Shown: positions 1 through 64,000 of the stretch, piece after piece | How the letters are laid out: each line of letters opens with the position of its first letter | How positions within the stretch are numbered: the first letter of the stretch is position 1 | Source: Escherichia coli | GTDB lineage: Bacteria > Pseudomonadota > Gammaproteobacteria > Enterobacterales > Enterobacteriaceae | NCBI RefSeq assembly: GCF_024700885.2 | Contig: NZ_CP117016.1 | DNA length: 64,000 bases | Reading direction: 5' to 3' (one strand) | Translations under genes and position numbers: made by a program | The notes under the pieces: model-generated | What the model was told of the DNA's origin: nothing | Seen by the model: only the letters and a program-made list of their open reading frames with translations | Databases searched by the model: none

Positions 1-56
1 ATGAATACGTGGTTGCTGTTGAGCATCAACTTCGTGGCTGGATGTGAGGAAGAAAA

Positions 57-761
57 ATGGCTACATCGACAGTAATTCCAGGAGATATCACCACGCTAAA
101 GGGAGATGTCAGTAAAACTAAGGAAGATATTTCCTCAATTAACGGAAAAGTATCAACGCTTCAGACTGATATGACCAGTGCAAAGCAGGATATCAGCACC
201 AGATACACAAAAACTGAAGTTGATAATAAGCTGAAAAACAAAGTGGAAGTGAACGATCTGGAAAGTGGTCGTTATGGCGGAGATTTTTATCCACTGACAG
301 GTCGTGAAGCGTTTTATTTATGGAATTTGGCCACGACTACAGCGGCGGCAAACCTTTATCTTAATCCTGACCCCGCAATTTCGTCTGTGCTGCGGTCAAC
401 ATCGTCTATCCGCTATAAACATTCAGTAGAGACAATAGATTCAGAGCACGCTGATCTCATTTTCAGGATGCGCCCTGTGTGGTACAGGTCACAATGCGAA
501 AATGACAGGCGTGACTGGGGATTCTACGGATTGATTGCCGAGGAAGTAGGAGAAATTGCCCCTCAGTTTGTACACTGGCGACCAGCTAACGAAGATGATG
601 CTCCTGAAGCTATTTCCAGCAATGGCCTTGTTGCCGAAGGTGTAATGTACGAACGTCTGGTTGTTCCACTGATTCACCATATCCAGAAGCTGACTGAAAG
701 AGTTGATGAACTTGAGTCAGAATTAAAGTTGTTATTAACTTCCCGAAGCGATATCGGATAA
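57..761 (+). CDS. Phage tail-fibre-like protein: N-terminal coiled-coil, C-terminal intramolecular-chaperone (peptidase S74-like) domain; possibly a fragment
   Basis: 234-aa ORF with heptad-like N-terminus and C-terminal GFYGLIAEEV...VMYERL segment typical of tail-fibre/endosialidase chaperone domains. In-frame stop just upstream at 45-47; another frame closes at 73-75. Confidence 0.5.
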   Translation: MATSTVIPGDITTLKGDVSKTKEDISSINGKVSTLQTDMTSAKQDISTRYTKTEVDNKLKNKVEVNDLESGRYGGDFYPLTGREAFYLWNLATTTAAANLYLNPDPAISSVLRSTSSIRYKHSVETIDSEHADLIFRMRPVWYRSQCENDRRDWGFYGLIAEEVGEIAPQFVHWRPANEDDAPEAISSNGLVAEGVMYERLVVPLIHHIQKLTERVDELESELKLLLTSRSDIG

Positions 762-771
762 AGGAGGAATA

Positions 772-1059
772 ATGGATATAACACCTTTCCTTCATGCACT
801 TTGTGCTGTGGCTGCGCAGGTACTGGTTGGTCTTTTTACCGGAAACTGGGCTTACGGGGCGATAGCCGGTTGTACGTTCTTCATTGCGCGTGAACACACC
901 CAGGCAGAATATCGCTGGATCGAAATGTTCGGGCATGGCAAGCGAATGAATATGCCGTGGTGGGGCGGTTTTGATACACGTGCATGGGATGTGGCAAGCC
1001 TGATGGATTTTGCTGTGCCGGTGGTGGCGTGTCTGCTGATCTGGCTGTTGATCCGTTAA
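772..1059 (+). CDS. Small hydrophobic membrane protein, hypothetical (phage moron-like)
   Basis: 95-aa ORF with two hydrophobic helices; strong RBS AAGGAGG 5 nt upstream of ATG; follows the tail-fibre-like ORF. Confidence 0.4.
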   Translation: MDITPFLHALCAVAAQVLVGLFTGNWAYGAIAGCTFFIAREHTQAEYRWIEMFGHGKRMNMPWWGGFDTRAWDVASLMDFAVPVVACLLIWLLIR

Positions 1060-1064
1060 ATATA

Positions 1065-1110
1065 AAAAGCCGCAGTAACTTGCCATGGCAGGATACTGCG
1101 GCTGGTTTGT
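1065..1110. terminator. Bidirectional terminator-like hairpin between convergent genes
   Basis: Inverted repeat agccgcagta / tactgcggct (1068-1077 and 1094-1103), flanked by A-run upstream and T-rich tract downstream. Confidence 0.4.
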
Positions 1111-1166
1111 GAGTTTAAATAGTGTGTTTATTGCGGTATATTTAAAGGACTTAATGGATTACATAT

Positions 1167-2543
1167 CTATGATATTCCTGAGATATCCTCTTCAAGCTCT
1201 TTTACTGATTTCGCAATTTTAAATTTAAACTTCCTCTCTATTTCACTATTGCTAAGTTTTTTTTCCTTCTCTTTACCTATCCACATAGAAACAAGTTCTC
1301 GTTTCTGAGATATATGTAAATTATCAAAGTTAGGTATGTATTTAAAAGTCTCCGCTCTACCTCTGCGGAGTTCATAGAAAGTTTTAATCAAAGACTTTGG
1401 TTTTATTTCTGATGAAAGGCCGAATCGGTGGATAAGATTATTGATAGTATGATTAACAGAGCGAAGTTGAGCTGTTGAGGTTATTTGTGAGAAGTACGAT
1501 ACCCATCCCAATCGTTTACCTTCAAACACACATCCCGTAATTCTGAGATTTAGTTTCCACTGACAATATGCAACAGCTCGTTCTTTATCACGCTTACTTT
1601 TAGCTTGTAGTAGAGCGTGCCTGTATGCAGTAAAAATCCTTGCTAAAGATGACTCAAATCTAAGAATGCTCTCATGTTTTATCAATAATTCTCGATTTTC
1701 TATGTGGTATCCCAAAAAGTTAAAACTTTCATCCAAGCTGCCTACTTTGGATTTTGAGTTCTCTTCATTTAATGGATGTGGGTTTAAATTTAATGATTGA
1801 AGCTTATCAATGATATGAGAAGCTATTTTTGTTGCTTGATATTTTGGTGTTAAAATAAGAATGTCATCAACGTATCGCATGTACCATATGTCATGCATTT
1901 TATTGATTTCATCATCAAAATTAGATAGTGATATTTCAGCTAAAATGTTTGATATCGCTAATCCCTGAGGTACCCCTCTGGTATTATTCGGGATACCTTT
2001 GCTTCCTGTTGTTCCACTTACAGTAGGCACGATTAATGATGATGTTATTAACTGTCTAATTTCTTTTTTTCTAATTTTATTTTTTATTGTATTAATTATC
2101 AATTTATGTTCAATTGAAGGATAGAAACTTTTAAGATCTATTTTTGCATATTCAGCATAAAGACTGCTGTTTAATGCTTCTTTCAATGAGTCAATTACTG
2201 TATGTGGTAGTTTTAATCTGGAGTTAGGATATATTTCCGTAAGGCATTCACAGAGAGTTCTAAGAGTAATTCTGTCCCTAGCAGTTGGTATGGAAATCTG
2301 TCTGGGTGTAGAGTTAGCGCCTTTAGATATTAATTTTTCTTTATATGCTGTAAATTTGTAATTGCCAGAGTTAACCTTTTCAAAAATGAAAGCGATCTCA
2401 TTTTTTATTGTCAAATCAAGTTTTGATGGGCGAATCCGATCTATGCCAATCGCTCCTGATTCTTTGATTTTTTCAGTGTATACTTTTAGAAGGTTTTTTT
2501 TCGAGAATGACTTTTTAAAAATTCTGCTTGCAGTCATAGTCAA
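1167..2543 (-). CDS. Reverse transcriptase, non-retron, defence-associated (UG/Abi/DRT-like); exact family unassigned
   Basis: 458-aa ORF with ordered RT motifs: PRQISIPTARDRITLR, KIDLKSFYPSI (catalytic Asp), GVPQGLAISN, YMRYVDDILIL (YxDD), FLGYHI; plus ~150-aa helical C-terminal extension. AT-rich. Confidence 0.8.
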   Translation of the reverse strand: MTMTASRIFKKSFSKKNLLKVYTEKIKESGAIGIDRIRPSKLDLTIKNEIAFIFEKVNSGNYKFTAYKEKLISKGANSTPRQISIPTARDRITLRTLCECLTEIYPNSRLKLPHTVIDSLKEALNSSLYAEYAKIDLKSFYPSIEHKLIINTIKNKIRKKEIRQLITSSLIVPTVSGTTGSKGIPNNTRGVPQGLAISNILAEISLSNFDDEINKMHDIWYMRYVDDILILTPKYQATKIASHIIDKLQSLNLNPHPLNEENSKSKVGSLDESFNFLGYHIENRELLIKHESILRFESSLARIFTAYRHALLQAKSKRDKERAVAYCQWKLNLRITGCVFEGKRLGWVSYFSQITSTAQLRSVNHTINNLIHRFGLSSEIKPKSLIKTFYELRRGRAETFKYIPNFDNLHISQKRELVSMWIGKEKEKKLSNSEIERKFKFKIAKSVKELEEDISGIS

Positions 2544-3066
2544 TCCAAAGATATATTAATGGGAGTATATAAAGGGCGGCAGTAGTAAATATTCGAAGTA
2601 ATATCCATAAAATAACAATTATTTTTTCTTTTTGTGTGGGGATCCTCGTCGTAAGTCCAACTTGAGTTACCCTTGAAATTTTATCATCTATGTCACGGTG
2701 ATTCTCAACCTCATTGAGCAAATTAAAATATTTTTCTTTCTGTTCAAGAGTTAACTGTTGACTGGTGGTAATGTCAAAATAGAGTCGCTGTAGTGCAATA
2801 TAATTCCTTCTCATGGCTATTGCTCGACCACGAAAATCTAGGTTAGATACGATCAGCGAAATACCCAGTAGGGCCACCGAAAGTATTGCCGCAACGATAT
2901 CTGTGTTATCTCCTAGAACTTTTGGAAATCGCAACGTTACAATTGAAAGTACCGCACTCAATATAGCATACCAAACGAGGATAAATTGAGAGTGCTTTTC
3001 AAGCCATTCTAGTCGATGGTGCGCTTGGATACGGGCTTTATATGTAAACCAAATATTGTCATGCAT
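2515..3066 (-). CDS. Multi-pass membrane protein with SLATT-like topology; putative effector partner of the RT
   Basis: 183-aa ORF with hydrophobic helices ILVWYAILSAVLSIVTLRF, IVAAILSVALLGISLIVSNL and C-terminal IIVILWILLRIFTTAALYILPLIYLWI. Its stop overlaps the RT start by 29 nt on the same strand. Confidence 0.5.
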   Translation of the reverse strand: MHDNIWFTYKARIQAHHRLEWLEKHSQFILVWYAILSAVLSIVTLRFPKVLGDNTDIVAAILSVALLGISLIVSNLDFRGRAIAMRRNYIALQRLYFDITTSQQLTLEQKEKYFNLLNEVENHRDIDDKISRVTQVGLTTRIPTQKEKIIVILWILLRIFTTAALYILPLIYLWIDYDCKQNF

Positions 3067-3288
3067 AAAAGATCCTTTTTAAAAGCGGAAGGGGCAGGAT
3101 ATATTGGAATCATTGAACATCCTGCCCGGCAGGATCAGTGAGCATAAGCTCAACAGTAAAATATTACTGTTCATTATCAGAGCCGCCCTTGCATGCACAA
3201 GAGGAAAAACCTGCCCCATCCTTTTGAATTATTACAATTTAATGATCTTAAAGTCAATACAAGTGAATGGTGTCCAGAGATGATGAAC

Positions 3289-3537
3289 TTAATGAACAAA
3301 CCACTCGTCAGCAGACTCCCAGGTATCTTTCAGAGTTTCCTGAACAAAAGTTTTAGCTGAATCTTTATCGGCGGTGCGCGTAACAGAAAGGCCATCGTTG
3401 CTGGTGGCTTTTACGATCACCTCTACATCGTCATAACGCTTACTGATGCGTCGAGTTAATTCTTCCTTTAACGCATCCACAGCACCGCTTGGCATTTTAG
3501 TCATTTTCTCTTTAGCTATGCAGATCTCAATACGCAT
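3289..3537 (-). CDS. DinI-family DNA-damage-inducible protein (prophage-type)
   Basis: 82-aa [12 protein letters not shown]...[11 protein letters not shown]...[16 protein letters not shown] matches the DinI family pattern. Confidence 0.7.
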
Positions 3538-3552
3538 AAAAATCCCTCTACA

Positions 3553-3596
3553 CTGTGTTTGTATACAGTGTTATTTTTAACTGTATGAATAAACAG
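3553..3596 (-). promoter_or_regulatory. Two tandem LexA (SOS) boxes upstream of the dinI-like gene
   Basis: CACTGTGTTTGTATACAGTG (3551-3570) and CTGTATGAATAAACAG (3581-3596) both fit CTGT-N8-ACAG, 16-60 bp upstream of the minus-strand start. Confidence 0.6.
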
Positions 3597-3756
3597 TGTC
3601 AATAGAACAAAGATTGCTGCATGTACAAATGTTCTTTGGCTACAAATACACCTACTGATCATGTTCTGCTATGCTCTGATACCTCCAAAATGTACAATCA
3701 GCGGCATGAATTTTTCTTTGTACATATGATTGTACATAATTAAAGAGACAACAATT

Positions 3757-5343
3757 ATGACAAGCCTTTTGGCCGCAGAGGTAGCGAAAAGAAGAACCTT
3801 TGCAATTATTTCTCACCCGGACGCCGGTAAGACTACCATCACCGAGAAGGTGCTGCTGTTCGGACAGGCCATTCAGACCGCCGGTACAGTAAAAGGCCGT
3901 GGTTCCAACCAGCACGCTAAGTCGGACTGGATGGAGATGGAAAAGCAGCGTGGGATCTCCATTACTACTTCTGTGATGCAGTTTCCGTATCACGATTGCC
4001 TGGTTAACCTGCTCGACACCCCGGGGCACGAAGACTTCTCGGAAGATACCTATCGTACCCTGACGGCGGTGGACTGCTGCCTGATGGTTATCGACGCTGC
4101 AAAAGGTGTTGAAGATCGTACCCGTAAGCTGATGGAAGTTACCCGTCTGCGCGACACGCCGATCCTCACCTTTATGAACAAACTTGACCGTGATATCCGC
4201 GACCCGATGGAGCTGCTCGATGAAGTTGAGAACGAGCTGAAAATCGGCTGCGCACCGATCACCTGGCCGATTGGCTGCGGCAAGCTGTTTAAAGGCGTTT
4301 ACCACCTTTATAAAGATGAAACCTATCTCTATCAGAGCGGTAAAGGCCACACGATTCAGGAAGTCCGCATTGTCAAAGGGCTGAATAACCCGGATCTCGA
4401 CGCTGCGGTTGGTGAAGATCTGGCACAGCAGCTACGTGACGAACTGGAACTGGTGAAAGGCGCGTCTAACGAGTTCGACAAAGAGCTGTTCCTTGCGGGC
4501 GAAATCACTCCGGTATTCTTCGGTACTGCGCTGGGTAACTTCGGCGTTGATCATATGCTGGATGGCCTGGTGGAGTGGGCCCCTGCGCCGATGCCGCGTC
4601 AGACTGATACCCGTACCGTAGAGGCGAGCGAAGACAAATTTACCGGCTTCGTATTTAAAATTCAGGCCAACATGGACCCGAAACACCGCGACCGCGTGGC
4701 GTTTATGCGCGTGGTATCCGGTAAATATGAAAAAGGCATGAAGCTGCGCCAGGTGCGCACTGCGAAAGATGTGGTGATCTCCGACGCGCTGACCTTTATG
4801 GCGGGTGACCGTTCGCACGTTGAAGAAGCGTATCCTGGCGATATCCTTGGTCTGCACAACCACGGCACCATTCAGATCGGCGACACCTTTACCCAGGGTG
4901 AGATGATGAAGTTCACCGGTATTCCGAACTTCGCACCAGAACTGTTCCGTCGTATCCGCCTGAAAGATCCGCTGAAGCAAAAACAGCTACTCAAAGGGCT
5001 GGTACAGCTTTCCGAAGAGGGCGCGGTGCAGGTGTTCCGTCCGATCTCCAACAACGATCTGATCGTTGGTGCAGTTGGTGTGCTGCAGTTTGATGTGGTG
5101 GTAGCGCGTCTGAAGAGCGAATACAACGTTGAAGCAGTGTATGAGTCAGTCAACGTTGCCACTGCCCGCTGGGTAGAATGTGCGGACGCGAAGAAATTCG
5201 AAGAGTTCAAGCGTAAGAACGAAAGCCAACTGGCGCTTGATGGCGGCGATAACCTCGCTTACATCGCTACCAGCATGGTCAACCTGCGCCTGGCGCAGGA
5301 ACGTTATCCGGACGTTCAGTTCCACCAGACCCGCGAGCATTAA
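3757..5343 (+). CDS. prfC: Peptide chain release factor 3
   Basis: ORF matches RF3 ([21 protein letters not shown] GTPase motif) essentially throughout; the first ~8 residues differ from the K-12 N-terminus as I recall it. Confidence 0.9.
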
Positions 5344-5352
5344 TTCTTGCCT

Positions 5353-5378
5353 CCAGGGCGCGGTAGCCGCTGCGCCCT
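5353..5378 (+). terminator. prfC terminator-like hairpin
   Basis: Inverted repeat cagggcgcgg...ccgctgcgccctg immediately after the prfC stop. Confidence 0.4.
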
Positions 5379-5735
5379 GTCAATTTCCCTTCCTTATTAG
5401 CCGCTTACGGAATGTTCTTAAAACATTCACTTTTGCTTATGTTTTCGCTGATCTCCCGAGCGGTTTCAAAATTGTGATCTATATTTAACAAAGTAATGAC
5501 ATTTCTGGCGGCGTTAAATACCGTTCAATGCGTAGATATCAGTATCTAAAGCCGTCGATTGTCATTCTACCGATATTAATAACTGATTCAGAGGCTGTAA
5601 TGGTCGTTATTCATCACCCATCGCTTTTGTGATGGCGACCATTGACTTCTGTAGAGGGTGAAGTCTCTCCCTATTCAGCAATGCAACCTCGTGTTGCCAG
5701 GCTCAAATTACGAGCAAACATACAGGAATAAATCG

Positions 5736-6341
5736 ATGACTATGACAAGACTGAAGATTTCGAAAACTCTGCTGGCTGTAATGTTGACCTCTGCCGTCGC
5801 GACCGGCTCTGCCTACGCGGAAAACAACGCACAGACTACCAATGAAAGCGCAGGGCAAAAAGTCGATAGCTCTATGAATAAAGTCGGTAATTTCATGGAT
5901 GACAGCGCCATCACCGCGAAAGTGAAGGCGGCGCTGGTGGATCATGACAACATCAAGAGCACCGATATCTCTGTCAAAACCGATCAAAAAGTCGTGACCC
6001 TGAGCGGTTTCGTTGAAAGCCAGGCTCAGGCCGAAGAGGCAGTGAAAGTGGCGAAAGGCGTTGAAGGGGTGACCTCTGTCAGCGACAAACTGCACGTTCG
6101 CGACGCTAAAGAAGGCTCGGTGAAGGGCTACGCGGGTGACACCGCCACCACCAGTGAAATCAAAGCCAAACTGCTGGCGGACGATATCGTCCCTTCCCGT
6201 CATGTGAAAGTTGAAACCACCGACGGCGTGGTTCAGCTCTCCGGTACCGTCGATTCCCAGGCACAGAGCGACCGTGCTGAAAGTATCGCCAAAGCGGTAG
6301 ATGGTGTGAAAAGCGTTAAAAATGATCTCAAAACTAAGTAA
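5736..6341 (+). CDS. osmY: Osmotically inducible periplasmic protein OsmY
   Basis: 201-aa product starting [28 protein letters not shown]; two BON domains. Confidence 0.9.
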
Positions 6342-6467
6342 TTCGTCGTAATTCGTCCTCCCGAACTTTGTCGGGAGGCGCGATGTGCACCACACTAAAA
6401 ATATCGCATTGAGTGATTTTCACGCTCATATCAAGCGGTGACATTAACTATGGTAAAGGAGACGCTT

Positions 6468-6629
6468 ATGTTTCGTTGGGGCATCATATTTCTGGTTATC
6501 GCGTTAATCGCCGCCGCACTTGGGTTTGGTGGTCTGGCCGGTACCGCTGCAGGCGCAGCTAAAATTGTCTTTGTCGTCGGGATTATTCTGTTCCTGGTGA
6601 GTTTGTTCATGGGCCGAAAACGACCCTAG
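6468..6629 (+). CDS. ytjA: Small membrane protein YtjA (DUF1328)
   Basis: 53-aa product [29 protein letters not shown]...; terminator hairpin 6660-6686 follows. Confidence 0.7.
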
Positions 6630-6747
6630 ATTTCAGACCATTAAGAAAATTTTATCCAAAGCCAGTCCAGCGGACTGGCTTTTGCGGTTTTAGCGAATAA
6701 TAAATTGCGTTACTTTGTCATTCTTTCACAACAAAAACAGGAAGGCA

Positions 6748-7824
6748 GAGGTGGGGCAGCGAATACCTGTAACGCTTGGTAATATTGCGCCGTTGTCGCT
6801 AAGGCCGTTCCAGCCTGGACGAATAGCTCTGGTGTGCGAAGGCGGCGGACAGCGTGGAATTTTCACGGCTGGCGTGCTGGATGAGTTTATGCGCGCGCAG
6901 TTTAATCCTTTCGATCTTTATCTCGGCACATCTGCCGGGGCGCAGAACCTCTCGGCGTATATCTGCAATCAGCCCGGTTACGCGCGCAAAGTCATCATGC
7001 GCTATACCACAAAACGCGAATTTTTCGATCCATTGCGCTTTGTCCGTGGAGGAAATCTTATCGATCTCGACTGGCTGGTGGAGGCCACTGCAAGCCAGAT
7101 GCCGTTGCAAATGGATACCGCCGCGCGGTTGTTTGACAGCGGCAAATCGTTTTATATGTGCGCCTGTCGTCAGGATGACTATGCGCCGAATTACTTTTTA
7201 CCAACCAAACAAAACTGGCTGGATGTGATTCGCGCCTCCAGTGCGATACCTGGCTTTTATCGTAGCGGAGTGTCGCTGGAAGGCATTAACTACCTGGATG
7301 GCGGGATCAGTGATGCGATTCCGGTTAAAGAGGCGGCAAGGCAGGGAGCAAAAACCTTGGTCGTCATCCGCACCGTGCCGTCGCAAATGTACTACACGCC
7401 GCAGTGGTTCAAACGCATGGAACGCTGGCTGGGTGACAGTAGCCTGCAGCCGCTGGTCAATCTGGTGCAGCATCATGAAACCAGCTATCGTGACATTCAG
7501 CAATTTATTGAGAAACCACCGGGCAAACTGCGGATATTCGAAATTTATCCGCCGAAGCCATTGCATAGTATCGCGCTTGGCAGTCGGATTCCGGCGCTGC
7601 GTGAAGACTATAAACTTGGGCGTTTATGCGGTCGTTATTTCCTAGCAACGGTTGGCAAGCTATTAACTGAAAAAGCGCCGCTAACCCGCCATCTGGTGCC
7701 AGTGGTGACGCCGGAATCGATTGTCATTCCGCCTGCGCCAGTCGCCAACGATACGCTGGTTGCCGAAGTGAGCGATGCTCCGCAGGCGAACGACCCGACA
7801 TTTAACAATGAGGATCTGGCTTGA
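6748..7824 (+). CDS. yjjU: Patatin-like phospholipase YjjU
   Basis: GGGQRGIFTAGVLDEF and GTSAGA patatin motifs; GTG start chosen after RBS aggaaggcagag. Confidence 0.8.
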   Translation, partial: EVGQRIPVTLGNIAPLSLRPFQPGRIALVCEGGGQRGIFTAGVLDEFMRAQFNPFDLYLGTSAGAQNLSAYICNQPGYARKVIMRYTTKREFFDPLRFVRGGNLIDLDWLVEATASQMPLQMDTAARLFDSGKSFYMCACRQDDYAPNYFLPTKQNWLDVIRASSAIPGFYRSGVSLEGINYLDGGISDAIPVKEAARQGAKTLVVIRTVPSQMYYTPQWFKRMERWLGDSSLQPLVNLVQHHETSYRDIQQFIEKPPGKLRIFEIYPPKPLHSIALGSRIPALREDYKLGRLCGRYFLATVGKLLTEKAPLTRHLVPVVTPESIVIPPAPVANDTLVAEVSDAPQANDPTFNNEDLA

Positions 7825-8600
7825 TTTGCCGTTTTATCGACACCCACTGCCATTTTGATTTCCCGCCGTTTAGTGGCGATGAAGAGGCCAGCCTGCAACG
7901 CGCGGCACAAGCGGGCGTAGGCAAGATCATTGTTCCGGCGACAGAGGCGGCAAATTTTGCCCGTGTGTTGGCATTAGCGGAAAATTATCAACCGCTGTAT
8001 GCCTCGTTAGGGTTGCATCCGGGGATGTTAGAAAAACATAGCGATGCATCGCTGGAGCAGTTACAGCAGGCGCTGGAAAGGCATCCGGCGAAGGTGGTGG
8101 CGGTGGGGGAGATCGGCCTGGATCTCTTTGGCGACGATCCGCAATTTGAGAGGCAGCAGTGGTTACTCGACGAACAACTGAAACTGGCGAAACGCTACGA
8201 TCTGCCGGTGATCCTGCATTCACGGCGCACGCACGACAAACTGGCGATGCATCTTAAACGCCACGATTTGCCGCGTACTGGCGTGGTTCACGGTTTTTCC
8301 GGCAGCCTGCAACAGGCTGAACGGTTTGTACAGCTGGGCTACAAAATTGGCGTAGGCGGCACTATCACCTATCCACGCGCCAGTAAAACCCGCGATGTCA
8401 TCGCAAAATTACCGCTGGCATCGTTGTTGCTGGAAACCGATGCGCCGGATATGCCGCTCAACGGCTTTCAGGGGAAGCCTAACCGCCCGGAACAGGCTGC
8501 GCGGGTGTTTGCCGTACTTTGCGAGTTACGCCCGGAACCAGAAGATGAGATTGCCGAAGTGTTGCTTAATAATACGTATGCGTTGTTTAACGTGCCGTAG
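7821..8600 (+). CDS. yjjV: TatD-family metal-dependent hydrolase YjjV
   Basis: FIDTHCHFDF TatD signature; overlaps the yjjU stop. Confidence 0.8.
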   Translation: MICRFIDTHCHFDFPPFSGDEEASLQRAAQAGVGKIIVPATEAANFARVLALAENYQPLYASLGLHPGMLEKHSDASLEQLQQALERHPAKVVAVGEIGLDLFGDDPQFERQQWLLDEQLKLAKRYDLPVILHSRRTHDKLAMHLKRHDLPRTGVVHGFSGSLQQAERFVQLGYKIGVGGTITYPRASKTRDVIAKLPLASLLLETDAPDMPLNGFQGKPNRPEQAARVFAVLCELRPEPEDEIAEVLLNNTYALFNVP

Positions 8601-8640
8601 GCAGGACAAGGCGTTTACGCCACATCCGGCATGTCACAAA
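8601..8640. repeat. REP-like palindromic element
   Basis: Reverse complement reads gccggatgtggcgtaaacgccttgtcctgcc, which is REP-consensus-like. Confidence 0.4.
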
Positions 8641-9497
8641 TACAGCGCCGGAAATATCAACCGGCTCACCCCGCGCTCCCGTAACGCATCAGCCAACTGC
8701 TCAACATCTTCCGGTGTGGCGCTCGGCCAGCTTTGCGCTTCGCCATACACGCCGTGGGCATGAAACGCGTTCAGGCGTACCGGAACATCGCCAAGTCCCT
8801 TGATAAACGCCGCCAGTTCTTCGATGTGTTGCAAATAATCCACCTGGCCAGGGATTACCAGCAAACGCAGTTCCGCCAGCTTGCCGCGCTCTGCCAGCAA
8901 ATAGATGCTGCGCTTAATCTGCTGATTATCGCGTCCGGTTAACTGTTGATGACATTCGCTACCCCACGCTTTGAGATCGAGCATCGCGCCGTCGCACACC
9001 GGGAGCAATTTTTCCCAGCCGGTTTCGCTCAACATACCGTTACTGTCCACCAGACAGGTGAGATGGCACAGTTGCGGATCATTTTTGATAGCAGTAAACA
9101 GCGCCACCACAAACGGTAGCTGGGTCGTGGCTTCGCCGCCGCTTACCGTTATCCCTTCGATAAACAGCACTGCTTTGCGGATATGGCTAAGCACCTCATC
9201 CACGCTCATGGACTGCGCCATTGGCGTGGCATGTTGCGGACACATCTTCAGGCAGGTATCACATTGCTCGCAGACCACAGCGTTCCACACCACTTTGCCG
9301 TCAACAATCTGCAACGCCTGATGCGGACACTGTGGCACGCACTCTCCACAGTCATTGCAGCGTCCCATCGTCCACGGATTGTGACAATTTTTGCAACGCA
9401 GATTGCAGCCCTGCAAAAACAGAGCCAGACGACTGCCTGGCCCGTCAACGCAGGAGAAGGGGATAATCTTACTGACTAAAGCGCATCTGCTGTTCAT
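8634..9497 (-). CDS. yjjW: Glycyl-radical enzyme activating protein YjjW
   Basis: 287-aa radical-SAM product with C-x3-C-x2-C and ferredoxin-like cysteine clusters. Confidence 0.85.
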
Positions 9498-11019
9498 GGC
9501 TTATCACGCGCGGCTGGCGTTCCAGAATACGAGTGTTACGTGCGGCTTCTTCTCCCAGCCAGGTGGTGTTGGTACGTGAGCCTTCGGCACGATATTTTTC
9601 CAGATCCGACAAACGCACCATATAACCAGTAACGCGAACCAGGTCGTTACCGCTGATATTGGCGGTAAATTCACGCATTCCGGCTTTAAAGGCACCGAGG
9701 CAAAGCTGTACCAGCGCCTGCGGATTACGTTTGATGGTTTCGTCGAGCGTCAGAATGTCGCTGATGCCGGAATAATAATAAGCATGATGCGGGGCGACGG
9801 TTTGCAGATGGGTGATCGGATCTGGCTCATCACCATACGGCAAACGTGCGCCCGGCGTGGTGCCGACATCGGAACTTATCCCCGACTGTGCGTGTAACAT
9901 GGCGCGTTTTTGCCAGCCATATTTCACGGGGGTATTGGCGACAAACTCCGCCAGTTGCGCGCTGATGCGATAACCCACTTCATTTGCGGCGGCCTCTTTA
10001 CCGTAGCGCGCGGCAATCCCTTCGTTTTCACACAGCAAGTTAACCGCTTCCGCCAGCCCATACATGCCAAACATTGGCACAAAACGTTCAGGGTTAATCA
10101 GCCCTTCTTTCACCAGGAAGCTATTCTCAAAGAAGTGTGATTGTTGATAGAGGAATTCACACCGCGCATCGATGATGGCGATCTGCTGCTGGCAGTAGTG
10201 CGGTAGAGTGCGCGTAAAGAAGTCATCCAGCGATTCGCTGCGCTCGGCAATGGCTTTCAGGTTAAGGCGTACCAGCGTGCTGCCACCACCCGCCAGCGGC
10301 AGTGAGTTGTAACAGCTCACAATCCCGTAGCCCCCTTTTGTGAAAATTTTATCATGCACCGGAGCGTTGGCGATGTGCGGTTTGCTACATTCACAGATGT
10401 TCTTCGCCACTTCCAGCAGTAGGTCATCAGGGGTGATTTCAGGATCGTAGATAAAGGTCAGGTTCGGTGAAACCTGCTTCAACTCTGCGTCTGCACGTAA
10501 GATCGCGCGGGTAATGGGCGAATCAGACGGGCCGATATTGGCGTGCATAAAGGCGTCTGGCAGGGTTCTGTCGAGGTAACGCCAGAAACGTTTTATTCGA
10601 ATATCGATCTCGTCTTGTGTTAGAATTCTAACATACGGTTGCAACAACGCATCCAGTTGCCCCAGGTAGACCGGCATCGATGTGACCGACGGTACGTGGT
10701 GGTAAAGAATGGTCAGCAGAGAGAGTGCATCATCAAGATCTTTCGCGCCTTCCAGCTCCAGCCATTCGGAACCGTTCGCCAGAAAACGGGCGTAATCGGG
10801 TAAGACATAGCGCGGTTTGTACGGCGCATGACCTTCAAACATATCGCAGATTACACCCTCATCCAGCGCGCGGCGGGCTTCGGCAGGAAGCTGCGGATAA
10901 GGCAGATTGTTTTCTGCTTCCAGTGCCAGAAAATGGCGCTTCTGCTCCGGGCTAAGCACTGGGCTGGTGACAATTTGCAGGCAACGTTGTTGCAGTGCAT
11001 TTTCATGAGAAGTGGGCAT
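9469..11019 (-). CDS. yjjI: Glycyl-radical enzyme family protein YjjI
   Basis: 516-aa ORF immediately upstream of and overlapping yjjW; conserved K-12 neighbour. Confidence 0.85.
10339..10354. promoter_or_regulatory. Candidate DeoR operator O_E
   Basis: TGTGAAAATTTTATCA, imperfect palindrome 279 bp upstream of O1; lies inside yjjI coding sequence. Confidence 0.45.
10618..10633. promoter_or_regulatory. DeoR operator O1 (deoP1)
   Basis: Perfect palindrome TGTTAGAATTCTAACA, 599 bp upstream of O2; inside yjjI coding sequence. Confidence 0.65.
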
Positions 11020-11216
11020 CTTCTTTTCCTTTTATGCCGAAGGTGATGCGCCATTGTAAGAAGTTTCGTGATGTTCACTTTGATCCTGATGCGTTTGCCA
11101 CCACTGACGCATTCATTTGAAAGTGAATTATTTGAACCAGATCTCATTACAGTGATGCAAACTTGTAAGTAGATTTCCTTAATTGTGATGTATATCGAAG
11201 TGTGTTGCGGAGTAGA

Positions 11217-11232
11217 TGTTAGAATACTAACA
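11217..11232. promoter_or_regulatory. DeoR operator O2 (deoP2), with adjacent CRP/CytR-like TGTGA site
   Basis: Perfect palindrome TGTTAGAATACTAACA 45 bp upstream of the deoC start; aattgtgatg motif just upstream. Confidence 0.65.
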
Positions 11233-11276
11233 AACTCGCAAGGTGAATTTTATTGGCGACAAGCCAGGAGAATGAA

Positions 11277-12056
11277 ATGACTGATCTGAAAGCAAGCAGC
11301 CTGCGTGCACTGAAATTGATGGACCTGACCACCCTGAATGACGACGACACCGACGAGAAAGTGATCGCCCTGTGTCATCAGGCCAAAACTCCGGTCGGCA
11401 ATACCGCCGCTATCTGTATCTATCCTCGCTTTATCCCGATTGCTCGCAAAACGATGAAAGAGCAGGGTACCCCGGAAATCCGTATTGCTACGGTAACCAA
11501 CTTCCCACACGGTAACGACGACATCGAAATCGCGCTGGCAGAAACCCGTGCGGCAATCGCCTACGGTGCCGATGAAGTTGACGTGGTGTTCCCGTACCGC
11601 GCGCTGATGGCGGGTAACGAGCAGGTTGGTTTTGACCTGGTGAAAGCCTGTAAAGAGGCTTGCGCTGCGGCTAACGTACTGCTGAAAGTGATCATCGAAA
11701 CCGGCGAACTGAAAGACGAAGCGCTGATCCGTAAAGCGTCTGAAATCTCCATCAAAGCGGGTGCTGACTTCATCAAAACCTCTACCGGTAAAGTGGCAGT
11801 GAACGCGACGCCGGAAAGCGCGCGCATCATGATGGAAGTGATCCGCGACATGGGAGTAGAAAAAACCGTTGGTTTCAAACCGGCAGGCGGCGTGCGTACT
11901 GCGGAAGATGCGCAGAAATATCTCGCCATCGCCGATGAACTGTTCGGCGCTGACTGGGCCGATGCGCGTCACTACCGCTTTGGCGCTTCCAGCCTGCTGG
12001 CAAGCCTGCTGAAGGCTCTGGGCCACGGCGACGGTAAGAGCGCCAGCAGCTACTAA
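11277..12056 (+). CDS. deoC: Deoxyribose-phosphate aldolase
   Basis: 259-aa product starting [29 protein letters not shown]. Confidence 0.9.
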
Positions 12057-12133
12057 GGCTTGATTTGCCGGATGACGCAGCGATGCTCATCCGGTTCCCC
12101 GATTACCTCGTCTCTTTTCCACGGGAGGTTACC

Positions 12134-13456
12134 TTGTTTCTCGCACAAGAAATTATTCGTAAAAAACGTGATGGTCATGCGCTGAGCGATGAAGAAATTC
12201 GTTTCTTTATCAACGGCATTCGCGACAACACTATCTCCGAAGGGCAGATTGCCGCCCTCGCGATGACCATTTTCTTCCACGATATGACAATGCCTGAGCG
12301 TGTCTCGCTGACCATGGCGATGCGAGATTCAGGAACCGTTCTCGACTGGAAAAGCCTGCATCTGAATGGCCCGATTGTTGATAAACACTCCACCGGTGGC
12401 GTCGGCGATGTGACTTCGCTGATGTTGGGGCCGATGGTCGCAGCCTGCGGCGGCTATATTCCGATGATCTCCGGTCGCGGCCTCGGTCATACTGGCGGTA
12501 CGCTCGACAAACTGGAATCCATCCCTGGCTTCGACATTTTCCCGGATGACAACCGTTTCCGCGAAATTATTAAAGACGTCGGCGTGGCGATTATCGGTCA
12601 GACCAGTTCACTGGCTCCGGCTGATAAACGTTTCTACGCGACCCGTGATATTACCGCAACCGTGGACTCCATCCCGCTGATCACTGCCTCGATCCTGGCG
12701 AAGAAACTGGCGGAAGGTCTGGATGCGCTGGTGATGGACGTGAAAGTGGGTAGCGGTGCATTTATGCCGACCTACGAACTCTCTGAAGCCCTTGCCGAAG
12801 CGATTGTTGGCGTGGCTAACGGCGCTGGCGTGCGTACCACCGCGCTGCTCACCGATATGAATCAGGTACTGGCCTCCAGTGCAGGTAACGCGGTTGAAGT
12901 TCGTGAAGCGGTGCAGTTCCTGACGGGTGAGTATCGTAACCCGCGTCTGTTTGATGTCACGATGGCGCTGTGCGTAGAGATGCTTATCTCCGGCAAACTG
13001 GCGAAAGATGACGCCGAAGCGCGCGCGAAATTGCAGGCGGTGCTGGACAACGGTAAAGCGGCAGAAGTCTTTGGTCGTATGGTAGCGGCACAAAAAGGCC
13101 CAACCGACTTCGTTGAGAACTACGCGAAGTATCTGCCGACAGCGATGCTGACGAAAGCAGTCTATGCTGATACCGAAGGTTTTGTCAGTGAAATGGATAC
13201 CCGTGCGCTGGGGATGGCAGTGGTTGCAATGGGCGGCGGACGCCGTCAGGCATCTGACACCATCGATTACAGCGTCGGCTTTACTGATATGGCGCGTTTG
13301 GGCGACCAGGTAGACGGTCAGCGTCCACTGGCGGTTATCCACGCGAAAGACGAAAACAGCTGGCAGGAAGCGGCGAAAGCGGTGAAAGCGGCAATTAAAC
13401 TTGCCGATAAAGCACCGGAAAGCACACCAACTGTCTATCGCCGTATCAGCGAATAA
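12134..13456 (+). CDS. deoA: Thymidine phosphorylase
   Basis: 440-aa product from TTG start, [21 protein letters not shown]... Confidence 0.9.
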
Positions 13457-13486
13457 CGGTATACTGATCTGATCATTTAAATTTGA

Positions 13487-14731
<1,245 letters not shown>

Positions 14732-14763
14732 TAATGGGTGCGGCTTGATGCCCTCACCCCGGC

Positions 14764-14784
14764 CCTCTCCCACAGGGAGAGGGT
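14764..14784. other. Intergenic stem-loop between deoB and deoD
   Basis: Inverted repeat ccctctccc aca gggagaggg. Confidence 0.35.
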
Positions 14785-14810
14785 GAAAACATGTTGATAA
14801 GGATAAAACA

Positions 14811-15530
14811 ATGGCTACCCCACACATTAATGCAGAAATGGGCGATTTCGCTGACGTAGTTTTGATGCCAGGCGACCCGCTGCGTGCGAAGTATATTGCT
14901 GAAACTTTCCTTGAAGATGCCCGTGAAGTGAACAACGTTCGCGGTATGCTGGGCTTCACCGGTACATACAAAGGCCGCAAAATTTCCGTAATGGGTCACG
15001 GTATGGGTATCCCGTCCTGCTCCATCTACACCAAAGAACTGATCACCGATTTCGGCGTGAAGAAAATTATCCGCGTGGGTTCCTGTGGCGCTGTTCTGCC
15101 ACACGTAAAACTGCGCGACGTCGTTATCGGTATGGGTGCCTGCACCGATTCCAAAGTTAACCGCATCCGTTTTAAAGACCATGACTTTGCCGCTATCGCT
15201 GACTTCGACATGGTGCGTAACGCGGTAGACGCGGCTAAAGCACTGGGCATTGATGCTCGCGTTGGTAACCTGTTCTCCGCTGACCTGTTCTACTCTCCGG
15301 ACGGCGAAATGTTCGACGTGATGGAAAAATACGGCATCCTCGGCGTGGAAATGGAAGCGGCTGGTATCTACGGCGTCGCTGCAGAATTTGGCGCGAAAGC
15401 CCTGACCATCTGTACCGTGTCTGACCACATCCGCACTCACGAGCAGACCACTGCCGCTGAGCGTCAGACCACCTTCAACGACATGATCAAAATCGCACTG
15501 GAATCCGTTCTGCTGGGCGATAAAGAGTAA
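14811..15530 (+). CDS. deoD: Purine nucleoside phosphorylase
   Basis: 239-aa product [33 protein letters not shown]... Confidence 0.9.
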
Positions 15531-15561
15531 TTGTGTTTTGCTGAAAGGCGATTGCCTTGTG

Positions 15562-15593
15562 AAGCCGGAGCGGGAGACTGCTCCGGCTTTTTA
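15562..15593 (+). terminator. deo operon rho-independent terminator
   Basis: Hairpin agccggagcgggagactgctccggct followed by ttttt. Confidence 0.6.
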
Positions 15594-15660
15594 GTATCTA
15601 TTCATCAATAGCAACTGATTTATAGATTTACTATTATTTTTCATATGGATAGAAAATAAA

Positions 15661-15693
15661 ATCCATTCAAGTATCTATTCACGAATCTATTCA
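15661..15693. repeat. Three tandem 9-bp direct repeats at 12-bp spacing; fourth copy at 15596-15604
   Basis: atccattca (15661), atctattca (15673), atctattca (15685) and atctattca (15596); the last tandem copy overlaps the HTH gene stop. Confidence 0.5.
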
Positions 15694-15954
15694 TTTATGT
15701 TCAGCCGTCATCCAGGAAGGGCATATCAGCAACTCTGGTGGACAACCATAAATTCCTGCCATTTTGCTTTTGATGTTTGAACTAAGCCGTTCCGTCTTTT
15801 CGATCTGTTTTAGAGAATTAATGGAGATACCTAACATTTTACTTACTTCAGCAAGTGATAGTTTATGCCTGATACGCACGGCGGTTAGCCAGGATATACC
15901 CTGGCTGAACATTAAATTGATAATCTCCCGTTCCTGGTTTTCCAGATCGCTCAT
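15691..15954 (-). CDS. XRE-family helix-turn-helix protein, hypothetical
   Basis: 87-aa ORF with HTH segment LSLAEVSKMLGISINSLKQIEKTER; occupies the position of yjjJ in K-12 but on the opposite strand; AT-rich. Confidence 0.5.
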   Translation of the reverse strand: MSDLENQEREIINLMFSQGISWLTAVRIRHKLSLAEVSKMLGISINSLKQIEKTERLSSNIKSKMAGIYGCPPELLICPSWMTAEHK

Positions 15955-15985
15955 ATTTCCTTCCCTGGATATTTAAATCAGCGAG

Positions 15986-17002
15986 TTACCTTACCGCCCC
16001 CGCTATCCACGCAGACAACTCCCGTAGCTCTTTTTCCTGTTCCGGGAAGTCAACCAACAGCGCTTCGCACTCCTGTTGCAGCATATCCGCGCGGTACAGG
16101 CAGCCTTGCAGTCGCCCGGCGAGGGCTTCCAGCGGCGCGGGGTTGAGGCTGTCGGTAAACACCTGGGCGCGGGTGATATGGCCTTTTTCAACGTCGAAAT
16201 GCAGTTCCACACCGCCCCAGGTAAAGCGTTCATCCAGCAGATGCGAGAATGCCGGAGCCTGACCGAAGTTCCATTCCCAGCTACTCTGGCGGGCAAAGGT
16301 TTCGGCGAAGTTTGGCAAGTCTGGCGTTTTGTCCGGGGAGATGATTTCTGCTTCCACGCGCTCGCCATAATGGGCGAAAAAGGCCTCGGTTATGGCCTCG
16401 CAAACCTGCTCATGGGTGATCCCCGGCAGCAGCTCGGTGAGGTTGGTCACTCGGGAACGTACCGACGTAATGCCTTTCGCCGCCAGTTTCTTTTTATCCG
16501 GATTGAGATAGTTTGCCAGGCGGCTAAGGTCGGCATTGAGCAGCAAGGTGCCGTGGTGGAAGCCGCGATCTTTGGTTTCGCGATAGGCCGAGCCTGAGAC
16601 TTTGCGGTCGCCTTCGGCGGTTTTCACCACCAGATCGTTACGTCCGGACGCTTCGGCGCTGACGCCGAGCGCGTTCAGCGCATTAAGCACAATCGACGTG
16701 GAGATAGTTTTATCGTACTCCGGCTTGCCAGCCATAAAGGTAAAGCAGGTATTACCGAGATCGTGGAACACCGCGCCGCCACCGCTACTGCGCCGCGCCA
16801 GGCGGACGTTATCTTCTTCCATCCGCCGGGTATTACACTCTTTCCACGGGTTCTGTGCGCGACCAATCACTACCGTGTCGGCATTGCGCCAGAGAAACAG
16901 AACGCGCTGCGTGGCGGGCATCTGGCGAAAAATACACTCCTCCACCGCCAGGTTAAACCACGGATCGTAAGAGTCAGAGATGAGCAGGCGTAATGTGGAC
17001 AT
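15986..17002 (-). CDS. lplA: Lipoate-protein ligase A
   Basis: 338-aa product [28 protein letters not shown]... Confidence 0.9.
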
Positions 17003-17029
17003 AACGATTTCCTTTCTTGTAGTAATGGG

Positions 17030-17674
17030 TCACTCTTTTTTCTCGCTTTCTTCCTCTTCCGGCACCGGTTTGCTGGCGGTTAACAGGAAGGGCGATTGCT
17101 GCCAGCGGGTGCGTTTACCCTGTAGCAGCGTGCGGGTCAGCACAACGCCGATTGCCAGTGAGAGCAGCAACATCAGGCGTAAAATGTTAGTGGTGTTATC
17201 CACCTGTTGGGCTTCGGTGGCGAGCGTATGGGTGTCGAGCGTCAGGCGCAGATAGCCGAGCGGTCCGTTTTTCCCGGCAATAGGTTCGACAATCTGCTGG
17301 TTAAAATAGCCGCCCGCTTTTTTGCCGTCGAGCGCCAACCGGTCGCGCACTTCGACGCTTTCGCCAGAACGGGCGATAAGATCGCCTTGTTCGTCATACA
17401 CGCCCGCGTCGAGGATGCGGCTTTCATCCGTTAACTGATCGAGGATCGCCTGAATGCGTTTTTCATCCGGTGAGTCGGTACGCATCAGCGGTGCAACGTT
17501 CAGCGTCACCTGACGCGCCAGGGTGCGGGCCAGTTCTTCCAGCTGTGGATTACGCTGTCGCTGGTGGTTTTGACTAAACCATGACGCTCCCTGCATCAGC
17601 GCCACTAACAAGGCAAGACAGAACAGGACAATCACTGCCCGATGCAGCCGGAATTTCAGTTTTGTGCGAGCCAT
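17030..17674 (-). CDS. ytjB: Membrane protein YtjB (Smp)
   Basis: 214-aa product with N-terminal TM helix; conserved position between lplA and serB. Confidence 0.85.
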   Translation of the reverse strand: MARTKLKFRLHRAVIVLFCLALLVALMQGASWFSQNHQRQRNPQLEELARTLARQVTLNVAPLMRTDSPDEKRIQAILDQLTDESRILDAGVYDEQGDLIARSGESVEVRDRLALDGKKAGGYFNQQIVEPIAGKNGPLGYLRLTLDTHTLATEAQQVDNTTNILRLMLLLSLAIGVVLTRTLLQGKRTRWQQSPFLLTASKPVPEEEESEKKE

Positions 17675-17779
17675 CTTCCACCCTTTGAAAATTTGAGACT
17701 TAATGTTGCCAGAAGCAATGGATACAAGGTAGCCTCATGCGTTATTTTCCCTGCTTCGAACGATTTTACAGGAGCCTTA

Positions 17780-18748
17780 ATGCCTAACATTACCTGGTGC
17801 GACCTGCCTGAAGATGTCTCTTTATGGCCCGGTCTGCCTCTTTCATTAAGTGGTGATGAAGTGATGCCACTGGATTACCACGCAGGTCGTAGCGGCTGGC
17901 TGCTGTATGGTCGTGGGCTGGATAAACAACGTCTGACCCAATACCAGAGCAAACTGGGCGCGGCGATGGTGATTGTTGCCGCCTGGTGCGTGGAAGATTA
18001 TCAGGTGATTCGTCTGGCAGGTTCACTCACCGCGCGGGCTACGCGCCTGGCCCACGAAGCGCAGCTGGATGTCGCGCCGCTGGGGAAAATCCCGCACCTG
18101 CGCACGCCGGGTTTGCTGGTGATGGACATGGATTCCACCGCCATCCAGATTGAATGTATTGATGAAATTGCCAAACTGGCCGGAACGGGCGAGATGGTGG
18201 CGGAGGTAACCGAACGGGCGATGCGCGGCGAACTCGATTTTACCGCCAGCCTGCGCAGCCGCGTGGCGACGCTGAAAGGCGCTGACGCCAATATTCTGCA
18301 ACAGGTGCGTGAAAATCTGCCGCTGATGCCAGGCTTAACGCAACTGGTACTCAAGCTGGAAACGCTGGGCTGGAAAGTGGCGATTGCCTCCGGTGGCTTT
18401 ACTTTCTTTGCTGAATACCTGCGCGACAAGCTGCGCCTGACAGCCGTGGTAGCCAATGAACTGGAGATCATGGACGGTAAATTTACCGGCAATGTGATCG
18501 GCGACATCGTAGACGCGCAGTACAAAGCGAAAACTCTAACTCGCCTCGCGCAGGAGTATGAAATCCCGCTGGCGCAGACTGTGGCGATTGGCGATGGAGC
18601 CAATGACCTGCCGATGATCAAAGCGGCAGGGCTGGGGATTGCCTACCATGCCAAGCCAAAAGTGAATGAAAAGACGGAAGTCACCATCCGTCACGCTGAC
18701 CTGATGGGGGTATTCTGCATCCTCTCTGGCAGCCTGAATCAGAAGTAA
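17780..18748 (+). CDS. serB: Phosphoserine phosphatase
   Basis: 322-aa product starting MPNITWCDLPEDVSLWPGL; HAD motif LVMDMDST. Confidence 0.9.
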   Translation: MPNITWCDLPEDVSLWPGLPLSLSGDEVMPLDYHAGRSGWLLYGRGLDKQRLTQYQSKLGAAMVIVAAWCVEDYQVIRLAGSLTARATRLAHEAQLDVAPLGKIPHLRTPGLLVMDMDSTAIQIECIDEIAKLAGTGEMVAEVTERAMRGELDFTASLRSRVATLKGADANILQQVRENLPLMPGLTQLVLKLETLGWKVAIASGGFTFFAEYLRDKLRLTAVVANELEIMDGKFTGNVIGDIVDAQYKAKTLTRLAQEYEIPLAQTVAIGDGANDLPMIKAAGLGIAYHAKPKVNEKTEVTIRHADLMGVFCILSGSLNQK

Positions 18749-18796
18749 TTGCTCGCCCGTCATCCTGCGGGCGGCACAGCATTAACGAGGTACACC

Positions 18797-20179
18797 GTGG
18801 CAAAAGCTCCAAAACGCGCCTTTGTTTGTAATGAATGCGGGGCCGATTATCCGCGCTGGCAGGGGCAGTGCAGTGCCTGTCATGCCTGGAACACCATCAC
18901 CGAGGTGCGTCTTGCTGCGTCGCCAACGGTGGCGCGTAACGAGCGTCTCAGTGGCTATGCCGGTAGCGCCGGGGTGGCAAAAGTCCAGAAACTCTCCGAT
19001 ATCAGCCTTGAAGAGCTGCCGCGTTTTTCCACCGGATTTAAAGAGTTCGACCGCGTACTAGGCGGCGGCGTGGTGCCGGGAAGCGCCATTCTGATTGGCG
19101 GTAACCCAGGTGCGGGGAAATCCACGCTGCTACTGCAAACGCTGTGCAAACTGGCCCAGCAGATGAAAACGCTGTATGTCACTGGCGAAGAGTCGCTGCA
19201 ACAGGTGGCAATGCGCGCTCATCGCCTTGGCCTGCCGACTGACAATCTCAATATGTTGTCGGAAACCAGCATCGAACAGATCTGCCTGATTGCCGAAGAA
19301 GAGCAACCGAAACTGATGGTAATTGACTCGATCCAGGTGATGCATATGGCGGATGTACAATCATCGCCTGGTAGCGTGGCGCAGGTGCGTGAAACGGCGG
19401 CTTATCTGACGCGCTTCGCCAAAACGCGCGGCGTGGCGATTGTCATGGTCGGGCACGTAACCAAAGATGGCTCGCTGGCTGGCCCTAAAGTGCTGGAACA
19501 CTGTATTGACTGTTCGGTGCTTCTGGACGGCGATGCCGACTCCCGTTTCCGCACCTTGCGTAGCCATAAAAACCGCTTCGGCGCGGTGAATGAACTGGGC
19601 GTCTTCGCGATGACCGAACAGGGTCTGCGTGAAGTCAGCAACCCTTCGGCAATCTTTTTAAGCCGCGGTGATGAAGTGACCTCCGGTAGCTCAGTGATGG
19701 TAGTGTGGGAAGGAACGCGTCCGCTGCTGGTGGAGATCCAGGCGCTGGTCGATCACTCGATGATGGCGAATCCACGCCGCGTGGCGGTAGGGCTGGAGCA
19801 AAACCGTCTGGCGATCCTGCTGGCTGTCTTGCACCGTCACGGTGGTCTGCAAATGGCCGATCAGGATGTATTTGTGAACGTGGTCGGCGGCGTGAAGGTA
19901 ACCGAAACCAGCGCCGACTTGGCGTTACTGCTGGCGATGGTTTCCAGCCTGCGTGACAGACCGCTGCCGCAGGATCTGGTGGTGTTTGGTGAAGTCGGGC
20001 TGGCAGGGGAGATCCGCCCGGTGCCCAGCGGTCAGGAACGTATCTCAGAAGCGGCGAAACACGGTTTTCGCCGGGCGATTGTTCCGGCGGCTAACGTACC
20101 GAAAAAAGCGCCGGAAGGGATGCAGATTTTTGGCGTTAAAAAACTCTCCGACGCGCTTAGCGTGTTCGACGACTTATAA
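18797..20179 (+). CDS. radA: DNA repair protein RadA (Sms)
   Basis: 460-aa product from GTG start, AKAPKRAFVCNECGADYPRWQGQCSAC zinc finger and Walker A GGNPGAGKST. Confidence 0.9.
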   Translation: MAKAPKRAFVCNECGADYPRWQGQCSACHAWNTITEVRLAASPTVARNERLSGYAGSAGVAKVQKLSDISLEELPRFSTGFKEFDRVLGGGVVPGSAILIGGNPGAGKSTLLLQTLCKLAQQMKTLYVTGEESLQQVAMRAHRLGLPTDNLNMLSETSIEQICLIAEEEQPKLMVIDSIQVMHMADVQSSPGSVAQVRETAAYLTRFAKTRGVAIVMVGHVTKDGSLAGPKVLEHCIDCSVLLDGDADSRFRTLRSHKNRFGAVNELGVFAMTEQGLREVSNPSAIFLSRGDEVTSGSSVMVVWEGTRPLLVEIQALVDHSMMANPRRVAVGLEQNRLAILLAVLHRHGGLQMADQDVFVNVVGGVKVTETSADLALLLAMVSSLRDRPLPQDLVVFGEVGLAGEIRPVPSGQERISEAAKHGFRRAIVPAANVPKKAPEGMQIFGVKKLSDALSVFDDL

Positions 20180-20199
20180 TGAGAGATACGGAGGGAGAT

Positions 20200-21432
20200 A
20201 TGTCGTCATTTGATTACCTGAAAACTGCCATCAAGCAACAAGGCTGCACGCTACAGCAGGTAGCTGATGCCAGCGGTATGACCAAAGGGTATTTAAGCCA
20301 GTTACTGAATGCCAAAATTAAAAGCCCCAGCGCGCAAAAGCTGGAGGCGTTGCACCGTTTTTTGGGGCTTGAGTTTCCCCGGCAGAAGAAAACCATTGGT
20401 GTCGTATTCGGTAAGTTCTACCCGCTGCATACCGGACATATCTACCTTATCCAGCGCGCCTGTAGCCAGGTTGACGAGCTGCATATCATTATGGGCTTTG
20501 ACGATACCCGTGACCGTGCGTTGTTTGAAGACAGCGCCATGTCGCAGCAGCCCACGGTGCCGGATCGTCTGCGCTGGTTATTGCAAACCTTTAAATATCA
20601 GAAAAATATCCGTATTCATGCCTTCAACGAAGAGGGCATGGAGCCGTATCCGCACGGCTGGGATGTGTGGAGCAACGGCATCAAAAAGTTTATGGCTGAA
20701 AAGGGGATCCAGCCGGACCTGATCTACACCTCGGAAGAAGCCGATGCGCCACAGTATATGGAACATCTGGGGATCGAGACGGTGCTGGTCGATCCGAAAC
20801 GCACCTTTATGAGTATCAGCGGTGCGCAGATCCGCGAAAACCCGTTCCGCTACTGGGAATATATTCCCACCGAAGTGAAGCCGTTCTTTGTGCGTACCGT
20901 GGCGATCCTTGGCGGCGAGTCGAGCGGTAAATCAACCCTGGTAAACAAACTTGCTAATATCTTCAACACTACCAGTGCATGGGAATATGGTCGCGATTAT
21001 GTCTTTTCACACCTTGGCGGTGATGAGATCGCATTGCAGTATTCCGACTACGATAAAATCGCGCTGGGACACGCTCAATACATTGATTTTGCAGTGAAAT
21101 ATGCCAATAAAGTGGCGTTTATCGACACTGATTTTGTCACTACCCAGGCGTTCTGCAAAAAGTACGAAGGGCGGGAGCATCCGTTCGTGCAGGCGCTGAT
21201 TGATGAATACCGTTTTGATCTGGTGATCCTGCTGGAGAACAACACCCCGTGGGTGGCGGATGGTTTACGCAGCCTCGGCAGTTCGGTGGATCGCAAAGAG
21301 TTCCAGAACTTGCTGGTGGAGATGCTGGAAGAGAACAATATCGAATTTGTGCGGGTTGAAGAGGACGATTACGACAGCCGTTTCCTGCGCTGTGTGGAGC
21401 TGGTGCGGGAGATGATGGGCGAGCAGAGATAA
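20200..21432 (+). CDS. nadR: Bifunctional NMN adenylyltransferase / ribosylnicotinamide kinase / repressor
   Basis: 410-aa product MSSFDYLKTAIKQQGCTLQQVADASGMTKGYLSQLL... Confidence 0.9.
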   Translation: MSSFDYLKTAIKQQGCTLQQVADASGMTKGYLSQLLNAKIKSPSAQKLEALHRFLGLEFPRQKKTIGVVFGKFYPLHTGHIYLIQRACSQVDELHIIMGFDDTRDRALFEDSAMSQQPTVPDRLRWLLQTFKYQKNIRIHAFNEEGMEPYPHGWDVWSNGIKKFMAEKGIQPDLIYTSEEADAPQYMEHLGIETVLVDPKRTFMSISGAQIRENPFRYWEYIPTEVKPFFVRTVAILGGESSGKSTLVNKLANIFNTTSAWEYGRDYVFSHLGGDEIALQYSDYDKIALGHAQYIDFAVKYANKVAFIDTDFVTTQAFCKKYEGREHPFVQALIDEYRFDLVILLENNTPWVADGLRSLGSSVDRKEFQNLLVEMLEENNIEFVRVEEDDYDSRFLRCVELVREMMGEQR

Positions 21433-21465
21433 CCGTGACGAAACGGCTCAAAGGCGAGGTATAAA

Positions 21466-21669
21466 ATGAGTTTTTTTGATAAGTTGAAAACCTCTCTGGA
21501 AGAGGCTGTTGAGATTAAACAAGGTTTAAAAGAACCTGCACGGGTGACCCGCTACGAAATTGCGGATGCTAAGGCTATTCGTGAGCAACTTCATACTCCA
21601 ACTGACCGGTTGCGTAGCCAGAATGCAATCAAATCTGACAGTCCGCTTCGAGCGAAAATCGGAAGTTAG
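21466..21669 (+). CDS. Hypothetical small protein (67 aa)
   Basis: ORF with plausible RBS directly downstream of nadR; no recognisable motif; first gene of the nadR-ettA accessory segment. Confidence 0.3.
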   Translation: MSFFDKLKTSLEEAVEIKQGLKEPARVTRYEIADAKAIREQLHTPTDRLRSQNAIKSDSPLRAKIGS

Positions 21670-21672
21670 TAG

Positions 21673-22221
21673 CTAGTTACCCAATAACTGCTCCCACTCT
21701 TTCTTGAGTAGAGCGAAAATAAATGTATCATCATATTTTTCTACACCATTATCATGTGTGAACGAGACAAACTCTTTAAAACATCCCTCCTGTCGCATAT
21801 GGAGACGAGCACATAGTTTCTGAGAGGCAAAATTATAGTCTTCAACATATGCATAAAGACGTCTGGCTTCTTTTTCAAAAAACAAATATTGAAATAACGC
21901 AGTGACAGATTCTGTAGCATAGCCTTTACCTTCATACCTCTTGTTAAAATGCCAGCCAACTGACCAGGTATTTCTGTCAGACTCCCCCTTATTATCAGCA
22001 AAGAGATGACCAATTAATTCATCAGTCTCTTTAAGGCAAACGGCAAACTGGCTGTTATCAAGGATTCTGCTGTCTATTTCTTTTATCGCATCTTCCAGGG
22101 AGTTGAGTTTTTCGTCCTGAAAACAAGGTGTGCGAGGTGAAGACAGATAATCGAAAAGTGCAGATGCATCTTTATTTTTGAATGCGCGAATAATGAGTCG
22201 CTCTGTAGTCATGAAGATCAT
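21673..22221 (-). CDS. GNAT-family N-acetyltransferase (RimJ/RimL-like)
   Basis: 182-aa ORF with GNAT core (WSVGWHFNKRYEGKGYATESV); true start may be the Met at 22212; AT-rich. Confidence 0.65.
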   Translation of the reverse strand: MIFMTTERLIIRAFKNKDASALFDYLSSPRTPCFQDEKLNSLEDAIKEIDSRILDNSQFAVCLKETDELIGHLFADNKGESDRNTWSVGWHFNKRYEGKGYATESVTALFQYLFFEKEARRLYAYVEDYNFASQKLCARLHMRQEGCFKEFVSFTHDNGVEKYDDTFIFALLKKEWEQLLGN

Positions 22222-22362
22222 GGAAACCTTATGTTATCTGGAGAACTTTTTGTGCATTCTACTAAATAATGATGCTTAGTCATATTAAGCTCATTCTGAT
22301 GTGATCAATGTCTACTTTTGGCACTATACGGACGACCAAACCCAATCAGATCCGACCAGCCG

Positions 22363-22584
22363 TTAGCCAGTGCCAGTTCGGCGCGCGCTTTGGTGTATTT
22401 TCCGGAGTAAATCAGCGTGCCGTGGAAAATTATGCGCAGCGCTTCTGCTGATTTGCGTACCTTCGCAGATGATAAGTCCAGCACTGGCGCGCTGCGCGTA
22501 ATAGGCCGCCATTATGTCAGTCGCAACGTCACCCGCGCGGGAACGCGTCGTCGGTGGCATTACAATACGGTTTATTAATGGCAA
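22363..22584 (-). pseudogene. Truncated remnant of an Old-Yellow-Enzyme-type NADH:flavin oxidoreductase (NemA-like) gene
   Basis: 73-aa ORF whose first ~50 residues (NRIVMPPTTRSRAG...MAAYYAQRASAGLIICEGTQIS) match the OYE N-terminus, then diverge; no downstream continuation. Confidence 0.5.
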
Positions 22585-22632
22585 CGCATTCAGCGCATAT
22601 TTAGCAAATTACGTAATGGGTCCCTCGCGCGA

Positions 22633-22845
22633 TTATTTATACAGTTCGGCACTCATGGTGACGGTATTGCCCATGCGAGCGCTGGTAATTTTGTATTCAG
22701 AGGCGTTCATCTCTTTCGCTTTCTGCGCAATAACCGCTTCAGCGGAATCCAGTGTTGTACCGGTTGCTGTCACGCTTTGCGCCGATGCGTTAAACGCCGC
22801 GACAGAGAAAAGAGAAGCCGTAAAAATTGCGATGATCGTTTTCAT
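22633..22845 (-). CDS. DUF1471 (YdgH/BhsA/McbA-family) small secreted protein
   Basis: 70-aa product MKTIIAIFTASLFSVAAFNASA (signal peptide) ...YKITSARMGNTVTMSAELYK. Confidence 0.65.
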   Translation of the reverse strand: MKTIIAIFTASLFSVAAFNASAQSVTATGTTLDSAEAVIAQKAKEMNASEYKITSARMGNTVTMSAELYK

Positions 22846-23002
22846 GTTTATATTCCAGAGTGTCTTAATTGTTTGGCGTTTATTAACGCGATGGGGAGAG
22901 AATACGCCTGCTGCCTGATAACATAAATGATACAAATGACAATAGACTATTCTGATTTTGTTAATAATCAGACGCCGGACGTTCCGACGCCTGTCGATTG
23001 CA

Positions 23003-23419
23003 TCAGGCAACAAAGTTGTCCTTCAGCGCCTTGAGACCATCCCGATAGATGCCGGTAAACAGCGCTTCGGCCTCTTCGTTCGTCACATTCACCGGGGTGA
23101 ATTCACCGAACCATTCCACACGGGAAACCTGGCTGTCGGCGGTTTCATGAACGGTAATGGTGGAGAGGTAATCCACCACCGGGAACGGTGCCTGAATAAT
23201 GGAATAGGTATAACTGCGTTGACGGTTATCAAACGCTTCCAGACGTTCAACCACAGTGCCGCCGTCAGAGGTTGTCAGCGAACGAACGCGACCGCCTTCT
23301 GTCACTACGCTTTTCGGGATGAACGGCAGCCAGTCTGGCAGCGCATCAAAGCCGCCCATCAATTGCCATACGGCGTCGGTAGAAGCCGGAATTTCGATCG
23401 ATACAGTTGTTTTAGCCAT
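23003..23419 (-). CDS. SRPBCC-superfamily (polyketide-cyclase/START-like) protein
   Basis: 138-aa ORF MAKTTVSIEIPASTDAVWQLMGGFDALPDWLP..., family pattern of small ligand-binding SRPBCC proteins. Confidence 0.55.
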   Translation of the reverse strand: MAKTTVSIEIPASTDAVWQLMGGFDALPDWLPFIPKSVVTEGGRVRSLTTSDGGTVVERLEAFDNRQRSYTYSIIQAPFPVVDYLSTITVHETADSQVSRVEWFGEFTPVNVTNEEAEALFTGIYRDGLKALKDNFVA

Positions 23420-23444
23420 GATAATTTTCTCTTAATTTATAGGG

Positions 23445-24242
23445 TTACATAGTCAGGGTGTCGACGACACCGCCATCGACGCGCAGGGCTGCCCCTGTGG
23501 TTGCCGAGGAAAGCGGTGACGCGAGATAAACCGCCAGATTCGCTACTTCTTCCACATCCGCCGCACGCTGGATGATGGAGCTCGGACGCGAGGTTTTAAC
23601 AAACTCATCGGCCTGTTCACGCGCACTGCGTCCCGATTGTGCAGCGGCATCCGCCAGCATCTCTTTCAGGCCATCGGTAAAGGTTGGCCCTGGCAGAATG
23701 GCGTTGACGGTCACACCGGTCCCCGCCAGTCGTTTCGCCAGACCATGAGAAACCGCCAGATTCGCGGCTTTGGTGACGCCGTAGTTGATCATGTCGCCAG
23801 GGATTGCCACGCCGGATTCGGACGAGACAAAAATAATCCGCCCCCAGCCCTGTTCCGTCATGCCTGGCGCATAGTGACGCGCCAGACGAACGCCGGAGAG
23901 GACGTTGACGTTATAGAAGTGCATCCACTCATCATCCGGAACGCTAAAGAAATCTTTATCGTTAAAAATGCCCAGATTATTGACCAGCACATCAGCCGTT
24001 GGGACTGCAGCGATCAGCGCAGCCACGCCGTCTTCGGTGCTGAGATCCGCCACCACGCCGCGCAGTGACGCTGTGGGGGTTTGTGCCGCAATCGCAGCCA
24101 TGGCGTCATCAACGCCGCTCTGTTTACGGCCGACGACAACCACCGTTGCGCCTGCTTTTGCCAGTCCGGCGGCGATACCCTGCCCAATGCCGGAGGTTGA
24201 GCCGCTGACCACCGCGACTTTACCTGTCAGATCCAGTTTCAT
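23445..24242 (-). CDS. Short-chain dehydrogenase/reductase (SDR)
   Basis: Start MKLDLTGKVAVVSGSTSGIGQGIA (TGxxxGxG Rossmann motif); ORF-track start is further upstream. Confidence 0.8.
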   Translation of the reverse strand: MKLDLTGKVAVVSGSTSGIGQGIAAGLAKAGATVVVVGRKQSGVDDAMAAIAAQTPTASLRGVVADLSTEDGVAALIAAVPTADVLVNNLGIFNDKDFFSVPDDEWMHFYNVNVLSGVRLARHYAPGMTEQGWGRIIFVSSESGVAIPGDMINYGVTKAANLAVSHGLAKRLAGTGVTVNAILPGPTFTDGLKEMLADAAAQSGRSAREQADEFVKTSRPSSIIQRAADVEEVANLAVYLASPLSSATTGAALRVDGGVVDTLTM

Positions 24243-24261
24243 CGTTTTCTCACCAGGTTGA

Positions 24262-25272
24262 TTAACGGGTCGGCAGCGGAGCGTTTTCCGCAACCAGATT
24301 TTGACGGCGCATTTCTGCCCAGAATTCAGCCGGAACAGGCGCATTCAGTGCAGCCAGATCTTCTGCCATACGGCCAGGACGGCTGGAGCCAGGAATAACC
24401 GCTGCAACGGCCGGGTTTGCCAGCGCGAACTGCAGCGCAGCCGCTTTAACGTTCACATTGAAACGTGTGGCAATGGCGTTAATTTGCGCCACTTTCTGCT
24501 GGATGGCCGCAGAAGCTTTCTGATATTCAAAGTGCTCGCCGCCTGCCAGTACGCCAGAGCTGTACGGACCGCCCACAACAATATCCACGTTCTGTTCCAG
24601 TGCTTCTGGCATCAGGCGTTGCAGCGCACGTTCGTGATCCAGCAGGGAATAACGCCCCGCCAGCAGGAACGCATCTGGCTTCGGTTCGTCCAGCGCCAGC
24701 GTCAGTTCACAAGGTTCGACGCGGTTCACACCCAGTCCCCAGGCTTTAATCACACCTTCGTCACGCAAACGTGTCAGTGCACGAAACGCACCGGTACGGG
24801 CTATGTTGAACTGTTCCAGCCAGCTGTCACCGTAGAAGTCCTGTGCCGGGTCGTGGATCCAGACAATATCCAGACGGTCTGTTTTCAGGCGTTTCAGGCT
24901 GTCTTCAATCGAGCGCAGCGTGGCGTCAGCAGAGTAGTCATTCAGAATTTTGTTTTTCAGGCCGTATTCGAACAGGCCACCTTTTTCACCGAAATCACGT
25001 TTTGCCGGATCTTCCATTTCGTCCAGCATGATGCGACCGACTTTGCTGCTCAGAACGTATTCATCACGTGGATACTGAGACAGCGCTTCGCCTATGCGGA
25101 TTTCAGAAAGGCCAGAGCCGTACAGCGGCGCGGTATCAAAGTAACGCACGCCCAGGTTCCAGGCTTCGCTCACGGTGGCGTGGGCCTCGTCTTCCAGAAT
25201 GGCACGGAACATGTTGCCGAGTGGTGCGCCGCCTAAGCCAATTTTGCCGGGAAGTAAATTTTTGATGCTCAT
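24262..25272 (-). CDS. Aldo-keto reductase
   Basis: 336-aa ORF with AKR signatures (IGLGGAPLG, RYFDTAPLYG, IVWIHDP). Confidence 0.8.
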   Translation of the reverse strand: MSIKNLLPGKIGLGGAPLGNMFRAILEDEAHATVSEAWNLGVRYFDTAPLYGSGLSEIRIGEALSQYPRDEYVLSSKVGRIMLDEMEDPAKRDFGEKGGLFEYGLKNKILNDYSADATLRSIEDSLKRLKTDRLDIVWIHDPAQDFYGDSWLEQFNIARTGAFRALTRLRDEGVIKAWGLGVNRVEPCELTLALDEPKPDAFLLAGRYSLLDHERALQRLMPEALEQNVDIVVGGPYSSGVLAGGEHFEYQKASAAIQQKVAQINAIATRFNVNVKAAALQFALANPAVAAVIPGSSRPGRMAEDLAALNAPVPAEFWAEMRRQNLVAENAPLPTR

Positions 25273-25405
25273 AAGATGTCCTCAATTATTCGGTTTGGGT
25301 TAGGGCATTTTTTTGCTATCGCCCTGTGACGTGGATCACAATACCTTGCGAGGTTGTGACTTGATAGGACATAATTCGTCTGACTTAAGTCCTTTGAGGT
25401 CTAAC

Positions 25406-26293
25406 ATGATTGATTTACGCCAACTGAAGTACTTCGTGGTGGTCGCAGAAGAAGAGCACGTGGGACGCGCAGCCGAGCGATTACATATCTCGCAATCACC
25501 GCTGAGCCGCCAGATTGCACAACTGGAAGAACGGCTGGGGCTGACGCTGTTTGAGCGTAATCAGCAGCGCATTCGCCTGACCGCTGATGGACAGACATTC
25601 CTTGCCGAAACACGTTCGTTGCTGACACACGCCAACCGCCTGGAGTCGTTAGGCAAACGCCTGGGACGGGGGGAAGATGGTGGCTTGTGTATTGGCTATA
25701 TCGAAAACGCCATGCATTCCGGTGTGCTTTCTACGGCGCTACGTACGTTACGTGTATCGCGTCCGAATGTGCATATTGCACTTTACAGCCAACCACCGGC
25801 GACCCAGATTGAAGGCCTGCGCCAGCGCAGTCTCGATTTTTCTCTGGTCGATACGCCGCCCACCGACAGCGAGCAGGATCTGGAATATATTCAGGTTCTG
25901 GATGATCGAATGTTGTTGGCCTTACCGCAAAATCATCCTCTGGCGCAGGAGGAAAACCTTGTCGCGTCACAACTTGGCGATGAGCAGTGGATTGCGGTGA
26001 TTCATAACGACGATGCGCATTCTCGCGATCATTTTGTCGCCGCCTGTGTTAACGCCGGGTTTAATCCTGATATTCGCCTGGAAGCGGGTGAACCCCTCAC
26101 GGCATTAGGTCTGGTCGCTGCGGGATTAGGTCTGGCCTTAATTCAACATAGTCTGCGTCATAATGCGCCGGAAGGGGTGGTATTACGTGAATTGCCGTGG
26201 ATGAATTATTCAACGCAATTATGGGCAGCCTGGCATAAAGCCAACCAACGTCCGCTGGTTTCCCATTTCCGCCAGATTTTGCGCGGTGAATAA
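25406..26293 (+). CDS. LysR-family transcriptional regulator
   Basis: Start MIDLRQLKYFVVVAEEEHVGRAAERLHISQSPLSRQIAQLEERLG (LysR HTH); divergent from the aldo-keto reductase gene. Confidence 0.85.
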   Translation: MIDLRQLKYFVVVAEEEHVGRAAERLHISQSPLSRQIAQLEERLGLTLFERNQQRIRLTADGQTFLAETRSLLTHANRLESLGKRLGRGEDGGLCIGYIENAMHSGVLSTALRTLRVSRPNVHIALYSQPPATQIEGLRQRSLDFSLVDTPPTDSEQDLEYIQVLDDRMLLALPQNHPLAQEENLVASQLGDEQWIAVIHNDDAHSRDHFVAACVNAGFNPDIRLEAGEPLTALGLVAAGLGLALIQHSLRHNAPEGVVLRELPWMNYSTQLWAAWHKANQRPLVSHFRQILRGE

Positions 26294-26399
26294 AACGTTA
26301 AGCGGGAACCATGAGTTCCCGCTTGATTTGAGATGTCAGTCCGCATCTGAGCTAATACGCTTAAAGAAAATTCTGCCTTTTCCGGGGACTCATCATTTA

Positions 26400-26445
26400 A
26401 CTAATACCGGCTGCGATGCTGGCGCGCCGCATCCGGCATTTTACG
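26400..26445. repeat. REP-like element
   Basis: gcgcgccgcatccggcat motif downstream of the ettA 3-prime end. Confidence 0.35.
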
Positions 26446-26447
26446 CA

Positions 26448-28115
26448 TTACTTCGCAATGCGCTTGTACTTGATACGCTTCGGCTCCAGCGCGTCTGCGC
26501 CCAGCGTGCGTTTCTTGTACTCTTCGTACTCGGTAAAGTTACCTTCGAAGAACTCAACTTTACCTTCATCCTGGTAGTCCAGGATGTGCGTGGCGATACG
26601 GTCGAGGAACCAACGGTCGTGCGAGATAACCATCGCGCAGCCCGGGAACTCCAGCAGGGCGTTTTCCAGCGCACGCAGGGTTTCGATATCCAGGTCGTTG
26701 GTTGGTTCGTCGAGCAGCAGCATGTTGCCGCCAACTTGCAGCAGCTTCGCCAGATGCAGACGACCGCGCTCACCGCCGGAGAGTTCACCAACGCGTTTAC
26801 CCTGATCAACCCCTTTAAAGTTAAAGCGGCCAACGTAGGCGCGGCTTGGCATCTCGGTGTTGCCGATTTTCATGATATCCAGCCCGCCGGAAACTTCTTC
26901 CCAAACGGTTTTGCTGTTATCCATTGAGTCACGGAACTGATCAACCGATGCCAGTTTCACCGTTTCACCCAAAGTGATGGTGCCGCTGTCCGGCTGTTCC
27001 TGACCAGAGATCATACGGAACAGCGTCGATTTACCCGCACCGTTCGGACCGATGATCCCGACGATCGCCCCTTTCGGGATCGAGAAACTCAGATCATCAA
27101 TCAGCAGACGATCGCCATAGGATTTACGCAGATTGCTGACTTCCAGCACTTTGTCGCCCAGACGCGGTCCAGGTGGAATAAACAGTTCGTTGGTTTCGTT
27201 ACGTTTCTGATATTCGGTGCTGTTCAGCTCTTCAAAGCGTGCCAGACGTGCTTTACCTTTCGACTGACGGCCTTTAGTTCCCTGACGTACCCACTCCAGC
27301 TCTTTCTCAATCGACTTACGACGCGCCGCTTCTTGTGAAGCTTCCTGCGCCAGGCGCTGATCTTTCTGCTCCAGCCAGGAGGAGTAGTTGCCTTCCCACG
27401 GAATACCTTCACCGCGGTCCAGTTCGAGGATCCAGCCTGCAACGTTATCGAGGAAGTAACGGTCGTGAGTAATCGCTACAACGGTGCCTTCGAAGTCGTG
27501 CAGGAAGCGTTCCAGCCACGCCACGGATTCGGCATCCAGGTGGTTCGTCGGTTCGTCGAGCAGCAGCATGTCTGGTTTTTCCAGCAGCAGGCGGCACAAC
27601 GCCACGCGACGACGCTCACCACCGGAGAGGTTAGCGATTTTCGCGTCCCAGTCCGGCAGACGCAGCGCATCCGCCGCACGCTCCAGCTGAACGTTCAGGT
27701 TGTGACCGTCGTGAGCCTGAATGATCTCTTCCAGACGGCCCTGTTCAGCGGCCAGTTTGTCAAAATCGGCATCCGGATCGGCGTACAGCGCATACACTTC
27801 ATCCAGACGTTTCAGAGCGTTAACCACTTCAGAAACCGCTTCTTCAATGGACTCACGTACGGTGTGTTCCGGGTTGAGCTGAGGTTCCTGCGGCAGATAA
27901 CCAATCTTGATATCCGGTTGCGGACGCGCTTCGCCTTCGATGTCTTTATCAATGCCCGCCATAATGCGCAGCAGGGTGGACTTACCCGCGCCGTTCAGAC
28001 CCAGGACACCAATTTTTGCCCCAGGGAAGAAACTCAGAGAGATGTTTTTCAAAATATGACGTTTCGGCGGAACAACTTTGCCGACACGATGCATGGTATA
28101 AACGAATTGAGCCAC
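26448..28115 (-). CDS. ettA: Energy-dependent translational throttle protein EttA (ABC-F)
   Basis: 555-aa product MAQFVYTMHRVGKVVPPKRHILKNISLSFFPGAKIGVLGLNGAGKST; two ABC cassettes. Confidence 0.9.
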   Translation of the reverse strand: MAQFVYTMHRVGKVVPPKRHILKNISLSFFPGAKIGVLGLNGAGKSTLLRIMAGIDKDIEGEARPQPDIKIGYLPQEPQLNPEHTVRESIEEAVSEVVNALKRLDEVYALYADPDADFDKLAAEQGRLEEIIQAHDGHNLNVQLERAADALRLPDWDAKIANLSGGERRRVALCRLLLEKPDMLLLDEPTNHLDAESVAWLERFLHDFEGTVVAITHDRYFLDNVAGWILELDRGEGIPWEGNYSSWLEQKDQRLAQEASQEAARRKSIEKELEWVRQGTKGRQSKGKARLARFEELNSTEYQKRNETNELFIPPGPRLGDKVLEVSNLRKSYGDRLLIDDLSFSIPKGAIVGIIGPNGAGKSTLFRMISGQEQPDSGTITLGETVKLASVDQFRDSMDNSKTVWEEVSGGLDIMKIGNTEMPSRAYVGRFNFKGVDQGKRVGELSGGERGRLHLAKLLQVGGNMLLLDEPTNDLDIETLRALENALLEFPGCAMVISHDRWFLDRIATHILDYQDEGKVEFFEGNFTEYEEYKKRTLGADALEPKRIKYKRIAK

Positions 28116-28325
28116 GTTGGACTTCGCCTCTATGTTTATCGTGATGATGAGTTTTCAAAGGCGAAGTGTAGCCTGTTTCCTTATCTAATCCCAGCCGGTC
28201 GATCACCCTCGCAGTAAAAGTAAAAAAGTGTCCGTAACGTGGCGTAAACGGCAATGACTGGTTAGCATAAATCTATTACGTGGCATGACGCTGCATTGAT
28301 GTATTTACACTTAGAGGATGCGCTT

Positions 28326-30263
28326 GTGGAAAAAGCCAAACACGTTACCTGGCGGCTGTTGGCTGCCGGTGTCTGTCTGCTGACGGTCAGCAGTGTGGCG
28401 CGAGCCGACTCACTGGATGAGCAGCGTAGTCGTTACGCGCAAATCAAGCAGGCCTGGGATAATCGACAAATGGACGTGGTTGAACAAATGATGCCTGGAC
28501 TGAAGGATTATCCGCTTTATCCCTACCTGGAATACCGTCAGATCACCGATGACCTGATGAATCAACCGGCGGTGACGGTCACTAACTTTGTTCGCGCTAA
28601 CCCCACGCTTCCTCCCGCTCGCACGCTGCAATCTCGTTTCGTCAATGAACTGGCGCGGCGTGAAGACTGGCGTGGCTTGTTAGCCTTTAGCCCGGAAAAG
28701 CCCGGAACTACCGAAGCGCAATGTAATTACTACTATGCGAAATGGAACACCGGGCAGAGTGAAGAAGCCTGGCAAGGGGCGAAAGAGCTGTGGCTAACCG
28801 GCAAGAGCCAGCCTAACGCCTGTGACAAGTTATTCAGCGTCTGGCGTGCGTCAGGTAAACAAGATCCGCTGGCGTATTTAGAGCGTATCCGTCTGGCGAT
28901 GAAAGCGGGTAACACTGGACTCGTAACAGTGCTGGCAGGGCAGATGCCTGCCGATTACCAGACTATCGCTTCGGCAATCATTTCACTAGCGAACAATCCT
29001 AATACGGTACTGACCTTCGCGCGTACAACCGGAGCGACCGATTTTACCCGTCAAATGGCGGCGGTGGCGTTTGCCAGTGTAGCGCGGCAGGATGCTGAAA
29101 ATGCACGGCTGATGATCCCGTCGCTTGCCCAGGCGCAGCAGCTTAATGAAGATCAGATTCAGGAGCTGCGCGATATCGTCGCCTGGCGTTTGATGGGCAA
29201 CGATGTCACCGACGAACAGGCGAAATGGCGTGATGACGCCATTATGCGTTCGCAATCTACTTCGCTTATTGAACGCCGTGTGCGAATGGCGCTTGGCACC
29301 GGCGATCGTCGCGGCCTGAATACCTGGCTGGCGCGTCTGCCGATGGAGGCGAAAGAGAAAGATGAATGGCGTTACTGGCAGGCGGATTTACTGCTGGAAC
29401 GCGGACGTGAAGCTGAAGCAAAAGAGATTTTGCATCAACTCATGCAACAGCGTGGTTTCTACCCGATGGTTGCAGCACAACGCATCGGAGAAGAGTATGA
29501 GCTGAAGATTGATAAAGCGCCGCAGAATGTTGACAGCGCCCTGACTCAGGGGCCGGAGATGGCGCGCGTGCGCGAGTTGATGTACTGGAATCTCGATAAC
29601 ACCGCGCGTAGCGAGTGGGCCAATCTGGTGAAGAGCAAGTCAAAAACAGAGCAAGCTCAACTGGCGCGGTATGCTTTCAACAACCAATGGTGGGATCTTA
29701 GCGTTCAGGCAACGATCGCCGGGAAGCTTTGGGATCATCTGGAAGAGCGATTCCCGCTGGCTTACAACGATCTTTTCAAACGTTACACCAGTGGGAAGGA
29801 GATCCCACAAAGCTATGCGATGGCGATTGCCCGTCAGGAGAGTGCCTGGAATCCGAAAGTGAAATCGCCGGTAGGGGCCAGCGGCCTGATGCAGATTATG
29901 CCGGGCACGGCGACCCATACGGTGAAGATGTTCTCTATTCCTGGTTATAGCAGCCCAGGACAATTGCTGGATCCGGAAACGAACATCAACATTGGCACCA
30001 GTTACCTGCAATATGTTTATCAGCAGTTTGGTAATAACCGTATTTTCTCCTCAGCAGCTTATAACGCCGGACCAGGGCGGGTGCGAACCTGGCTTGGCAA
30101 CAGCGCCGGGCGTATCGACGCAGTGGCATTTGTCGAGAGTATTCCGTTCTCCGAGACGCGCGGTTATGTGAAGAACGTGCTGGCTTATGACGCTTACTAC
30201 CGCTATTTCATGGGGGATAAACCGACATTGATGAGCGCCACGGAATGGGGACGTCGTTACTGA
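28326..30263 (+). CDS. slt: Soluble lytic murein transglycosylase
   Basis: 645-aa product from GTG start, VEKAKHVTWRLLAAGVCLLTVSSVARA... Confidence 0.9.
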   Translation: MEKAKHVTWRLLAAGVCLLTVSSVARADSLDEQRSRYAQIKQAWDNRQMDVVEQMMPGLKDYPLYPYLEYRQITDDLMNQPAVTVTNFVRANPTLPPARTLQSRFVNELARREDWRGLLAFSPEKPGTTEAQCNYYYAKWNTGQSEEAWQGAKELWLTGKSQPNACDKLFSVWRASGKQDPLAYLERIRLAMKAGNTGLVTVLAGQMPADYQTIASAIISLANNPNTVLTFARTTGATDFTRQMAAVAFASVARQDAENARLMIPSLAQAQQLNEDQIQELRDIVAWRLMGNDVTDEQAKWRDDAIMRSQSTSLIERRVRMALGTGDRRGLNTWLARLPMEAKEKDEWRYWQADLLLERGREAEAKEILHQLMQQRGFYPMVAAQRIGEEYELKIDKAPQNVDSALTQGPEMARVRELMYWNLDNTARSEWANLVKSKSKTEQAQLARYAFNNQWWDLSVQATIAGKLWDHLEERFPLAYNDLFKRYTSGKEIPQSYAMAIARQESAWNPKVKSPVGASGLMQIMPGTATHTVKMFSIPGYSSPGQLLDPETNINIGTSYLQYVYQQFGNNRIFSSAAYNAGPGRVRTWLGNSAGRIDAVAFVESIPFSETRGYVKNVLAYDAYYRYFMGDKPTLMSATEWGRRY

Positions 30264-30286
30264 TCCGCACGTTTATGATATGCTAT

Positions 30287-30309
30287 CGTACTCTTTAGCG
30301 AGTACAACC
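30287..30309 (+). promoter_or_regulatory. TrpR operator in the trpR promoter
   Basis: CGTACTCTTTAGCGAGTACAACC, the trp-operator-type palindrome, ~45 bp upstream of the trpR start. Confidence 0.6.
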
Positions 30310-30337
30310 GGGGGAGGCATTTTGCTTCCCCCGCTAA

Positions 30338-31200
<863 letters not shown>

Positions 31201-31239
31201 TCAGAAAATTAACGTTACAGCAGTATACGGAAAAAAAGC

Positions 31240-31887
31240 ATGTTACAGGTATACCTAGTCCGCCACGGTGAAACGCAGTGGAACGCCGAGCGACGTATTC
31301 AGGGCCAGTCTGACAGCCCGCTGACCGCCAAAGGTGAGCAACAGGCGATGCAGGTGGCAACCCGTGCCAAAGAGCTTGGCATTACGCATATCATCAGTAG
31401 CGATTTAGGGCGCACCCGGCGTACGGCGGAAATCATCGCCCAGGCCTGCGGCTGTGACATCATCTTTGATTCTCGCCTGCGTGAATTAAACATGGGTGTG
31501 CTGGAAAAAAGACATATCGATTCTCTGACCGAAGAAGAAGAGAACTGGCGTCGGCAGCTGGTCAATGGCACCGTTGACGGGCGTATTCCTGAAGGCGAGT
31601 CAATGCAGGAGCTCAGCGATCGCGTCAATGCGGCACTGGAATCTTGCCGGGACTTACCGCAGGGAAGCCGACCGCTGCTGGTGAGCCATGGTATTGCACT
31701 GGGATGCCTGGTGAGTACGATTCTCGGATTACCAGCATGGGCAGAGCGTCGCTTACGTTTGCGTAACTGTTCTATTTCGCGCGTGGATTATCAGGAAAGC
31801 CTGTGGCTGGCGTCTGGCTGGGTCGTTGAAACCGCAGGGGACATCTCGCATCTGGACGCCCCTGCATTAGATGAGCTGCAGCGTTAA
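31240..31887 (+). CDS. gpmB: Phosphoglycerate mutase family protein GpmB
   Basis: 215-aa product MLQVYLVRHGETQWNAERRIQGQSDSPLT (RHG histidine phosphatase motif). Confidence 0.9.
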   Translation: MLQVYLVRHGETQWNAERRIQGQSDSPLTAKGEQQAMQVATRAKELGITHIISSDLGRTRRTAEIIAQACGCDIIFDSRLRELNMGVLEKRHIDSLTEEEENWRRQLVNGTVDGRIPEGESMQELSDRVNAALESCRDLPQGSRPLLVSHGIALGCLVSTILGLPAWAERRLRLRNCSISRVDYQESLWLASGWVVETAGDISHLDAPALDELQR

Positions 31888-32753
31888 CGACGGATCGGAA
31901 TCAGTAGTTCACAGCGCAGATTAATTGGGCGATCTCCCGCTTTGGCATCTTCTGCCGGGTAGTATCGCTCAATATCCTGACCTTTACGGCGCGTCAGGTT
32001 GAGCATTGGCATGCACGTTCCGTATACCGTCAGGATAAACTCCTGCACGCCGGTTCCCAGACCTTCATAGGTAAACATCACATATTCGCCGCCCTGCAGC
32101 ATCACCGGATGCCCCGTCAGTACATAGCCATCTGCCTGATCCTGGGCTAACGCGGTGGTATAGAATACTTCTTGTTCGTCGTCTTTATCCTGACTCGGAC
32201 GCGTTTCATTCAGGCCGTAGAGCACCGGCGGAATGGTCGGCGCGTTGCCGAGAAAATCGTGCCAGAACTGATAACGCATTTCATGGCGGAAATCAGAGAT
32301 TTGCTCCAGCGAACAGGAGTAGCTCTGGGTAACACCAATCAGCGGCGTATCTTCCAGGGTGACAAATTTGTGCTCTGGCATAGTGAATTCACCCAGACGT
32401 AGCGGCGGGCGAATACCAAAGGCGCTCCATTCAGGAGAACGGCGGTAAAGTGCAGGAGTCTGGGCAAACTGCTTCTTGAATGCGCGGGTAAATGTCTGTT
32501 GAGAGTCGAAGCGGTATTGCAGCGCGATGTCCAGAATCGGACGCGCAGTCAGGCGTAGTGCGACCGCCGATTTCGACAAACGACGAGCACGAATATACGC
32601 GCCAATAGCATGGCCAGTGACATCTTTAAACATTCTCTGTAAGTGCCACTTGGAATAACCTGCTTTCGCCGCTACATTGTCGAGCGACAGGGGCTGATCC
32701 AGATGACCTTCCAGCCAGATTAAAAGGTCGCGAATAATGCCGGCCTGATCCAT
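31884..32753 (-). CDS. rob: AraC/XylS-family regulator Rob
   Basis: 289-aa product MDQAGIIRDLLIWLEGHLDQPLSLDNVAAKAGYSKWHLQRMFKDVTGH... Confidence 0.9.
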   Translation of the reverse strand: MDQAGIIRDLLIWLEGHLDQPLSLDNVAAKAGYSKWHLQRMFKDVTGHAIGAYIRARRLSKSAVALRLTARPILDIALQYRFDSQQTFTRAFKKQFAQTPALYRRSPEWSAFGIRPPLRLGEFTMPEHKFVTLEDTPLIGVTQSYSCSLEQISDFRHEMRYQFWHDFLGNAPTIPPVLYGLNETRPSQDKDDEQEVFYTTALAQDQADGYVLTGHPVMLQGGEYVMFTYEGLGTGVQEFILTVYGTCMPMLNLTRRKGQDIERYYPAEDAKAGDRPINLRCELLIPIRR

Positions 32754-32963
32754 AAAATATCCTCATCCTTTCAACAACGAGCACCTGACATCAGGTAATT
32801 GGATAATAGCATTTTTTGCTGTTTTAGCATTCAGTGTTTTTTTCTTAGTAGAGTATGTTTTAGGACTTGACGGAAATAAAAGTATTGAGATTTTGTTCTT
32901 AATCAATATGTTATTTACCGTGACGAACTAATTGCTCGTGTAATAGATAAAAATGGTAACAAT

Positions 32964-33437
32964 ATGAAATACAAGCATTTGATCCTGTCTTTAAGCCTGA
33001 TAATGCTGGGGCCATTGGCTCATGCAGAAGAGATTGGTTCGGTCGACACCGTATTTAAAATGATCGGCCCGGATCACAAAATTGTTGTGGAAGCCTTTGA
33101 CGATCCCGATGTGAAAAATGTCACCTGTTATGTGAGCCGGGCGAAAACCGGTGGTATTAAAGGGGGATTGGGCCTGGCAGAAGATACCTCCGATGCGGCC
33201 ATTTCTTGTCAGCAAGTCGGGCCGATTGAACTTTCGGATCGTATTAAAAACGGCAAAGCTCAGGGCGAGGTAGTATTCAAAAAACGCACGTCCCTGGTCT
33301 TTAAGTCGTTACAGGTCGTGCGCTTTTATGACGCCAAACGCAACGCGCTCGCTTATCTGGCTTACTCCGACAAAGTTGTAGAAGGTTCGCCGAAAAACGC
33401 GATTAGCGCGGTTCCTGTCATGCCGTGGCGGCAATAA
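32964..33437 (+). CDS. creA: CreA protein
   Basis: 157-aa secreted protein; first gene of cre operon. Confidence 0.85.
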
Positions 33438-33449
33438 CAGAGGCGATTT

Positions 33450-34139
33450 ATGCATCGGGAAACGGTCTGGTTAGTGGAAGATGAGCAAGGGATAGCCGAC
33501 ACGCTGGTCTACATGTTGCAGCAGGAAGGTTTTGCCGTCGAGGTCTTTGAGCGAGGCTTGCCGGTGCTGGATAAAGCTCGCCAGCAGGTTCCCGATGTCA
33601 TGATTCTCGACGTTGGTCTGCCGGATATTAGCGGCTTTGAATTGTGCCGCCAGTTACTGGCGCTCCATCCGGCGTTACCTGTACTGTTCCTGACGGCCCG
33701 AAGTGAAGAGGTCGATCGCCTGCTTGGGCTGGAAATTGGCGCTGACGACTATGTGGCTAAACCGTTTTCACCCCGCGAAGTGTGCGCCAGGGTGCGCACC
33801 TTACTGCGTCGGGTGAAGAAGTTCTCGACGCCGTCTCCCGTCATCCATATTGGTCATTTTGAATTGAATGAACCCGCGGCGCAGATCAGCTGGTTTGACA
33901 CGCCATTAACGCTGACGCGGTATGAGTTTTTATTGCTGAAGACGTTACTCAAGTCGCCAGGCCGCGTCTGGTCCCGCCAGCAACTGATGGATAGCGTGTG
34001 GGAAGATGCACAGGACACCTACGATCGCACCGTCGATACCCACATTAAAACGTTGCGTGCCAAGCTGCGCGCCATCAACCCCGATCTTTCACCGATTAAT
34101 ACTCATCGCGGCATGGGATATAGCCTGAGGGGCCTGTAA
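33450..34139 (+). CDS. creB: Two-component response regulator CreB
   Basis: 229-aa OmpR-family response regulator. Confidence 0.9.
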   Translation: MHRETVWLVEDEQGIADTLVYMLQQEGFAVEVFERGLPVLDKARQQVPDVMILDVGLPDISGFELCRQLLALHPALPVLFLTARSEEVDRLLGLEIGADDYVAKPFSPREVCARVRTLLRRVKKFSTPSPVIHIGHFELNEPAAQISWFDTPLTLTRYEFLLLKTLLKSPGRVWSRQQLMDSVWEDAQDTYDRTVDTHIKTLRAKLRAINPDLSPINTHRGMGYSLRGL

Positions 34140-35563
34140 TGCGTATCGGCATGCGGTTGCTGCTGGGCTATTTTTTATTGGTGGCGGTGGCGGCCTGGTT
34201 CGTACTGGCTATTTTTGTCAAAGAAGTTAAACCGGGCGTGCGAAGAGCAACGGAGGGGACGTTGATCGACACCGCAACGTTGCTGGCGGAGCTGGCGCGT
34301 CCCGATTTGCTCTCTGGGGACCCAACGCATGGGCAACTGGCGCAGGCGTTTAATCAGCTACAACATCGCCCGTTTCGCGCCAATATCGGTGGCATTAACA
34401 AAGTGCGCAATGAATATCATGTCTATATGACCGATGCGCAGGGCAAAGTATTGTTCGATTCGGCAAATAAAGCCGTTGGACAGGATTATTCGCGCTGGAA
34501 TGACGTCTGGCTAACGTTGCGTGGGCAGTATGGTGCGCGCAGCACGTTGCAAAATCCTGCCGATCCCGAAAGTTCGGTGATGTATGTTGCCGCGCCGATT
34601 ATGGACGGCTCGCGGCTTATTGGCGTTTTGAGCGTAGGCAAACCGAACGCGGCGATGGCTCCGGTCATTAAGCGCAGCGAGCGGCGAATTTTATGGGCCA
34701 GCGCCATTTTGTTGGGGATTGCACTGGTGATTGGCGCAGGCATAGTTTGGTGGATCAACCGCTCCATTGCCCGGCTCACTCGCTATGCTGATTCCGTCAC
34801 TGACAATAAGCCCGTTCCTCTCCCCGATCTCGGTAGTAGCGAGCTGCGTAAACTCGCGCAGGCGCTGGAAAGTATGCGCGTGAAGCTGGAAGGGAAAAAC
34901 TATATTGAGCAGTATGTTTACGCATTAACTCATGAGCTAAAAAGCCCACTGGCGGCGATTCGTGGCGCGGCGGAAATTTTACGCGAAGGTCCGCCGCCGG
35001 AAGTGGTGGCTCGTTTTACTGACAACATTCTGACGCAAAATGCGCGTATGCAGGCATTGGTAGAAACGTTACTACGCCAGGCAAGACTGGAGAATCGTCA
35101 GGAAGTCGTTCTGACTGCTGTTGATGTGGCGGCATTATTCCGCCGCGTCAGCGAAGCGCGCACCGTGCAGTTGGCAGAAAAAAACATCACTCTACATGTT
35201 ACGCCCACCGAGGTTAACGTTGCTGCTGAACCGGCGTTACTGGAGCAGGCTCTGGGGAATTTACTGGATAACGCCATCGATTTTACCCCCGAGAGCGGTT
35301 GCATCATGCTAAGCGCCGAAGTGGAGCAGGAACACGTCACGCTTAAGGTGCTGGATACCGGTAGTGGTATTCCTGACTACGCGCTTTCACGTATTTTTGA
35401 ACGCTTTTACTCTTTGCCTCGTGCAAATGGGCAAAAAAGCAGCGGTCTGGGGTTGGCGTTCGTCAGTGAGGTCGCCCGTTTGTTTAACGGCGAAGTCACG
35501 CTGCGCAACGTGCAGGAAGGTGGCGTGCTGGCCTCGCTTCGACTTCACCGTCACTTCACATAG
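34139..35563 (+). CDS. creC: Sensor histidine kinase CreC
   Basis: 474-aa kinase with H-box ALTHELKSPLAAIRGAAE. Confidence 0.9.
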   Translation: MRIGMRLLLGYFLLVAVAAWFVLAIFVKEVKPGVRRATEGTLIDTATLLAELARPDLLSGDPTHGQLAQAFNQLQHRPFRANIGGINKVRNEYHVYMTDAQGKVLFDSANKAVGQDYSRWNDVWLTLRGQYGARSTLQNPADPESSVMYVAAPIMDGSRLIGVLSVGKPNAAMAPVIKRSERRILWASAILLGIALVIGAGIVWWINRSIARLTRYADSVTDNKPVPLPDLGSSELRKLAQALESMRVKLEGKNYIEQYVYALTHELKSPLAAIRGAAEILREGPPPEVVARFTDNILTQNARMQALVETLLRQARLENRQEVVLTAVDVAALFRRVSEARTVQLAEKNITLHVTPTEVNVAAEPALLEQALGNLLDNAIDFTPESGCIMLSAEVEQEHVTLKVLDTGSGIPDYALSRIFERFYSLPRANGQKSSGLGLAFVSEVARLFNGEVTLRNVQEGGVLASLRLHRHFT

Positions 35564-35620
35564 CTTCAAATTCTTCCCACATAGCCTTCGTATCCTGCTG
35601 CCATTGCAAAGGAGAAGACT

Positions 35621-36973
35621 ATGTTGAAATCCCCCCTGTTCTGGAAAATTACCACCCTGTTTGGTGCAGTATTGCTGTTGTTGATTCCGATAATGCTGAT
35701 TCGGCAGGTGATTGTCGAACGTGCTGATTACCGTAGCGATGTGGAAGATGCGATTCGCCAAAGTACCAGCGGGCCGCAAAAACTCGTTGGGCCGCTCATC
35801 GCTATTCCTGTGACCGAGCTTTATACGGTGCAGGAAGAGGATAAAACCGTGGAGCGGAAACGAAGTTTTATCCATTTTTGGTTACCTGAGTCATTGATGG
35901 TTGATGGCAATCAGAACGTGGAAGAACGCAAGATAGGGATTTATACCGGTCAGGTCTGGCACAGTGATTTAACGCTAAAAGCTGATTTCGATGTTTCGCG
36001 TCTTAGCGAACTCAACGCGCCAAATATCACCTTAGGCAAGCCATTTATTGTGATTAGCGTCGGGGATGCGCGTGGTATTGGTGTGGTGAAAGCGCCTGAA
36101 GTTAACGGAACGGCGCTGACCATTGAACCCGGCACCGGGTTAGAGCAAGGCGGACAGGGCGTGCATATCCCTTTACCTGAAGGGGACTGGCGGAAGCAGA
36201 ACCTGAAGCTGAATATGGCCCTGAATTTAAGCGGTACCGGCGATCTTTCTGTGGTGCCTGGCGGGCGTAATAGCGAAATGACCTTAACCAGCAACTGGCC
36301 GCATCCCAGTTTTTTAGGTGATTTTCTACCAGCCAAACGGGAAGTTAGCGAGTCAGGTTTTCAGGCGCACTGGCAAAGCAGCTGGTTTGCTAATAATCTC
36401 GGTGAGCGTTTTGCTTCAGGCAATGATACCGGCTGGGAAAACTTCCCGGCGTTTAGCGTCGCAGTAACGACGCCAGCCGATCAATACCAATTAACTGACC
36501 GGGCGACTAAGTACGCCATTCTGCTGATTGCACTGACTTTTATGGCGTTCTTTGTTTTTGAAACGCTCACCGCGCAACGTTTACACCCAATGCAATATTT
36601 GCTGGTGGGGCTTTCATTGGTGATGTTTTATTTGCTCTTGCTGGCGCTTTCTGAACATACCGGTTTTACCGTGGCATGGATAATCGCCAGTCTGATTGGG
36701 GCGATAATGAACGGTATTTATTTGCAGGCGGTATTGAAAGGTTGGTGCAACAGCATGTTGTTTACCCTCGCGCTGTTGTTGCTGGATGGTGTGATGTGGG
36801 GACTGCTCAACTCTGCCGATAGCGCGCTGTTGTTGGGAACCAGTGTGCTGGTGGTGGCGCTGGCCGGCATGATGTTTGTGACCCGTAATATCGACTGGTA
36901 TGCGTTTTCACTGCCGAAAATGAAAGCCAGTAAAGAAGTTACAACGGACGATGAATTACGTATCTGGAAATAA
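35621..36973 (+). CDS. creD: Inner membrane protein CreD
   Basis: 450-aa multi-TM protein downstream of creC. Confidence 0.9.
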   Translation: MLKSPLFWKITTLFGAVLLLLIPIMLIRQVIVERADYRSDVEDAIRQSTSGPQKLVGPLIAIPVTELYTVQEEDKTVERKRSFIHFWLPESLMVDGNQNVEERKIGIYTGQVWHSDLTLKADFDVSRLSELNAPNITLGKPFIVISVGDARGIGVVKAPEVNGTALTIEPGTGLEQGGQGVHIPLPEGDWRKQNLKLNMALNLSGTGDLSVVPGGRNSEMTLTSNWPHPSFLGDFLPAKREVSESGFQAHWQSSWFANNLGERFASGNDTGWENFPAFSVAVTTPADQYQLTDRATKYAILLIALTFMAFFVFETLTAQRLHPMQYLLVGLSLVMFYLLLLALSEHTGFTVAWIIASLIGAIMNGIYLQAVLKGWCNSMLFTLALLLLDGVMWGLLNSADSALLLGTSVLVVALAGMMFVTRNIDWYAFSLPKMKASKEVTTDDELRIWK

Positions 36974-36984
36974 GGTTGAAAAAT

Positions 36985-37015
36985 AAAAACGGCGCTAAAA
37001 AGCGCCGTTTTTTTG
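36985..37015. terminator. Bidirectional terminator between creD and arcA
   Basis: Hairpin aacggcgct aaaa agcgccgtt flanked by A-run and T-run. Confidence 0.65.
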
Positions 37016-37031
37016 ACGGTGGTAAAGCCGA

Positions 37032-37748
37032 TTAATCTTCCAGATCACCGCAGAAGCGATAACCTTCACCGTGAATGGTGGCGATGATTTCCGGCGTATC
37101 CGGCGTAGATTCGAAATGTTTACGAATACGGCGGATCGTCACGTCTACAGTACGGTCGTGCGGTTTCAGCTCACGGCCGGTCATTTTCTTCAGCAGTTCA
37201 GCACGGGACTGAATTTTGCCTGGGTTTTCACAGAAGTGAAGCATGGCGCGGAACTCGCTGCGCGGCAGCTTGTACTGTTCGCCATCTGGGCCGATCAACG
37301 AACGGCTGTTGATGTCCAGTTCCCAACCATTGAACTTGTAGCTTTCAACGCTACGACGTTCTTCGCTGACAGTACCCAGATTCATGGTACGGGACAGCAG
37401 GTTGCGTGCACGAATCGTCAGTTCACGCGGGTTGAACGGTTTGGTGATGTAGTCATCTGCACCGATTTCGAGGCCGAGAATTTTATCGACTTCGTTGTCA
37501 CGGCCAGTCAGGAACATCAACGCAACATTCGCCTGCTCGCGCAGTTCACGCGCTAACAGAAGACCGTTCTTACCCGGCAGATTGATATCCATGATCACCA
37601 GGTTGATGTCATATTCAGAGAGGATCTGATGCATTTCCGCGCCATCTGTCGCTTCGAAAACATCATAGCCTTCCGCTTCGAAAATACTTTTCAACGTGTT
37701 GCGTGTTACCAACTCGTCTTCAACGATAAGAATGTGCGGGGTCTGCAT
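37032..37748 (-). CDS. arcA: Aerobic respiration control response regulator ArcA
   Basis: 238-aa product [43 protein letters not shown]... Confidence 0.95.
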
Positions 37749-37843
37749 GTTTGCTACCTAAATTGCCAACTAAATCGAAACAGGAAGTACAAAAGTCCCT
37801 GACCTGCCTGATGCATGCTGCAAATTAACATGATCGGCGTAAC

Positions 37844-37984
37844 ATGACTAAAGTACGTAATTGCGTTCTTGATGCACTTTCCATCAACGTCAACAACATC
37901 ATTAGCTTGGTCGTGGGTACTTTCCCTCAGGACCCGACAGTGTCAAAAACGGCTGTCATCCTAACCATTTTAACAGCAACATAA
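37844..37984 (+). CDS. yjjY: Small protein YjjY (46 aa)
   Basis: ORF MTKVRNCVLDALSINVNNIISLVVGTFPQDPTVSKTAVILTILTAT read directly from sequence; below the ORF-track length cutoff. Confidence 0.55.
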   Translation: MTKVRNCVLDALSINVNNIISLVVGTFPQDPTVSKTAVILTILTAT

Positions 37985-38383
37985 CAGGCTAAGAGGGGCC
38001 GGACACCCAATAAAACTACGCTTCGTTGACATATATCAAGTTCAATTGTAGCACGTTAACAGTTTGATGAAATCATCGTATCTAAATGCTAGCTTTCGTC
38101 ACATTATTTTAATAATCCAACTAGTTGCATCATACAACTAATAAACGTGGTGAATCCAATTGTCGAGATTTATTTTTTATAAAATTATCCTAAGTAAACA
38201 GAAGGATATGTAGCATTTTTTAACAATTCAACCGTTAGTACAGTCAGGAAATAGTTTAGCTTTTTTTAAGCTAAGTAAAGGGCTTTTTCTGCGACTTACG
38301 TTAAGAATTTGTAAATTCGCACCGCGTAATAAGTTGACAGTGGTCACCCGGTTCGCGGTTATTTGAGCAAGAAGAGTGGCAAT

Positions 38384-39070
38384 ATGCGTATAACGATTAT
38401 TCTGGTCGCACCCGCCAGAGCAGAAAATATTGGGGCAGCGGCGCGGGCAATGAAAACGATGGGGTTTAGCGAGCTGCGGATTGTCGATAGTCAGGCACAC
38501 CTGGAGCCAGCCACCCGCTGGGTCGCACATGGATCTGGTGATATTATTGATAATATTAAAGTTTTCCCGACACTGGCTGAATCGTTACACGATGTCGATT
38601 TCACTGTTGCCACCACTGCGCGCAGTCGGGCGAAATATCATTACTACGCTACGCCAGTAGAACTGGTGCCGCTGTTAGAGGAAAAATCTTCATGGATGAG
38701 CCATGCCGCGTTGGTGTTTGGTCGCGAAGATTCCGGGTTGACTAACGAAGAGTTAGCGTTGGCTGACGTTCTTACTGGTGTGCCGATGGTGGCGGATTAT
38801 CCTTCGCTCAATCTGGGGCAGGCGGTGATGGTCTATTGCTATCAATTAGCAACATTAATACAACAACCGGCGAAAAGTGACACAACGGCAGACCAACATC
38901 AACTGCAAGCTTTACGCGAACGAGCCATGGCATTGCTGACGACTCTGGCAGTGGCAGATGACATAAAACTGGTCGACTGGTTACAACAACGCCTGGGGCT
39001 TTTAGAGCAACGAGACACAGCAATGTTGCACCGTTTGCTGCATGATATTGAAAAAAATATCACCAAATAA
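38384..39070 (+). CDS. yjtD: SpoU-family tRNA/rRNA methyltransferase YjtD (LasT)
   Basis: 228-aa product MRITIILVAPARAENIGAAARAMKTMGF... Confidence 0.85.
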   Translation: MRITIILVAPARAENIGAAARAMKTMGFSELRIVDSQAHLEPATRWVAHGSGDIIDNIKVFPTLAESLHDVDFTVATTARSRAKYHYYATPVELVPLLEEKSSWMSHAALVFGREDSGLTNEELALADVLTGVPMVADYPSLNLGQAVMVYCYQLATLIQQPAKSDTTADQHQLQALRERAMALLTTLAVADDIKLVDWLQQRLGLLEQRDTAMLHRLLHDIEKNITK

Positions 39071-39280
39071 AAAACGCCTTAGTAAGTATTTTTCAGCTTT
39101 TCATTCTGACTGCAACGGGCAATATGTCTCTGTGTGGATTAAAAAAAGAGTCTCTGACAGCAGCTTCTGAACTGGTTACCTGCCGTGAGTAAATTAAAAT
39201 TTTATTGACTTAGGTCACTAAATACTTTAACCAATATAGGCATAGCGCACAGACAGATAAAAATTACAGAGTACACAACA

Positions 39281-39349
<69 letters not shown>

Positions 39350-39370
39350 CGCGTACAGGAAATACAGAAA

Positions 39371-39403
39371 AAAGCCCGCACCTGACAGTGCGGGCTTTTT
39401 TTT
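39371..39403 (+). terminator. thr attenuator terminator
   Basis: Hairpin aagcccgcac ctgacag tgcgggctt followed by tttttttt. Confidence 0.85.
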
Positions 39404-39429
39404 CGACCAAAGGTAACGAGGTAACAACC

Positions 39430-41892
39430 ATGCGAGTGTTGAAGTTCGGCGGTACATCAGTGGCAAATGCAGAACGTTTTCTGCGGGTTGCCGATATTCT
39501 GGAAAGCAATGCCAGGCAGGGGCAGGTGGCCACCGTCCTCTCTGCCCCCGCCAAAATCACCAACCACCTGGTGGCGATGATTGAAAAAACCATTAGCGGC
39601 CAGGATGCTTTACCCAATATCAGCGATGCCGAACGTATTTTTGCCGAACTTCTGACGGGACTCGCCGCCGCCCAGCCGGGATTCCCGCTGGCGCAACTGA
39701 AAACTTTCGTCGACCAGGAATTTGCCCAAATAAAACATGTCCTGCATGGCATTAGTTTGTTGGGGCAGTGCCCGGATAGCATCAACGCTGCGCTGATTTG
39801 CCGTGGCGAGAAAATGTCGATCGCCATTATGGCCGGCGTGTTAGAAGCGCGTGGTCACAACGTTACCGTTATCGATCCGGTCGAAAAACTGCTGGCAGTG
39901 GGGCATTACCTCGAATCTACCGTCGATATTGCTGAGTCCACCCGCCGTATTGCGGCAAGCCGCATTCCTGCTGATCACATGGTGCTGATGGCAGGTTTCA
40001 CCGCCGGTAATGAAAAAGGCGAACTGGTGGTGCTTGGACGCAACGGTTCCGACTACTCCGCGGCGGTGCTGGCTGCCTGTTTACGCGCCGATTGTTGCGA
40101 GATTTGGACGGACGTTGACGGGGTCTATACCTGCGACCCGCGTCAGGTGCCCGATGCGAGGTTGTTGAAGTCGATGTCCTACCAGGAAGCGATGGAGCTT
40201 TCCTACTTCGGCGCTAAAGTTCTTCACCCCCGCACAATTACCCCCATCGCCCAGTTCCAGATCCCTTGCCTGATTAAAAATACCGGAAATCCTCAAGCAC
40301 CAGGTACGCTCATTGGTGCCAGCCGTGATGAAGACGAATTACCGGTCAAGGGCATTTCCAATCTGAATAACATGGCAATGTTCAGCGTTTCTGGTCCGGG
40401 GATGAAAGGGATGGTCGGCATGGCGGCGCGCGTCTTTGCAGCGATGTCACGCGCCCGTATTTCCGTGGTGCTGATTACGCAATCATCTTCCGAATACAGT
40501 ATCAGTTTCTGCGTTCCACAAAGCGACTGTGTGCGAGCTGAACGGGCAATGCAGGAAGAGTTCTACCTGGAACTGAAAGAAGGCTTACTGGAGCCGCTGG
40601 CGGTGACGGAACGGCTGGCCATTATCTCGGTGGTAGGTGATGGTATGCGCACCTTGCGTGGGATCTCGGCGAAATTCTTTGCCGCGCTGGCCCGCGCCAA
40701 TATCAACATTGTCGCCATTGCTCAGGGATCTTCTGAACGCTCAATCTCTGTCGTGGTAAATAACGATGATGCGACCACTGGCGTGCGCGTTACTCATCAG
40801 ATGCTGTTCAATACCGATCAGGTTATCGAAGTGTTTGTGATTGGCGTCGGTGGCGTTGGCGGTGCGCTGCTGGAGCAACTGAAGCGTCAGCAAAGCTGGC
40901 TGAAGAATAAACATATCGACTTACGTGTCTGTGGTGTTGCCAACTCGAAGGCTCTGCTCACCAATGTACATGGCCTTAATCTGGAAAACTGGCAGGAAGA
41001 ACTGGCGCAAGCCAAAGAGCCGTTTAATCTCGGGCGCTTAATTCGCCTCGTGAAAGAATATCATCTGTTGAACCCGGTCATTGTTGACTGCACCTCCAGC
41101 CAGGCAGTGGCGGATCAATATGCCGACTTCCTGCGCGAAGGTTTCCACGTTGTTACGCCGAACAAAAAGGCTAACACCTCGTCGATGGATTACTACCATC
41201 TGTTGCGTCATGCGGCGGAAAAATCGCGGCGTAAATTCCTCTATGACACCAACGTTGGGGCTGGATTACCGGTTATTGAGAACCTGCAAAATCTGCTCAA
41301 TGCAGGTGATGAATTGATGAAGTTCTCCGGCATTCTTTCTGGTTCGCTTTCTTATATCTTCGGCAAGTTAGACGAAGGCATGAGTTTCTCCGAGGCGACC
41401 ACGCTGGCGCGGGAAATGGGTTATACCGAACCGGACCCGCGAGATGATCTTTCTGGTATGGATGTGGCGCGTAAACTATTGATTCTCGCTCGTGAAACGG
41501 GACGTGAACTGGAGCTGGCGGATATTGAAATTGAACCTGTGCTGCCTGCTGAGTTTAACGCCGAGGGTGATGTTACCGCTTTTATGGCGAATCTGTCACA
41601 GCTCGACGATCTCTTTGCCGCGCGCGTGGCGAAGGCCCGTGATGAAGGAAAAGTTTTACGCTATGTTGGCAATATTGATGAAGATGGCGTCTGTCGCGTG
41701 AAGATTGCCGAAGTGGATGGTAATGATCCGCTGTTCAAAGTGAAAAATGGCGAAAACGCCCTGGCCTTCTATAGCCACTATTATCAGCCGCTGCCGTTGG
41801 TGCTGCGCGGATATGGTGCGGGCAATGACGTTACAGCTGCCGGTGTTTTTGCCGATCTGCTACGTACCCTCTCATGGAAGTTAGGAGTCTGA
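39430..41892 (+). CDS. thrA: Bifunctional aspartokinase I / homoserine dehydrogenase I
   Basis: 820-aa product [27 protein letters not shown]... Confidence 0.95.
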
Positions 41893-41893
41893 C

Positions 41894-42826
41894 ATGGTTA
41901 AAGTTTATGCCCCGGCTTCCAGTGCCAATATGAGCGTCGGGTTTGATGTGCTCGGGGCGGCGGTGACACCCGTTGATGGTGCATTGCTCGGAGATGTAGT
42001 CACGGTTGAGGCGGCAGAGACATTCAGTCTCAATAACCTCGGACGCTTTGCCGATAAGCTGCCGTCAGAACCTCGGGAAAATATCGTTTATCAGTGTTGG
42101 GAGCGTTTTTGCCAGGAGCTGGGTAAGCAAATTCCAGTGGCGATGACCCTGGAAAAGAATATGCCGATCGGTTCGGGCTTAGGCTCCAGCGCCTGTTCAG
42201 TGGTCGCGGCGCTGATGGCGATGAATGAACACTGCGGCAAGCCGCTTAATGACACCCGTTTGCTGGCTTTGATGGGCGAGCTGGAAGGGCGTATCTCCGG
42301 CAGCATTCATTACGACAACGTGGCACCGTGTTTTCTTGGTGGTATGCAGTTAATGATCGAAGAAAACGACATCATCAGCCAGCAAGTGCCAGGGTTTGAT
42401 GAGTGGCTGTGGGTGCTGGCGTATCCGGGGATTAAAGTCTCGACGGCAGAAGCCAGGGCTATTTTACCGGCACAGTATCGCCGCCAGGATTGCATTGCGC
42501 ACGGGCGACATCTGGCAGGCTTCATTCACGCCTGCTATTCCCGTCAGCCTGAGCTTGCCGCGAAGCTGATGAAAGATGTTATCGCTGAACCCTACCGTGA
42601 ACGGTTACTGCCTGGTTTCCGGCAGGCGCGGCAGGCGGTCGCGGAAATCGGCGCGGTAGCGAGCGGTATCTCCGGCTCCGGCCCGACTTTGTTCGCTCTG
42701 TGTGACAAGCCGGATACCGCCCAGCGCGTTGCCGACTGGTTGGGTAAGAACTACCTGCAAAATCAGGAAGGTTTTGTTCATATTTGCCGGCTGGATACGG
42801 CGGGCGCACGAGTACTGGAAAACTAA
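41894..42826 (+). CDS. thrB: Homoserine kinase
   Basis: 310-aa product [24 protein letters not shown]... Confidence 0.95.
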
Positions 42827-44113
42827 ATGAAACTCTACAATCTGAAAGATCACAATGAGCAGGTCAGCTTTGCGCAAGCCGTAACCCAGGGGTTGGGCAA
42901 AAATCAGGGGCTGTTTTTCCCGCACGACCTGCCGGAATTCAGCCTGACTGAAATTGATGAGATGCTGAAGCTGGATTTTGTCACCCGCAGTGCGAAGATC
43001 CTCTCGGCGTTTATTGGTGATGAAATCCCGCAGGAAATCCTGGAAGAGCGCGTACGCGCGGCGTTTGCCTTCCCGGCTCCGGTCGCCAATGTTGAAAGCG
43101 ATGTCGGTTGTCTGGAGTTGTTCCACGGGCCAACGCTGGCATTTAAAGATTTCGGCGGTCGCTTTATGGCACAAATGCTGACCCATATTGCGGGCGATAA
43201 GCCAGTGACCATTCTGACCGCGACCTCCGGTGATACCGGAGCGGCAGTGGCTCATGCTTTCTACGGTTTGCCGAATGTGAAAGTGGTTATCCTCTATCCA
43301 CGAGGCAAAATCAGTCCACTGCAAGAAAAACTGTTCTGTACATTGGGCGGCAATATTGAAACTGTTGCCATCGACGGCGATTTCGATGCCTGTCAGGCGC
43401 TGGTGAAGCAGGCGTTTGATGATGAAGAACTGAAAGTGGCGCTGGGGTTAAACTCTGCTAACTCCATTAACATCAGCCGTTTGCTGGCGCAGATTTGCTA
43501 CTACTTTGAAGCCGTGGCGCAGTTGCCGCAGGAAGCGCGCAACCAGCTGGTTGTCTCGGTGCCGAGCGGTAACTTCGGCGATTTGACGGCGGGCCTGCTG
43601 GCGAAATCTCTTGGCCTGCCGGTGAAGCGTTTTATCGCTGCCACTAACGTGAACGATACCGTGCCGCGTTTCCTGCACGACGGGCAGTGGTCACCCAAAG
43701 CGACTCAGGCGACGTTATCCAACGCGATGGACGTGAGTCAACCGAACAACTGGCCGCGTGTGGAAGAGTTGTTCCGCCGCAAAATTTGGCAACTGAAAGA
43801 GCTGGGTTATGCAGCCGTAGATGATGAAACCACGCAACAGACAATGCGTGAGTTAAAAGAACTGGGCTATACCTCGGAGCCGCACGCTGCCGTAGCTTAT
43901 CGTGCACTGCGTGACCAGTTGCATCCAGGCGAATATGGCTTGTTCCTCGGCACCGCGCATCCGGCGAAATTTAAAGAGAGCGTGGAAGCGATTCTCGGTG
44001 AAACGTTGGATCTGCCAAAAGAGCTGGCAGAACGTGCTGATTTACCCTTGCTTTCGCATAATCTGCCCGCCGATTTTGCTGCGTTGCGTAAATTGATGAT
44101 GAATCATCAGTAA
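42827..44113 (+). CDS. thrC: Threonine synthase
   Basis: 428-aa product MKLYNLKDHNEQVSFAQAVTQGLGKNQGLFFP... Confidence 0.95.
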   Translation: MKLYNLKDHNEQVSFAQAVTQGLGKNQGLFFPHDLPEFSLTEIDEMLKLDFVTRSAKILSAFIGDEIPQEILEERVRAAFAFPAPVANVESDVGCLELFHGPTLAFKDFGGRFMAQMLTHIAGDKPVTILTATSGDTGAAVAHAFYGLPNVKVVILYPRGKISPLQEKLFCTLGGNIETVAIDGDFDACQALVKQAFDDEELKVALGLNSANSINISRLLAQICYYFEAVAQLPQEARNQLVVSVPSGNFGDLTAGLLAKSLGLPVKRFIAATNVNDTVPRFLHDGQWSPKATQATLSNAMDVSQPNNWPRVEELFRRKIWQLKELGYAAVDDETTQQTMRELKELGYTSEPHAAVAYRALRDQLHPGEYGLFLGTAHPAKFKESVEAILGETLDLPKELAERADLPLLSHNLPADFAALRKLMMNHQ

Positions 44114-44134
44114 CATCTATTCATTATCTCAATC

Positions 44135-44170
44135 AGGCCGGGTTTGCTTTTATACAGCCCGGCTTTTTTA
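44135..44170 (+). terminator. thr operon terminator
   Basis: Hairpin aggccggg...cccggct followed by ttttt. Confidence 0.55.
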
Positions 44171-44327
44171 ATGAAGAAAATATGGAGAAAAACGACAGGG
44201 AAAAAGGAGAAATTCTCAATAAATGCGGTAACTTAGAGATTAGGATTGCGGAGAATAACAACTGCCGTTCTCATCGCGTAATCTCCGGATATCGACCCAT
44301 AACGGGCAATGATAAAAGGAGTAACCT

Positions 44328-44624
44328 GTGAAAAAGATGCAATCTATCGTACTCGCACTTTCCCTGGTTCTGGTCGCTCCCATGGCAGCGCAGGCTGCGG
44401 AAATTACGTTAGTCCCGTCAGTAAAATTACAGATAGGCGATCGTGATAATCGTGGCTATTACTGGGATGGCGGTCACTGGCGCGACCACGGCTGGTGGAA
44501 ACAACATTATGAATGGCGAGGCAATCGCTGGCACCCATATGGACCGCCGCCATCGCCGCGCCATAACAAGCACAATGATCATCGTGGCGATCATCGTCCG
44601 GGGCCTGACAAACATCATCGCTAA
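44328..44624 (+). CDS. yaaX: Secreted His/Arg/Trp-rich small protein YaaX (DUF2502)
   Basis: 98-aa product with signal peptide and repeated HR/WR motifs. Confidence 0.8.
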
Positions 44625-44663
44625 ATATCAATGCCGGATTGCCATCCGGCATTGACTGCAAAC

Positions 44664-45440
44664 TTAACGCTGCTCGTAGCGTTTAAACACCAGTTCGCCG
44701 TTGCTGGAGGAAGCTTCATCAAAGAAGTAACCTTCGCTATTAAAACCAGTCAGTTGCTCTGGTTTGGTCAGCCGATTTTCAATAATGAAACGACTCATCA
44801 GACCGCGTGCTTTCTTAGCGTAGAAGCTGATGATCTTAAATTTGCCGTTCTTCTCATCGAGGAACACCGGCTTGATAATCTCGGCATTCAATTTCTTCGG
44901 CTTCACCGATTTAAAATACTCATCTGACGCCAGATTTATCACCACATTATCGCCTTGTGCTGCGAGCGCCTCGTTCAGCTTGTTGGTGATGATATCTCCC
45001 CAGAATTGATACAGATCTTTCCCTCGGGCATTCTCAAGACGGATCCCCATTTCCAGACGATAAGGCTGCATTAAATCGAGCGGGCGCAGTACGCCATACA
45101 AGCCGGAAAGCATTCGCAAATGCTGTTGGGCAAAATCGAAATCGTCTTCGCTGAAGGTTTCGGCCTGCAAGCCGGTGTAGACATCACCTTTAAACGCCAG
45201 AATCGCCTGGCGGGCATTCTCCGGCGTGAAATCTGGCTGCCAGTCATGAAAGCGAGCGGCGTTGATACCCGCCAGTTTGTCGCTGATGCGCATCAGCGTG
45301 CTAATCTGCGGAGGCGTCAGTTTCCGCGCTTCATGGATCAACTGCTGGGAATTGTCTAACAGCTCCGGCAGCGTATAGCGCGTGGTGGGCAACGGGCTTT
45401 GGTAATCGAGCGTTTTCGCAGGTGAAATAAGAATCAGCAT
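44664..45440 (-). CDS. yaaA: Peroxide stress protein YaaA
   Basis: 258-aa product [17 protein letters not shown]... Confidence 0.9.
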
Positions 45441-45509
45441 ATCCAGTCCTTGCAGGAAATTTATGCCGACTTTAGCAAAAAAAGAGAATGAGTTGATCGA
45501 TAGTTGTGA

Positions 45510-46940
45510 TTACTCCTGCGAAACATCATCCCACGCGTCCGGAGAAAGCTGGCGACCGATATCCGGATAACGCAACGGATCAAACACCGGGCGCACGCCG
45601 AGTTTACGCTGGCGTAGATAATCACTGGCAATGGTATGAACCACAGGCGAGAGCAGTAATATGGCGGTCAAATTGGTAATAGCCATGCAGGCCATAATGA
45701 TATCTGCCAGTTGCCACATCAGCGGAAGACTTAGCAAGGTGCCGCCGATGACCGTTGCGAAGGTGCAGATTCGCAGACACCAGATCGCTTTAGGGTTGTT
45801 CAGACGTAAGAAGAAGAGATTGTTTTCGGCATAAATGTAGTTGGCAACGATGGAGCTGAAGGCAAACAGAATAACCACGAGGGTAACAAACTCCGCACCC
45901 CAGGAACCCATTAACACCCGCATCGCCTTCTGGATAAGCTGAATACCTTCCAGCGGCATGTAGGTTGTGCCGTTACCCGCCAGTAATATCAGCATGGCGC
46001 TTGCCGTACAGATGACCAGGGTGTCGATAAAAATGCCAATCATCTGGACAATTCCTTGCGCTGCGGGATGCGGAGGCCAGGACGCAGCCGCCGCTGCCGC
46101 GTTTGGCGTCGACCCCATTCCCGCCTCATTGGAAAACATACTGCGCTGAAAACCGTTAGTAATCGCCTGGCTTAAGGTATATCCCGCCGCGCCGCCTGCC
46201 GCTTCCTGCCAGCCAAAAGCACTCTCAAAAATAGACCAAATGACGTGGGGAAGTTGCCCGATATTCATTACGCAAATTACCAGGCTGGTCAGTACCCAGA
46301 TTAACGCCATCAACGGGACAAACCCCTGCATGAGCCGGGCGACGCCATGAAGACCGCGAGTGATTGCCAGCAGAGCAAAGACAGCAAGAATAATGCCTGT
46401 CACCAGCGGAGGAAAATCAAAAGAAAAACTCAGGGCGCGGGCAACGGCGTTCGCCTGAACTCCGCTGAAAATTATGCCGTAGGCGATGAGCAAAAAGAGG
46501 GCGAACAGAACGCCCATCCAGCGCATCCCCAGCCCGCGCGCCATATACCATGCCGGTCCGCCACGAAACTGCCCATTAACGTCACGTTCTTTATAAAGTT
46601 GTGCAAGGGAACATTCGGCAAACGAGGTCGCCATGCCGATAAACGCGGCAACCCACATCCAGAAGACGGCTCCAGGTCCACCGGCGGTAATAGCCAGCGC
46701 AACGCCGGCCAGGTTGCCGCTACCCACGCGTGCCGCAAGACTGGTACACAATGACTGAAATGAGGTTAAACCGCCTGGCTGTGGATGAATGCTATTTTTA
46801 AGACTTTTGCCAAACTGGCGGATGTAGCGAAACTGCACAAATCCGGTGCGAAAAGTGAACCAACAACCTGCGCCGAAGAGCAGGTAAATCATTACCGATC
46901 CCCAAAGGACGCTGTTAATAAAGGAGAAAAAATCTGGCAT
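45510..46940 (-). CDS. yaaJ: Alanine/sodium symporter family transporter YaaJ
   Basis: 476-aa multi-TM product MPDFFSFINSVLWGSVMIYLLFGAG... Confidence 0.9.
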   Translation of the reverse strand: MPDFFSFINSVLWGSVMIYLLFGAGCWFTFRTGFVQFRYIRQFGKSLKNSIHPQPGGLTSFQSLCTSLAARVGSGNLAGVALAITAGGPGAVFWMWVAAFIGMATSFAECSLAQLYKERDVNGQFRGGPAWYMARGLGMRWMGVLFALFLLIAYGIIFSGVQANAVARALSFSFDFPPLVTGIILAVFALLAITRGLHGVARLMQGFVPLMALIWVLTSLVICVMNIGQLPHVIWSIFESAFGWQEAAGGAAGYTLSQAITNGFQRSMFSNEAGMGSTPNAAAAAASWPPHPAAQGIVQMIGIFIDTLVICTASAMLILLAGNGTTYMPLEGIQLIQKAMRVLMGSWGAEFVTLVVILFAFSSIVANYIYAENNLFFLRLNNPKAIWCLRICTFATVIGGTLLSLPLMWQLADIIMACMAITNLTAILLLSPVVHTIASDYLRQRKLGVRPVFDPLRYPDIGRQLSPDAWDDVSQE

Positions 46941-47218
46941 GCATATCCCTCTTATTGCCGGTCGCGATGACTTTCCTGTGTAAACGTTACCAATTGTTTA
47001 AGAAGTATATACGCTACGAGGTACTTGATAACTTCTGCGTAGCATACATGAGGTTTTGTATAAAAATGGCGGGCGATATCAACGCAGTGTCAGAAATCTG
47101 AAACAGTCTCGCCTGGCGATAACCGTCTTGTCGGCGGTTGCGCTGACGTTGCGTCGTGATATCATCAGGGCAGACCGGTTACATCCCCCTAACAAGCTGT
47201 TTAAAGAGAAATACTATC

Positions 47219-48172
47219 ATGACGGACAAATTGACCTCCCTTCGTCAGTACACCACCGTAGTGGCCGACACTGGGGACATCGCGGCAATGAAGCTGTATC
47301 AACCGCAGGATGCCACAACCAACCCTTCTCTCATTCTTAACGCAGCGCAGATTCCGGAATACCGTAAGTTGATTGATGATGCTGTCGCCTGGGCGAAACA
47401 GCAGAGCAACGATCGCGCGCAGCAGATCGTGGACGCGACCGACAAACTGGCAGTAAATATTGGTCTGGAAATCCTGAAACTGGTTCCGGGCCGTATCTCA
47501 ACTGAAGTTGATGCGCGTCTTTCCTATGACACCGAAGCGTCAATTGCGAAAGCAAAACGCCTGATCAAACTCTACAACGATGCAGGGATTAGCAACGATC
47601 GTATTCTGATCAAACTGGCTTCTACCTGGCAGGGTATCCGTGCTGCAGAACAGCTGGAAAAAGAAGGTATCAACTGTAACCTGACCCTGCTGTTCTCCTT
47701 CGCTCAGGCTCGTGCTTGTGCGGAAGCAGGCGTGTTCCTGATCTCGCCATTTGTTGGCCGTATTCTTGACTGGTACAAAGCGAATACTGATAAGAAAGAG
47801 TACGCTCCGGCAGAAGATCCGGGCGTGGTTTCTGTATCTGAAATCTACCAGTACTACAAAGAGCACGGTTATGAAACCGTGGTTATGGGCGCAAGCTTCC
47901 GTAACATCGGCGAAATTCTGGAACTGGCAGGTTGCGACCGTCTGACCATCGCACCGGCACTGCTGAAAGAGCTGGCTGAGAGCGAAGGGGCTATCGAACG
48001 TAAACTGTCTTACACCGGCGAAGTGAAAGCGCGTCCGGCGCGTATCACTGAGTCCGAGTTCCTGTGGCAGCATAACCAGGATCCAATGGCAGTAGATAAA
48101 CTGGCGGAAGGTATCCGTAAGTTTGCTGTTGACCAGGAAAAACTGGAAAAAATGATCGGCGATCTGCTGTAA
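47219..48172 (+). CDS. talB: Transaldolase B
   Basis: 317-aa product [40 protein letters not shown]... Confidence 0.95.
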
Positions 48173-48286
48173 TCATTCTTAGCGTGACCGGGAAGTCGGT
48201 CACGCTACCTCTTCTGAAGCCTGTCTGTCACTCCCTTCGCAGTGTATCATTCTGTTTAACGAGACTGTTTAAACGGAAAAATCTTG

Positions 48287-48874
48287 ATGAATACTTTACG
48301 TATTGGCTTAGTTTCCATCTCTGATCGCGCATCCAGCGGCGTTTATCAGGATAAAGGCATCCCTGCGTTGGAAGAATGGCTGACATCGGCGCTAACCACG
48401 CCGTTTGAACTGGAAACCCGCTTAATCCCCGACGAGCAGGCGATCATCGAGCAAACGTTGTGTGAGCTGGTGGATGAAATGAGTTGCCATCTGGTGCTCA
48501 CCACGGGCGGAACTGGCCCGGCGCGTCGTGACGTAACGCCCGATGCGACGCTGGCAGTAGCGGACCGCGAGATGCCAGGCTTTGGTGAACAGATGCGCCA
48601 GATCAGCCTGCATTTTGTACCAACTGCGATCCTTTCGCGTCAGGTGGGCGTGATTCGCAAACAGGCGCTGATCCTTAACTTACCCGGTCAGCCGAAGTCT
48701 ATTAAAGAGACGCTGGAAGGTGTAAAGGACGCTGAGGGTAACGTTGTGGTGCACGGTATTTTTGCCAGCGTACCGTACTGCATTCAGTTGCTGGAAGGGC
48801 CATACGTTGAAACGGCACCGGAAGTGGTTGCTGCATTCAGACCGAAGAGTGCAAGACGCGAAGTTAGCGAATAA
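48287..48874 (+). CDS. mog: Molybdopterin adenylyltransferase Mog
   Basis: 195-aa product MNTLRIGLVSISDRASSGVY... Confidence 0.9.
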   Translation: MNTLRIGLVSISDRASSGVYQDKGIPALEEWLTSALTTPFELETRLIPDEQAIIEQTLCELVDEMSCHLVLTTGGTGPARRDVTPDATLAVADREMPGFGEQMRQISLHFVPTAILSRQVGVIRKQALILNLPGQPKSIKETLEGVKDAEGNVVVHGIFASVPYCIQLLEGPYVETAPEVVAAFRPKSARREVSE

Positions 48875-48905
48875 AAAAATCCCCCCGAGCGGGGGGATCT
48901 CAAAA
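48872..48905. terminator. Bidirectional terminator between mog and satP
   Basis: Hairpin atccccccg agc ggggggat flanked by A-run. Confidence 0.6.
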
Positions 48906-48908
48906 CAA

Positions 48909-49475
48909 TTAGTGCGATTCACCAATCGGCAGAACGGTGCGACCAAACTGCTCGTTCAGCACTTCACCCATCGCCAGATAGATTGCGCTGGCACCGCAGA
49001 TCAGACCAATCCAGCCGGCAAAGTGGATGATCGCGGCATTACCGACAATGTTACCGATCGCCAGCAGGGCAAACAGCACGGTCAGGCTAAAGAAAACGAA
49101 TTGCAGAACGCGTGCGCCTTTCAGCGTGCCGAAGAACATAAACAGCGTAAATACGCCCCACAGACCCAGGTAGACACCAAGGAACTGTGCATTTGGCGCA
49201 TCGGTCAGACCCAGTTTCGGCATCAGCAGAATCGCAACCAGCGTCAGCCAGAAAGAACCGTAAGAGGTGAATGCGGTTAAACCGAAAGTGTTGCCTTTTT
49301 TGTACTCCAGCAGACCAGCAAAAATTTGCGCGATGCCGCCGTAGAAAATGCCCATTGCAAGAATAATACCGTCAAGAGCGAAATAACCCACGTTGTGCAG
49401 GTTAAGCAGAATGGTGGTCATGCCGAAGCCCATCAGGCCCAGCGGTGCCGGATTAGCCAACTTAGTGTTGCCCAT
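48909..49475 (-). CDS. satP: Succinate-acetate/proton symporter SatP (YaaH)
   Basis: 188-aa product MGNTKLANPAPLGLMGFGMTTILLNLHNVG... Confidence 0.9.
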   Translation of the reverse strand: MGNTKLANPAPLGLMGFGMTTILLNLHNVGYFALDGIILAMGIFYGGIAQIFAGLLEYKKGNTFGLTAFTSYGSFWLTLVAILLMPKLGLTDAPNAQFLGVYLGLWGVFTLFMFFGTLKGARVLQFVFFSLTVLFALLAIGNIVGNAAIIHFAGWIGLICGASAIYLAMGEVLNEQFGRTVLPIGESH

Positions 49476-49623
49476 AATTCCTCAAAAATCATCATCGAAT
49501 GAATGGTGAAATAATTTCCCTGAATAACTGTAGTGTTTTCAGGGCGCGGCATAATAATCAGCCAGTGGGGCAGTGTCTACGATCTTTTGAAGGGAAAATG
49601 AAAATTTTCCCCGGTTTCCGGTA

Positions 49624-50337
49624 TCAGACCTGAGTGGCACTAACCATCCGGCGCAGGCAGGCGATTTGCAGTACGGCTGGAATCGTCACGCGATAGGCGC
49701 TGCCGCTGACCGCTTTAACCCCATTTAGTGCCGCGCCTACAGGGCCTCCCAGCCCCGCGCCGCGCAGCAAACCATGCCCAAGTACGCTCATTGCTGCGTG
49801 GGTGCGTAAAATGCGGGTCAATTGGCTGGAAAGCAAATGCGACACGCCTTTTGCCAATAATTTGTCTTTCATCAGCAGCGGCAGCAGCTCTTCCAGCTCA
49901 TTCACCCTGGCATCGACCGCGTGCAGAAACTCCTGCTTATGTTCCTCGTCCATTTTCTTCCAGGTATTACGCAGAAATTGTTCCAGTAACTGTTGCTCAA
50001 TTTCAAACGTAGACATCTCTTTGTCGGCTTTCAGCTTCAATCGTTTTGAAACATCGAGCAAAATGGCCCGATACAATTTACCGTGTCCGCGCAATTTGTT
50101 GGCGATACTATCGCCACCAAAATGTTGTAATTCTCCGGCAATCAGCTGCCAGTTGCGGCGGTGTTGCTCGGGATGTCCTTCCATCGATTTAAACAGTTCG
50201 TTGCGCATCAGTACGCTGGAGAGGCGAGTTTTGCCTTTTTCATTATGGGTGAGCAGCCGGGCGAAATTTGCCAATTGTTCCTCACTACAATGCTGGAGAA
50301 AATCCAGATCTGAATCATTCAGGTAATTAACATTCAT
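49624..50337 (-). CDS. yaaW: UPF0174 protein YaaW
   Basis: 237-aa product at the conserved position between satP and yaaI. Confidence 0.85.
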   Translation of the reverse strand: MNVNYLNDSDLDFLQHCSEEQLANFARLLTHNEKGKTRLSSVLMRNELFKSMEGHPEQHRRNWQLIAGELQHFGGDSIANKLRGHGKLYRAILLDVSKRLKLKADKEMSTFEIEQQLLEQFLRNTWKKMDEEHKQEFLHAVDARVNELEELLPLLMKDKLLAKGVSHLLSSQLTRILRTHAAMSVLGHGLLRGAGLGGPVGAALNGVKAVSGSAYRVTIPAVLQIACLRRMVSATQV

Positions 50338-50362
50338 TTTTTGTGGCTTCTATATTCTGGCG

Positions 50363-50767
50363 TTAGTCGTCGCCGATAATTTTCAGCGTGGCCATATCCG
50401 ATGAGTTCACCGTATGGCCGGAAAAGGTGATTTTTGAGACGCAGCGTTTATTGTCGTTATCGCTGTTAATGTTGATCCAGTCAGTGGTTTGCCCTTCTTT
50501 TATTTCTGAAGGAATATTCAGGCTCTGACTGGCGCTACGGGCGGCTTTGAAATAAACCGATGCACCGCTTAACTGCAAATCGCCATGGTCGGCAGTGAGT
50601 TGAATGCGTTTAACAATGCGACAAACAGGAAGTTTCAGCGCCAGATCGTTGGTTTCGTTACGCGGCATCGCAATGACGCCGAGGATTTTATGGTTGTTTG
50701 CCTGCGCCGTGCAGCACAGCAGCAGGCTAATCGCCAGGCTGGCGGAAAGCGTAAAAACGGATTTCAT
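50363..50767 (-). CDS. yaaI: DUF2541 secreted protein YaaI
   Basis: 134-aa product [23 protein letters not shown]... Confidence 0.8.
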
Positions 50768-50989
50768 AAGGATTCTCTTAGTGGGGAGAGGTAGGGGATG
50801 AATACCCACTAGTTTACTGCTGATAAAGAGAAGATTCAGGTACGTAATATTTTCTTTTTATTACAATTTTTCTATGAATGTCTTGGCTGTCATTCATTCT
50901 CTATATGAATAAAATTGCTGTCAGTTTCGTGTCTTGTTCTGGCATATCGCGAAATTTCTGCGCAAAAGCACAAAAAATTTTTGCATCTC

Positions 50990-51095
50990 CCCCTTGATGA
51001 CGTGGGTTACGACCCCATTTAGTAGTCAACCGCAGTGAGTGAGTCTGCAAAAAAATGAAATTGGGCAGTTGAAACCAGACGTTTCGCCCCTATTA
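50990..51095 (+). promoter_or_regulatory. dnaK heat-shock (sigma-32) promoters P1/P2
   Basis: cccccttgatgacgtgggttacgaccccattta (-35 CTTGA / -10 CCCCATTT) and downstream ttgaaa ... gcccctatt, 50-150 bp upstream of dnaK. Confidence 0.6.
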
Positions 51096-51142
51096 CAGAC
51101 TCACAACCACATGATGACCGAATATATAGTGGAGACGTTTAG

Positions 51143-53059
51143 ATGGGTAAAATAATTGGTATCGACCTGGGTACTACCAACTCTTGTGTAGCGATTATGG
51201 ATGGCACCACTCCTCGTGTACTGGAGAACGCCGAAGGCGATCGCACCACGCCTTCTATCATTGCCTATACCCAGGATGGTGAAACTCTGGTTGGTCAGCC
51301 GGCTAAACGTCAGGCAGTGACGAACCCGCAAAACACCCTGTTTGCGATTAAACGCCTGATTGGCCGCCGCTTCCAGGACGAAGAAGTACAGCGTGATGTT
51401 TCCATCATGCCGTTCAAAATTATTGCTGCTGATAACGGCGACGCATGGGTCGAAGTTAAAGGCCAGAAAATGGCACCGCCGCAGATCTCTGCTGAAGTGC
51501 TGAAAAAAATGAAGAAAACCGCTGAAGATTACCTGGGTGAACCGGTAACTGAAGCTGTTATTACCGTACCGGCATACTTTAACGATGCTCAGCGTCAGGC
51601 AACCAAAGACGCAGGCCGTATCGCTGGTCTGGAAGTAAAACGTATCATCAACGAACCGACCGCAGCTGCGCTGGCTTACGGTCTGGACAAAGGTACTGGC
51701 AACCGTACTATCGCGGTTTATGACCTGGGTGGTGGTACTTTCGATATTTCTATTATCGAAATCGACGAAGTTGACGGCGAAAAAACCTTCGAAGTTCTGG
51801 CTACCAACGGTGATACCCACCTGGGTGGTGAAGACTTCGACAGCCGTCTGATCAACTACCTGGTTGAAGAATTCAAGAAAGATCAGGGCATTGACCTGCG
51901 CAACGATCCGCTGGCAATGCAGCGCCTGAAAGAAGCGGCAGAAAAAGCGAAAATCGAACTGTCTTCCGCTCAGCAGACCGACGTTAACCTGCCGTACATC
52001 ACTGCAGACGCGACCGGTCCGAAACACATGAACATCAAAGTGACTCGTGCGAAACTGGAAAGCCTAGTTGAAGATCTGGTAAACCGTTCCATTGAGCCGC
52101 TGAAAGTTGCACTGCAGGACGCTGGCCTGTCCGTATCTGATATCGACGACGTTATCCTCGTTGGTGGTCAGACTCGTATGCCAATGGTTCAGAAGAAAGT
52201 TGCTGAGTTCTTTGGTAAAGAGCCGCGTAAAGACGTTAACCCGGACGAAGCTGTAGCAATCGGTGCTGCTGTTCAGGGTGGTGTTCTGACTGGTGACGTA
52301 AAAGACGTACTGCTGCTGGACGTTACCCCGCTGTCTCTGGGTATCGAAACCATGGGCGGTGTGATGACGACGCTGATCGCGAAAAATACCACTATCCCGA
52401 CCAAGCACAGCCAGGTGTTCTCTACCGCTGAAGACAACCAGTCTGCGGTAACCATCCATGTGCTGCAGGGTGAACGTAAACGTGCGGCTGATAACAAATC
52501 TCTGGGTCAGTTCAACCTGGATGGTATCAACCCGGCACCGCGCGGCATGCCGCAGATCGAAGTTACCTTCGATATCGATGCTGACGGTATCCTGCACGTT
52601 TCCGCGAAAGATAAAAACAGCGGTAAAGAGCAGAAGATCACCATCAAGGCTTCTTCTGGTCTGAACGAAGATGAAATCCAGAAAATGGTACGCGACGCAG
52701 AAGCTAACGCCGAAGCTGACCGTAAGTTTGAAGAGCTGGTTCAGACTCGCAACCAGGGCGATCATCTGCTGCACAGCACCCGTAAGCAGGTTGAAGAAGC
52801 AGGCGACAAACTGCCGGCTGACGACAAAACTGCTATCGAGTCTGCGCTGACTGCACTGGAAACTGCTCTGAAAGGTGAAGACAAAGCCGCTATCGAAGCG
52901 AAAATGCAGGAACTGGCACAGGTTTCCCAGAAACTGATGGAAATCGCCCAGCAGCAACATGCCCAGCAGCAGACTGCCGGTGCTGATGCTTCTGCAAACA
53001 ACGCGAAAGATGACGATGTTGTCGACGCTGAATTTGAAGAAGTCAAAGACAAAAAATAA
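51143..53059 (+). CDS. dnaK: Chaperone DnaK (Hsp70)
   Basis: 638-aa product [21 protein letters not shown]... Confidence 0.97.
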
Positions 53060-53147
53060 TCGCCCTATAAACGGGTAATTATACTGACACGGGCGAAGGG
53101 GTATTTCCTCTCCGCCCGTGCATTCATCTAGGGGCAATTTAAAAAAG

Positions 53148-54278
53148 ATGGCTAAGCAAGATTATTACGAGATTTTAGGCGTTTCCAAAACAGCGGAAGA
53201 GCGTGAAATCAAAAAGGCCTACAAACGCCTGGCCATGAAATACCACCCGGACCGTAACCAGGGTGACAAAGAGGCCGAGGCGAAATTTAAAGAGATCAAG
53301 GAAGCTTATGAAGTTCTGACCGACTCGCAAAAACGTGCGGCATACGATCAGTATGGTCATGCTGCGTTTGAGCAAGGTGGCATGGGCGGCGGCGGTTTTG
53401 GCGGCGGCGCAGACTTCAGCGATATTTTTGGTGACGTTTTCGGCGATATTTTTGGCGGCGGACGTGGTCGTCAACGTGCGGCGCGCGGTGCTGATTTACG
53501 CTATAACATGGAGCTCACCCTCGAAGAAGCTGTACGTGGCGTGACCAAAGAGATCCGCATTCCGACTCTGGAAGAGTGTGACGTTTGCCACGGTAGCGGT
53601 GCAAAACCAGGTACACAGCCGCAGACCTGTCCGACCTGTCATGGTTCTGGTCAGGTGCAGATGCGCCAGGGCTTCTTCGCTGTACAGCAGACCTGTCCAC
53701 ACTGTCAGGGCCGCGGTACGCTGATCAAAGATCCGTGCAACAAATGTCATGGTCATGGTCGTGTTGAGCGCAGCAAAACGCTGTCCGTTAAAATCCCGGC
53801 AGGAGTGGACACTGGAGACCGCATCCGTCTTGCGGGCGAAGGTGAAGCGGGCGAGCATGGCGCACCGGCAGGCGATCTGTACGTTCAGGTTCAGGTTAAA
53901 CAGCACCCGATTTTCGAGCGTGAAGGTAACAACCTGTATTGCGAAGTCCCGATCAACTTCGCTATGGCAGCGCTGGGTGGCGAAATCGAAGTACCGACCC
54001 TTGATGGTCGCGTCAAACTGAAAGTGCCTGGCGAAACCCAGACCGGTAAGCTGTTCCGTATGCGCGGTAAAGGCGTCAAGTCTGTCCGCGGTGGCGCACA
54101 GGGTGATTTGCTGTGCCGCGTTGTCGTCGAAACACCGGTAGGTCTGAACGAGAAGCAGAAACAGCTGCTGCAAGAGCTGCAGGAAAGCTTCGGTGGCCCA
54201 ACCGGCGAGCACAACAGCCCGCGTTCAAAGAGCTTCTTTGATGGTGTGAAGAAGTTTTTCGACGACCTGACTCGCTAA
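53148..54278 (+). CDS. dnaJ: Co-chaperone DnaJ (Hsp40)
   Basis: 376-aa product [37 protein letters not shown]; CxxCxGxG zinc-finger repeats. Confidence 0.95.
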
Positions 54279-54287
54279 CCTCCCCAA

Positions 54288-54310
54288 AAGCCTGCCCGTG
54301 GGCAGGCTTG
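54288..54310. terminator. Hairpin between dnaJ and hokC (likely bidirectional terminator)
   Basis: Inverted repeat aagcctgccc gtg gggcaggctt. Confidence 0.5.
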
Positions 54311-54381
54311 GGTAAAAATAGGGTGCGTTGAAGATATGCGAGCACCTGTAAAGTGGCGGGGATCACTCCCCGCCGTTGCTC

Positions 54382-54534
54382 TTACTCGGATTCGTAAGCC
54401 GTGAAAACAGCAACCTCCGTCTGGCCAGTTCGGATGTGAACCTCACAGAGGTCTTTTCTCGTTACCAGCGCCGCCACTACGGCGGTGATACAGATGACGA
54501 TCAGGGCGACAATCATCGCCTTATGCTGCTTCAT
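54382..54534 (-). CDS. hokC: Type I toxin HokC (Gef)
   Basis: 50-aa product MKQHKAMIVALIVICITAVVAALVTRKDLCEVHIRTGQTEVAVFTAYESE. Confidence 0.85.
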   Translation of the reverse strand: MKQHKAMIVALIVICITAVVAALVTRKDLCEVHIRTGQTEVAVFTAYESE

Positions 54535-54591
54535 TGCTCTCTTCTCCTTGACCTTACGGTCAGTAAGAGGCACTCTACATGTGTTCAGCAT
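54382..54591 (-). CDS. mokC: Overlapping modulator reading frame MokC
   Basis: 69-aa in-frame upstream extension MLNTCRVPLTDRKVKEKRA + HokC. Confidence 0.6.
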   Translation of the reverse strand: MLNTCRVPLTDRKVKEKRAMKQHKAMIVALIVICITAVVAALVTRKDLCEVHIRTGQTEVAVFTAYESE

Positions 54592-54650
54592 ATAGGGGGC
54601 CTCGGGTTGATGGTAAAATATCACTCGGGGCTTTTCTCTATCTGCCGTTC
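54592..54650 (+). ncRNA. sokC: Expected position of SokC antisense RNA (approximate)
   Basis: In hok/sok loci the antitoxin RNA is antisense to the mok leader; boundaries here are inferred, not read from promoter or terminator signals. Confidence 0.3.
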
Positions 54651-55119
54651 AGCTAATGCCTGAGACAGACAGCCTCAAGCACCCGCCGCTATTATATCGC
54701 TCTCTTTAACCCATTCTGTTTTATCGATTCTAATCCTGAAGACGCCTCGCATTTTAATGGCGTAATTTTTTAATGATTTAATTATTTAACTTTAATTTAT
54801 CTCTTTATCGCAATTATTGACGACAAGCTGGATTATTTTTGAAATATTGGCCTAACAAACATTGCCGACTGACAACAAATTAATTATTACTTTTCCTAAT
54901 TAATCCCTCAGAAATCCTCACCTTAAGCTATGATTATCAGGGCTTAGGGTCACTCGTGAGCGCTTACAGCCGTCAAAAACTCATCTCATCGCTGATGGCA
55001 CAAATCCTTCAATGGTTCGTAAAAAACGAATTATTCCTACACTATAATCTGATTTTAACGATGATTCGTGCGGGGTAAGATAGTAAAAACGATCTATTCA
55101 CCTGAAAGAGAAATAAAAA

Positions 55120-56286
55120 GTGAAACATCTGCATCGATTCTTTAGCAGTGATGCCTCGGGAGGCATTATTCTTATCATTGCCGCTATCCTGGCGATGATT
55201 ATGGCCAACAGCGGCGCAACCAGTGGATGGTATCACGACTTTCTGGAGACGCCGGTTCAGCTCCGGGTTGGTTCACTCGAAATCAACAAAAACATGCTGT
55301 TATGGATAAATGACGCGCTGATGGCGGTATTTTTCCTGTTAGTCGGTCTGGAAGTTAAACGTGAACTGATGCAAGGATCGCTAGCCAGCTTACGCCAGGC
55401 TGCATTTCCAGTTATCGCCGCTATTGGTGGGATGATTGTGCCGGCATTGCTCTATCTGGCCTTTAACTATGCCGATCCGATTACCCGCGAAGGGTGGGCG
55501 ATCCCGGCGGCTACTGATATTGCCTTTGCACTTGGTGTGCTGGCGCTGTTGGGAAGTCGTGTTCCGTTAGCGCTGAAGATCTTTTTGATGGCTCTGGCTA
55601 TTATCGACGATCTTGGGGCCATCATTATCATCGCATTGTTCTACACTAATGACTTATCGATGGCCTCTCTTGGTGTCGCGGCTGTAGCAATTGCGGTACT
55701 CGCGGTATTGAATCTGTGTGGTGTACGCCGCACGGGCGTCTATATTCTGGTTGGCGTGGTGTTGTGGACTGCGGTGTTGAAATCGGGGGTTCACGCAACC
55801 CTGGCGGGGGTAATTGTCGGCTTCTTTATTCCTTTGAAAGAGAAGCATGGGCGTTCTCCAGCGAAGCGACTGGAGCATGTGTTGCACCCGTGGGTGGCGT
55901 ATCTGATTTTGCCGCTGTTTGCATTTGCTAATGCTGGCGTTTCACTGCAAGGTGTCACGCTGGATGGCTTGACCTCCATTCTGCCATTGGGGATCATCGC
56001 TGGTTTACTGATTGGCAAACCGCTGGGGATTAGTCTGTTCTGCTGGTTGGCGCTGCGTTTGAAACTGGCGCATCTGCCTGAGGGAACGACTTATCAGCAA
56101 ATTATGGCGGTGGGGATCCTGTGCGGTATCGGTTTTACTATGTCTATCTTTATTGCCAGCCTGGCCTTTGGTAGCGTAGATCCAGAACTGATTAACTGGG
56201 CGAAACTCGGTATCCTGGTCGGTTCTATCTCTTCGGCGGTAATTGGATACAGCTGGTTACGCGTTCGTTTGCGTCCATCAGTTTGA
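55120..56286 (+). CDS. nhaA: Na+/H+ antiporter NhaA
   Basis: 388-aa product [31 protein letters not shown]... Confidence 0.95.
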
Positions 56287-56345
56287 CAGGACGGTTTACC
56301 GGGGAGCCATAAACGGCTCCCTTTTCATTGTTATCAGGGAGAGAA

Positions 56346-64000: not shown

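Follow-up and report, generated by a model that had tools for sequence, protein, structure and literature searches.

What has taken the place of hipH (yjjJ) between deoD and lplA in this Escherichia coli strain, and what do the evenly spaced repeats beside the replacement represent? The window, i.e. the whole 64,000-nucleotide stretch of DNA analysed, was found to cover the deoB-deoD / lplA-ytjB-serB region of E. coli. The first-pass annotation, made from the sequence alone, had described the yjjJ locus as exchanged or decayed, with an 87-aa minus-strand HTH ORF in an AT-rich stretch between the deoD terminator and the 3' end of lplA, at a position where K-12 carries a longer plus-strand yjjJ. 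The features on which the present analysis rests are as follows.

14811-15530, plus strand: deoD (purine-nucleoside phosphorylase), the left flank, common to both alleles; identified from the ORF list and from how RefSeq annotates the identical locus of strain KE21.
15562-15589, plus strand: deoD terminator hairpin AAGCCGGAGC / GCTCCGGCTT, a perfect 10-bp inverted repeat with an 8-nt loop followed by a T-run; kept in K-12.
15593-15604, plus strand: AGT-ATCTATTCA, distal copy of the putative hipH operator motif, with the 9-mer itself at 15596-15604 and the first proximal copy 65 bp downstream.
15605-15660, plus strand: spacer, holding the putative hipH promoter in hipH-bearing relatives; divergent here, with the weak hexamers TTTACT (15627-15632) and TAGAAA (15650-15655).
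15661-15693, plus strand: proximal array ATCCATTCA-agt-ATCTATTCA-cga-ATCTATTCA, with a 12-bp period, equivalent to hipH positions -36/-24/-12.
15691-15954, minus strand: HTH87, an 87-aa solo XRE-type HTH gene, recognized as an ORF with an HTH_3 match and a predicted XRE fold (AF2/Foldseek).
15697-15699, plus strand: start codon (ATG) left over from hipH, marking the left junction of the replacement; K-12 homology ends right after it in the pairwise alignment.
15955-15985, minus strand: gap of 31 nt from the lplA stop to the HTH87 start, containing the Shine-Dalgarno-like AGGGAAGGA.
15986-17002, minus strand: lplA (lipoate-protein ligase), the right flank; K-12 homology restarts at its stop codon, which is TAA in the window and TAG in K-12.

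As had been described, the interval from the deoD terminator hairpin to the stop codon of lplA (15986) holds one credible ORF, at 15691-15954 on the minus strand; its 87-aa product passed the HTH_3 threshold. In K-12 the same slot indeed holds hipH on the plus strand, with a 443-aa product that scores 675.7 bits against NCBIfam NF007297. The K-12 gene encodes a HipA-family Ser/Thr kinase toxin with an N-terminal HTH, belonging to clade X of Gerdes et al. 2021 (PMC8262856). No ORF of ~440 aa combining a HipA_C kinase with an N-terminal HTH was present at the window locus in the ORF list; the ATG and the upstream region alone remain. Comparison with K-12 supported the first-pass reading of exchange or decay, the difference being an exchange of the coding sequence. 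In the alignment, homology extends from the terminator across the distal 9-mer and all three proximal ones as far as the hipH ATG, where it ends, and it restarts at the lplA stop codon, so that the exchanged segment is precisely the hipH coding sequence. The window thus shares the deoD-X-lplA slot, the terminator, both sets of 9-mers and the ATG with K-12, whereas the entire coding sequence of hipH, beginning with the codon after the ATG and reaching as far as the stop of lplA, is replaced by a 286-bp AT-rich segment (1329 nt of hipH coding sequence vs. 286 nt in the window allele). The base composition is in keeping with the earlier description, with 34–42% GC at the locus vs. 50–61% in the flanks. 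The last two codons of HTH87 and its stop (CAT AAA TGA) come from the retained hipH upstream sequence. The deoD terminator hairpin was not called by a strict consensus scan.

The exchange was followed through 5426 complete E. coli genomes, with the 286 bp at 15700-15985 as the query for the HTH allele. This segment was matched in 4073 genomes and the K-12 hipH coding sequence in 1348, a figure that was the same in a more sensitive blastn search with the hipH query. Among these 5426 genomes, no diverged hipH paralogue was found by blastn in those that had no hipH match. Since the two counts add up to 5421 of 5426, co-occurrence of the alleles must be rare. The locus therefore has two alleles, of which the window carries the majority one, found in 75% of complete genomes, and is not a strain oddity. 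BL21, O157:H7 and ETEC H10407 also carry the HTH allele, all of them without hipH. The gene order deoD-hipH-lplA-ytjB-serB was seen in Salmonella, Kosakonia, Citrobacter and Pluralibacter, and E. albertii has hipH at the same position, which together indicate that hipH is the ancestral occupant. Rare alleles were encountered in strain XJ6-3, where a K-12-type spacer occurs together with the 87-aa gene, and in strain WB61, where ~48 hipH codons are left, fused to the end of lplA. The locus is in this sense ordinary, being a common presence/absence polymorphism of a toxin gene at which RefSeq already annotates an HTH-domain protein. One consequence is that K-12 findings on hipH (persistence, c-di-GMP control) are not applicable to ~75% of E. 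coli strains.

The repeats lie on the retained side of the left junction. Three tandem copies 12 bp apart, starting at 15661, 15673 and 15685, and a fourth at 15596 had been reported, and all of these coordinates were confirmed: ATCCATTCA occupies 15661-15669, and ATCTATTCA occupies 15673-15681, 15685-15693 and 15596-15604. The last tandem copy overlaps the stop of the ORF, as also noted at first pass, with the stop codon (tca, 15691-15693) lying inside the repeat. The first proximal copy carries one T-to-C change, a variant shared with the hipH loci of Salmonella and Kluyvera. At the array TRF returned a period of 12 with 2.8 copies. The phased three-copy pattern has a single match in the 64-kb window and none in 100 shuffles. 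Single 9-mers with at most one mismatch number 13 in the window against 12.9 expected, i.e. they are not enriched, so that the signal is the phased cluster and not the word itself. No Rfam family match was obtained in 15300-16200.

When a single representative genome of each species was scanned for the exact three-copy pattern, 26 loci were found, in 22 of which a HipH homologue starts 1–40 nt downstream. These homologues are 34–95% identical to YjjJ and come from Enterobacterales, Chitinimonas, Herbaspirillum and Steroidobacter (Gamma- and Betaproteobacteria). The same layout was present at all four hipH loci that were picked via the protein and not via the pattern, with slightly degenerate copies in two of them. 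Altogether, this array stands ahead of a hipH homologue in more than 25 species without the 87-aa gene. In K-12 all four repeats lie upstream of intact hipH and end 3 nt before the ATG. Among 69 repeat units from 23 hipH loci, positions 1–9 are 96–100% invariant, whereas linker positions 10–12 are variable. Of the established direct-repeat binders (PhoB/OmpR-type boxes, CreB tag, TorR boxes, DnaA box, IHF), none is known to fit a 12-bp period together with this 9-mer. A literature search for the 9-mer produced primer coincidences alone, and no earlier description of an operator was found in searchable papers.

The position of the array relative to hipH is similarly regular. The proximal copies stand at -36/-24/-12 from the ATG in Enterobacteriaceae and Steroidobacter, and from 1–2 to ~30 nt further upstream elsewhere. 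In Steroidobacter and at most loci of Enterobacterales the distal copy precedes the first proximal one by 64–66 bp; it was found at ATG-99 to -101 in Escherichia, Salmonella, Kosakonia, Citrobacter, Buttiauxella, Cedecea, Erwinia, Serratia and Steroidobacter; extra distal copies occur at three loci (L011, L032, L015). The 56-nt spacer differs completely among E. coli K-12, E. albertii and the window, whereas the repeats are identical. A strict consensus promoter/terminator scan returned nothing at the window locus or upstream of K-12 hipH, and what is said here of promoters rests on a looser hexamer survey of 23 hipH loci. In most of these a -35-like hexamer lies in the spacer, together with a -10-like hexamer whose end is no more than ~1 nt from the first repeat. 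With the -10-like hexamer abutting the first repeat, the proximal triple would lie over the start of transcription and the entire leader. The array-bearing leaders show no Shine-Dalgarno sequence ahead of the hipH ATG.

Taken from 27 hipH loci, the hipH 5' array can be described as at least three ATCTATTCA at a 12-bp period, a distal copy, and a hipH reading frame beginning at the ATG. The window array has the phased copies and the distal copy (65 bp) and has kept the ATG, but the hipH coding sequence after it is gone, which makes it an orphan. The 12-bp-period repeats are thus almost certainly, as judged from this comparative evidence, an orphaned hipH control region and not part of the insert. 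The suggestion in the first-pass annotation that they are a relic of a lost partner gene was essentially right, in that the array is kept with hipH across species and hipH is absent here. The annotation had also held that its view of the locus would fall if K-12 carried both the repeats and the 87-aa ORF next to intact yjjJ; the repeats do lie beside intact yjjJ in K-12, and the 87-aa ORF is absent from that strain. Within Escherichia the orphan array shows very little variation, the two most divergent sequences differing by two substitutions in the arrays and two in the spacers. Orphan arrays with perfect 9-mers but different linkers were also found between yjjG and ytjB in three genomes of Pantoea/Erwinia, without an adjacent hipH. 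These could reflect recent independent deletions, another binding factor, or a hipH copy elsewhere in the genome.

The candidate binder of the array is HipH itself. Over the first 115 aa of 22 HipH homologues there are nine invariant residues, five of which (S25, Q26, T28, S30 and R31) lie on the third helix, the recognition helix, of a winged HTH (AF2 model, pLDDT 90.6). When modelled HipH residues 1–55 were compared by Foldseek, the ArsR/SmtB repressors SqrR, HlyU and CzrA came out on top, with an rmsd of 1.6–2.5 Å over ~53 residues; a PDB sequence search with YjjJ gave no match. These repressors and BigR are the best structural matches to the model (21–31% identity), with Foldseek E-values that are weak (at least 0.14) owing to the short domain. 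ArsR-type winged helices usually bind inverted and not direct repeats. ArsR proteins act there as dimers, whereas in HipH the domain is joined to a kinase and its presumed sites are direct repeats. The invariant recognition helix and the invariant 9-mer move together between distant taxa, which suggests that HipH binds at the hipH promoter.

Published work on K-12 bears on the same region. In the merged site table of the Reg-Seq study (PMC7567609, supplementary file 3), which is the part of that source used here, the yjjJ promoter has a repressor-type element with no assigned factor at +30 to +45, counted from a zero at 4621716. The hipH ATG is at 4621769, so this site corresponds to ATG-23 to -8, i.e. 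repeats 2–3, which lends independent, if indirect, experimental support to a repressor site in the array. An adjacent upstream repressor region (-24 to +18) is attributed in the table to MarA, and the mutagenised window stops inside repeat 3 (PMC7567609). As the listed values derive from a measurement of RNA, an effect on leader stability is also possible (PMC7567609). No peaks were obtained when myc-tagged YjjJ was examined by ChIP-exo in K-12 (PMC8464067), for which low native expression or the tag may be the cause. In the HipH literature the HTH is said to be one that 'may bind DNA', with no operator described, and the regulation of HipH and the target of its N-terminal HTH are stated to be unknown (PMC8262856).

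Taken together, we consider it fairly probable that HipH binds the array at its own promoter. In hipH-bearing relatives the array would flank a sigma-70-like promoter, with the proximal triplet over the transcription start and the Shine-Dalgarno-less leader. The N-terminal ArsR-like winged helix of HipH would bind the 9-mers head-to-tail and repress its own promoter, and the distal site would assist this autorepression. In the window strain, which has no hipH, the array would then be an orphan operator with no cognate protein. The joint reading, in which hipH was replaced by a solo-HTH segment, the array is an orphan HipH operator and the 87-aa protein is an antitoxin remnant, is regarded as likely. 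More tentatively, it may be proposed as a general rule that HipH-family kinases, from Enterobacterales to Betaproteobacteria, are under a direct-repeat operator of three ATCTATTCA and a site 65 bp upstream, and that an array left behind after loss of hipH may still serve as an unrepressed promoter or as a site for protein binding, with residual effects, e.g. antisense transcription into the 87-aa gene and lplA. If the proposal is correct, hipH was lost here and independently in Pantoea. An operator of this kind is a precise prediction for HipH, as it specifies the 9-mer sequence, the copy number and phasing, and a fixed distal site. It would also account for the repressor site listed without a factor in the Reg-Seq table (PMC7567609). 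For the window strain itself the outcome is mostly one of tidying, with the small HTH gene as a probable solo antitoxin-like remnant and the repeats as a leftover.

The scheme proposed for hipH can be set beside hipBA, in which HipB dimers occupy four TATCC-N8-GGATA palindromic operators. Both would combine a Hip-family toxin with multiple operator copies flanking the promoter and with repression by the DNA-binding module of the system. The hipH sites differ in being direct 9-bp repeats with a 12-bp period and a distal copy, and the binder would be a winged helix belonging to the same polypeptide as the kinase, whereas in hipBA it is a separate XRE antitoxin. No TATCC-N8-GGATA palindrome was seen in 15590-15700 when the sequence was read by eye.

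Among the alternatives to HipH as the binder, an unlikely one is that the array is a hipH control region bound by another host factor, either of MarA/Rob type or an unknown repressor, which could still occupy it in this strain. Such a factor would need to be conserved across Enterobacterales, Betaproteobacteria and Steroidobacter, where the array accompanies hipH, and the invariance of the 9-mer is matched by that of the HipH recognition helix. The 9-mer is not known to resemble the marbox, which counts against a factor of this kind. The absence of YjjJ binding in ChIP-exo (PMC8464067), the assignment of the neighbouring repressor region to MarA in the Reg-Seq site table (PMC7567609) and the persistence of perfect 9-mers at Pantoea/Erwinia loci without an adjacent hipH would all be in line with such a factor.

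Lower still in probability, and in our view quite unlikely, is that the proximal repeats act as RNA, forming a AUCUAUUCA-repeat leader for hipH mRNA stability or Shine-Dalgarno-independent translation. The three copies do make up approximately the whole leader, with no Shine-Dalgarno before the ATG, and the values in the Reg-Seq table are readings of RNA abundance (PMC7567609). However, the fourth copy, at a fixed 64–66 bp upstream of the first proximal one and itself upstream of the promoter, would be outside the hipH transcript, some taxa have the extra distal copies mentioned above, and the region has no Rfam family match.

The remaining possibility raised at first pass, that the repeats are a binding-site array (an operator) for the 87-aa HTH protein, was not supported and is very improbable. 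The array adjoins the 87-aa ORF, whose stop overlaps the last repeat, and the protein is a credible predicted DNA binder on the basis of its HTH_3 match and XRE-fold model, but K-12, E. albertii, Salmonella and more than 20 other taxa have the array beside an intact hipH while lacking the 87-aa gene, and it is missing beside the distant 87-aa homologue on contig L033. It is also placed at the 3' end of the 87-aa gene and not at its promoter, and it is intact in both strains read among those whose 87-aa gene has a stop at Q50, an allele that makes up 41% of HTH-allele genomes. XRE-fold proteins, moreover, normally bind palindromes as dimers and not direct repeats.

A chance or slippage-generated minisatellite without function can be given almost no credence and is effectively refuted by cross-species conservation. 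Tandem arrays of the same 9-mer with a 12-nt period do occur without hipH (two metagenome bins, L005, L017), but the pattern is not reproduced by shuffling, the 9-mers are invariant and the linkers variable across proteins only 34% identical, and the distal copy and the position relative to the ATG are fixed.

As to the nature of the 87-aa protein, HTH87 scored 25.4 bits against Pfam HTH_3 (PF01381; gathering score 23.0, E 1.5e-5) and marginally passed Sigma70_r4 (26.8 vs. 24.1). Its AF2 model (pLDDT 88.1) has a five-helix XRE fold, with helices at 22–29, 34–41, 45–54 and 59–69 among them, and Foldseek matched it to CylR2, DdrO, C.BclI, SinR, P22 c2 and 434 Cro with a probability of 1.0 and an rmsd of 1.5–2.1 Å. 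On the strength of this model HTH87 is a credible, if predicted, DNA binder. No promoter or terminator was detected by consensus scan in the gap between HTH87 and lplA, and the gap is of 31 nt with a good Shine-Dalgarno sequence, from which HTH87 is probably co-transcribed with lplA.

In a search of 1.84 billion representative proteins, the HTH87 family was confined to Escherichia and Shigella, plus one protein on contig L033. The latter is from another genus, is likewise 87 aa long and 43% identical, and also follows lplA, at a locus with neither array nor hipH; its occurrence at the same position argues, as far as homology goes, that HTH87 is more than a decaying fragment. pN/pS between most intact HTH87 alleles is 0.2–0.4, from small counts. 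The Q50 stop allele was matched exactly in 1686 genomes, which implies that HTH87 is dispensable in many strains.

The first-pass annotation had suggested a homology search of the 87-aa protein among antitoxin and regulator families, and its nearest characterisable relatives proved to be HTH antitoxins adjoining ParE-family toxins. By tblastn, remote relatives were found in phages and plasmids as the C-terminal HTH of 118–124-aa proteins, with 30–36% identity over residues 2–77. Against the 122-aa Pmp14 antitoxin, HTH87 aligned to residues 45–121 with 36% identity over 77 aa (E 4e-14) and had no counterpart to the first 44 residues. ParE/RelE-associated antitoxins of this type, which have a toxin-first, HigBA-like order, thus carry an HTH homologous to HTH87, both being of HTH_3/XRE fold. 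Examples linked to ParE are Pasteurella phage Pmp14 gp33, phage PPyecE_EH1910 gp290 and Leclercia pZ96-1_2 FHN83_RS26790, which are of 118–124 aa and lie directly downstream of a ParE_toxin gene, whereas HTH87 has lplA upstream instead. A weak N-terminal RelB-like match was obtained in two of the three scanned (PF18506, 25.3 bits vs. 27, below the cut-off). This N-terminal segment, which is assumed to bind the toxin, is absent from HTH87. No toxin gene in the form of a ParE-like ORF was found beside HTH87; its same-strand upstream neighbour is lplA, and downstream are the hipH array and deoD. We infer that HTH87 derives from an antitoxin of ParE/RelE type, of which the DNA-binding part is left after loss of the toxin and of the N-terminal segment.

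Other candidate relatives were set aside. BLASTP of HTH87 against YjjJ returned noise alone, so kinship with the HipH HTH was rejected, and no alignment was obtained with an approximate HipB sequence, so that kinship with HipB was rejected as well. A '70%-identical homologue' of HTH87 (P0036), which had looked like a second lineage, was discarded as an artefact, because its contigs consist of bisulfite-converted reads of E. coli, in which C-to-T changes account for 757 of ~800 differences. Finally, a palindrome at 15887-15906 and CCTGGATAT at 15964-15972 were observed in or near HTH87.

The deoD-lplA locus of E. coli XJ6-3 (L041) was found to have a K-12-type hipH spacer (equivalent to window 15606-15664) joined to the gene for the 87-aa HTH protein. 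This allele is a recombinant and, as a K-12-type spacer and the 87-aa gene occur here in one allele, the type of spacer and the downstream gene are therefore separable. The breakpoints of the recombinant appear to lie within or adjoining the conserved 9-mers. A third allele of the locus, which is rare, is found in E. coli WB61 (L051 1498-1689), where the array and approximately the first 48 codons of hipH are fused directly to the 3' end of lplA; the hipH remnant is labeled in RefSeq as a partial "transcriptional regulator."

The 87-aa gene itself also varies, with codon 50 (window 15805-15807) changed from CAA to TAA (Q50 stop) in ETEC H10407 and strain M11 (L044 and L045). With a 66-nt query across this codon, exact matches to the stop allele were obtained in 1686 complete genomes. 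The 87-aa coding sequence contains a near-perfect palindrome (AGCCAGGATA/TACCCTGGCT) at window 15887-15906, and a related sequence, CCTGGATAT, is present at window 15964-15972, just upstream of the start codon. These could represent the protein's own operator or could be due to chance.

Among approximately 15 billion proteins, the only distant homologue matching the 87-aa protein over its full length was a singleton. It is encoded at positions 864-1127 of a Logan contig (L033, DRR526040), is likewise 87 aa in length and shares 43% identity with the window protein. Its host belongs to an Enterobacteriaceae genus with lplA at ~80% DNA identity to that of E. coli, and the gene order on the contig is lplA, the homologue, REP-like hairpins and then the 3' end of deoD. 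An apparent 70%-identical homologue, the database protein P0036 (L034 and L035), was rejected: its source assemblies are composed of bisulfite-converted E. coli reads, with C-to-T changes making up 757 of the ~800 differences from the window. P0036 is an artefact within the protein collection.

No recognizable Shine-Dalgarno sequence was detected for hipH in any of the hipH loci examined (including L001 2631-2669), and at many of them only 1–3 nt separate the last 9-mer from the ATG. In Kluyvera genomosp. 3 (L013 3273-4596) the match to hipH is split over three separate frames or pieces, so the gene is probably a pseudogene; the array of this locus is intact, its first copy (ATCCATTCA) being the same as that in the window.

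Arrays of the hipH type were also found as orphans in three Pantoea/Erwinia genomes:

L008 9917-9949, orphan array
L018 3512-3544, orphan array
L027 1873-1905, orphan array

All three occupy the interval from yjjG to the 3' end of ytjB, which contains no hipH, and each comes with a distal copy as well as a terminator in between. The 9-mers are all perfect, in contrast to the linkers and flanks, which differ. Two further tandem 12-nt arrays of the 9-mer lacking hipH were observed, one of six copies in a GC-rich proteobacterial bin (L017 1900-1974), with a LysR gene on one side and a mandelate-racemase-like gene on the other, and the second in a contig assigned to a Methanosarcinaceae bin, at its extreme end (L005 1-60).

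Within the window, ATCTATTCA has three further exact single copies, whereas a 9-mer is expected ~0.5 times in 64 kb when both strands are counted:

44115-44123, single copy
55092-55100, single copy
62651-62659, minus strand, single copy

One is located 1 nt past the stop codon of a 428-aa ORF (in a thrC-like position), another 28 nt ahead of the GTG of a 388-aa, nhaA-like ORF and the remaining one within an AT-rich 473-aa ORF.

Follow-up and report, generated by a model that had tools for sequence, protein, structure and literature searches.

Closest described systems

Electrophile and quinone stress units are known from Escherichia coli (nemR-nemA-gloA) and from Bacillus (the YodB, CatR and HypR regulons, of the HxlR or MarR/DUF24 type). 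In opium poppy, neopinone isomerase, a protein of the PR10/Bet v 1 fold, works with codeinone reductase, an aldo-keto reductase (AKR). The isomerase brings a double bond into conjugation, and the ketone can then be reduced by the reductase.

We analysed a window of 64,000 nucleotides of E. coli DNA, in which a cassette between nadR and ettA was compared with these systems. Like the electrophile units, it has a dedicated (predicted) sensor beside NAD(P)H reductases, includes a small BhsA/RclB-like protein and, in its complete enteric version, a NemA-like Old Yellow Enzyme (OYE). In Gottfriedia and Streptomyces nigra, HxlR-type regulators stand in place of LysR or beside it. However, the cassette regulator is a LysR protein, neither TetR-type NemR nor HxlR. 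The core consists of an AKR and an SRPBCC protein, which are absent from those regulons. As in poppy, a small SRPBCC-fold protein is paired with an AKR, and the poppy pair might be a precedent for the AKR and SRPBCC genes being inseparable. However, it belongs to a plant alkaloid pathway, and the analogy is one of possible mechanism only.

Organization of the nadR-ettA locus

The gap between nadR and ettA was 5,015 bp in the window (21433-26447) and 307 bp in K-12. The AKR-SDR-SRPBCC DNA was present in 482 of 5,426 complete E. coli genomes (~9%, ~1 in 11), always as a single chromosomal copy. These results confirmed a preliminary description, which had taken nadR and ettA to be near-adjacent in K-12 and the segment to be strain-variable, without a K-12 counterpart. 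Every gene that it had named was found in place by Pfam and NCBIfam matches, and the gene models in the RefSeq annotation of an identical genome agreed. The features were as follows.

21466-21669 (+): nadS', codons 1-43 of nadS followed by 24 foreign codons, HTH lost (NCBIfam NadS, 5e-21)
21591-21667: short linker (pairwise blastn against the PCN033-type island and the deletion type)
21673-22221 (-): RimJ/RimL-like GNAT acetyltransferase (Pfam Acetyltransf_3, 1e-20)
22318-22620 (-): pseudogene of a NemA-like OYE, an ene-reductase (NemA model, alignment to intact genes)
22633-22845 (-): DUF1471 (YdgH/BhsA/McbA family) small protein (Pfam, 1e-10)
23003-23419 (-): SRPBCC protein, 138 aa (Pfam Polyketide_cyc2, 1e-29)
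23445-24242 (-): classical SDR oxidoreductase, 265 aa (Pfam adh_short_C2, 6e-44)
24262-25272 (-): AKR, 336 aa, first gene of the operon (Pfam Aldo_ket_red, 3e-44)
25338-25404: divergent control region (conservation in 67 intergenic sequences, dyad analysis, promoter-like match)
25406-26293 (+): LysR-type transcriptional regulator, 295 aa (HTH_1, 3e-24; LysR_substrate, 9e-39)
26300-26324: hairpin with an 11-bp stem at the right cassette end (terminator-like scan)
26361-26400 (+): nadS 3' remnant (alignment with full-length nadS of strain Trh52)

The segment had been regarded as one 5-kb island. This did not hold, since nadS sequence lay on both flanks and the GNAT gene formed a separate low-GC module. 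The segment is a mosaic of a split nadS remnant, the GNAT module and a 4.0-kb cassette. The 67-aa ORF noted near the cluster was present, but it was not independent; it was the nadS 5' end fused to foreign sequence. The NadS model (94 positions, 5e-21) covered its residues 1-44. The ORF product also aligned with full-length NadS (94 aa) and with the 55-aa NadS of K-12. At the DNA level, homology to nadS stopped at 21590. Native nadS sequence restarted at 26361, and therefore the accessory DNA 21591-26360 lies inside nadS. It took the place of the middle of the gene. A RelE/ParE-NadS type II toxin-antitoxin pair, of which nadS is the antitoxin-like half, lies at nadR-ettA in other E. coli strains, and it is intact in strain Trh52. 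The window keeps only the two nadS ends, and the upstream toxin gene is degraded or gone. With no toxin gene and a NadS that lacks its helix-turn-helix, no functional pair is left in the window. Mobility genes, tRNA and flanking repeats were looked for at the segment, and none was found.

At the left end, the linker was common to the PCN033-type island over its entire length and to the deletion type over its first 60 bases (to 21650). The GNAT module (21668-22314, GC 0.39-0.44) occurred in 19 of the 5,426 complete genomes and was 100% identical in all of them. The nearest match outside E. coli was in Morganella morganii (91%). In other strains, the same spot was occupied by TauE/SafE and a small HTH protein (PCN033), and it was empty in most island carriers. 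The GNAT gene is an unrelated, later and rare addition to the cassette locus.

The functional unit is the self-contained 4.0-kb cassette (22318-26326) rather than the full 5-kb segment. In it, lysR is divergent from AKR-SDR-SRPBCC, which are followed by the DUF1471 gene and the decayed ene-reductase. The right end of homology, at 26326, was set by comparison with strain E69 and one further locus.

Co-inheritance of the cassette genes

LysR, AKR and SRPBCC were found together in Enterobacterales, Pseudomonas, Burkholderiales, Rhizobiales and Actinobacteria. The AKR-SRPBCC pair alone was seen in Firmicutes and Bacteroidota; carriers of the pair included Gottfriedia, Paenibacillaceae, Mucilaginibacter and metagenomic lineages. 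Among 80 loci found via SRPBCC, 65 had all three genes, and 42 of the 65 had the SDR too. The AKR was present in 4 more and the SDR only in 8, so that an AKR and/or SDR neighbour accompanied 77 of the 80. lysR, AKR and SRPBCC are co-inherited. The SRPBCC protein, with 54-83% identity across five phyla and 45 invariant positions, is the constant member.

The DUF1471 gene lay 3' of the SRPBCC gene in Klebsiella, Citrobacter, Yersinia, Raoultella, Yokenella and Providencia. Its product had a hydrophobic, signal-peptide-like N-terminus, as judged by eye, and weak matches to the BhsA, RclB and YhcN models. These relatives are stress proteins that also touch on the enone/electrophile link.

The oxidoreductase fragment had already been described as decayed, and this was sharpened. 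The Oxidored_FMN fragment (22363-22584, minus strand; Oxidored_FMN 2e-7, NemA model 4e-13) belongs to a NemA-like OYE gene with no start codon, a 687-bp internal deletion at 22446|22447 and a 3' end cut at 22318. The pseudogene aligned with two separated parts of intact genes of 365-366 aa from Yokenella, Citrobacter and strain E69; the Yokenella protein scored 397 bits against the NemA model. Since the OYE gene is dead in E. coli, the enzyme is dispensable. Intact NemA-like OYE genes adjoined the cassette in Citrobacter, Yokenella and E69, and OYE genes lay within ~3.6 kb of cassette genes in Providencia, Gottfriedia and Mucilaginibacter. The association was found in 7 of ~100 loci (five or six organisms, three phyla), a low share that counts against an electrophile reading. 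In addition, an HxlR-type regulator adjoined cassette genes in Gottfriedia, as did an HxlR-AKR pair in Streptomyces nigra.

LysR and the divergent control region

A stretch of about 60 bp beside the lysR start codon was conserved across phyla, unlike the remaining spacer. The comparison covered 67 distinct intergenic sequences, which came from alpha-, beta- and gamma-proteobacteria and actinobacteria. The following elements were located.

25338-25343 (-): predicted AKR -10, TATTGT
25358-25370: conserved block GTCCTATCAAGTC (intergenic alignment)
25368-25391: dyad GACTTAA-N10-TTATGTC, spanning the predicted lysR -10 (dyad analysis)
25370-25375 (+): predicted lysR -10, CATAAT
25388-25402: dyad AGACC-N5-GGACT (dyad analysis)

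The predicted AKR -10 pattern TAnnnT was also conserved. The control-region motif occurred once in the window, and the region was identical in all three E. coli island variants. LysR identity was 62-92% across phyla, and residues 1-100, the DNA-binding domain, hardly varied between E. coli and Streptomyces. Because both the operator and this domain are conserved, LysR control of the divergent operon, as proposed earlier, is strongly suggested in silico, together with the co-inheritance in 65 of the 80 loci.

The nearest solved or named relatives were ItcR (Yersinia; 1e-36), BenM/CatM (Acinetobacter; 1e-29) and AlsR, which share the domain architecture. In these systems too, the regulator gene is divergent, with a short shared region and interrupted dyads over the regulator's own (in the cassette, predicted) promoter. 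However, the cassette LysR reached only ~130 bits to ItcR and stayed under the threshold of each named NCBIfam model (AlsR came closest, at 223 of 430 bits). It is therefore no orthologue of BenM/CatM, ItcR or AlsR. The targets also differ, being reductases and no catabolic pathway. ItcR, BenM and CatM sense carboxylic acids, which counts against an electrophile reading.

Enzymes and proposed function

The AKR catalytic tetrad D46-Y51-K77-H140 was intact by sequence reading and alignment, and identity was 72-77% in Pseudomonas, Janthinobacterium, Streptomyces and Gottfriedia. In the SDR, the motifs GSTSGIG, NNLG, S...YGVTK and GRK after strand 2 were read from the sequence, and by this reading its catalytic residues are intact. 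Structure matches were PDB 8G9M (A. baumannii SDR, 9e-138) and 3T4X (B. anthracis SDR, 1e-70) for the SDR, and 3CNW ('XoxI', B. cereus) and 3F08 (both ~1e-52) for the SRPBCC protein. These close homologues probably belong to the same families as the cassette proteins. A literature search on the gene combination and structure codes gave nothing on function, the four entries being structures without an assigned role. No substrate or inducer was found in the literature for orthologues of any cassette protein.

We consider it most likely, with a probability of roughly 0.6, that the cassette is inducible under LysR control and uses NAD(P)H to reduce a hydrophobic substrate of the carbonyl or enone type. 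The carbonyl/enone role is proposed because of the recurrent OYE neighbours and the two adjacent HxlR-type regulators. LysR would bind the conserved dyads that overlap the lysR promoter and repress its own gene, and LysR bound to a small-molecule effector would activate the weak AKR promoter. The AKR and SDR would reduce carbonyl groups of the compound with NAD(P)H, and the SRPBCC protein may bind, present or isomerise it. In the complete cassette, the OYE would reduce the conjugated C=C bond. If so, the cassette would serve to detoxify enones, quinones or aldehydes on induction. The carbonyl or electrophile detoxification put forward earlier gained circumstantial support from the OYE genes at seven loci and the HxlR genes in Gottfriedia and Streptomyces. 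Detoxification itself we infer. Among characterised AKRs, the nearest are aldose 1-dehydrogenases.

These AKRs oxidise sugars, which counts against an electrophile reading. Plant L-galactose dehydrogenases (PDB 8SCC/7SMI) were the top solved relatives (7e-30 to 1e-18); they and the Pseudomonas L-fucose (D-threo-aldose 1-dehydrogenase) enzyme share superfamily and tetrad with the cassette AKR, and JGI and UniRef automatically name its orthologues D-threo-aldose 1-dehydrogenase. The cassette might instead be a small sugar or polyol oxidation unit. The AKR would then be an aldose 1-dehydrogenase of the L-fucose, L-galactose or D-arabinose type that uses NAD(P)+, the SDR would act on a sugar-derived ketone or alcohol, and LysR would sense the sugar acid or lactone that is formed. 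NADPH-sorbose reductase and glucose 1-dehydrogenase models among the SDR relatives, and the closeness of LysR to the carboxylate-sensing ItcR, BenM, CatM and AlsR, would fit. However, the AKR similarity is distant (E ~1e-30, two separate aligned stretches) and reached no NCBIfam model. Sugar-pathway genes were absent nearby; no conserved transporter, lactonase, dehydratase, kinase or aldolase was found beside the cassette. An SRPBCC protein for hydrophobic ligands and OYE/HxlR neighbours are also ill-suited to sugar catabolism, and we regard this reading as unlikely.

Maintenance of the cassette

In the window, three genes are degraded (OYE, nadS and the upstream toxin gene), the left end varies among strains (GNAT, TauE/SafE, deletion), and the segment is missing from 91% of E. 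coli genomes. These results could point to a decaying hitch-hiker without present function in E. coli, kept by linkage at a recombination-prone spot. However, the LysR, AKR, SDR, SRPBCC and DUF1471 genes were intact in 481 E. coli genomes with 98-100% identity, and the three island variants share their control region. dN/dS was 0-0.12 among E. coli (LysR, AKR, SDR, DUF1471). Against orthologues in other Escherichia, Citrobacter, Yokenella, Klebsiella and Yersinia it was 0.02-0.18 for the five genes (DUF1471, 0.03-0.18), and the genes are therefore not chance ORFs. All five are under purifying selection, which makes the hitch-hiker explanation very unlikely. The cassette is a genuine accessory unit under selection. 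As an element it is of an ordinary kind, with a core of unusually high conservation.

Synthesis or tailoring of a signal or secondary metabolite on the model of aromatic polyketide pathways (SRPBCC cyclase/dehydratase, SDR ketoreductase, AKR as second reductase), is hardly credible: the Polyketide_cyc2 assignment, the KR and FabG-type models matching the SDR and the frequent carriage by Streptomyces and Pseudomonas would suit it, but Polyketide_cyc2 stands for a broad ligand-binding fold, ~100 loci showed no conserved biosynthetic neighbour such as a polyketide synthase or acyl carrier protein, and the same three or four genes occur in enteric bacteria without such pathways.

The chromosomal site of the cassette was variable. 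It lay at pitA-yhiN in strain E69 and near crl-frsA-gpt in K. pneumoniae; contexts differed again in Citrobacter, Enterobacter and Pseudomonas, and the neighbours changed in almost every genus.

Accessory DNA between nadR and ettA

The gene order in the window was serB-radA-nadR, the segment (21433-26447), and then ettA-slt, on an E. coli chromosome. A RefSeq genome was 100% identical over 21000-27000, and its gene models agreed with those of the window. The genes named in the preliminary description were all recovered at their places by ORFs and family matches, with which the identical RefSeq genome concurred.

Protein-coding features of the segment (coordinates, strand, feature, family match)
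21466-21669, plus, 67-aa ORF, NadS model 5e-21
21673-22221, minus, GNAT, Acetyltransf_3 1e-20
22363-22584, minus, fragment of an Old Yellow Enzyme (OYE) gene, Oxidored_FMN 2e-7
22633-22845, minus, DUF1471/YdgH-BhsA, 1e-10
23003-23419, minus, SRPBCC, Polyketide_cyc2 (PF10604) 1e-29 over residues 1-136
23445-24242, minus, SDR, adh_short_C2 6e-44
24262-25272, minus, AKR, Aldo_ket_red (PF00248) 3e-44 over residues 10-322
25406-26293, plus, LysR (295 aa), HTH_1 (PF00126) 3e-24 and LysR_substrate (PF03466) 9e-39

The nadR-ettA gap was 5,015 bp in the window and 307 bp in K-12 MG1655, where it contained none of the segment genes. The cassette (22318-26326) was carried by 482 of 5,426 complete E. coli genomes (~9%), O145:H28 EHEC among them, and the coding DNA was 98-100% identical in 481 carriers. 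GC content was 0.39-0.44 across GNAT and 0.55-0.60 across AKR-SDR. The segment was thus present or absent at one site among strains and atypical in composition, and the proposal of a strain-variable segment missing from K-12 was borne out. However, the earlier view of a single 5-kb island did not hold. The segment was a mosaic of a split nadS, a GNAT add-on and the 4.0-kb cassette.

Homology to nadS broke off at 21590 and picked up at 26361 with the final bases of nadS. This meant that the accessory DNA was 21591-26360 and replaced the middle of nadS. In the alignment, the 67-aa ORF matched NadS over residues 1-43 and then continued into sequence unrelated to it. In strain Trh52 (L003 2193-2811), an intact RelE/ParE toxin gene and a 94-aa HTH protein, NadS, were located between nadR and ettA. 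The toxin gene was lost from the window and from K-12, except for its last ~30 bases (window 21436-21464, upstream of nadS). A functional type II toxin-antitoxin system (RelE/ParE-NadS) was rejected for the window, where the toxin gene was gone and NadS was reduced to residues 1-43 and a 3' scrap. K-12 NadS (L002 3082-3249) was truncated to 55 aa and ran into REP-like sequence without a toxin gene; expression of K-12 nadS was seen in a transposon-reporter study (PMC12350097). The E. coli nadR-ettA spacer was a degraded toxin-antitoxin site at which some strains kept the intact pair.

The GNAT module (21668-22314) was found in only 19 of the 5,426 genomes and was 100% identical in all of them. 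Its closest protein beyond E. coli was from Morganella morganii (91%). In PCN033 (L005 2169-3670), a TauE/SafE-family membrane protein gene and a gene for a small HTH protein (123 aa, weak LysR-type HTH match) occupied exactly the position of the GNAT module, which indicated that the left end of the island was itself a small swap site. Another type of E. coli carrier (L004) was missing window 21651-22376. Among the matches listed, the three other carriers of the full cassette (H22-H24) each covered only 86% of the island, which fitted the absence of the same stretch.

An integrative genomic island or mobile element was rejected because its hallmarks were absent. No integrase or transposase was found among the segment ORFs, and direct or inverted repeats flanking the segment were only matches of chance size. 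An Rfam scan of 21300-26600 (E ≤ 0.1) gave no RNA family and no tRNA. A plasmid search gave no match to the cassette, so recent plasmid carriage was unsupported. As islands go, this one is unremarkable: a LysR regulator and oxidoreductases at a chromosomal position that varies among E. coli. The core of the island is less commonplace.

Proteins of the cassette

[quoted passage not shown] It matched ItcR (PDB 7W06) at 1e-36. The best NCBIfam models were AlsR (223 bits, cut-off 430) and PRK09986 (207 bits, cut-off 290). No NCBIfam cut-off or close identity was reached for the named LTTR groups (AlsR, HcaR, GltC, BenM/CatM, OxyR, ItcR), and membership of any named orthologue group was therefore rejected. 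The E. coli LysR was 62-75% identical to those of Pseudomonas, Burkholderiales and Streptomyces. Residues 1-100, the DNA-binding domain and linker helix, hardly varied among ten orthologues that represented four classes. The only cysteines, C95 and C214, were both invariant in the ten orthologues (Proteobacteria, Actinobacteria). The two residues may hint that an electrophile is sensed through thiols, but this is a lead and not evidence, because about half of all LysR columns were invariant in the same alignment.

AKR belonged to the aldo-keto reductase superfamily; the sequence showed the catalytic tetrad D46, Y51, K77 and H140, which lined up with that of L-galactose dehydrogenase. It was 72-77% identical in Pseudomonas, Janthinobacterium, Streptomyces and Gottfriedia. 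SDR was of the classical type, with GSTSGIG, NNLG, SSES and YGVTK motifs, and the basic GRK that follows strand 2 hints at NADP(H) as its cofactor. Its match to the A. baumannii SDR of PDB 8G9M was 9e-138; the substrate of that enzyme is called unknown in the paper describing it. SRPBCC had the helix-grip fold, with matches of ~1e-52 to PDB 3CNW and 3F08. It was 54-83% identical across relatives, and 54-68% when the E. coli protein was compared with those of Pseudomonas, Burkholderiales and Streptomyces. Its 45 invariant positions included D29, W30, S37, E41, R44, R46, E58, R59, Y70, Y72, Y84, W103 and Y125. At the level of protein alignment, the identities of AKR, LysR and SRPBCC are unusually high for such distances.

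The N-terminus of DUF1471 was hydrophobic and signal-peptide-like by eye, and its relatives were the BhsA, RclB and YhcN stress proteins. The 157-bp gap between SRPBCC and DUF1471 (22846-23002) contained an imperfect GC-rich hairpin at about 22972-22998. DUF1471, and formerly also OYE, may therefore be transcribed apart from AKR-SDR-SRPBCC.

The decayed oxidoreductase fragment of the preliminary description was present and was identified, by alignment to the intact Yokenella gene, as a pseudogene of a NemA-like OYE. In C. amalonaticus, Yokenella and the divergent Escherichia genome E69, an intact OYE of 365-366 aa started 12-18 nt after the DUF1471 gene. The Yokenella protein fell just short of the cut-off of the N-ethylmaleimide reductase model (397 vs 403 bits). 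The window matched two separated parts of the intact gene, which indicated that 687 bp had been lost internally at the junction of 22446 and 22447, and E. whittamii had this deletion as well. The start codon was altered (ACG TAA in the window vs ATG CTT in Yokenella) and the 3' end was cut at 22318, so the pseudogene spans 22318-22620.

The dN/dS values between the window and orthologues were 0.02-0.18 for LysR, AKR, SDR, SRPBCC and DUF1471. Against another E. coli carrier, they were 0.00-0.12 for LysR, AKR, SDR and DUF1471; SRPBCC had zero synonymous differences, which left its ratio undefined. The cassette is a real, selected accessory unit of an ordinary kind.

Control region between lysR and AKR

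The spacer between lysR and AKR was 133 bp in the window. Spacers were extracted from 72 loci and gave 67 distinct sequences, and dyads were found by a column-wise symmetry test on the alignment. About 60 bp next to the lysR start codon were conserved from E. coli to Streptomyces, and the remainder of the spacer was variable. The consensus in the AKR direction was CAT-gT.AGACCT-N5-GACTyAAGT-N4-C-N2-AtTAtGTCtTggac.GtC, followed ~15 nt on by cTAnnnT.

Elements of the control region in the window
25338-25343, minus, TAnnnT block TATTGT, placed as the predicted -10 of the AKR operon
25368-25391, dyad GAC-N2-AA-N10-TT-N2-GTC, spanning the predicted lysR -10 and conserved in the 67 sequences
25370-25375, plus, predicted lysR -10 CATAAT, inside the preceding dyad
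25388-25402, dyad AGnCC-N5-GGnCT, from the symmetry test

The layout was that of an LTTR, with a divergent target operon and an interrupted dyad overlapping the predicted lysR promoter. No second operator copy, for example upstream of DUF1471, was found in the 64-kb window besides the lysR-AKR site. Judged from the alignments, the near-invariant residues 1-100 of LysR match this frozen operator. We infer LysR binding and transcription start sites at the control region from these features. LysR would repress its own transcription at the site over its own promoter, as in the classical LTTR layout, and would activate the weak divergent AKR promoter. In this respect, the cassette would work like standard LTTR-controlled divergent operons. 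We are highly confident of this structural and regulatory description of the cassette.

The cassette at other loci

Nucleotide identity to 22318-26326
E69, a divergent Escherichia genome labelled E. coli (L014), 97.7%
E. whittamii (L015), 94%
Citrobacter amalonaticus (L095), 88.5%
Trabulsiella guamensis (L016), 88.5%
Yokenella (L017), 82%
K. pneumoniae (L093), 77%

The E69 cassette adjoined pitA-yhiN, and the K. pneumoniae cassette was near crl-frsA-gpt; among public assemblies, its protein occurred in >2,400 index blocks. In none of the loci outside E. coli was the cassette flanked by NadR or EttA homology, and nadR-ettA was rejected as its site in the other genera of the survey. In E69 (CP089930.1, 1-10414), the pitA-yhiN flank was only ~94% identical to E. 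coli, and the intact OYE gene was followed by 3.6 kb without a match in any complete E. coli genome. E69 is probably a cryptic Escherichia lineage.

Co-occurrence was surveyed by a scan for the SRPBCC protein with one genome per species, which gave 80 loci, and by tblastn with the proteins of the window.

Gene content of the 80 loci
LysR, AKR, SDR and SRPBCC, 42
LysR, AKR and SRPBCC, 23
AKR and SRPBCC without LysR (one also with SDR), 4
SDR and SRPBCC without AKR (one also with a LysR), 8
SRPBCC alone, 3

The layout with LysR divergent from the AKR operon was retained in 65 of these loci. Enterobacterales and many Pseudomonas had the four-gene form. The form that lacks SDR occurred in Burkholderiales, Rhizobiales, some Pseudomonas, Streptomyces, Micromonospora and Saccharopolyspora. 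AKR-SRPBCC was also located, by independent look-ups, in Gottfriedia, Paenibacillaceae, Mucilaginibacter and several lineages known from metagenomes.

RefSeq already contained this DNA, with generic names for its genes, in hundreds of genomes. The new points are the dissection of the segment into the nadS split, the GNAT add-on and the OYE wreck, and the recognition of LysR-AKR-(SDR)-SRPBCC as a conserved mobile module with a cross-phylum operator.

Function of the cassette

No substrate was assigned to the cassette proteins in the literature found or in the PDB, although three of their close relatives have crystal structures. The literature found held no functional study on XoxI, on 8G9M, 3T4X, 3CNW or 3F08, or on combinations of SRPBCC, AKR, LysR and SDR or of D-threo-aldose 1-dehydrogenase. 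The evidence most favours a reading in which the cassette, on induction, reduces a hydrophobic carbonyl or enone compound with NAD(P)H, that is, detoxification chemistry, and we give it a probability of about 0.5. It is suggested by the two carbonyl reductases combined with a hydrophobic-ligand fold, and by the NemA-like ene-reductase that completes the enteric cassette. OYE was also nearby in Providencia, Gottfriedia and Mucilaginibacter. In Gottfriedia, OYE and an HxlR-type regulator were both upstream of AKR-SRPBCC, in Mucilaginibacter OYE was beside AKR-SRPBCC, and an HxlR-AKR pair adjoined the Streptomyces nigra cassette; all of these point to the same chemistry, as does the small DUF1471 protein with its stress-protein relatives. 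However, the characterised AKRs closest to this one act as sugar 1-dehydrogenases, the closest LysR proteins of solved structure respond to carboxylates, and the OYE link was limited to a handful of lineages, with OYE dead in E. coli. The cassette would probably work like the nemRA or YodB-type electrophile responses.

SRPBCC was the sole constant member of the survey, paired with AKR, SDR or both, and its gene often started a few bases from the AKR stop. It therefore probably works directly with a reductase. Morphine biosynthesis pairs a PR10-fold isomerase with an AKR, a possible analogy for SRPBCC-AKR. A more specific, speculative and rather unlikely proposal is that AKR and SRPBCC are obligate partners in a two-protein enzyme for one specific, widespread small molecule. 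SRPBCC would isomerise or deliver the compound, AKR would reduce it, and LysR would be its sensor, the DNA-binding domain and operator remaining near-unchanged during moves between Proteobacteria and Actinobacteria. If true, the module would be a horizontally mobile unit of sensor and enzyme that has gone unrecognised and shares one conserved ligand, and it could serve as a biosensor as it stands.

Assignment as a D-threo-aldose or L-galactose 1-dehydrogenase on orthology and gene context was rejected, since the similarity was distant (7e-30, in two stretches) and no curated model was reached. In the contexts examined, no sugar transporter, lactonase or dehydratase was conserved beside the cassette, which is not a member of the aldose dehydrogenases. 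Nor is it a member of the polyketide cyclase systems; an aromatic polyketide cyclase/dehydratase was rejected because no context examined contained PKS or ACP genes.

Identification of the inducer would give a function to a large and widespread gene set and would account for its retention in ~9% of E. coli, O145:H28 EHEC among them. The regulator and its operator would then also be available as a portable pair to sense the compound.

Sporadic neighbours and variant forms

ORF clustering across 95 loci showed that each genus had its own cassette neighbours, apart from OYE and some sporadic genes, which were those for a MoaF-like protein, a luciferase-like monooxygenase and an alpha/beta hydrolase. 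The MoaF-like protein (107-110 aa) was directly downstream of SRPBCC in the unrelated Providencia (L025 5830-6162) and Rhizobiales (L036 5604-5927) loci. In Providencia, it was followed by a luciferase-like monooxygenase and a membrane transporter.

In Pseudomonas (L038, L045, L058, L065, L069, L088 and L092), an SDR-SRPBCC pair without AKR was ~70% and 62% identical, respectively, to that of the island. One Pseudomonas SDR-SRPBCC locus had a 60%-identical LysR gene of the same orientation. The pair could be a paralogous form of the module. A 2.1-kb contig of a MAG labelled Collinsella sp. (L013, JAIJJM010000574.1) was 99-100% identical to E. coli SDR-SRPBCC-DUF1471, and is most likely a mis-binned Escherichia contig.

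Follow-up and report, generated by a model that had tools for sequence, protein, structure and literature searches.

A broken nadS gene and an imported acetyltransferase gene meet tail to tail downstream of nadR in Escherichia coli

The close convergence of a 67-aa open reading frame (ORF) and a GNAT acetyltransferase gene downstream of nadR in Escherichia coli is most probably the trace left by a decaying gene and an insertion and not a functional pair (probability about 0.88). Both lie in a stretch of 64,000 nucleotides of the E. coli chromosome (the window), which has the gene order radA-nadR ... ettA-slt. The preliminary description of a 67-aa ORF and a GNAT gene that converge across a gap of 3 bp is borne out by the ORF coordinates and by the sequence at the junction. 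The stop codons of the 67-aa ORF, which starts with ATG, and of the 182-aa GNAT ORF, both taken from the open reading frame list of the window (Table 1), are separated by exactly 3 bp (21670-21672), and the junction reads ...GGA AGT TAG / TAG / CTA GTT ACC... In identical genomes, RefSeq/PGAP marks nadS as a pseudogene (21466-21594; 'incomplete, missing C-terminus') and GNAT as a CDS (21673-22221).

Table 1. Coordinates of the features discussed in the text (positions in the window) and the evidence for each.
Feature	Position	Strand	Evidence or remark
HigB2-like (RelE/ParE) toxin gene remnant	21436..21464	+	Last 9 codons and stop (29 bp); begins 3 bp past the nadR stop
67-aa ORF: nadS codons 1-43 and 24 codons of repeat read-through (residues 44-67)	21466..21669	+	Repeat profile, NadS alignment
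nadS 5' fragment (pseudogene), first 43 codons of the gene for a HigA2-like antitoxin (94 aa)	21466..21594	+	NCBIfam, alignment, PGAP
~80-nt dispersed element, phage P2 Z region 'right inverted repeat'	21590..21670	+	nhmmer profile of 10 copies, E = 2.7e-24
4.8-kb island in place of nadS codons 44-80	21591..26360		Left and right junction alignments
GNAT N-acetyltransferase WP_000576894.1, Acetyltransf_3 / RimJ-RimL-like	21673..22221	-	Pfam, PDB, motif A
Sigma-70 promoter-like site (ATGACT-16-TAGAAT) upstream of GNAT, inside the insert	22256..22283	-	Consensus scan only
Decayed alkene reductase (OYE family)	22305..22584	-	686-bp internal deletion, last 36 codons lost
Putative inner part (~27 nt) of a P2 Z-region 'left inverted repeat', joined to the reductase remnant	22307..22333		22/27 consensus positions
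nadS 3' remnant (codon ~81 onward, with small deletions)	26361..26400	+	26361-26600 vs L004 3272-3523, 92%

The preliminary description took the 67-aa ORF for a small gene unrelated to its neighbor and proposed a homology search as a check. This search identifies the product as the N-terminus of NadS, an antitoxin remnant of a HigBA2-like module, which had been missed. The NCBIfam model of NadS (NF041265) matches residues 1-44 of the ORF (E = 5e-21) with a score of 74.7 bits, which exceeds the cut-off of 60 bits but covers only positions 1-44 of the 94-position model, and 40 of the 44 residues are identical to those of full-length NadS. Similarity to NadS stops at residue 44, and neither Pfam nor NCBIfam matches an HTH domain in the ORF. 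The reading frame ends at TAG TAG, which is the inner end of the repeat element and also the boundary of the GNAT-carrying insert. On the evidence of the family model and the repeat profile, the ORF is not a gene but a broken nadS that reads on into a P2-type repeat.

The frame of this chimera is not conserved. The ORF is present only in the 19 genomes that carry GNAT at this site, of which E. coli 1190 (NZ_CP023386) is an example. In one representative each of the other island types (L003, L017, and L018), a 10-bp deletion interrupts the frame with a stop at codon 24, and two of the three have also lost the ATG of nadS. The designation as an unrelated small gene is therefore replaced by that of a truncated nadS joined to a repeat. 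The absence of a functional relationship to GNAT does hold, given the identity with NadS and the differing neighbors of the GNAT orthologues. If made, the peptide would have no function or at most a vestigial one.

Several other origins of the ORF tail were rejected. A frameshifted 3' half of nadS (frame 3) is plausible by eye, but 622 of 1000 shuffled sequences scored as well, and the NadS HMM does not reach the tail. A duplicated C-terminus of the alkene reductase is not significant when compared with the reductase remnant of the window itself (122 of 2000 shuffles) or with the intact OYE 3' ends of L020 and L023, and there is no Pfam match. The tail has no similarity to the yiaG/cspA region, and the possibility of an attC site, a structured RNA, or a terminator is contradicted by a folding z of about 0, by Rfam matches that are only noise at E ≤ 10, and by the lack of a terminator.

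The intact counterpart of the locus, represented by genome L004, consists of a HigB2-like toxin gene followed by nadS and is present in 674 of the 5426 complete E. coli genomes over which all genome counts were taken (about 12%). The full toxin (WP_000513550.1) is similar to HigB-2 of Vibrio cholerae (PDB 5ja8/8a0x; E = 8e-17) and matches the Pfam family RelE (PF06296). Full-length NadS carries an HTH_3 domain (Pfam; aa 35-79), and its similarity to HigA-2 (E = 2e-6) is detected only in this C-terminal HTH part (aa 33-91). The gene order, with the toxin first and the XRE-HTH antitoxin second, is the same in the V. cholerae HigB2/HigA2 system and in L004. By contrast, the window has retained only 29 bp of the toxin gene, so that no RelE/ParE toxin precedes the antitoxin, and the antitoxin itself lacks the HTH domain, with only 43 N-terminal and a few 3' codons remaining. 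The toxin remnant aligns with the 3' end of the L004 toxin CDS (2697-3029) and has an identical spacing of 1 nt to the ATG of nadS; a tblastn search of the window found no copy of the toxin gene beyond these 29 bp.

Judged by these alignments, the nadS locus of the window is a relic and not a module. A region with the nadS 5' fragment is matched in 5011 of the 5426 genomes, and most E. coli retain a similar fragment. In about 56 genomes, the 3' half of nadS is present without a complete toxin; most others have only the 5' stump, and E. coli W carries a further damaged copy of the fragment. The locus illustrates the decay of a chromosomal HigBA2-like module.

The present arrangement goes back to an ancestral HigB2/HigA2-type operon downstream of nadR, with the toxin gene first and nadS second. 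In the genome of the window, all of the toxin gene but the final 29 bp was deleted, and nadS codons 44-80 were replaced by the 4.8-kb island. At the left end of this island lies a ~80-nt repeat, of the same type as those around the variable ORFs in the Z/fun region of phage P2. The slot behind the repeat holds a single GNAT gene with its own promoter-like site, and this gene is nearly identical to a chromosomal gene of Morganella morganii that has the same repeat ends. Translation from the intact ATG of nadS would continue through the repeat as far as the TAG TAG at its inner border, which is separated by 3 bp from the stop of GNAT.

The nhmmer profile detects no full copy in the window other than the repeat that begins the island. 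Its BLAST matches include phage P2 (NC_001895, 17429-17505), other P2-like phages, and the 'right inverted repeat' features of AJ512685/80/83/76; the identity with P2-family copies is 77-82%. The element occurs also at further E. coli loci and is matched in 1384 of the 5426 genomes. The sizes used for the P2-type repeats were ~80-91 nt (right) and 113 nt (left). GenBank entries AJ512676-AJ512685 contain Z/fun ORFs of P2-like coliphages that lie between a left and a right inverted repeat, and the variable ORFs and repeats of this region were reportedly described by Nilsson, Karlsson, and Haggard-Ljungquist in 2004 (Mol Biol Evol 21:1, pmid 12949155). On the far side of the insert, the left-repeat stretch has the expected place and orientation; its 22 matches to the 27 positions of a five-copy consensus were counted by hand and lie below what the left-repeat HMM reports at E ≤ 10. 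The remainder of the left repeat is replaced by the reductase remnant. At the right end of the island (26335-26356), a motif resembling the repeat core agrees by eye at about 19 of 26 positions and is not reported by the right-repeat profile at E ≤ 1.

The similarity to the P2 Z/fun region comprises a right repeat at one boundary of the insert, a putative inverted partial repeat on its far side, a low-GC insert that consists of a single gene with its own promoter-like site, and unrelated alternative contents at identical boundaries. The P2 region differs in its location between the tail genes G and FI, whereas the slot of the window is chromosomal, lies inside the decayed nadS beside an island of redox enzymes, and has a putative left repeat of only ~27 nt. 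No phage genes are annotated near nadR, the nadS fragment, or the redox island. Integron cassettes are also small promoter-bearing or single-ORF units (of the GNAT, TA, or DUF type) between short inverted sequences, but their R''/R' cores (RYYYAAC / GTTRRRY) are not matched on reading the window sequence, and the repeat lacks an attC-like hairpin. It folds no better than shuffled sequence on either strand (21580-21685; z about 0). The annotation of the first 50 kb of the window contains no integrase.

The GNAT gene is intact and of foreign origin, an imported single-gene insert. The Pfam domain Acetyltransf_3 (PF13302) is matched over its full length (aa 8-143, covering all 138 profile positions; E = 1.4e-20). 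The best PDB match is 3fbu (E = 4.5e-19), a GNAT family acetyltransferase of unknown function, and other top matches are RimL/RimJ-like proteins, 1nsl (a probable acetyltransferase), PA3944, and SpeG-like proteins. The acetyl-CoA motif A (R95-Y-E-G98-K-G100; R-x-x-G-x-G) is conserved together with other invariant residues in 14 homologues, in all of which G100 is invariant. The domain and PDB matches agree with the preliminary assignment to the RimJ/RimL type, but the attribute "housekeeping" does not stand. The gene is accessory, occurring in only 19 of the 5426 genomes; it has a GC content of 0.38 and occupies a repeat-flanked slot with alternative contents. Its scores of 36.5 bits with the RimJ equivalog (PRK10809; cut-off 190) and 29.7 bits with the RimL equivalog (PRK10151; cut-off 184) lie far below both cut-offs.

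Orthologues of the GNAT are present in Morganella (91% amino acid identity), Ewingella (84%), and Yersinia (77%), and the same repeat accompanies the gene in Morganella and Ewingella. In M. morganii, the DNA identity is 91% from position 22329 to 21650, which includes the repeat ends on both sides and points to a foreign origin. The dN/dS ratio of 0.15 and the conserved motif A speak for an intact gene, and the hexamers of the promoter-like site are also kept upstream of the orthologue. The gene probably encodes a working acetyl-CoA-dependent N-acetyltransferase that would act on a small-molecule amine or a protein N-terminus and would be expressed from its own promoter. An origin as a P2-phage gene was rejected; no P2-like phage record encodes the GNAT.

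The ORF consists of a nadS stump and repeat read-through, and the GNAT gene is an imported single-gene insert; their tail-to-tail contact is therefore an accident of insertion and no designed overlap. Overlapping transcripts are physically possible, because there is no terminator between the genes: a search for intrinsic-terminator-like hairpins between 21300 and 22700 found none (0.9 expected). The convergent transcription over the 3-bp gap could thus amount to a meaningful antisense regulation between GNAT and nadR with the adjoining nadS fragment, as would fit not only the missing terminator but also a repeat that folds like its shuffles and a promoter-like site of GNAT that faces nadR. We consider this unlikely, however, since the arrangement is born of an insertion and found in only 19 genomes, since the same flank elsewhere faces other genes on the other strand, and since Rho-dependent termination of untranslated read-through is to be expected. 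Any overlap of transcripts would be an incidental by-product of the insertion.

A second alternative concerns the peptide itself. All 19 GNAT-type genomes have kept the ATG of nadS, its spacing to nadR, and an undisturbed frame of 43 codons, and a comparable nadS remnant of strain K-12 has been reported as translated (PMC12350097), on which grounds a small peptide is probably made also from the stump in the window. According to two studies on the V. cholerae antitoxin (PMC5416850, PMC11006873), the disordered N-terminal segment of VcHigA2 neutralizes the toxin and the C-terminal HTH domain binds DNA. A truncated NadS expressed together with nadR might accordingly act as an orphan antitoxin that protects against incoming HigB2-like toxins (anti-addiction), and the native ATG with aa 1-43 still following in its frame, the similar 5' fragment in most E. 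coli, and the translated K-12 fragment are compatible with this role. Yet the role of the NadS N-terminus would be assigned only by position, because similarity to HigA2 is confined to the HTH part. Moreover, the frame is interrupted in L003, L017, and L018 (two of them without the ATG), the copy of E. coli W is damaged further, and the window has no HigB2-like toxin gene. Such a function appears quite improbable, and decay of nadS remains the preferred reading.

The last alternative is a toxin-antitoxin pair, which the preliminary description had already set aside. This judgment is supported by the absence of toxin similarity and of a conserved partner and by the origin of the ORF from nadS. 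Known GNAT toxins (TacT, AtaT, KacT, and ItaT, which are paired with DUF1778/RHH antitoxins) share only the GNAT fold with the protein of the window, which lacks a sequence match to them, an upstream RHH/DUF1778 gene, and a conserved pairing. None of the four appears by name among the 26 PDB chains matched at E ≤ 10, which comprise 3fbu, RimL/RimJ-like proteins, PA3944, SpeG, AAC(6'), and MccE, and NCBIfam gives only weak matches to RimJ and RimL; a toxin identity of the GNAT was rejected accordingly. That GNAT has no co-directional antitoxin upstream, as already stated in the preliminary description, is evident from the sequence beyond 22222 (minus strand), which contains the promoter-like site, the repeat remnant, and alkene-reductase fragments. 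The orthologues in Morganella, Ewingella, and Yersinia have differing neighbors and no small partner gene in common. A new convergent type II pair of GNAT and the 67-aa ORF, suggested only by the 3-bp proximity and the existence of GNAT toxins, is scarcely credible in view of a GNAT of the Acetyltransf_3 / RimJ-RimL type, orthologues of 77-91% identity with unrelated neighbors, an ORF made of a repeat and the fragment of a different antitoxin, and a flank that adjoins TauE/SafE or DUF2846 in other genomes. For annotation, this means that neither a gene should be entered for the 67-aa ORF nor a candidate toxin-antitoxin system for the pair.

The locus as a whole is an ordinary pseudogene beside an accessory insert, and only the repeat-flanked slot is mildly interesting. 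The island comprises, in this order, the repeat, the GNAT insert, the OYE remnant, and genes for DUF1471, SRPBCC, SDR, aldo/keto reductase, and LysR proteins; it is followed by the nadS 3' remnant, a REP-like sequence (by reading), and ettA. Both fragments of the alkene reductase, which PGAP labels 'alkene reductase, incomplete', match Pfam Oxidored_FMN; the intact reference is a 365-aa gene (L020, 8806-9903). Among the 5426 genomes, the slot contains GNAT in 19, TauE/SafE and wHTH in 21, and DUF2846 in one, and it is deleted in roughly 440-460. The shared flanks of the alternative forms end at 21666-21667 and resume at 22315-22319. The common island without GNAT (L003 type) is not a deletion of the GNAT form but derives from the TauE lineage, because the L003 type and the TauE form have in common a 10-bp deletion and TTG as start codon. 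The proposal that the slot contents are known anti-phage genes was rejected, as PADLOC found no such gene among GNAT, TauE/SafE, wHTH, and DUF2846.

The repeat that frames the P2 Z/fun hotspot also frames a swappable single-gene slot on the chromosome. We know of no recombinase that has been assigned to the P2 Z-region repeats. It is conceivable, if rather doubtful, that the ~30-nt inner repeat ends (...GAGCGAGAAGCGGAAGTT / insert / AACTTCCGCTYTTGGCAC...) are the substrate of a site-specific or hairpin-directed recombination activity. In several Enterobacterales (E. coli, Morganella, Ewingella, and possibly Yersinia), this activity would exchange inserts of a single gene between the hotspots of P2-like phages and sites on the chromosome. 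If true, the nadS slot would offer a clean natural setting in which to find the recombinase and to explain how the hotspots of phage defense and 'moron' genes are reloaded. As reservoirs of anti-phage genes, the hotspots of P2 are now under study (PMC9122126). A phage-free slot with three alleles is a useful handle, albeit no discovery in itself.

The nadS slot has three alternative contents and deleted forms on otherwise near-identical flanks, with no phage around. In E. whittamii, the same island sits in the yiaG/cspA region.

The preliminary description placed the two frames correctly: the 67-aa ATG frame and the convergent 182-aa frame in the ORF listing end tail to tail, and the stretch GGA AGT TAG / TAG / CTA GTT ACC sets their stop codons 3 bases apart. 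It also rightly recognized a GNAT acetyltransferase (Pfam Acetyltransf_3, full-length domain, E=1.4e-20). Its "unrelated small gene" is unrelated insofar as the two frames have separate histories, but it is not a gene; the 67-aa frame is a stump of nadS continued by read-through of a repeat, and it touches the GNAT frame only because the boundary of an insert falls there. The finding as stated is thus ordinary, a pseudogene stump beside a horizontally acquired accessory acetyltransferase. There is no novelty in either annotation, as PGAP already carries both ("nadS, NadS family protein, incomplete, missing C-terminus" and "GNAT family N-acetyltransferase", WP_000576894.1) in NZ_CM128597.1, whose coordinates match the window one for one, and in other identical genomes.

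Features of the locus and their counterparts (strand in parentheses)
Feature	Window position	Counterpart elsewhere
HTH-only ORF, 87 aa	15691-15954 (-)	
Toxin gene remnant	21436-21464	
67-aa ORF	21466-21669 (+)	
nadS stump annotated by PGAP	21466-21594	
Sequence matching intergenic sites	21588-21672	phage P2 NC_001895 17429-17505
Full repeat copy	21590-21670	L099 8001-8077; L100 3999-4079; L101 3999-4079; L102 3994-4072; L105 (phage P2) 2499-2579
Island	21591-26360	
Segment lost in deleted form	21651-22376	
Slot	21668-22314	L017 (TauE/SafE form) 1999-3500; L018 (DUF2846 form) 2568-3496
GNAT gene, 182 aa	21673-22221 (-)	
Promoter-like site	22283-22256	
LysR-to-OYE block	22305-26293	L020-L031
Diverged right-hand repeat copy	22307-22333	
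Repeat/OYE junction	22318-22333	
Whole OYE gene (E. coli E69)		L020 8806-9903
Weak inverted repeat-like match (E69)		L020 10357-10390
1829-aa ORF (E69)		L020 10670-16159
Repeat-core-like sequence	26335-26356	
Resumed nadS similarity	26361-26600	L004 (intact module) 3272-3523

The homology search that had been proposed for the 67-aa protein identifies residues 1-44 as the NadS N-terminus (positions 1-44 of the 94-position NCBIfam model NF041265, E=5e-21), with 40/44 residues identical to the full-length NadS of an E. coli with an intact module (L004) and no similarity beyond. Full-length NadS carries an XRE-type HTH (aa 35-79) and matches the Vibrio cholerae antitoxin HigA-2 over aa 33-91 (PDB 5jaa, E=2e-6); in L004, it is preceded with 1-nt spacing by the gene of a 110-aa RelE/ParE-family toxin that matches V. 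cholerae HigB-2 (PDB 5ja8/8a0x, E=8e-17). The locus therefore originally read nadR, higB2-like toxin, nadS, ettA, in a chromosomal order that runs in the window from yjjZ through the deo operon, lplA, serB, radA, and nadR to ettA, slt, and the thr operon. Only the last 29 bp of the toxin gene remain, directly after the nadR stop, and tblastn found no second copy in the window. Because toxin and HTH domain are gone, the locus is a relic that no longer belongs to the HigBA2-type modules. Among 5426 complete E. coli genomes, 674 have the whole module and 730 the 3' half of nadS, leaving about 56 without a complete toxin; most of the remaining genomes have a K-12-type 5' stump ended by REP-like sequence. 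As read from the K-12-like loci (L005 3144-3300, L006), this REP/BIME-like sequence, not an island, ends nadS at codon 38, just after the equivalent of 21579, a truncation that arose independently only a few codons away from the island junction.

The stump in the window could well be translated, because it has kept its native ATG and distance to nadR and a reporter-transposon screen reported translation of the comparable K-12 stump (PMC12350097). Since PMC5416850 ascribes toxin neutralization by VcHigA2 to its N-terminal disordered segment, a residual role of such a peptide as an orphan antitoxin is conceivable; however, the similarity between NadS and HigA2 is found in the HTH part only and the stump is frameshifted in sister genomes, which makes this role very improbable. 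In all three representatives of non-GNAT forms that were compared, a 10-bp deletion makes the frame end at codon 24, and the 67-aa frame, about whose conservation the preliminary description had asked, occurs only in GNAT-type genomes. The product of this nadS stump, if made, would be a vestigial peptide.

Similarity of the window to intact nadS ends at about 21590 and restarts at 26361, where the alignment (92%) runs from about codon 81 of nadS through downstream REP-like sequence towards ettA; therefore, a 4.8-kb island replaces codons 44-80. Its components, starting from the left, are the repeat element, GNAT, what is left of an alkene reductase gene (OYE family), DUF1471 (YdgH/BhsA), SRPBCC, SDR, aldo/keto reductase, and a LysR regulator. 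The OYE gene, whole in E. coli E69 (365 aa), has a 686-bp internal deletion in the window and lacks its last 36 codons. The block from LysR to OYE is a mobile unit, which is located inside nadS in about 500 E. coli genomes, adjoins cspA-yiaG in Escherichia whittamii, and occurs at 75-95% protein identity in Trabulsiella, Yokenella, Yersinia, Raoultella, Serratia, Ewingella, and Providencia. Close to the island's right end, on its inner side, GATGTCAGTCCGCATCTGAGC is similar to the repeat core CTGACAGTCCGCTTTGAGC in direct orientation (about 19/26 positions by eye); the right-repeat profile search did not report it.

The remaining codons of the 67-aa frame (44-67) come from a repeat of the kind present in phage P2. 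In BLAST searches, most of the corresponding stretch aligns at 76-85% identity with intergenic sites elsewhere in E. coli genomes, always within prophages or islands, and a match is present in 1384/5426 genomes in total; it also matches many P2-like phages and P2 itself, between fun(Z) and the pF activator site upstream of FI. Entries AJ512685, AJ512680, AJ512683, and AJ512676 ("Bacteriophage P2-ECxx proviral Z-region") label it "right inverted repeat", and the AJ5126xx entries show a 113-bp "left inverted repeat" across variable "putative lysogenic conversion" ORFs. Rousset et al. (2022) cite a 2004 Z-region paper as the description of one of two loci that vary among P2-like phages. A profile of ten copies detects exactly one full copy in the window (E=2.7e-24) and, beyond the variable gene, inverted partial copies in P2, P2-EC67, P2-EC46, and two E. 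coli prophages. The ORF thus consists of nadS codons 1-43 followed by read-through of the repeat, ending with TAG TAG at its inner edge. Three other candidate sources of these codons (a nadS 3' half after a frameshift, a duplication of part of OYE, and yiaG-region DNA) scored no better than shuffled sequence. The element (about 80 nt, consensus ACTCCAACTGACAGTTTGCGTAGCCAGAATGCAATCAAATCTGACAGTCCGCTTTGAGCGAGAAGCGGAAGTT; no Rfam family) is dispersed: it borders variable genes in P2-like prophages, adjoins prophage integrases, and occurs in islands; the L101 copy has a compensatory change in a short hairpin (CCGC...GCGG to CTGC...GCAG).

Comparison of three island forms delimits a swappable slot: their common flanks end at 21666-21667 and resume at 22315-22319, with wholly different sequence between. 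It holds GNAT in 19 genomes (647 bp, GC 0.38), a TauE/SafE exporter with a winged-helix regulator in 21 (1502 bp), and a DUF2846 protein in one (929 bp); the latter two contents are seen nowhere else in the E. coli collection. The inner boundaries form an inverted repeat (...GAGCGAGAAGCGGAAGTT / insert / AACTTCCGCTYTTGGCAC...). In the window, the right-hand copy has diverged (AATGTCTACTTTTGGCACTATACGGAC; 22/27 positions of the left-repeat consensus by hand count, below significance by HMM) and is fused to the OYE remnant. At this junction, OYE (TTGGCAATAAACGGAC) and repeat (TTGGCACAGAGCGGAC) look alike, which suggests a microhomology-mediated deletion. In about 440-460 genomes, the slot and the inner ends of both repeats are deleted (TTCG microhomology); in this form, as in the TauE form, the nadS stump starts with TTG and lacks the same 10 bp, so it derives from the TauE lineage rather than from the GNAT form. 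In E. coli E69, a weak inverted repeat-like match (E=0.49) follows the intact OYE gene, and the 1829-aa ORF after it, on the opposite strand, may be a much larger content of the same slot. Such a phage-free chromosomal slot between P2 Z-region repeats, with three alternative contents, is a by-product of mild interest.

The nearest GNAT homolog is a chromosomal gene of Morganella morganii (91% aa). The DNA match (91%) extends from 22329 to 21650 and, besides the gene, takes in the promoter-like region and the inner end of each repeat. The Morganella gene is followed by a second GNAT gene, unrelated to it, and then by another right-repeat copy. The Ewingella orthologue is likewise flanked, where repeats would be expected, by weak matches to them (E=0.07, 0.015). 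The repeats accompany GNAT in other genera too. Apart from this, the genes around the orthologues in Morganella, Ewingella, and Yersinia are unrelated to one another, and no small partner is conserved among them. Conservation of the family is broad, with 53-57% identity still seen in Chryseobacterium and Paenibacillus. Among 14 homologs, motif A (R95-x-x-G98-x-G100) and many other GNAT residues do not vary, and dN/dS is 0.15 against the Morganella orthologue; the gene is thus intact and subject to purifying selection.

The doubts of the preliminary description about a toxin pairing were borne out: all three testable criteria for GNAT toxin-antitoxin pairs gave a negative result, and no GNAT toxin appears among the PDB matches even at E<=10. 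PADLOC gave no match for the gene. The alternative of the preliminary description, a RimJ/RimL-type housekeeping enzyme, holds for the type, with Acetyltransf_3 and weak RimL/RimJ-like matches, but not for housekeeping, as the gene is accessory (19/5426 genomes) and scores far below the NCBIfam equivalog cut-offs of both RimJ and RimL. In the PDB, 3fbu, a GNAT whose function is unknown, matches best (E=4.5e-19), ahead of, among others, 1nsl (probable acetyltransferase), PA3944, and SpeG-like proteins. We conclude that the gene probably encodes an accessory acetyl-CoA-dependent N-acetyltransferase, putatively expressed from its own promoter-like site (ATGACT-16-TAGAAT, consensus scan), which would act without the ORF product. 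Because no terminator-like hairpin was found in 21300-22700, the convergent transcripts may overlap as a side effect.

The insert shares three of five features with the repeat-flanked class of the P2 Z-region, namely a right repeat on one side, contents that differ between genomes while the boundaries stay the same, and its own promoter-like site with low GC. On the other side, 27 nt only resemble the left repeat. The insert does not lie in a P2-like prophage, and no P2-like phage record encodes this GNAT. It is not an integron cassette: it has neither core sites nor hairpin, and no integrase is annotated in the first 50 kb of the window.

Between deoD and lplA (gap about 450 bp), an HTH-only ORF has a weak NadS-like HTH match (E=0.005). 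Since K-12 has a much longer HipA-like yjjJ at this position, this ORF may be another truncated toxin-antitoxin-related gene.

Follow-up and report, generated by a model that had tools for sequence, protein, structure and literature searches.

Remnant of an Old Yellow Enzyme alkene reductase gene at the end of a LysR-regulated operon between nadR and ettA in Escherichia coli

The minus-strand segment 22318-22614 of the window, that is, the whole stretch of 64,000 nucleotides of Escherichia coli chromosome analyzed here, is almost certainly a dead pseudogene remnant of a class-I Old Yellow Enzyme (OYE) alkene reductase that is closest to SYE1 of Shewanella oneidensis and once stood last in a LysR-controlled AKR-SDR-SRPBCC-DUF1471-OYE operon. 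The island that carries the remnant is best viewed as an operon for LysR-regulated carbonyl/alkene reduction; its last enzyme has been lost in all 482 carriers that were detected among 5,426 complete E. coli genomes. The remnant itself is ordinary and long-dead, and its pseudogene status is already known from RefSeq; as a case of routine gene decay in an accessory island, it carries slight biological weight.

The gene order in the window is radA (18749-20179), nadR (20179-21432), a truncated nadS (21466-21594), a block of genes that is absent from K-12, and ettA. The features considered here are listed below; coordinates given as L028 refer to the locus of the intact OYE ortholog in strain E69 that is described further on.

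21466-21594, plus strand: nadS, truncated to positions 1-44 of the 94-position NadS profile, on the island edge that faces nadR
21580-26422, no strand: accessory island relative to K-12 MG1655, in which nadS and ettA are separated by 135 bp of REP-like sequence instead
21668-22314, minus strand: variable cassette replacing the 3' end of the OYE gene, here consisting of the GNAT gene and its upstream 93 bp
21673-22221, minus strand: GNAT acetyltransferase gene, 3' of the OYE remnant
22305-22484, minus strand: mechanical 59-aa ORF spanning the 3' fragment, a 'hypothetical protein' in RefSeq (WP_001407311.1)
22318-22446, minus strand: 3' fragment of the OYE pseudogene, from the last base of codon 287 to codon ~329 (...EALRIIFHGTLIYSGKYTKARAE..GFGRP), 92.2% identical to L028:8861-8989
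22363-22584, minus strand: mechanical 73-aa ORF of the original prediction, with a TTG start, running through the 5' fragment and then through out-of-frame 3'-fragment sequence; not a gene
22446/22447, minus strand: deletion junction, with 686 bp missing (L028 8175-8860)
22447-22614, minus strand: 5' fragment of the OYE pseudogene, ancestral codons 1-58, from a base-by-base alignment to L028:8001-8174
22633-22845, minus strand: intact DUF1471 (YdgH/BhsA/McbA) gene, directly upstream of the OYE remnant
23003-23419, minus strand: intact SRPBCC gene of the operon
23445-24242, minus strand: intact SDR gene of the operon
24262-25272, minus strand: intact AKR (aldo/keto reductase) gene of the operon
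25406-26293, plus strand: divergently transcribed LysR-family regulator of the island

A literature search for a described island between nadR and ettA/yjjK found nothing relevant, and nadS came up solely among newly detected small genes (PMC12350097). In the window, nadS follows the NadS profile over positions 1-44 of 94 and then passes into unrelated sequence; the K-12 nadS (L093 2082-2250) diverges from the family past ~38 residues, continuing into the REP-like sequence. With nadS truncated in the window and the K-12 copy diverging as well, the 3' end of this gene seems to be a recurrent breakpoint.

The 73-aa ORF (22363-22584, minus strand, TTG start) carries the peptide quoted in the original prediction, according to which this ORF matches the N-terminal ~50 residues of OYE-family enzymes. 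The match holds: residues 2-54 of the ORF align with positions 12-68 of the 342 positions of PF00724 (Oxidored_FMN) with E=1.9e-7 and 31.1 bits, above the Pfam gathering cutoff of 27 bits, so that the 5' fragment belongs to this family by sequence. Residues 3-49 match residues 16-65 of SYE1 (E=3.6e-14), the best of many solved OYEs, and positions 17-66 of the NCBIfam NemA-subfamily model (E=3.7e-13). The accompanying claim that the enzyme has no continuation proved wrong. A second OYE piece is found at 22318-22446 on the same strand in another frame, where OYE residues ~288-329 (AEALRIIFHGTLIYSGKYTKARAE..GFGRP) follow directly after ...EGTQIS of the first piece. The second piece matches SYE1 residues 286-327 (E=4.6e-8) and PF00724 positions 282-325, the latter with 15.1 bits, which is by itself under the cutoff of 27. 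Both fragments also align with NemA (residues 7-66 and 288-329), and they score 49.5 and 23 bits with the NCBIfam model NF007899. Given the former start at 22614 and a 3' piece that extends to 22318, the true extent of the remnant is 22318-22614 rather than 22363-22584.

A protein search with the concatenated fragments yielded no full-length ortholog, just proteins that were short or fragmentary; two leads from this search (P0004 and P0026) are encoded on contigs where a DUF1471 gene is followed by an OYE gene, which is damaged in both cases. Intact orthologs were found with a repaired full-length sequence as the query in a scan of one genome per species, which yielded 80 loci. In the close orthologs, the window sequence from 22447 to 226xx aligns up to codon 58, and 22318-22446 resumes ~686 nt further on. 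Of these loci, L028 (from GenBank CP089930.1, which was deposited under the name E. coli strain E69) comes closest, with 97.7% nucleotide identity over window positions 22447-26324; its OYE gene (L028:8001-9098) is an uninterrupted reading frame of 365 codons that shows ~92% nucleotide identity to both remnant fragments, and the LysR/AKR/SDR/SRPBCC/DUF1471 operon has the same gene order. Yokenella regensburgei (L015) also possesses the whole operon with an intact OYE gene, at 81.6% nucleotide identity, and the DUF1471-OYE pair, which occurs in at least five other genera, is additionally present in Citrobacter (C. amalonaticus), Kluyvera, Pseudocitrobacter and Trabulsiella. The comparison with an intact gene that had been proposed as a check on the original prediction can be made with E69 and Yokenella, both of which carry an intact 365-aa OYE in the same operon.

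The E69 gene differs from the window copy not only in being full-length but also in location: the E69 island lies beside yhiN/pitA, whereas that of the window lies between nadR and ettA. The core flank of the E69 locus reaches only ~94% identity with all E. coli genomes, and because of this E69 looks like a divergent Escherichia lineage. The higher identity of the island itself (97.7% versus ~94% for the core flank; L028 4291-9098) suggests that it moved between Escherichia lineages.

Damaged relatives of the same gene were also encountered. An ortholog at L004 8001-9106 (GCA_021416145.1) contains a single frameshift that might reflect an error of sequencing, even though several contigs show the same product, and another one at L006 8001-8934 (GCA_027681865.1) has an internal deletion of ~166 bp and a frameshift. 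Such independent damage hints that the OYE gene might have been lost repeatedly.

The ancestral enzyme can be identified from the intact ortholog. Its closest solved relative is SYE1 of Shewanella oneidensis (PDB 2GOU, 4AWS; E=2.8e-138), which ranks first among the solved enzymes for both fragments as well and has the same HxxN...Y type of active-site motif (ELH-AN-GYL). In contrast to SYE1, an intact enzyme of 365 aa, the window retains only the equivalents of residues ~5-65 and ~286-327, without the catalytic residues. NemA of K-12 (b1650, N-ethylmaleimide reductase) belongs to the same Pfam family and overall fold class as the ancestral enzyme and is 48% identical to the intact ortholog, which scores 396.4 bits with the NemA-subfamily model NF007899, below the curated cutoff of 403; the 'NemA-like' label of the original prediction is therefore valid at the family level and not at that of the NemA subfamily. 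Furthermore, the intact ortholog has Asn where NemA has the second His, and the nemA gene lies at another locus, together with nemR and gloA. The low identity, the sub-cutoff score, the replacement of His by Asn and the different locus indicate that the remnant derives from a separate OYE lineage and is not a copy of nemA.

The lesions of the pseudogene were read from a base-by-base alignment of the remnant to the intact E69 gene (L028:8001-9098). The start codon is changed from ATG to ACG (22614-22612), codon 2 from TTA to an in-frame TAA (22611-22609), 6 bp are deleted from the 5' fragment between 22537 and 22536, and five further substitutions in this fragment alter amino acids (K14I, M22T, M36I, D39A and S52C). 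The largest lesion is a blunt internal deletion of 686 bp that shifts the frame and corresponds to E69 positions 8175-8860, that is, codons 59-286 plus 2 nt, so that codon 58 is joined to the last base of codon 287. The position of this junction is identical in nucleotide comparisons with >30 orthologs, and a search for microhomology at the junction found none. Most of the TIM barrel has disappeared with the deletion, including His183, Asn186 and Tyr188 of the ELHGANGYL motif, which we take to be catalytic, following the established OYE literature; these residues align with H182, H185 and Y187 of NemA and with the equivalent motif of SYE1. At the other end, homology to the intact gene stops at ~22318 (codon ~329), which means that the last ~36 codons are gone, and unrelated DNA is found in their place. 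Four of these changes disable the gene: the lost start, the stop at codon 2, the 686-bp deletion and the missing 3' end. The surviving OYE DNA amounts to 297 of the 1,098 nt of the gene, in two frames. The window thus lacks what a functional OYE has, a start codon followed within a single frame by a complete (beta/alpha)8 barrel (~340 profile positions), and the catalytic His-x-x-His/Asn and proton-donor Tyr fall within the deleted codons 59-286.

These lesions bear out the prediction that a full reductase gene was once present and was destroyed by deletion, given the intact 365-aa ortholog in the same operon and the 686 bp and ~36 terminal codons that the remnant lacks. The manner of truncation turned out to be more complex than a simple cut after ~50 residues: the internal deletion is out of frame and leaves a 3' piece, the start codon is lost, codon 2 is a stop and the 3' end is replaced. 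Alignment to OYE sequences, the means by which the breakpoint was to be located, places it at 22447/22446, with a second break at ~22318.

The distribution of the remnant was surveyed in 5,426 complete E. coli genomes, in 482 of which it is present, in each case as a single chromosomal copy. The 686-bp deletion is common to all 482 carriers, and the matches in all carrier rows that were sampled cross its junction in one piece. When the whole E69 gene was used as the query, none of the 5,426 genomes matched beyond the two fragments; the deleted middle, taken from another ortholog, is absent from all carriers and retrieved only three genomes, with unrelated alkene reductases (~70% identity) at other loci. 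Among nine aligned E. coli sequences that represent all four locus types, the ACG start, the TAA at codon 2 and the deletion junction are present in all nine, and the 3' break is shared by the five of five that retain that end; the nine sequences differ in the 6-bp deletion and in many point changes. Because the disabling lesions are common to all aligned carriers, the gene probably died once, before the island haplotypes diverged.

Subsequent losses are seen as well. In 441 of the 482 carriers, a further deletion of 726 bp (window 21651-22376, with 4-bp microhomology) fuses the nadS remnant to the middle of the OYE 3' fragment, and the remaining 41 carriers keep the full 3' fragment together with one of three unrelated cassettes. 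The ongoing erosion that was originally proposed is supported by the 726-bp loss; the inactivating lesions themselves are old, being common to every carrier examined, and not recent. The four allelic states of the gap between nadS and OYE (short, GNAT, TauE+wHTH and DUF2846) could be used as a lineage marker. We also observe a 77-aa protein from E. coli (P0001), whose ORF reads through both the 5' and the 3' fragment owing to an extra frameshift, a further sign of ongoing indel accumulation.

Comparison with E69 reveals different constraints on the remnant and its neighbors. The five intact island genes show 67 substitutions in 3,327 nt, with 9 amino-acid changes in 1,109 codons; in particular, the AKR, SDR and SRPBCC genes are 97.7-98.7% identical at the nucleotide level and encode only 6 amino-acid differences in 742 codons. 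The remnant has 17 substitutions in 291 aligned nt and an indel, so that its divergence is about three times that of the neighbors (5.8% versus 2.0%; Fisher p=2.8e-4), and 7 of the 8 substitutions in the 5' fragment, with the two lesion changes counted, alter an amino acid or create a stop. Judging by these counts, the pattern is that expected of neutral decay next to genes under selection. An intact ortholog in a conserved gene context elsewhere, disabling lesions and relaxed constraint compared with the neighbors are all as they should be in a unitary pseudogene or gene remnant. The most plausible course of events is that the OYE gene was inactivated a single time, before the island haplotypes of E. 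coli diversified, and that the remaining DNA has since been drifting neutrally and has been whittled further, while the rest of the operon would have been held under purifying selection. Given that E. coli retains NemA, which might serve as the housekeeping OYE, the loss perhaps was tolerated.

The degraded gene might have acquired a new role, at the level of either protein or DNA, and both options were weighed against the dead-remnant reading. It is extremely unlikely that the old reductase gene has given rise to true small-protein genes in the form of the 73-aa ORF (22363-22584) and the 59-aa ORF (22305-22484). Both ORFs are open, similar short ORFs have been deposited from many E. coli genomes and RefSeq lists the 59-aa ORF as the protein WP_001407311.1, such that a CDS covering the 3' fragment is on record as a counterpoint to the dead-remnant reading, but the ORFs themselves are not conserved, with length and C-terminus varying by strain (61, 63, 66, 73 and 77 aa), and 441 of the 482 carriers have lost part of the 59-aa ORF to the 726-bp deletion. 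The mainly non-synonymous substitutions, ~3 times denser than in the neighboring genes, and the polymorphic indels also argue against selection for a protein, the 73-aa ORF starts at an internal TTG without an obvious Shine-Dalgarno sequence, and an FMN-binding barrel is impossible from either fragment. Retention of the remnant as non-coding DNA, either as a 3' UTR or as a leader for read-through into the cassette gene that follows (GNAT here) or as the promoter of that gene, is highly improbable given that 441 carriers keep the remnant without a downstream cassette gene and that the remnant evolves faster than its neighbors. Read-through transcription from the DUF1471 gene into the remnant is possible, to judge from sequence features: the genes from DUF1471 to GNAT are on the same strand, and a search between 21400 and 23100 found no terminator-like site, including the stretches from the DUF1471 gene to the remnant or to GNAT. 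Between the remnant and GNAT, immediately downstream of the former, there is a promoter-like site (22283-22256, minus strand), but such sites are at background here, with 4 found versus 3.0 expected in shuffled sequence, and an Rfam scan of 21000-23500 found nothing credible.

The probability that errors of assembly or sequencing produced the apparent internal deletion, or that the OYE similarity is due to chance, is practically nil. Only the short length of the fragments speaks for such an explanation; in all sampled rows from the 482 complete genomes, which were assembled independently, the matches run across the same junction in one piece, the E-values reach 3.6e-14, and the nucleotide identity to the intact ortholog is 92% on either side of the junction. 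The existing annotation independently points to an incomplete gene as well. RefSeq (PGAP) pseudogenes described as 'alkene reductase; incomplete; missing C-terminus' are present in E. coli GmM066 (AC4PDJ_RS19395) and in strain 23CRST050 (AC6IZJ_RS16860), and the GmM066 DNA is 100% identical to the window over 22200-22700, so that RefSeq reaches the same conclusion of a partial OYE gene. The RefSeq pseudogene feature covers just 117 nt of the 5' fragment (window 22444-22560), whereas the 3' fragment appears as a separate 'hypothetical protein' or 'oxidoreductase' CDS, and the internal deletion, the start loss and the codon-2 stop are not recorded. In other strains, the position equivalent to the 59-aa ORF is occupied by a shorter CDS, WP_025210167.1, that is named 'oxidoreductase'. 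Most likely, WP_001407311.1 and WP_025210167.1 are spurious CDS calls that consist of the out-of-frame junction and the 3' fragment of the same pseudogene.

The slot between the nadS and OYE remnants (window boundaries 21667 and ~22315) is filled by three unrelated cassettes in different E. coli lineages, namely GNAT (19 of the 5,426 genomes, the window included), TauE/SafE with a winged-helix regulator gene (wHTH; 21 genomes) and DUF2846 (1 genome). We considered whether these cassettes are mobile or multi-copy elements; the GNAT and TauE+wHTH cassettes occur once per genome and at the nadS-OYE slot only (19 and 21 genomes, respectively) and are thus not mobile within E. coli. In other genera, the neighborhoods of the intact OYE orthologs contain neither cassette genes nor nadS. 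An imperfect inverted repeat of 31-34 nt with ~76% complementarity and a perfect 11-nt core, AAGCGGAAGTT, flanks the cassette in the TauE and DUF2846 strains (L003 2472-2505 and 3986-4019; L087 3286-3316 and 4229-4259). The right arm of the repeat abuts the OYE 3' break point, and the left arm is itself a hairpin with an 8-bp stem; the window copy is degenerate. One could envisage, although we regard this as unlikely, that the repeat is an undescribed site-specific cassette-exchange site and that it caused the OYE truncation, in place of a random deletion followed by homologous replacement. As a dispersed repeat, the 11-nt core can be dismissed, with just one copy, containing one mismatch, in the 64-kb window, no more than expected by chance. 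The sequence pattern at the cassette boundaries is GAGAAGCGGAAGTT...AACTTCCGCTTTT.

In E69, a single copy of the core AAGCGGAAGTT is located 455 bp downstream of the intact OYE gene. Also downstream of this gene, L028 9200-9395 (plus strand) retains the C-terminal part of what was a LysR-type regulator (PF03466, E=3.8e-6), and an open stretch of 83 codons without a Pfam match (L028 9333-9581, minus strand) lies next to the copy of the repeat core, so that the region past the OYE gene is a patchwork of remnants in E69 too.

Follow-up and report, generated by a model that had tools for sequence, protein, structure and literature searches.

An uninterrupted hokC/mokC/sokC locus in Escherichia coli, with predicted R1-like RNA control and probable silence as a killer under classical triggers

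Does an Escherichia coli hokC locus that is free of insertion sequences retain a working toxin-antitoxin system, and would such a system kill? The question arises because K-12 MG1655 carries an IS186 copy (IS186A) between dnaJ and hokC, whereas the 64,000-nt stretch of E. coli DNA analysed here (the window) has none. The original prediction had drawn this contrast correctly and had gone on to suggest that the strain may carry a functional, killing-competent locus. Our analysis indicates that hokC/mokC/sokC in the window is very probably the ancestral, uninterrupted E. coli allele of a type I toxin-antitoxin locus, with an RNA-level control that we infer to be like that of plasmid R1, and that it is most likely silent under normal conditions. 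An IS-free chromosomal hokC locus is not in itself new, such a locus being already known and previously characterised. The by-products of the present work are modest, namely a precise map of the elements of the locus and the recognition that the 3' hairpin of the processed mRNA is an IS186 target. That a locus is inactive owing to IS186 does not mean that it is active where IS186 is missing, and the two statements are kept apart in what follows.

Position and reading frames of the locus

The gene order around the locus is dnaK-dnaJ-hokC-nhaA-nhaR, with hokC on the minus strand, convergent to dnaJ, and no IS element. The flanking dnaJ coding sequence (53148..54278, plus strand; homologous K-12 annotation) has its stop at 54278, and 103 bp separate it from the hokC stop codon (54382-54384, minus strand), in good agreement with the distance of about 100 bp originally proposed. 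The Rfam model RF01794 matches 54684..54532 (minus strand) over its full length, with its 3' limit at the hokC AUG, at 119.5 bits (E 5.7e-28). This score, together with the toxin profile match given below and the occurrence of the locus in 5425 of 5426 complete E. coli genomes, places the locus far beyond chance. Although RF01794 is named "sok antitoxin (CssrC)", it matched the hok-sense strand up to the hok AUG in the window as in each of the 26 hits in other loci, so that the model describes the hok mRNA leader, in the structure of its processed form, and not the antisense Sok RNA. With the 5' end set at model position 1 (54684), the hokC mRNA is predicted to run to ~54283, a length of ~400 nt, both ends being placed by folding, by the K-12 annotation, and by the limit of the Rfam model. 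The span first given for the locus, 54290-54660, did contain it but cut off its 5' part, that is, the leader up to 54684 and the -10 box at 54696-54691. The complete set of hok-family cis elements is present in the window: the TATAAT box, tac, ucb, the mok Shine-Dalgarno sequence (SD) and AUG, dcb, the hok SD, the 3' hairpin, fbi, the terminator hairpin, and sokC. Elsewhere in the window, a known element, the tpke11 sRNA family (RF02031, 69.6 bits), matches the dnaK-dnaJ intergenic region at 53070-53147 (plus strand).

The hokC (gef) toxin ORF occupies 54382..54534 (minus strand), encodes 50 aa, and is nucleotide-identical to K-12 hokC. Its translation, MKQHKAMIVALIVICITAVVAALVTRKDLCEVHIRTGQTEVAVFTAYESE, is identical to K-12 Gef and matches the Pfam family HOK_GEF (PF01848) at 85.5 bits (E 1.8e-24), against a cut-off of 22 bits. 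A length of ~50 aa, the profile match, a hydrophobic N-terminal helix, and an L-C-E motif mark the product as a Hok/Gef toxin, and residues C15, T17, L29-C30-E31, and E40 agree, offset by one, with the conserved set of bioRxiv 10.1101/2025.08.07.668861. Among the NCBIfam models, those for the Hok subfamily and for HokA matched only below threshold. A Shine-Dalgarno sequence, AAGGAG, precedes the ORF at 54544..54549 (minus strand; mRNA nt 136-141), with an invariant CAAGG. In the same frame as hokC, mokC covers 54382..54591 (minus strand; 69 aa), with its SD, GAGG, at 54603-54600 and its AUG at 54591-54589, and both ORFs are thus full length, as had been predicted. The GAGG-N8-AUG arrangement spans 54603-54589, and mok reads across the hok start, the overlap expected of a mok gene. 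The mok SD and AUG were kept in 16 of 16 loci (the window, 14 genome loci, and an R1-like plasmid copy), while the frame of mok relative to hok was 0, 1, or 2 among them. Conservation of these initiation signals alongside a varying frame would fit a role for mok translation and not for the Mok peptide. In the B2-type strains EC5931 and 30348_2#316, a CAG-to-TAG change at hokC codon 3 (equivalent to 54528) is a natural point-mutation knock-out; it also cuts mokC short, and what remains is an ORF of 44 aa annotated as "Hok/Gef family protein". The window does not carry this change.

The Tyr47 codon of hokC lies in a UACG motif at 54393..54396 (minus strand; A at 54395), a site of the TadA A-to-I type. 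The motif stands in the context CGG-CUUACGAAU-CCG, which we take to resemble the anticodon arm of tRNA-Arg2; folding in silico gave no stable tRNA-Arg-like local hairpin around the UACG site (z 0.74 and -0.99). TadA A-to-I editing, with a change of Tyr to Cys, has been reported for K-12 hokC mRNA (PMC5630033, PMC12214031), at an editing level of 9% (PMC12214031). Toxicity of the Hok family is described as depending on a second cysteine, which in hokC is supplied only by TadA editing (PMC5630033, PMC12214031), and full HokC toxicity may need the Tyr47-to-Cys RNA edit.

Promoters, antisense RNA and predicted mRNA foldings

A perfect -10 box for hokC, TATAAT, is found at 54691..54696 (minus strand), 6 nt upstream of the predicted +1, and is conserved in 10 Escherichia alleles, MB165 excepted. 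On the opposite strand, the sokC antisense RNA gene (54583..54641, plus strand; ~59 nt) maps to K-12 b4413 (16952..17010) and differs from K-12 sokC by 1 nt. The RNA folds into a stem-loop preceded by a single-stranded 5' tail of 9 nt and followed by a U tail (z -4.95), and the 5' tail is complementary to the mokC start region. Using the 5' end of K-12 sokC and a family alignment of Sok promoters, we placed the sokC promoter at 54548..54576 (plus strand), with a -35 box TTGACC (54548-54553), a 17-bp spacer, and a -10 box CACTCT (54571-54576). By sequence, SokC is predicted to be a cis-antisense Sok RNA with its own promoter and with complementarity to the mok initiation region. SokC/mokC double-stranded RNA and a dependence on RNase III have been detected in K-12 (PMC7373196). 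Within the hokC clade (E. coli, E. albertii, and some Pseudocitrobacter), the Sok -10 box is CACTCT or CAGTCT, whereas TAnnCT is found in other hok loci and in the R1-type plasmid. This pattern suggests a weaker antitoxin promoter throughout the hokC clade, and the departure of CACTCT from the family form makes the strength of the SokC promoter uncertain. A simple consensus scan for promoters and terminators called none of those of the locus, returning only an unrelated promoter-like site on the plus strand and a weak intragenic hairpin; the assignments made here consequently rest on homology. A promoter-like CAGACA-18-TATTAT at 54666-54695 (plus strand) overlaps the hokC start and its -10 box and faces nhaA.

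The elements that would govern mRNA folding all lie on the minus strand. The predicted 5' end, at Rfam model position 1, is formed by tac (GGGUGCUUGAGG; 54673..54684). The upstream complementary box, ucb (AAGCCCCG; 54626..54633), has a different predicted partner in each conformation: in the full-length RNA it would pair with the mok SD region, and in the truncated RNA with tac. The mok SD region of the truncated RNA would pair instead with the downstream complementary box, dcb (54567..54573). Beyond the ORF lies a proximal hairpin, GGCGGGGA-GUGA-UCCCCGCC (54355..54374), the predicted 3' end of a processed mRNA of ~330 nt, followed by a segment of the 3' UTR (54334..54354) whose partner, in the in silico fold of the full-length RNA, is the start region of mokC. 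The fold-back inhibition element, fbi (CUUCAACGCACCC; 54321..54333), would pair with the 5' end of the mRNA (tac), and a distal GC-rich hairpin (54288..54309) is the putative hokC transcription terminator. In the ORF-proximal hairpin, a stem of 54355-54362/54367-54374 encloses a TCAC loop; among the features of 3' processing, it is the protective hairpin that is seen at the locus. Both hairpins are predicted to be more stable than shuffled sequence (z -2.7 to -4.1), which bears out their existence as originally proposed; their identification as fold-back elements had to be given up, because fbi lies between them. Only on the minus strand does UUUUGGGG follow the distal hairpin, while the plus strand continues GGGUAAAAAU, and this one-sided U run points to a putative hokC terminator. 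The terminator scan missed this hairpin, the U run being only 4 U long. On the plus strand, the same hairpin may double as the terminator hairpin of dnaJ.

In the minimum free energy fold of 54684..54283, nt 1-12 (tac) pair with nt 352-364 (fbi), and the ucb region pairs with the mok SD region. Once the RNA ends at nt 331, where the ORF-proximal hairpin has its 3' base, the predicted partner of tac becomes ucb (nt 52-58) and that of the mok SD becomes dcb (nt 112-118); the Rfam consensus structure is thereby reproduced. According to these models, the locus would encode both of the mutually exclusive hok foldings, one held by tac/fbi and the other by tac/ucb and SD/dcb; a two-state folding scheme has been described for R1 hok mRNA (PMC9841398). 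In the window alone, the tac/fbi duplex holds a G.U pair and a bulge and surpasses shuffled tac sequences by a modest margin only, 16 of 200 shuffles having done as well.

For comparison, 24 hok loci were taken from one-genome-per-species contigs (Escherichia, Pseudocitrobacter, Kluyvera, Citrobacter, Photorhabdus, and others). RF01794 lay on the hok-sense strand in all 20 of the 20 loci that were scanned, and in nearly all 24 the best complement of the first 12-14 nt was located 45-66 nt past the stop codon. Compensatory changes in tac/fbi comprise GGGUGC/GCACCC versus GGGCGC/GCGCCC, as well as GAGG/CCUC, GAGA/UCUC, and GAAG/CUUC. In a 19-sequence alignment, 89% of tac/fbi cells were paired, compared with 35-55% when the partners were slid, and one tac/fbi pair is U-A in 12 sequences and C-G in 5. 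The truncated conformation behaved similarly, with 85% of cells paired compared with 41-49% when slid (19 sequences); pairing across the 19 sequences reached 98.5% for tac/ucb (helix 1), 91% for SD/dcb (helix 3), and 95% for the 3' hairpin. Photorhabdus thracensis DSM 15199 has six hok leader matches on one strand within ~5.4 kb, a tandem array of near-identical hok loci. A 275-bp contig of Acinetobacter idrijaensis, a non-enterobacterial assembly, holds a hok fragment 83% identical to HokC, which is probably contamination.

A model of the locus can be proposed in which every step is drawn from homology with plasmid R1 hok/sok. The promoter with the perfect -10 box would yield an mRNA of ~400 nt (54684 to ~54283), whose ends would pair through tac and fbi to give an inert form, with ucb sequestering the mok SD. 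Slow 3' trimming to the 54355-54374 hairpin would produce the ~330-nt species, in which tac would switch to ucb and the mok SD would pair with dcb. Translation of mokC could then drive translation in the hokC frame, unless SokC (54583-54641) intervened by pairing with the mokC start region and triggering cleavage. The product, HokC, would be a 50-aa inner-membrane toxin. Under normal conditions the locus would most likely be silent, as has been reported for the IS-free allele of ECOR24.

The IS186 target in K-12 and in the population

The K-12 MG1655 locus, hokC (gef)/mokC/sokC (sof) (b4412/b0018/b4413), resembles the window in its position between dnaJ and nhaA, its identical hokC/mokC ORF, and its identical promoters. 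Over sokC and the leader, the two are only 1 nt apart, at 54597 in the spacer between the mok SD and AUG, a position at which K-12 is the outlier among 11 Escherichia alleles. This is the sole difference in the mRNA core, and comparison with K-12 revealed none of the point mutations, in the mok/hok coupling or the sok promoter, that the original prediction had named as speaking against it. Unlike the window, K-12 has fbi and the terminator cut off from the rest of the mRNA and the ORF by IS186A, which in MG1655 sits in the loop of the 54355-54374 hairpin, between dnaJ and hokC. The bases duplicated on both sides of the K-12 element correspond to 54359..54370, a target that is empty here; the window is contiguous across it and free of the K-12-type IS186 inactivation. 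The target hairpin has the sequence form GGGG-N6-CCCC, and we take GGGG-N6/7-CCCC to be the IS186 consensus target, which was reportedly set out by SaiSree et al. in 2001. K-12 hokE/sokE, a different paralogue at a different chromosomal site, carries IS186B in the homologous post-stop hairpin (GCGGGGAGUAAUCC before the IS, compared with GCGGGGAGUGAUCC before the IS in hokC), unlike the IS-free hokC of the window. That IS186 targets the very hairpin in which the processed mRNA ends explains why hok loci are repeatedly struck.

The IS-free state, whose rarity the original prediction had implied, turned out to be common: the site is uninterrupted across the hairpin in 3814 of 5426 complete E. coli genomes (70%) and is likewise IS-free in E. 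albertii and in the GTDB representative genome of E. coli. IS-free hokC is the ancestral condition and that of most genomes, from which K-12 (and B) depart, and the strain studied here carries the common wild-type allele. In ~30% of complete genomes the site is split by IS186. Orientation-specific IS186 junctions were counted in 821 and 943 genomes, a sum that exceeds by ~150 the 1611 genomes without an uninterrupted site (5425 - 3814); the two-place split of these 1611 was derived from place totals, and only the empty and split counts are solid. A cross-match of hokE-IS186 junctions was considered as the source of the excess and was rejected, as it covers only 61%. At the identical site, IS186 is found in the opposite orientation in EC5931 and ECO-104 and in the K-12 orientation in Z1324SEC0014, where the insertion was followed by an IS1-mediated deletion of hokC. 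ECO-104 has a second insertion, IS150, in the hokC leader/sokC region (equivalent to 54605-54609). The DNA upstream of hokC also varies, with E. albertii having no nhaA within 3 kb and the B2-type E. coli EC5931 having ompK-like and sulfatase genes between hokC and the expected place of nhaA.

Alternative readings and comparison with known loci

In our view, the hokC locus is structurally complete, with RNA-level regulation like that of R1 hok/sok, but is probably silent as a killer under classical triggers. Alternatively, the native locus may be killing-competent once IS186 is absent, such that decay of SokC, upon rifampicin treatment or locus loss, would allow HokC to be made and the cell to die, as with R1. 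No regulatory element is damaged, and the toxin ORF does not differ from Gef; HokC belongs to the Hok peptides whose toxicity had been shown earlier, and it was the positive control of an overexpression assay (bioRxiv 10.1101/2025.08.07.668861); and one chromosomal copy of R1 hok kills when Sok is missing (PMC9841398), so that chromosomal dosage is not limiting. Recurrent IS186 insertion at the site may be read in the same sense, since hok loci have been noted as insertion hotspots for mobile genetic elements, proposed to be adaptive (bioRxiv 10.1101/527788). However, an IS-free hokC has been described in ECOR24, with a transcript of ~330 nt (Pedersen & Gerdes 1999, as cited in PMC3562002), and a 2026 preprint citing the same study (bioRxiv 10.1101/2025.08.07.668861) reports neither post-segregational killing nor rifampicin activation for it, a negative result that belongs to the ECOR24 allele, which is likened to the window by description and not by sequence. 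That preprint also describes chromosomal hok loci as inactive in tests of post-segregational killing. In addition, the intact locus is stably kept in 70% of genomes, and the Tyr47-to-Cys edit that full toxicity may need stands at the low level cited above for K-12. On balance, killing competence is unlikely, and killing by the native hokC locus is doubtful. Of the functional locus originally envisaged, a structurally intact, IS-free locus is upheld; its killing competence is not, given the negative report for ECOR24 cited in the preprint.

At the other extreme, hokC could be a functionless, decaying relic that in this lineage has so far been spared by IS elements and point mutations. The split of the site by IS186 in ~30% of complete genomes would agree with such decay, as would the additional loss of hokC through IS1 in one strain (Z1324SEC0014), the B2-type allele with TAG at hokC codon 3, and the reported inactivity of chromosomal hok loci in tests of post-segregational killing. 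A relic is nevertheless distinctly unlikely: hardly any complete genome lacks the locus, its mRNA core varies very little among phylogroups and in E. albertii and retains the paired elements, and the structure-preserving covariation across genera argues for purifying selection on the hok RNA. Very improbable, too, is the proposal that both hairpins merely constitute the terminator region of dnaJ (dnaKJ operon) and have nothing to do with hokC. The distal hairpin does start 10 nt past the dnaJ stop, with a plus-strand fold of -21 kcal/mol, but its U run is on the minus strand and not on the plus strand, fbi sits between the two hairpins, and the ORF-proximal hairpin is kept at the equivalent post-stop position in plasmid hok loci and in those of other genera, with no dnaJ nearby. 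A further possibility is that native hokC is conditionally active in IS-free strains and that the recurrent, site-specific IS186 insertions reflect selection to disarm it and not a mere target hotspot. This idea draws on the share of genomes with an insertion (~30%), the occurrence of both orientations, and the hit in the homologous hokE hairpin. The trigger might be, for example, a fall in SokC while TadA editing of Tyr47 rises, or heat-shock-induced read-through of the distal hairpin from dnaKJ, antisense across hokC; the distal hairpin is without a U tract on the plus strand. We regard conditional activity with selection for disarming as quite improbable.

A complete but ordinarily silent locus, the reading that we prefer, can be set beside two known systems. 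The R1-type hok/mok/sok locus, represented by the copy on pMTY1886_IncFII, is collinear with the window in tac, ucb, the mok SD/AUG, dcb, the hok SD, and a hok ORF ending AYES.., and also downstream in the hairpin, fbi, and a U-rich run, with a terminator-type hairpin in the flanking DNA beyond the alignment. The position of the antisense promoter is common to both, and 223 of 436 aligned columns are identical, whereas the Sok -10 box is TATCCT in the R1-type copy and CACTCT in the window. R1 hok/sok is a proven system of post-segregational killing, a functional type also represented on F and R483, and chromosomal hokC is reported not to be one (bioRxiv 10.1101/2025.08.07.668861). Like the window, hokC of ECOR24 is described as carrying no IS, and its ~330-nt transcript equals the processed species predicted here, nt 1-331.
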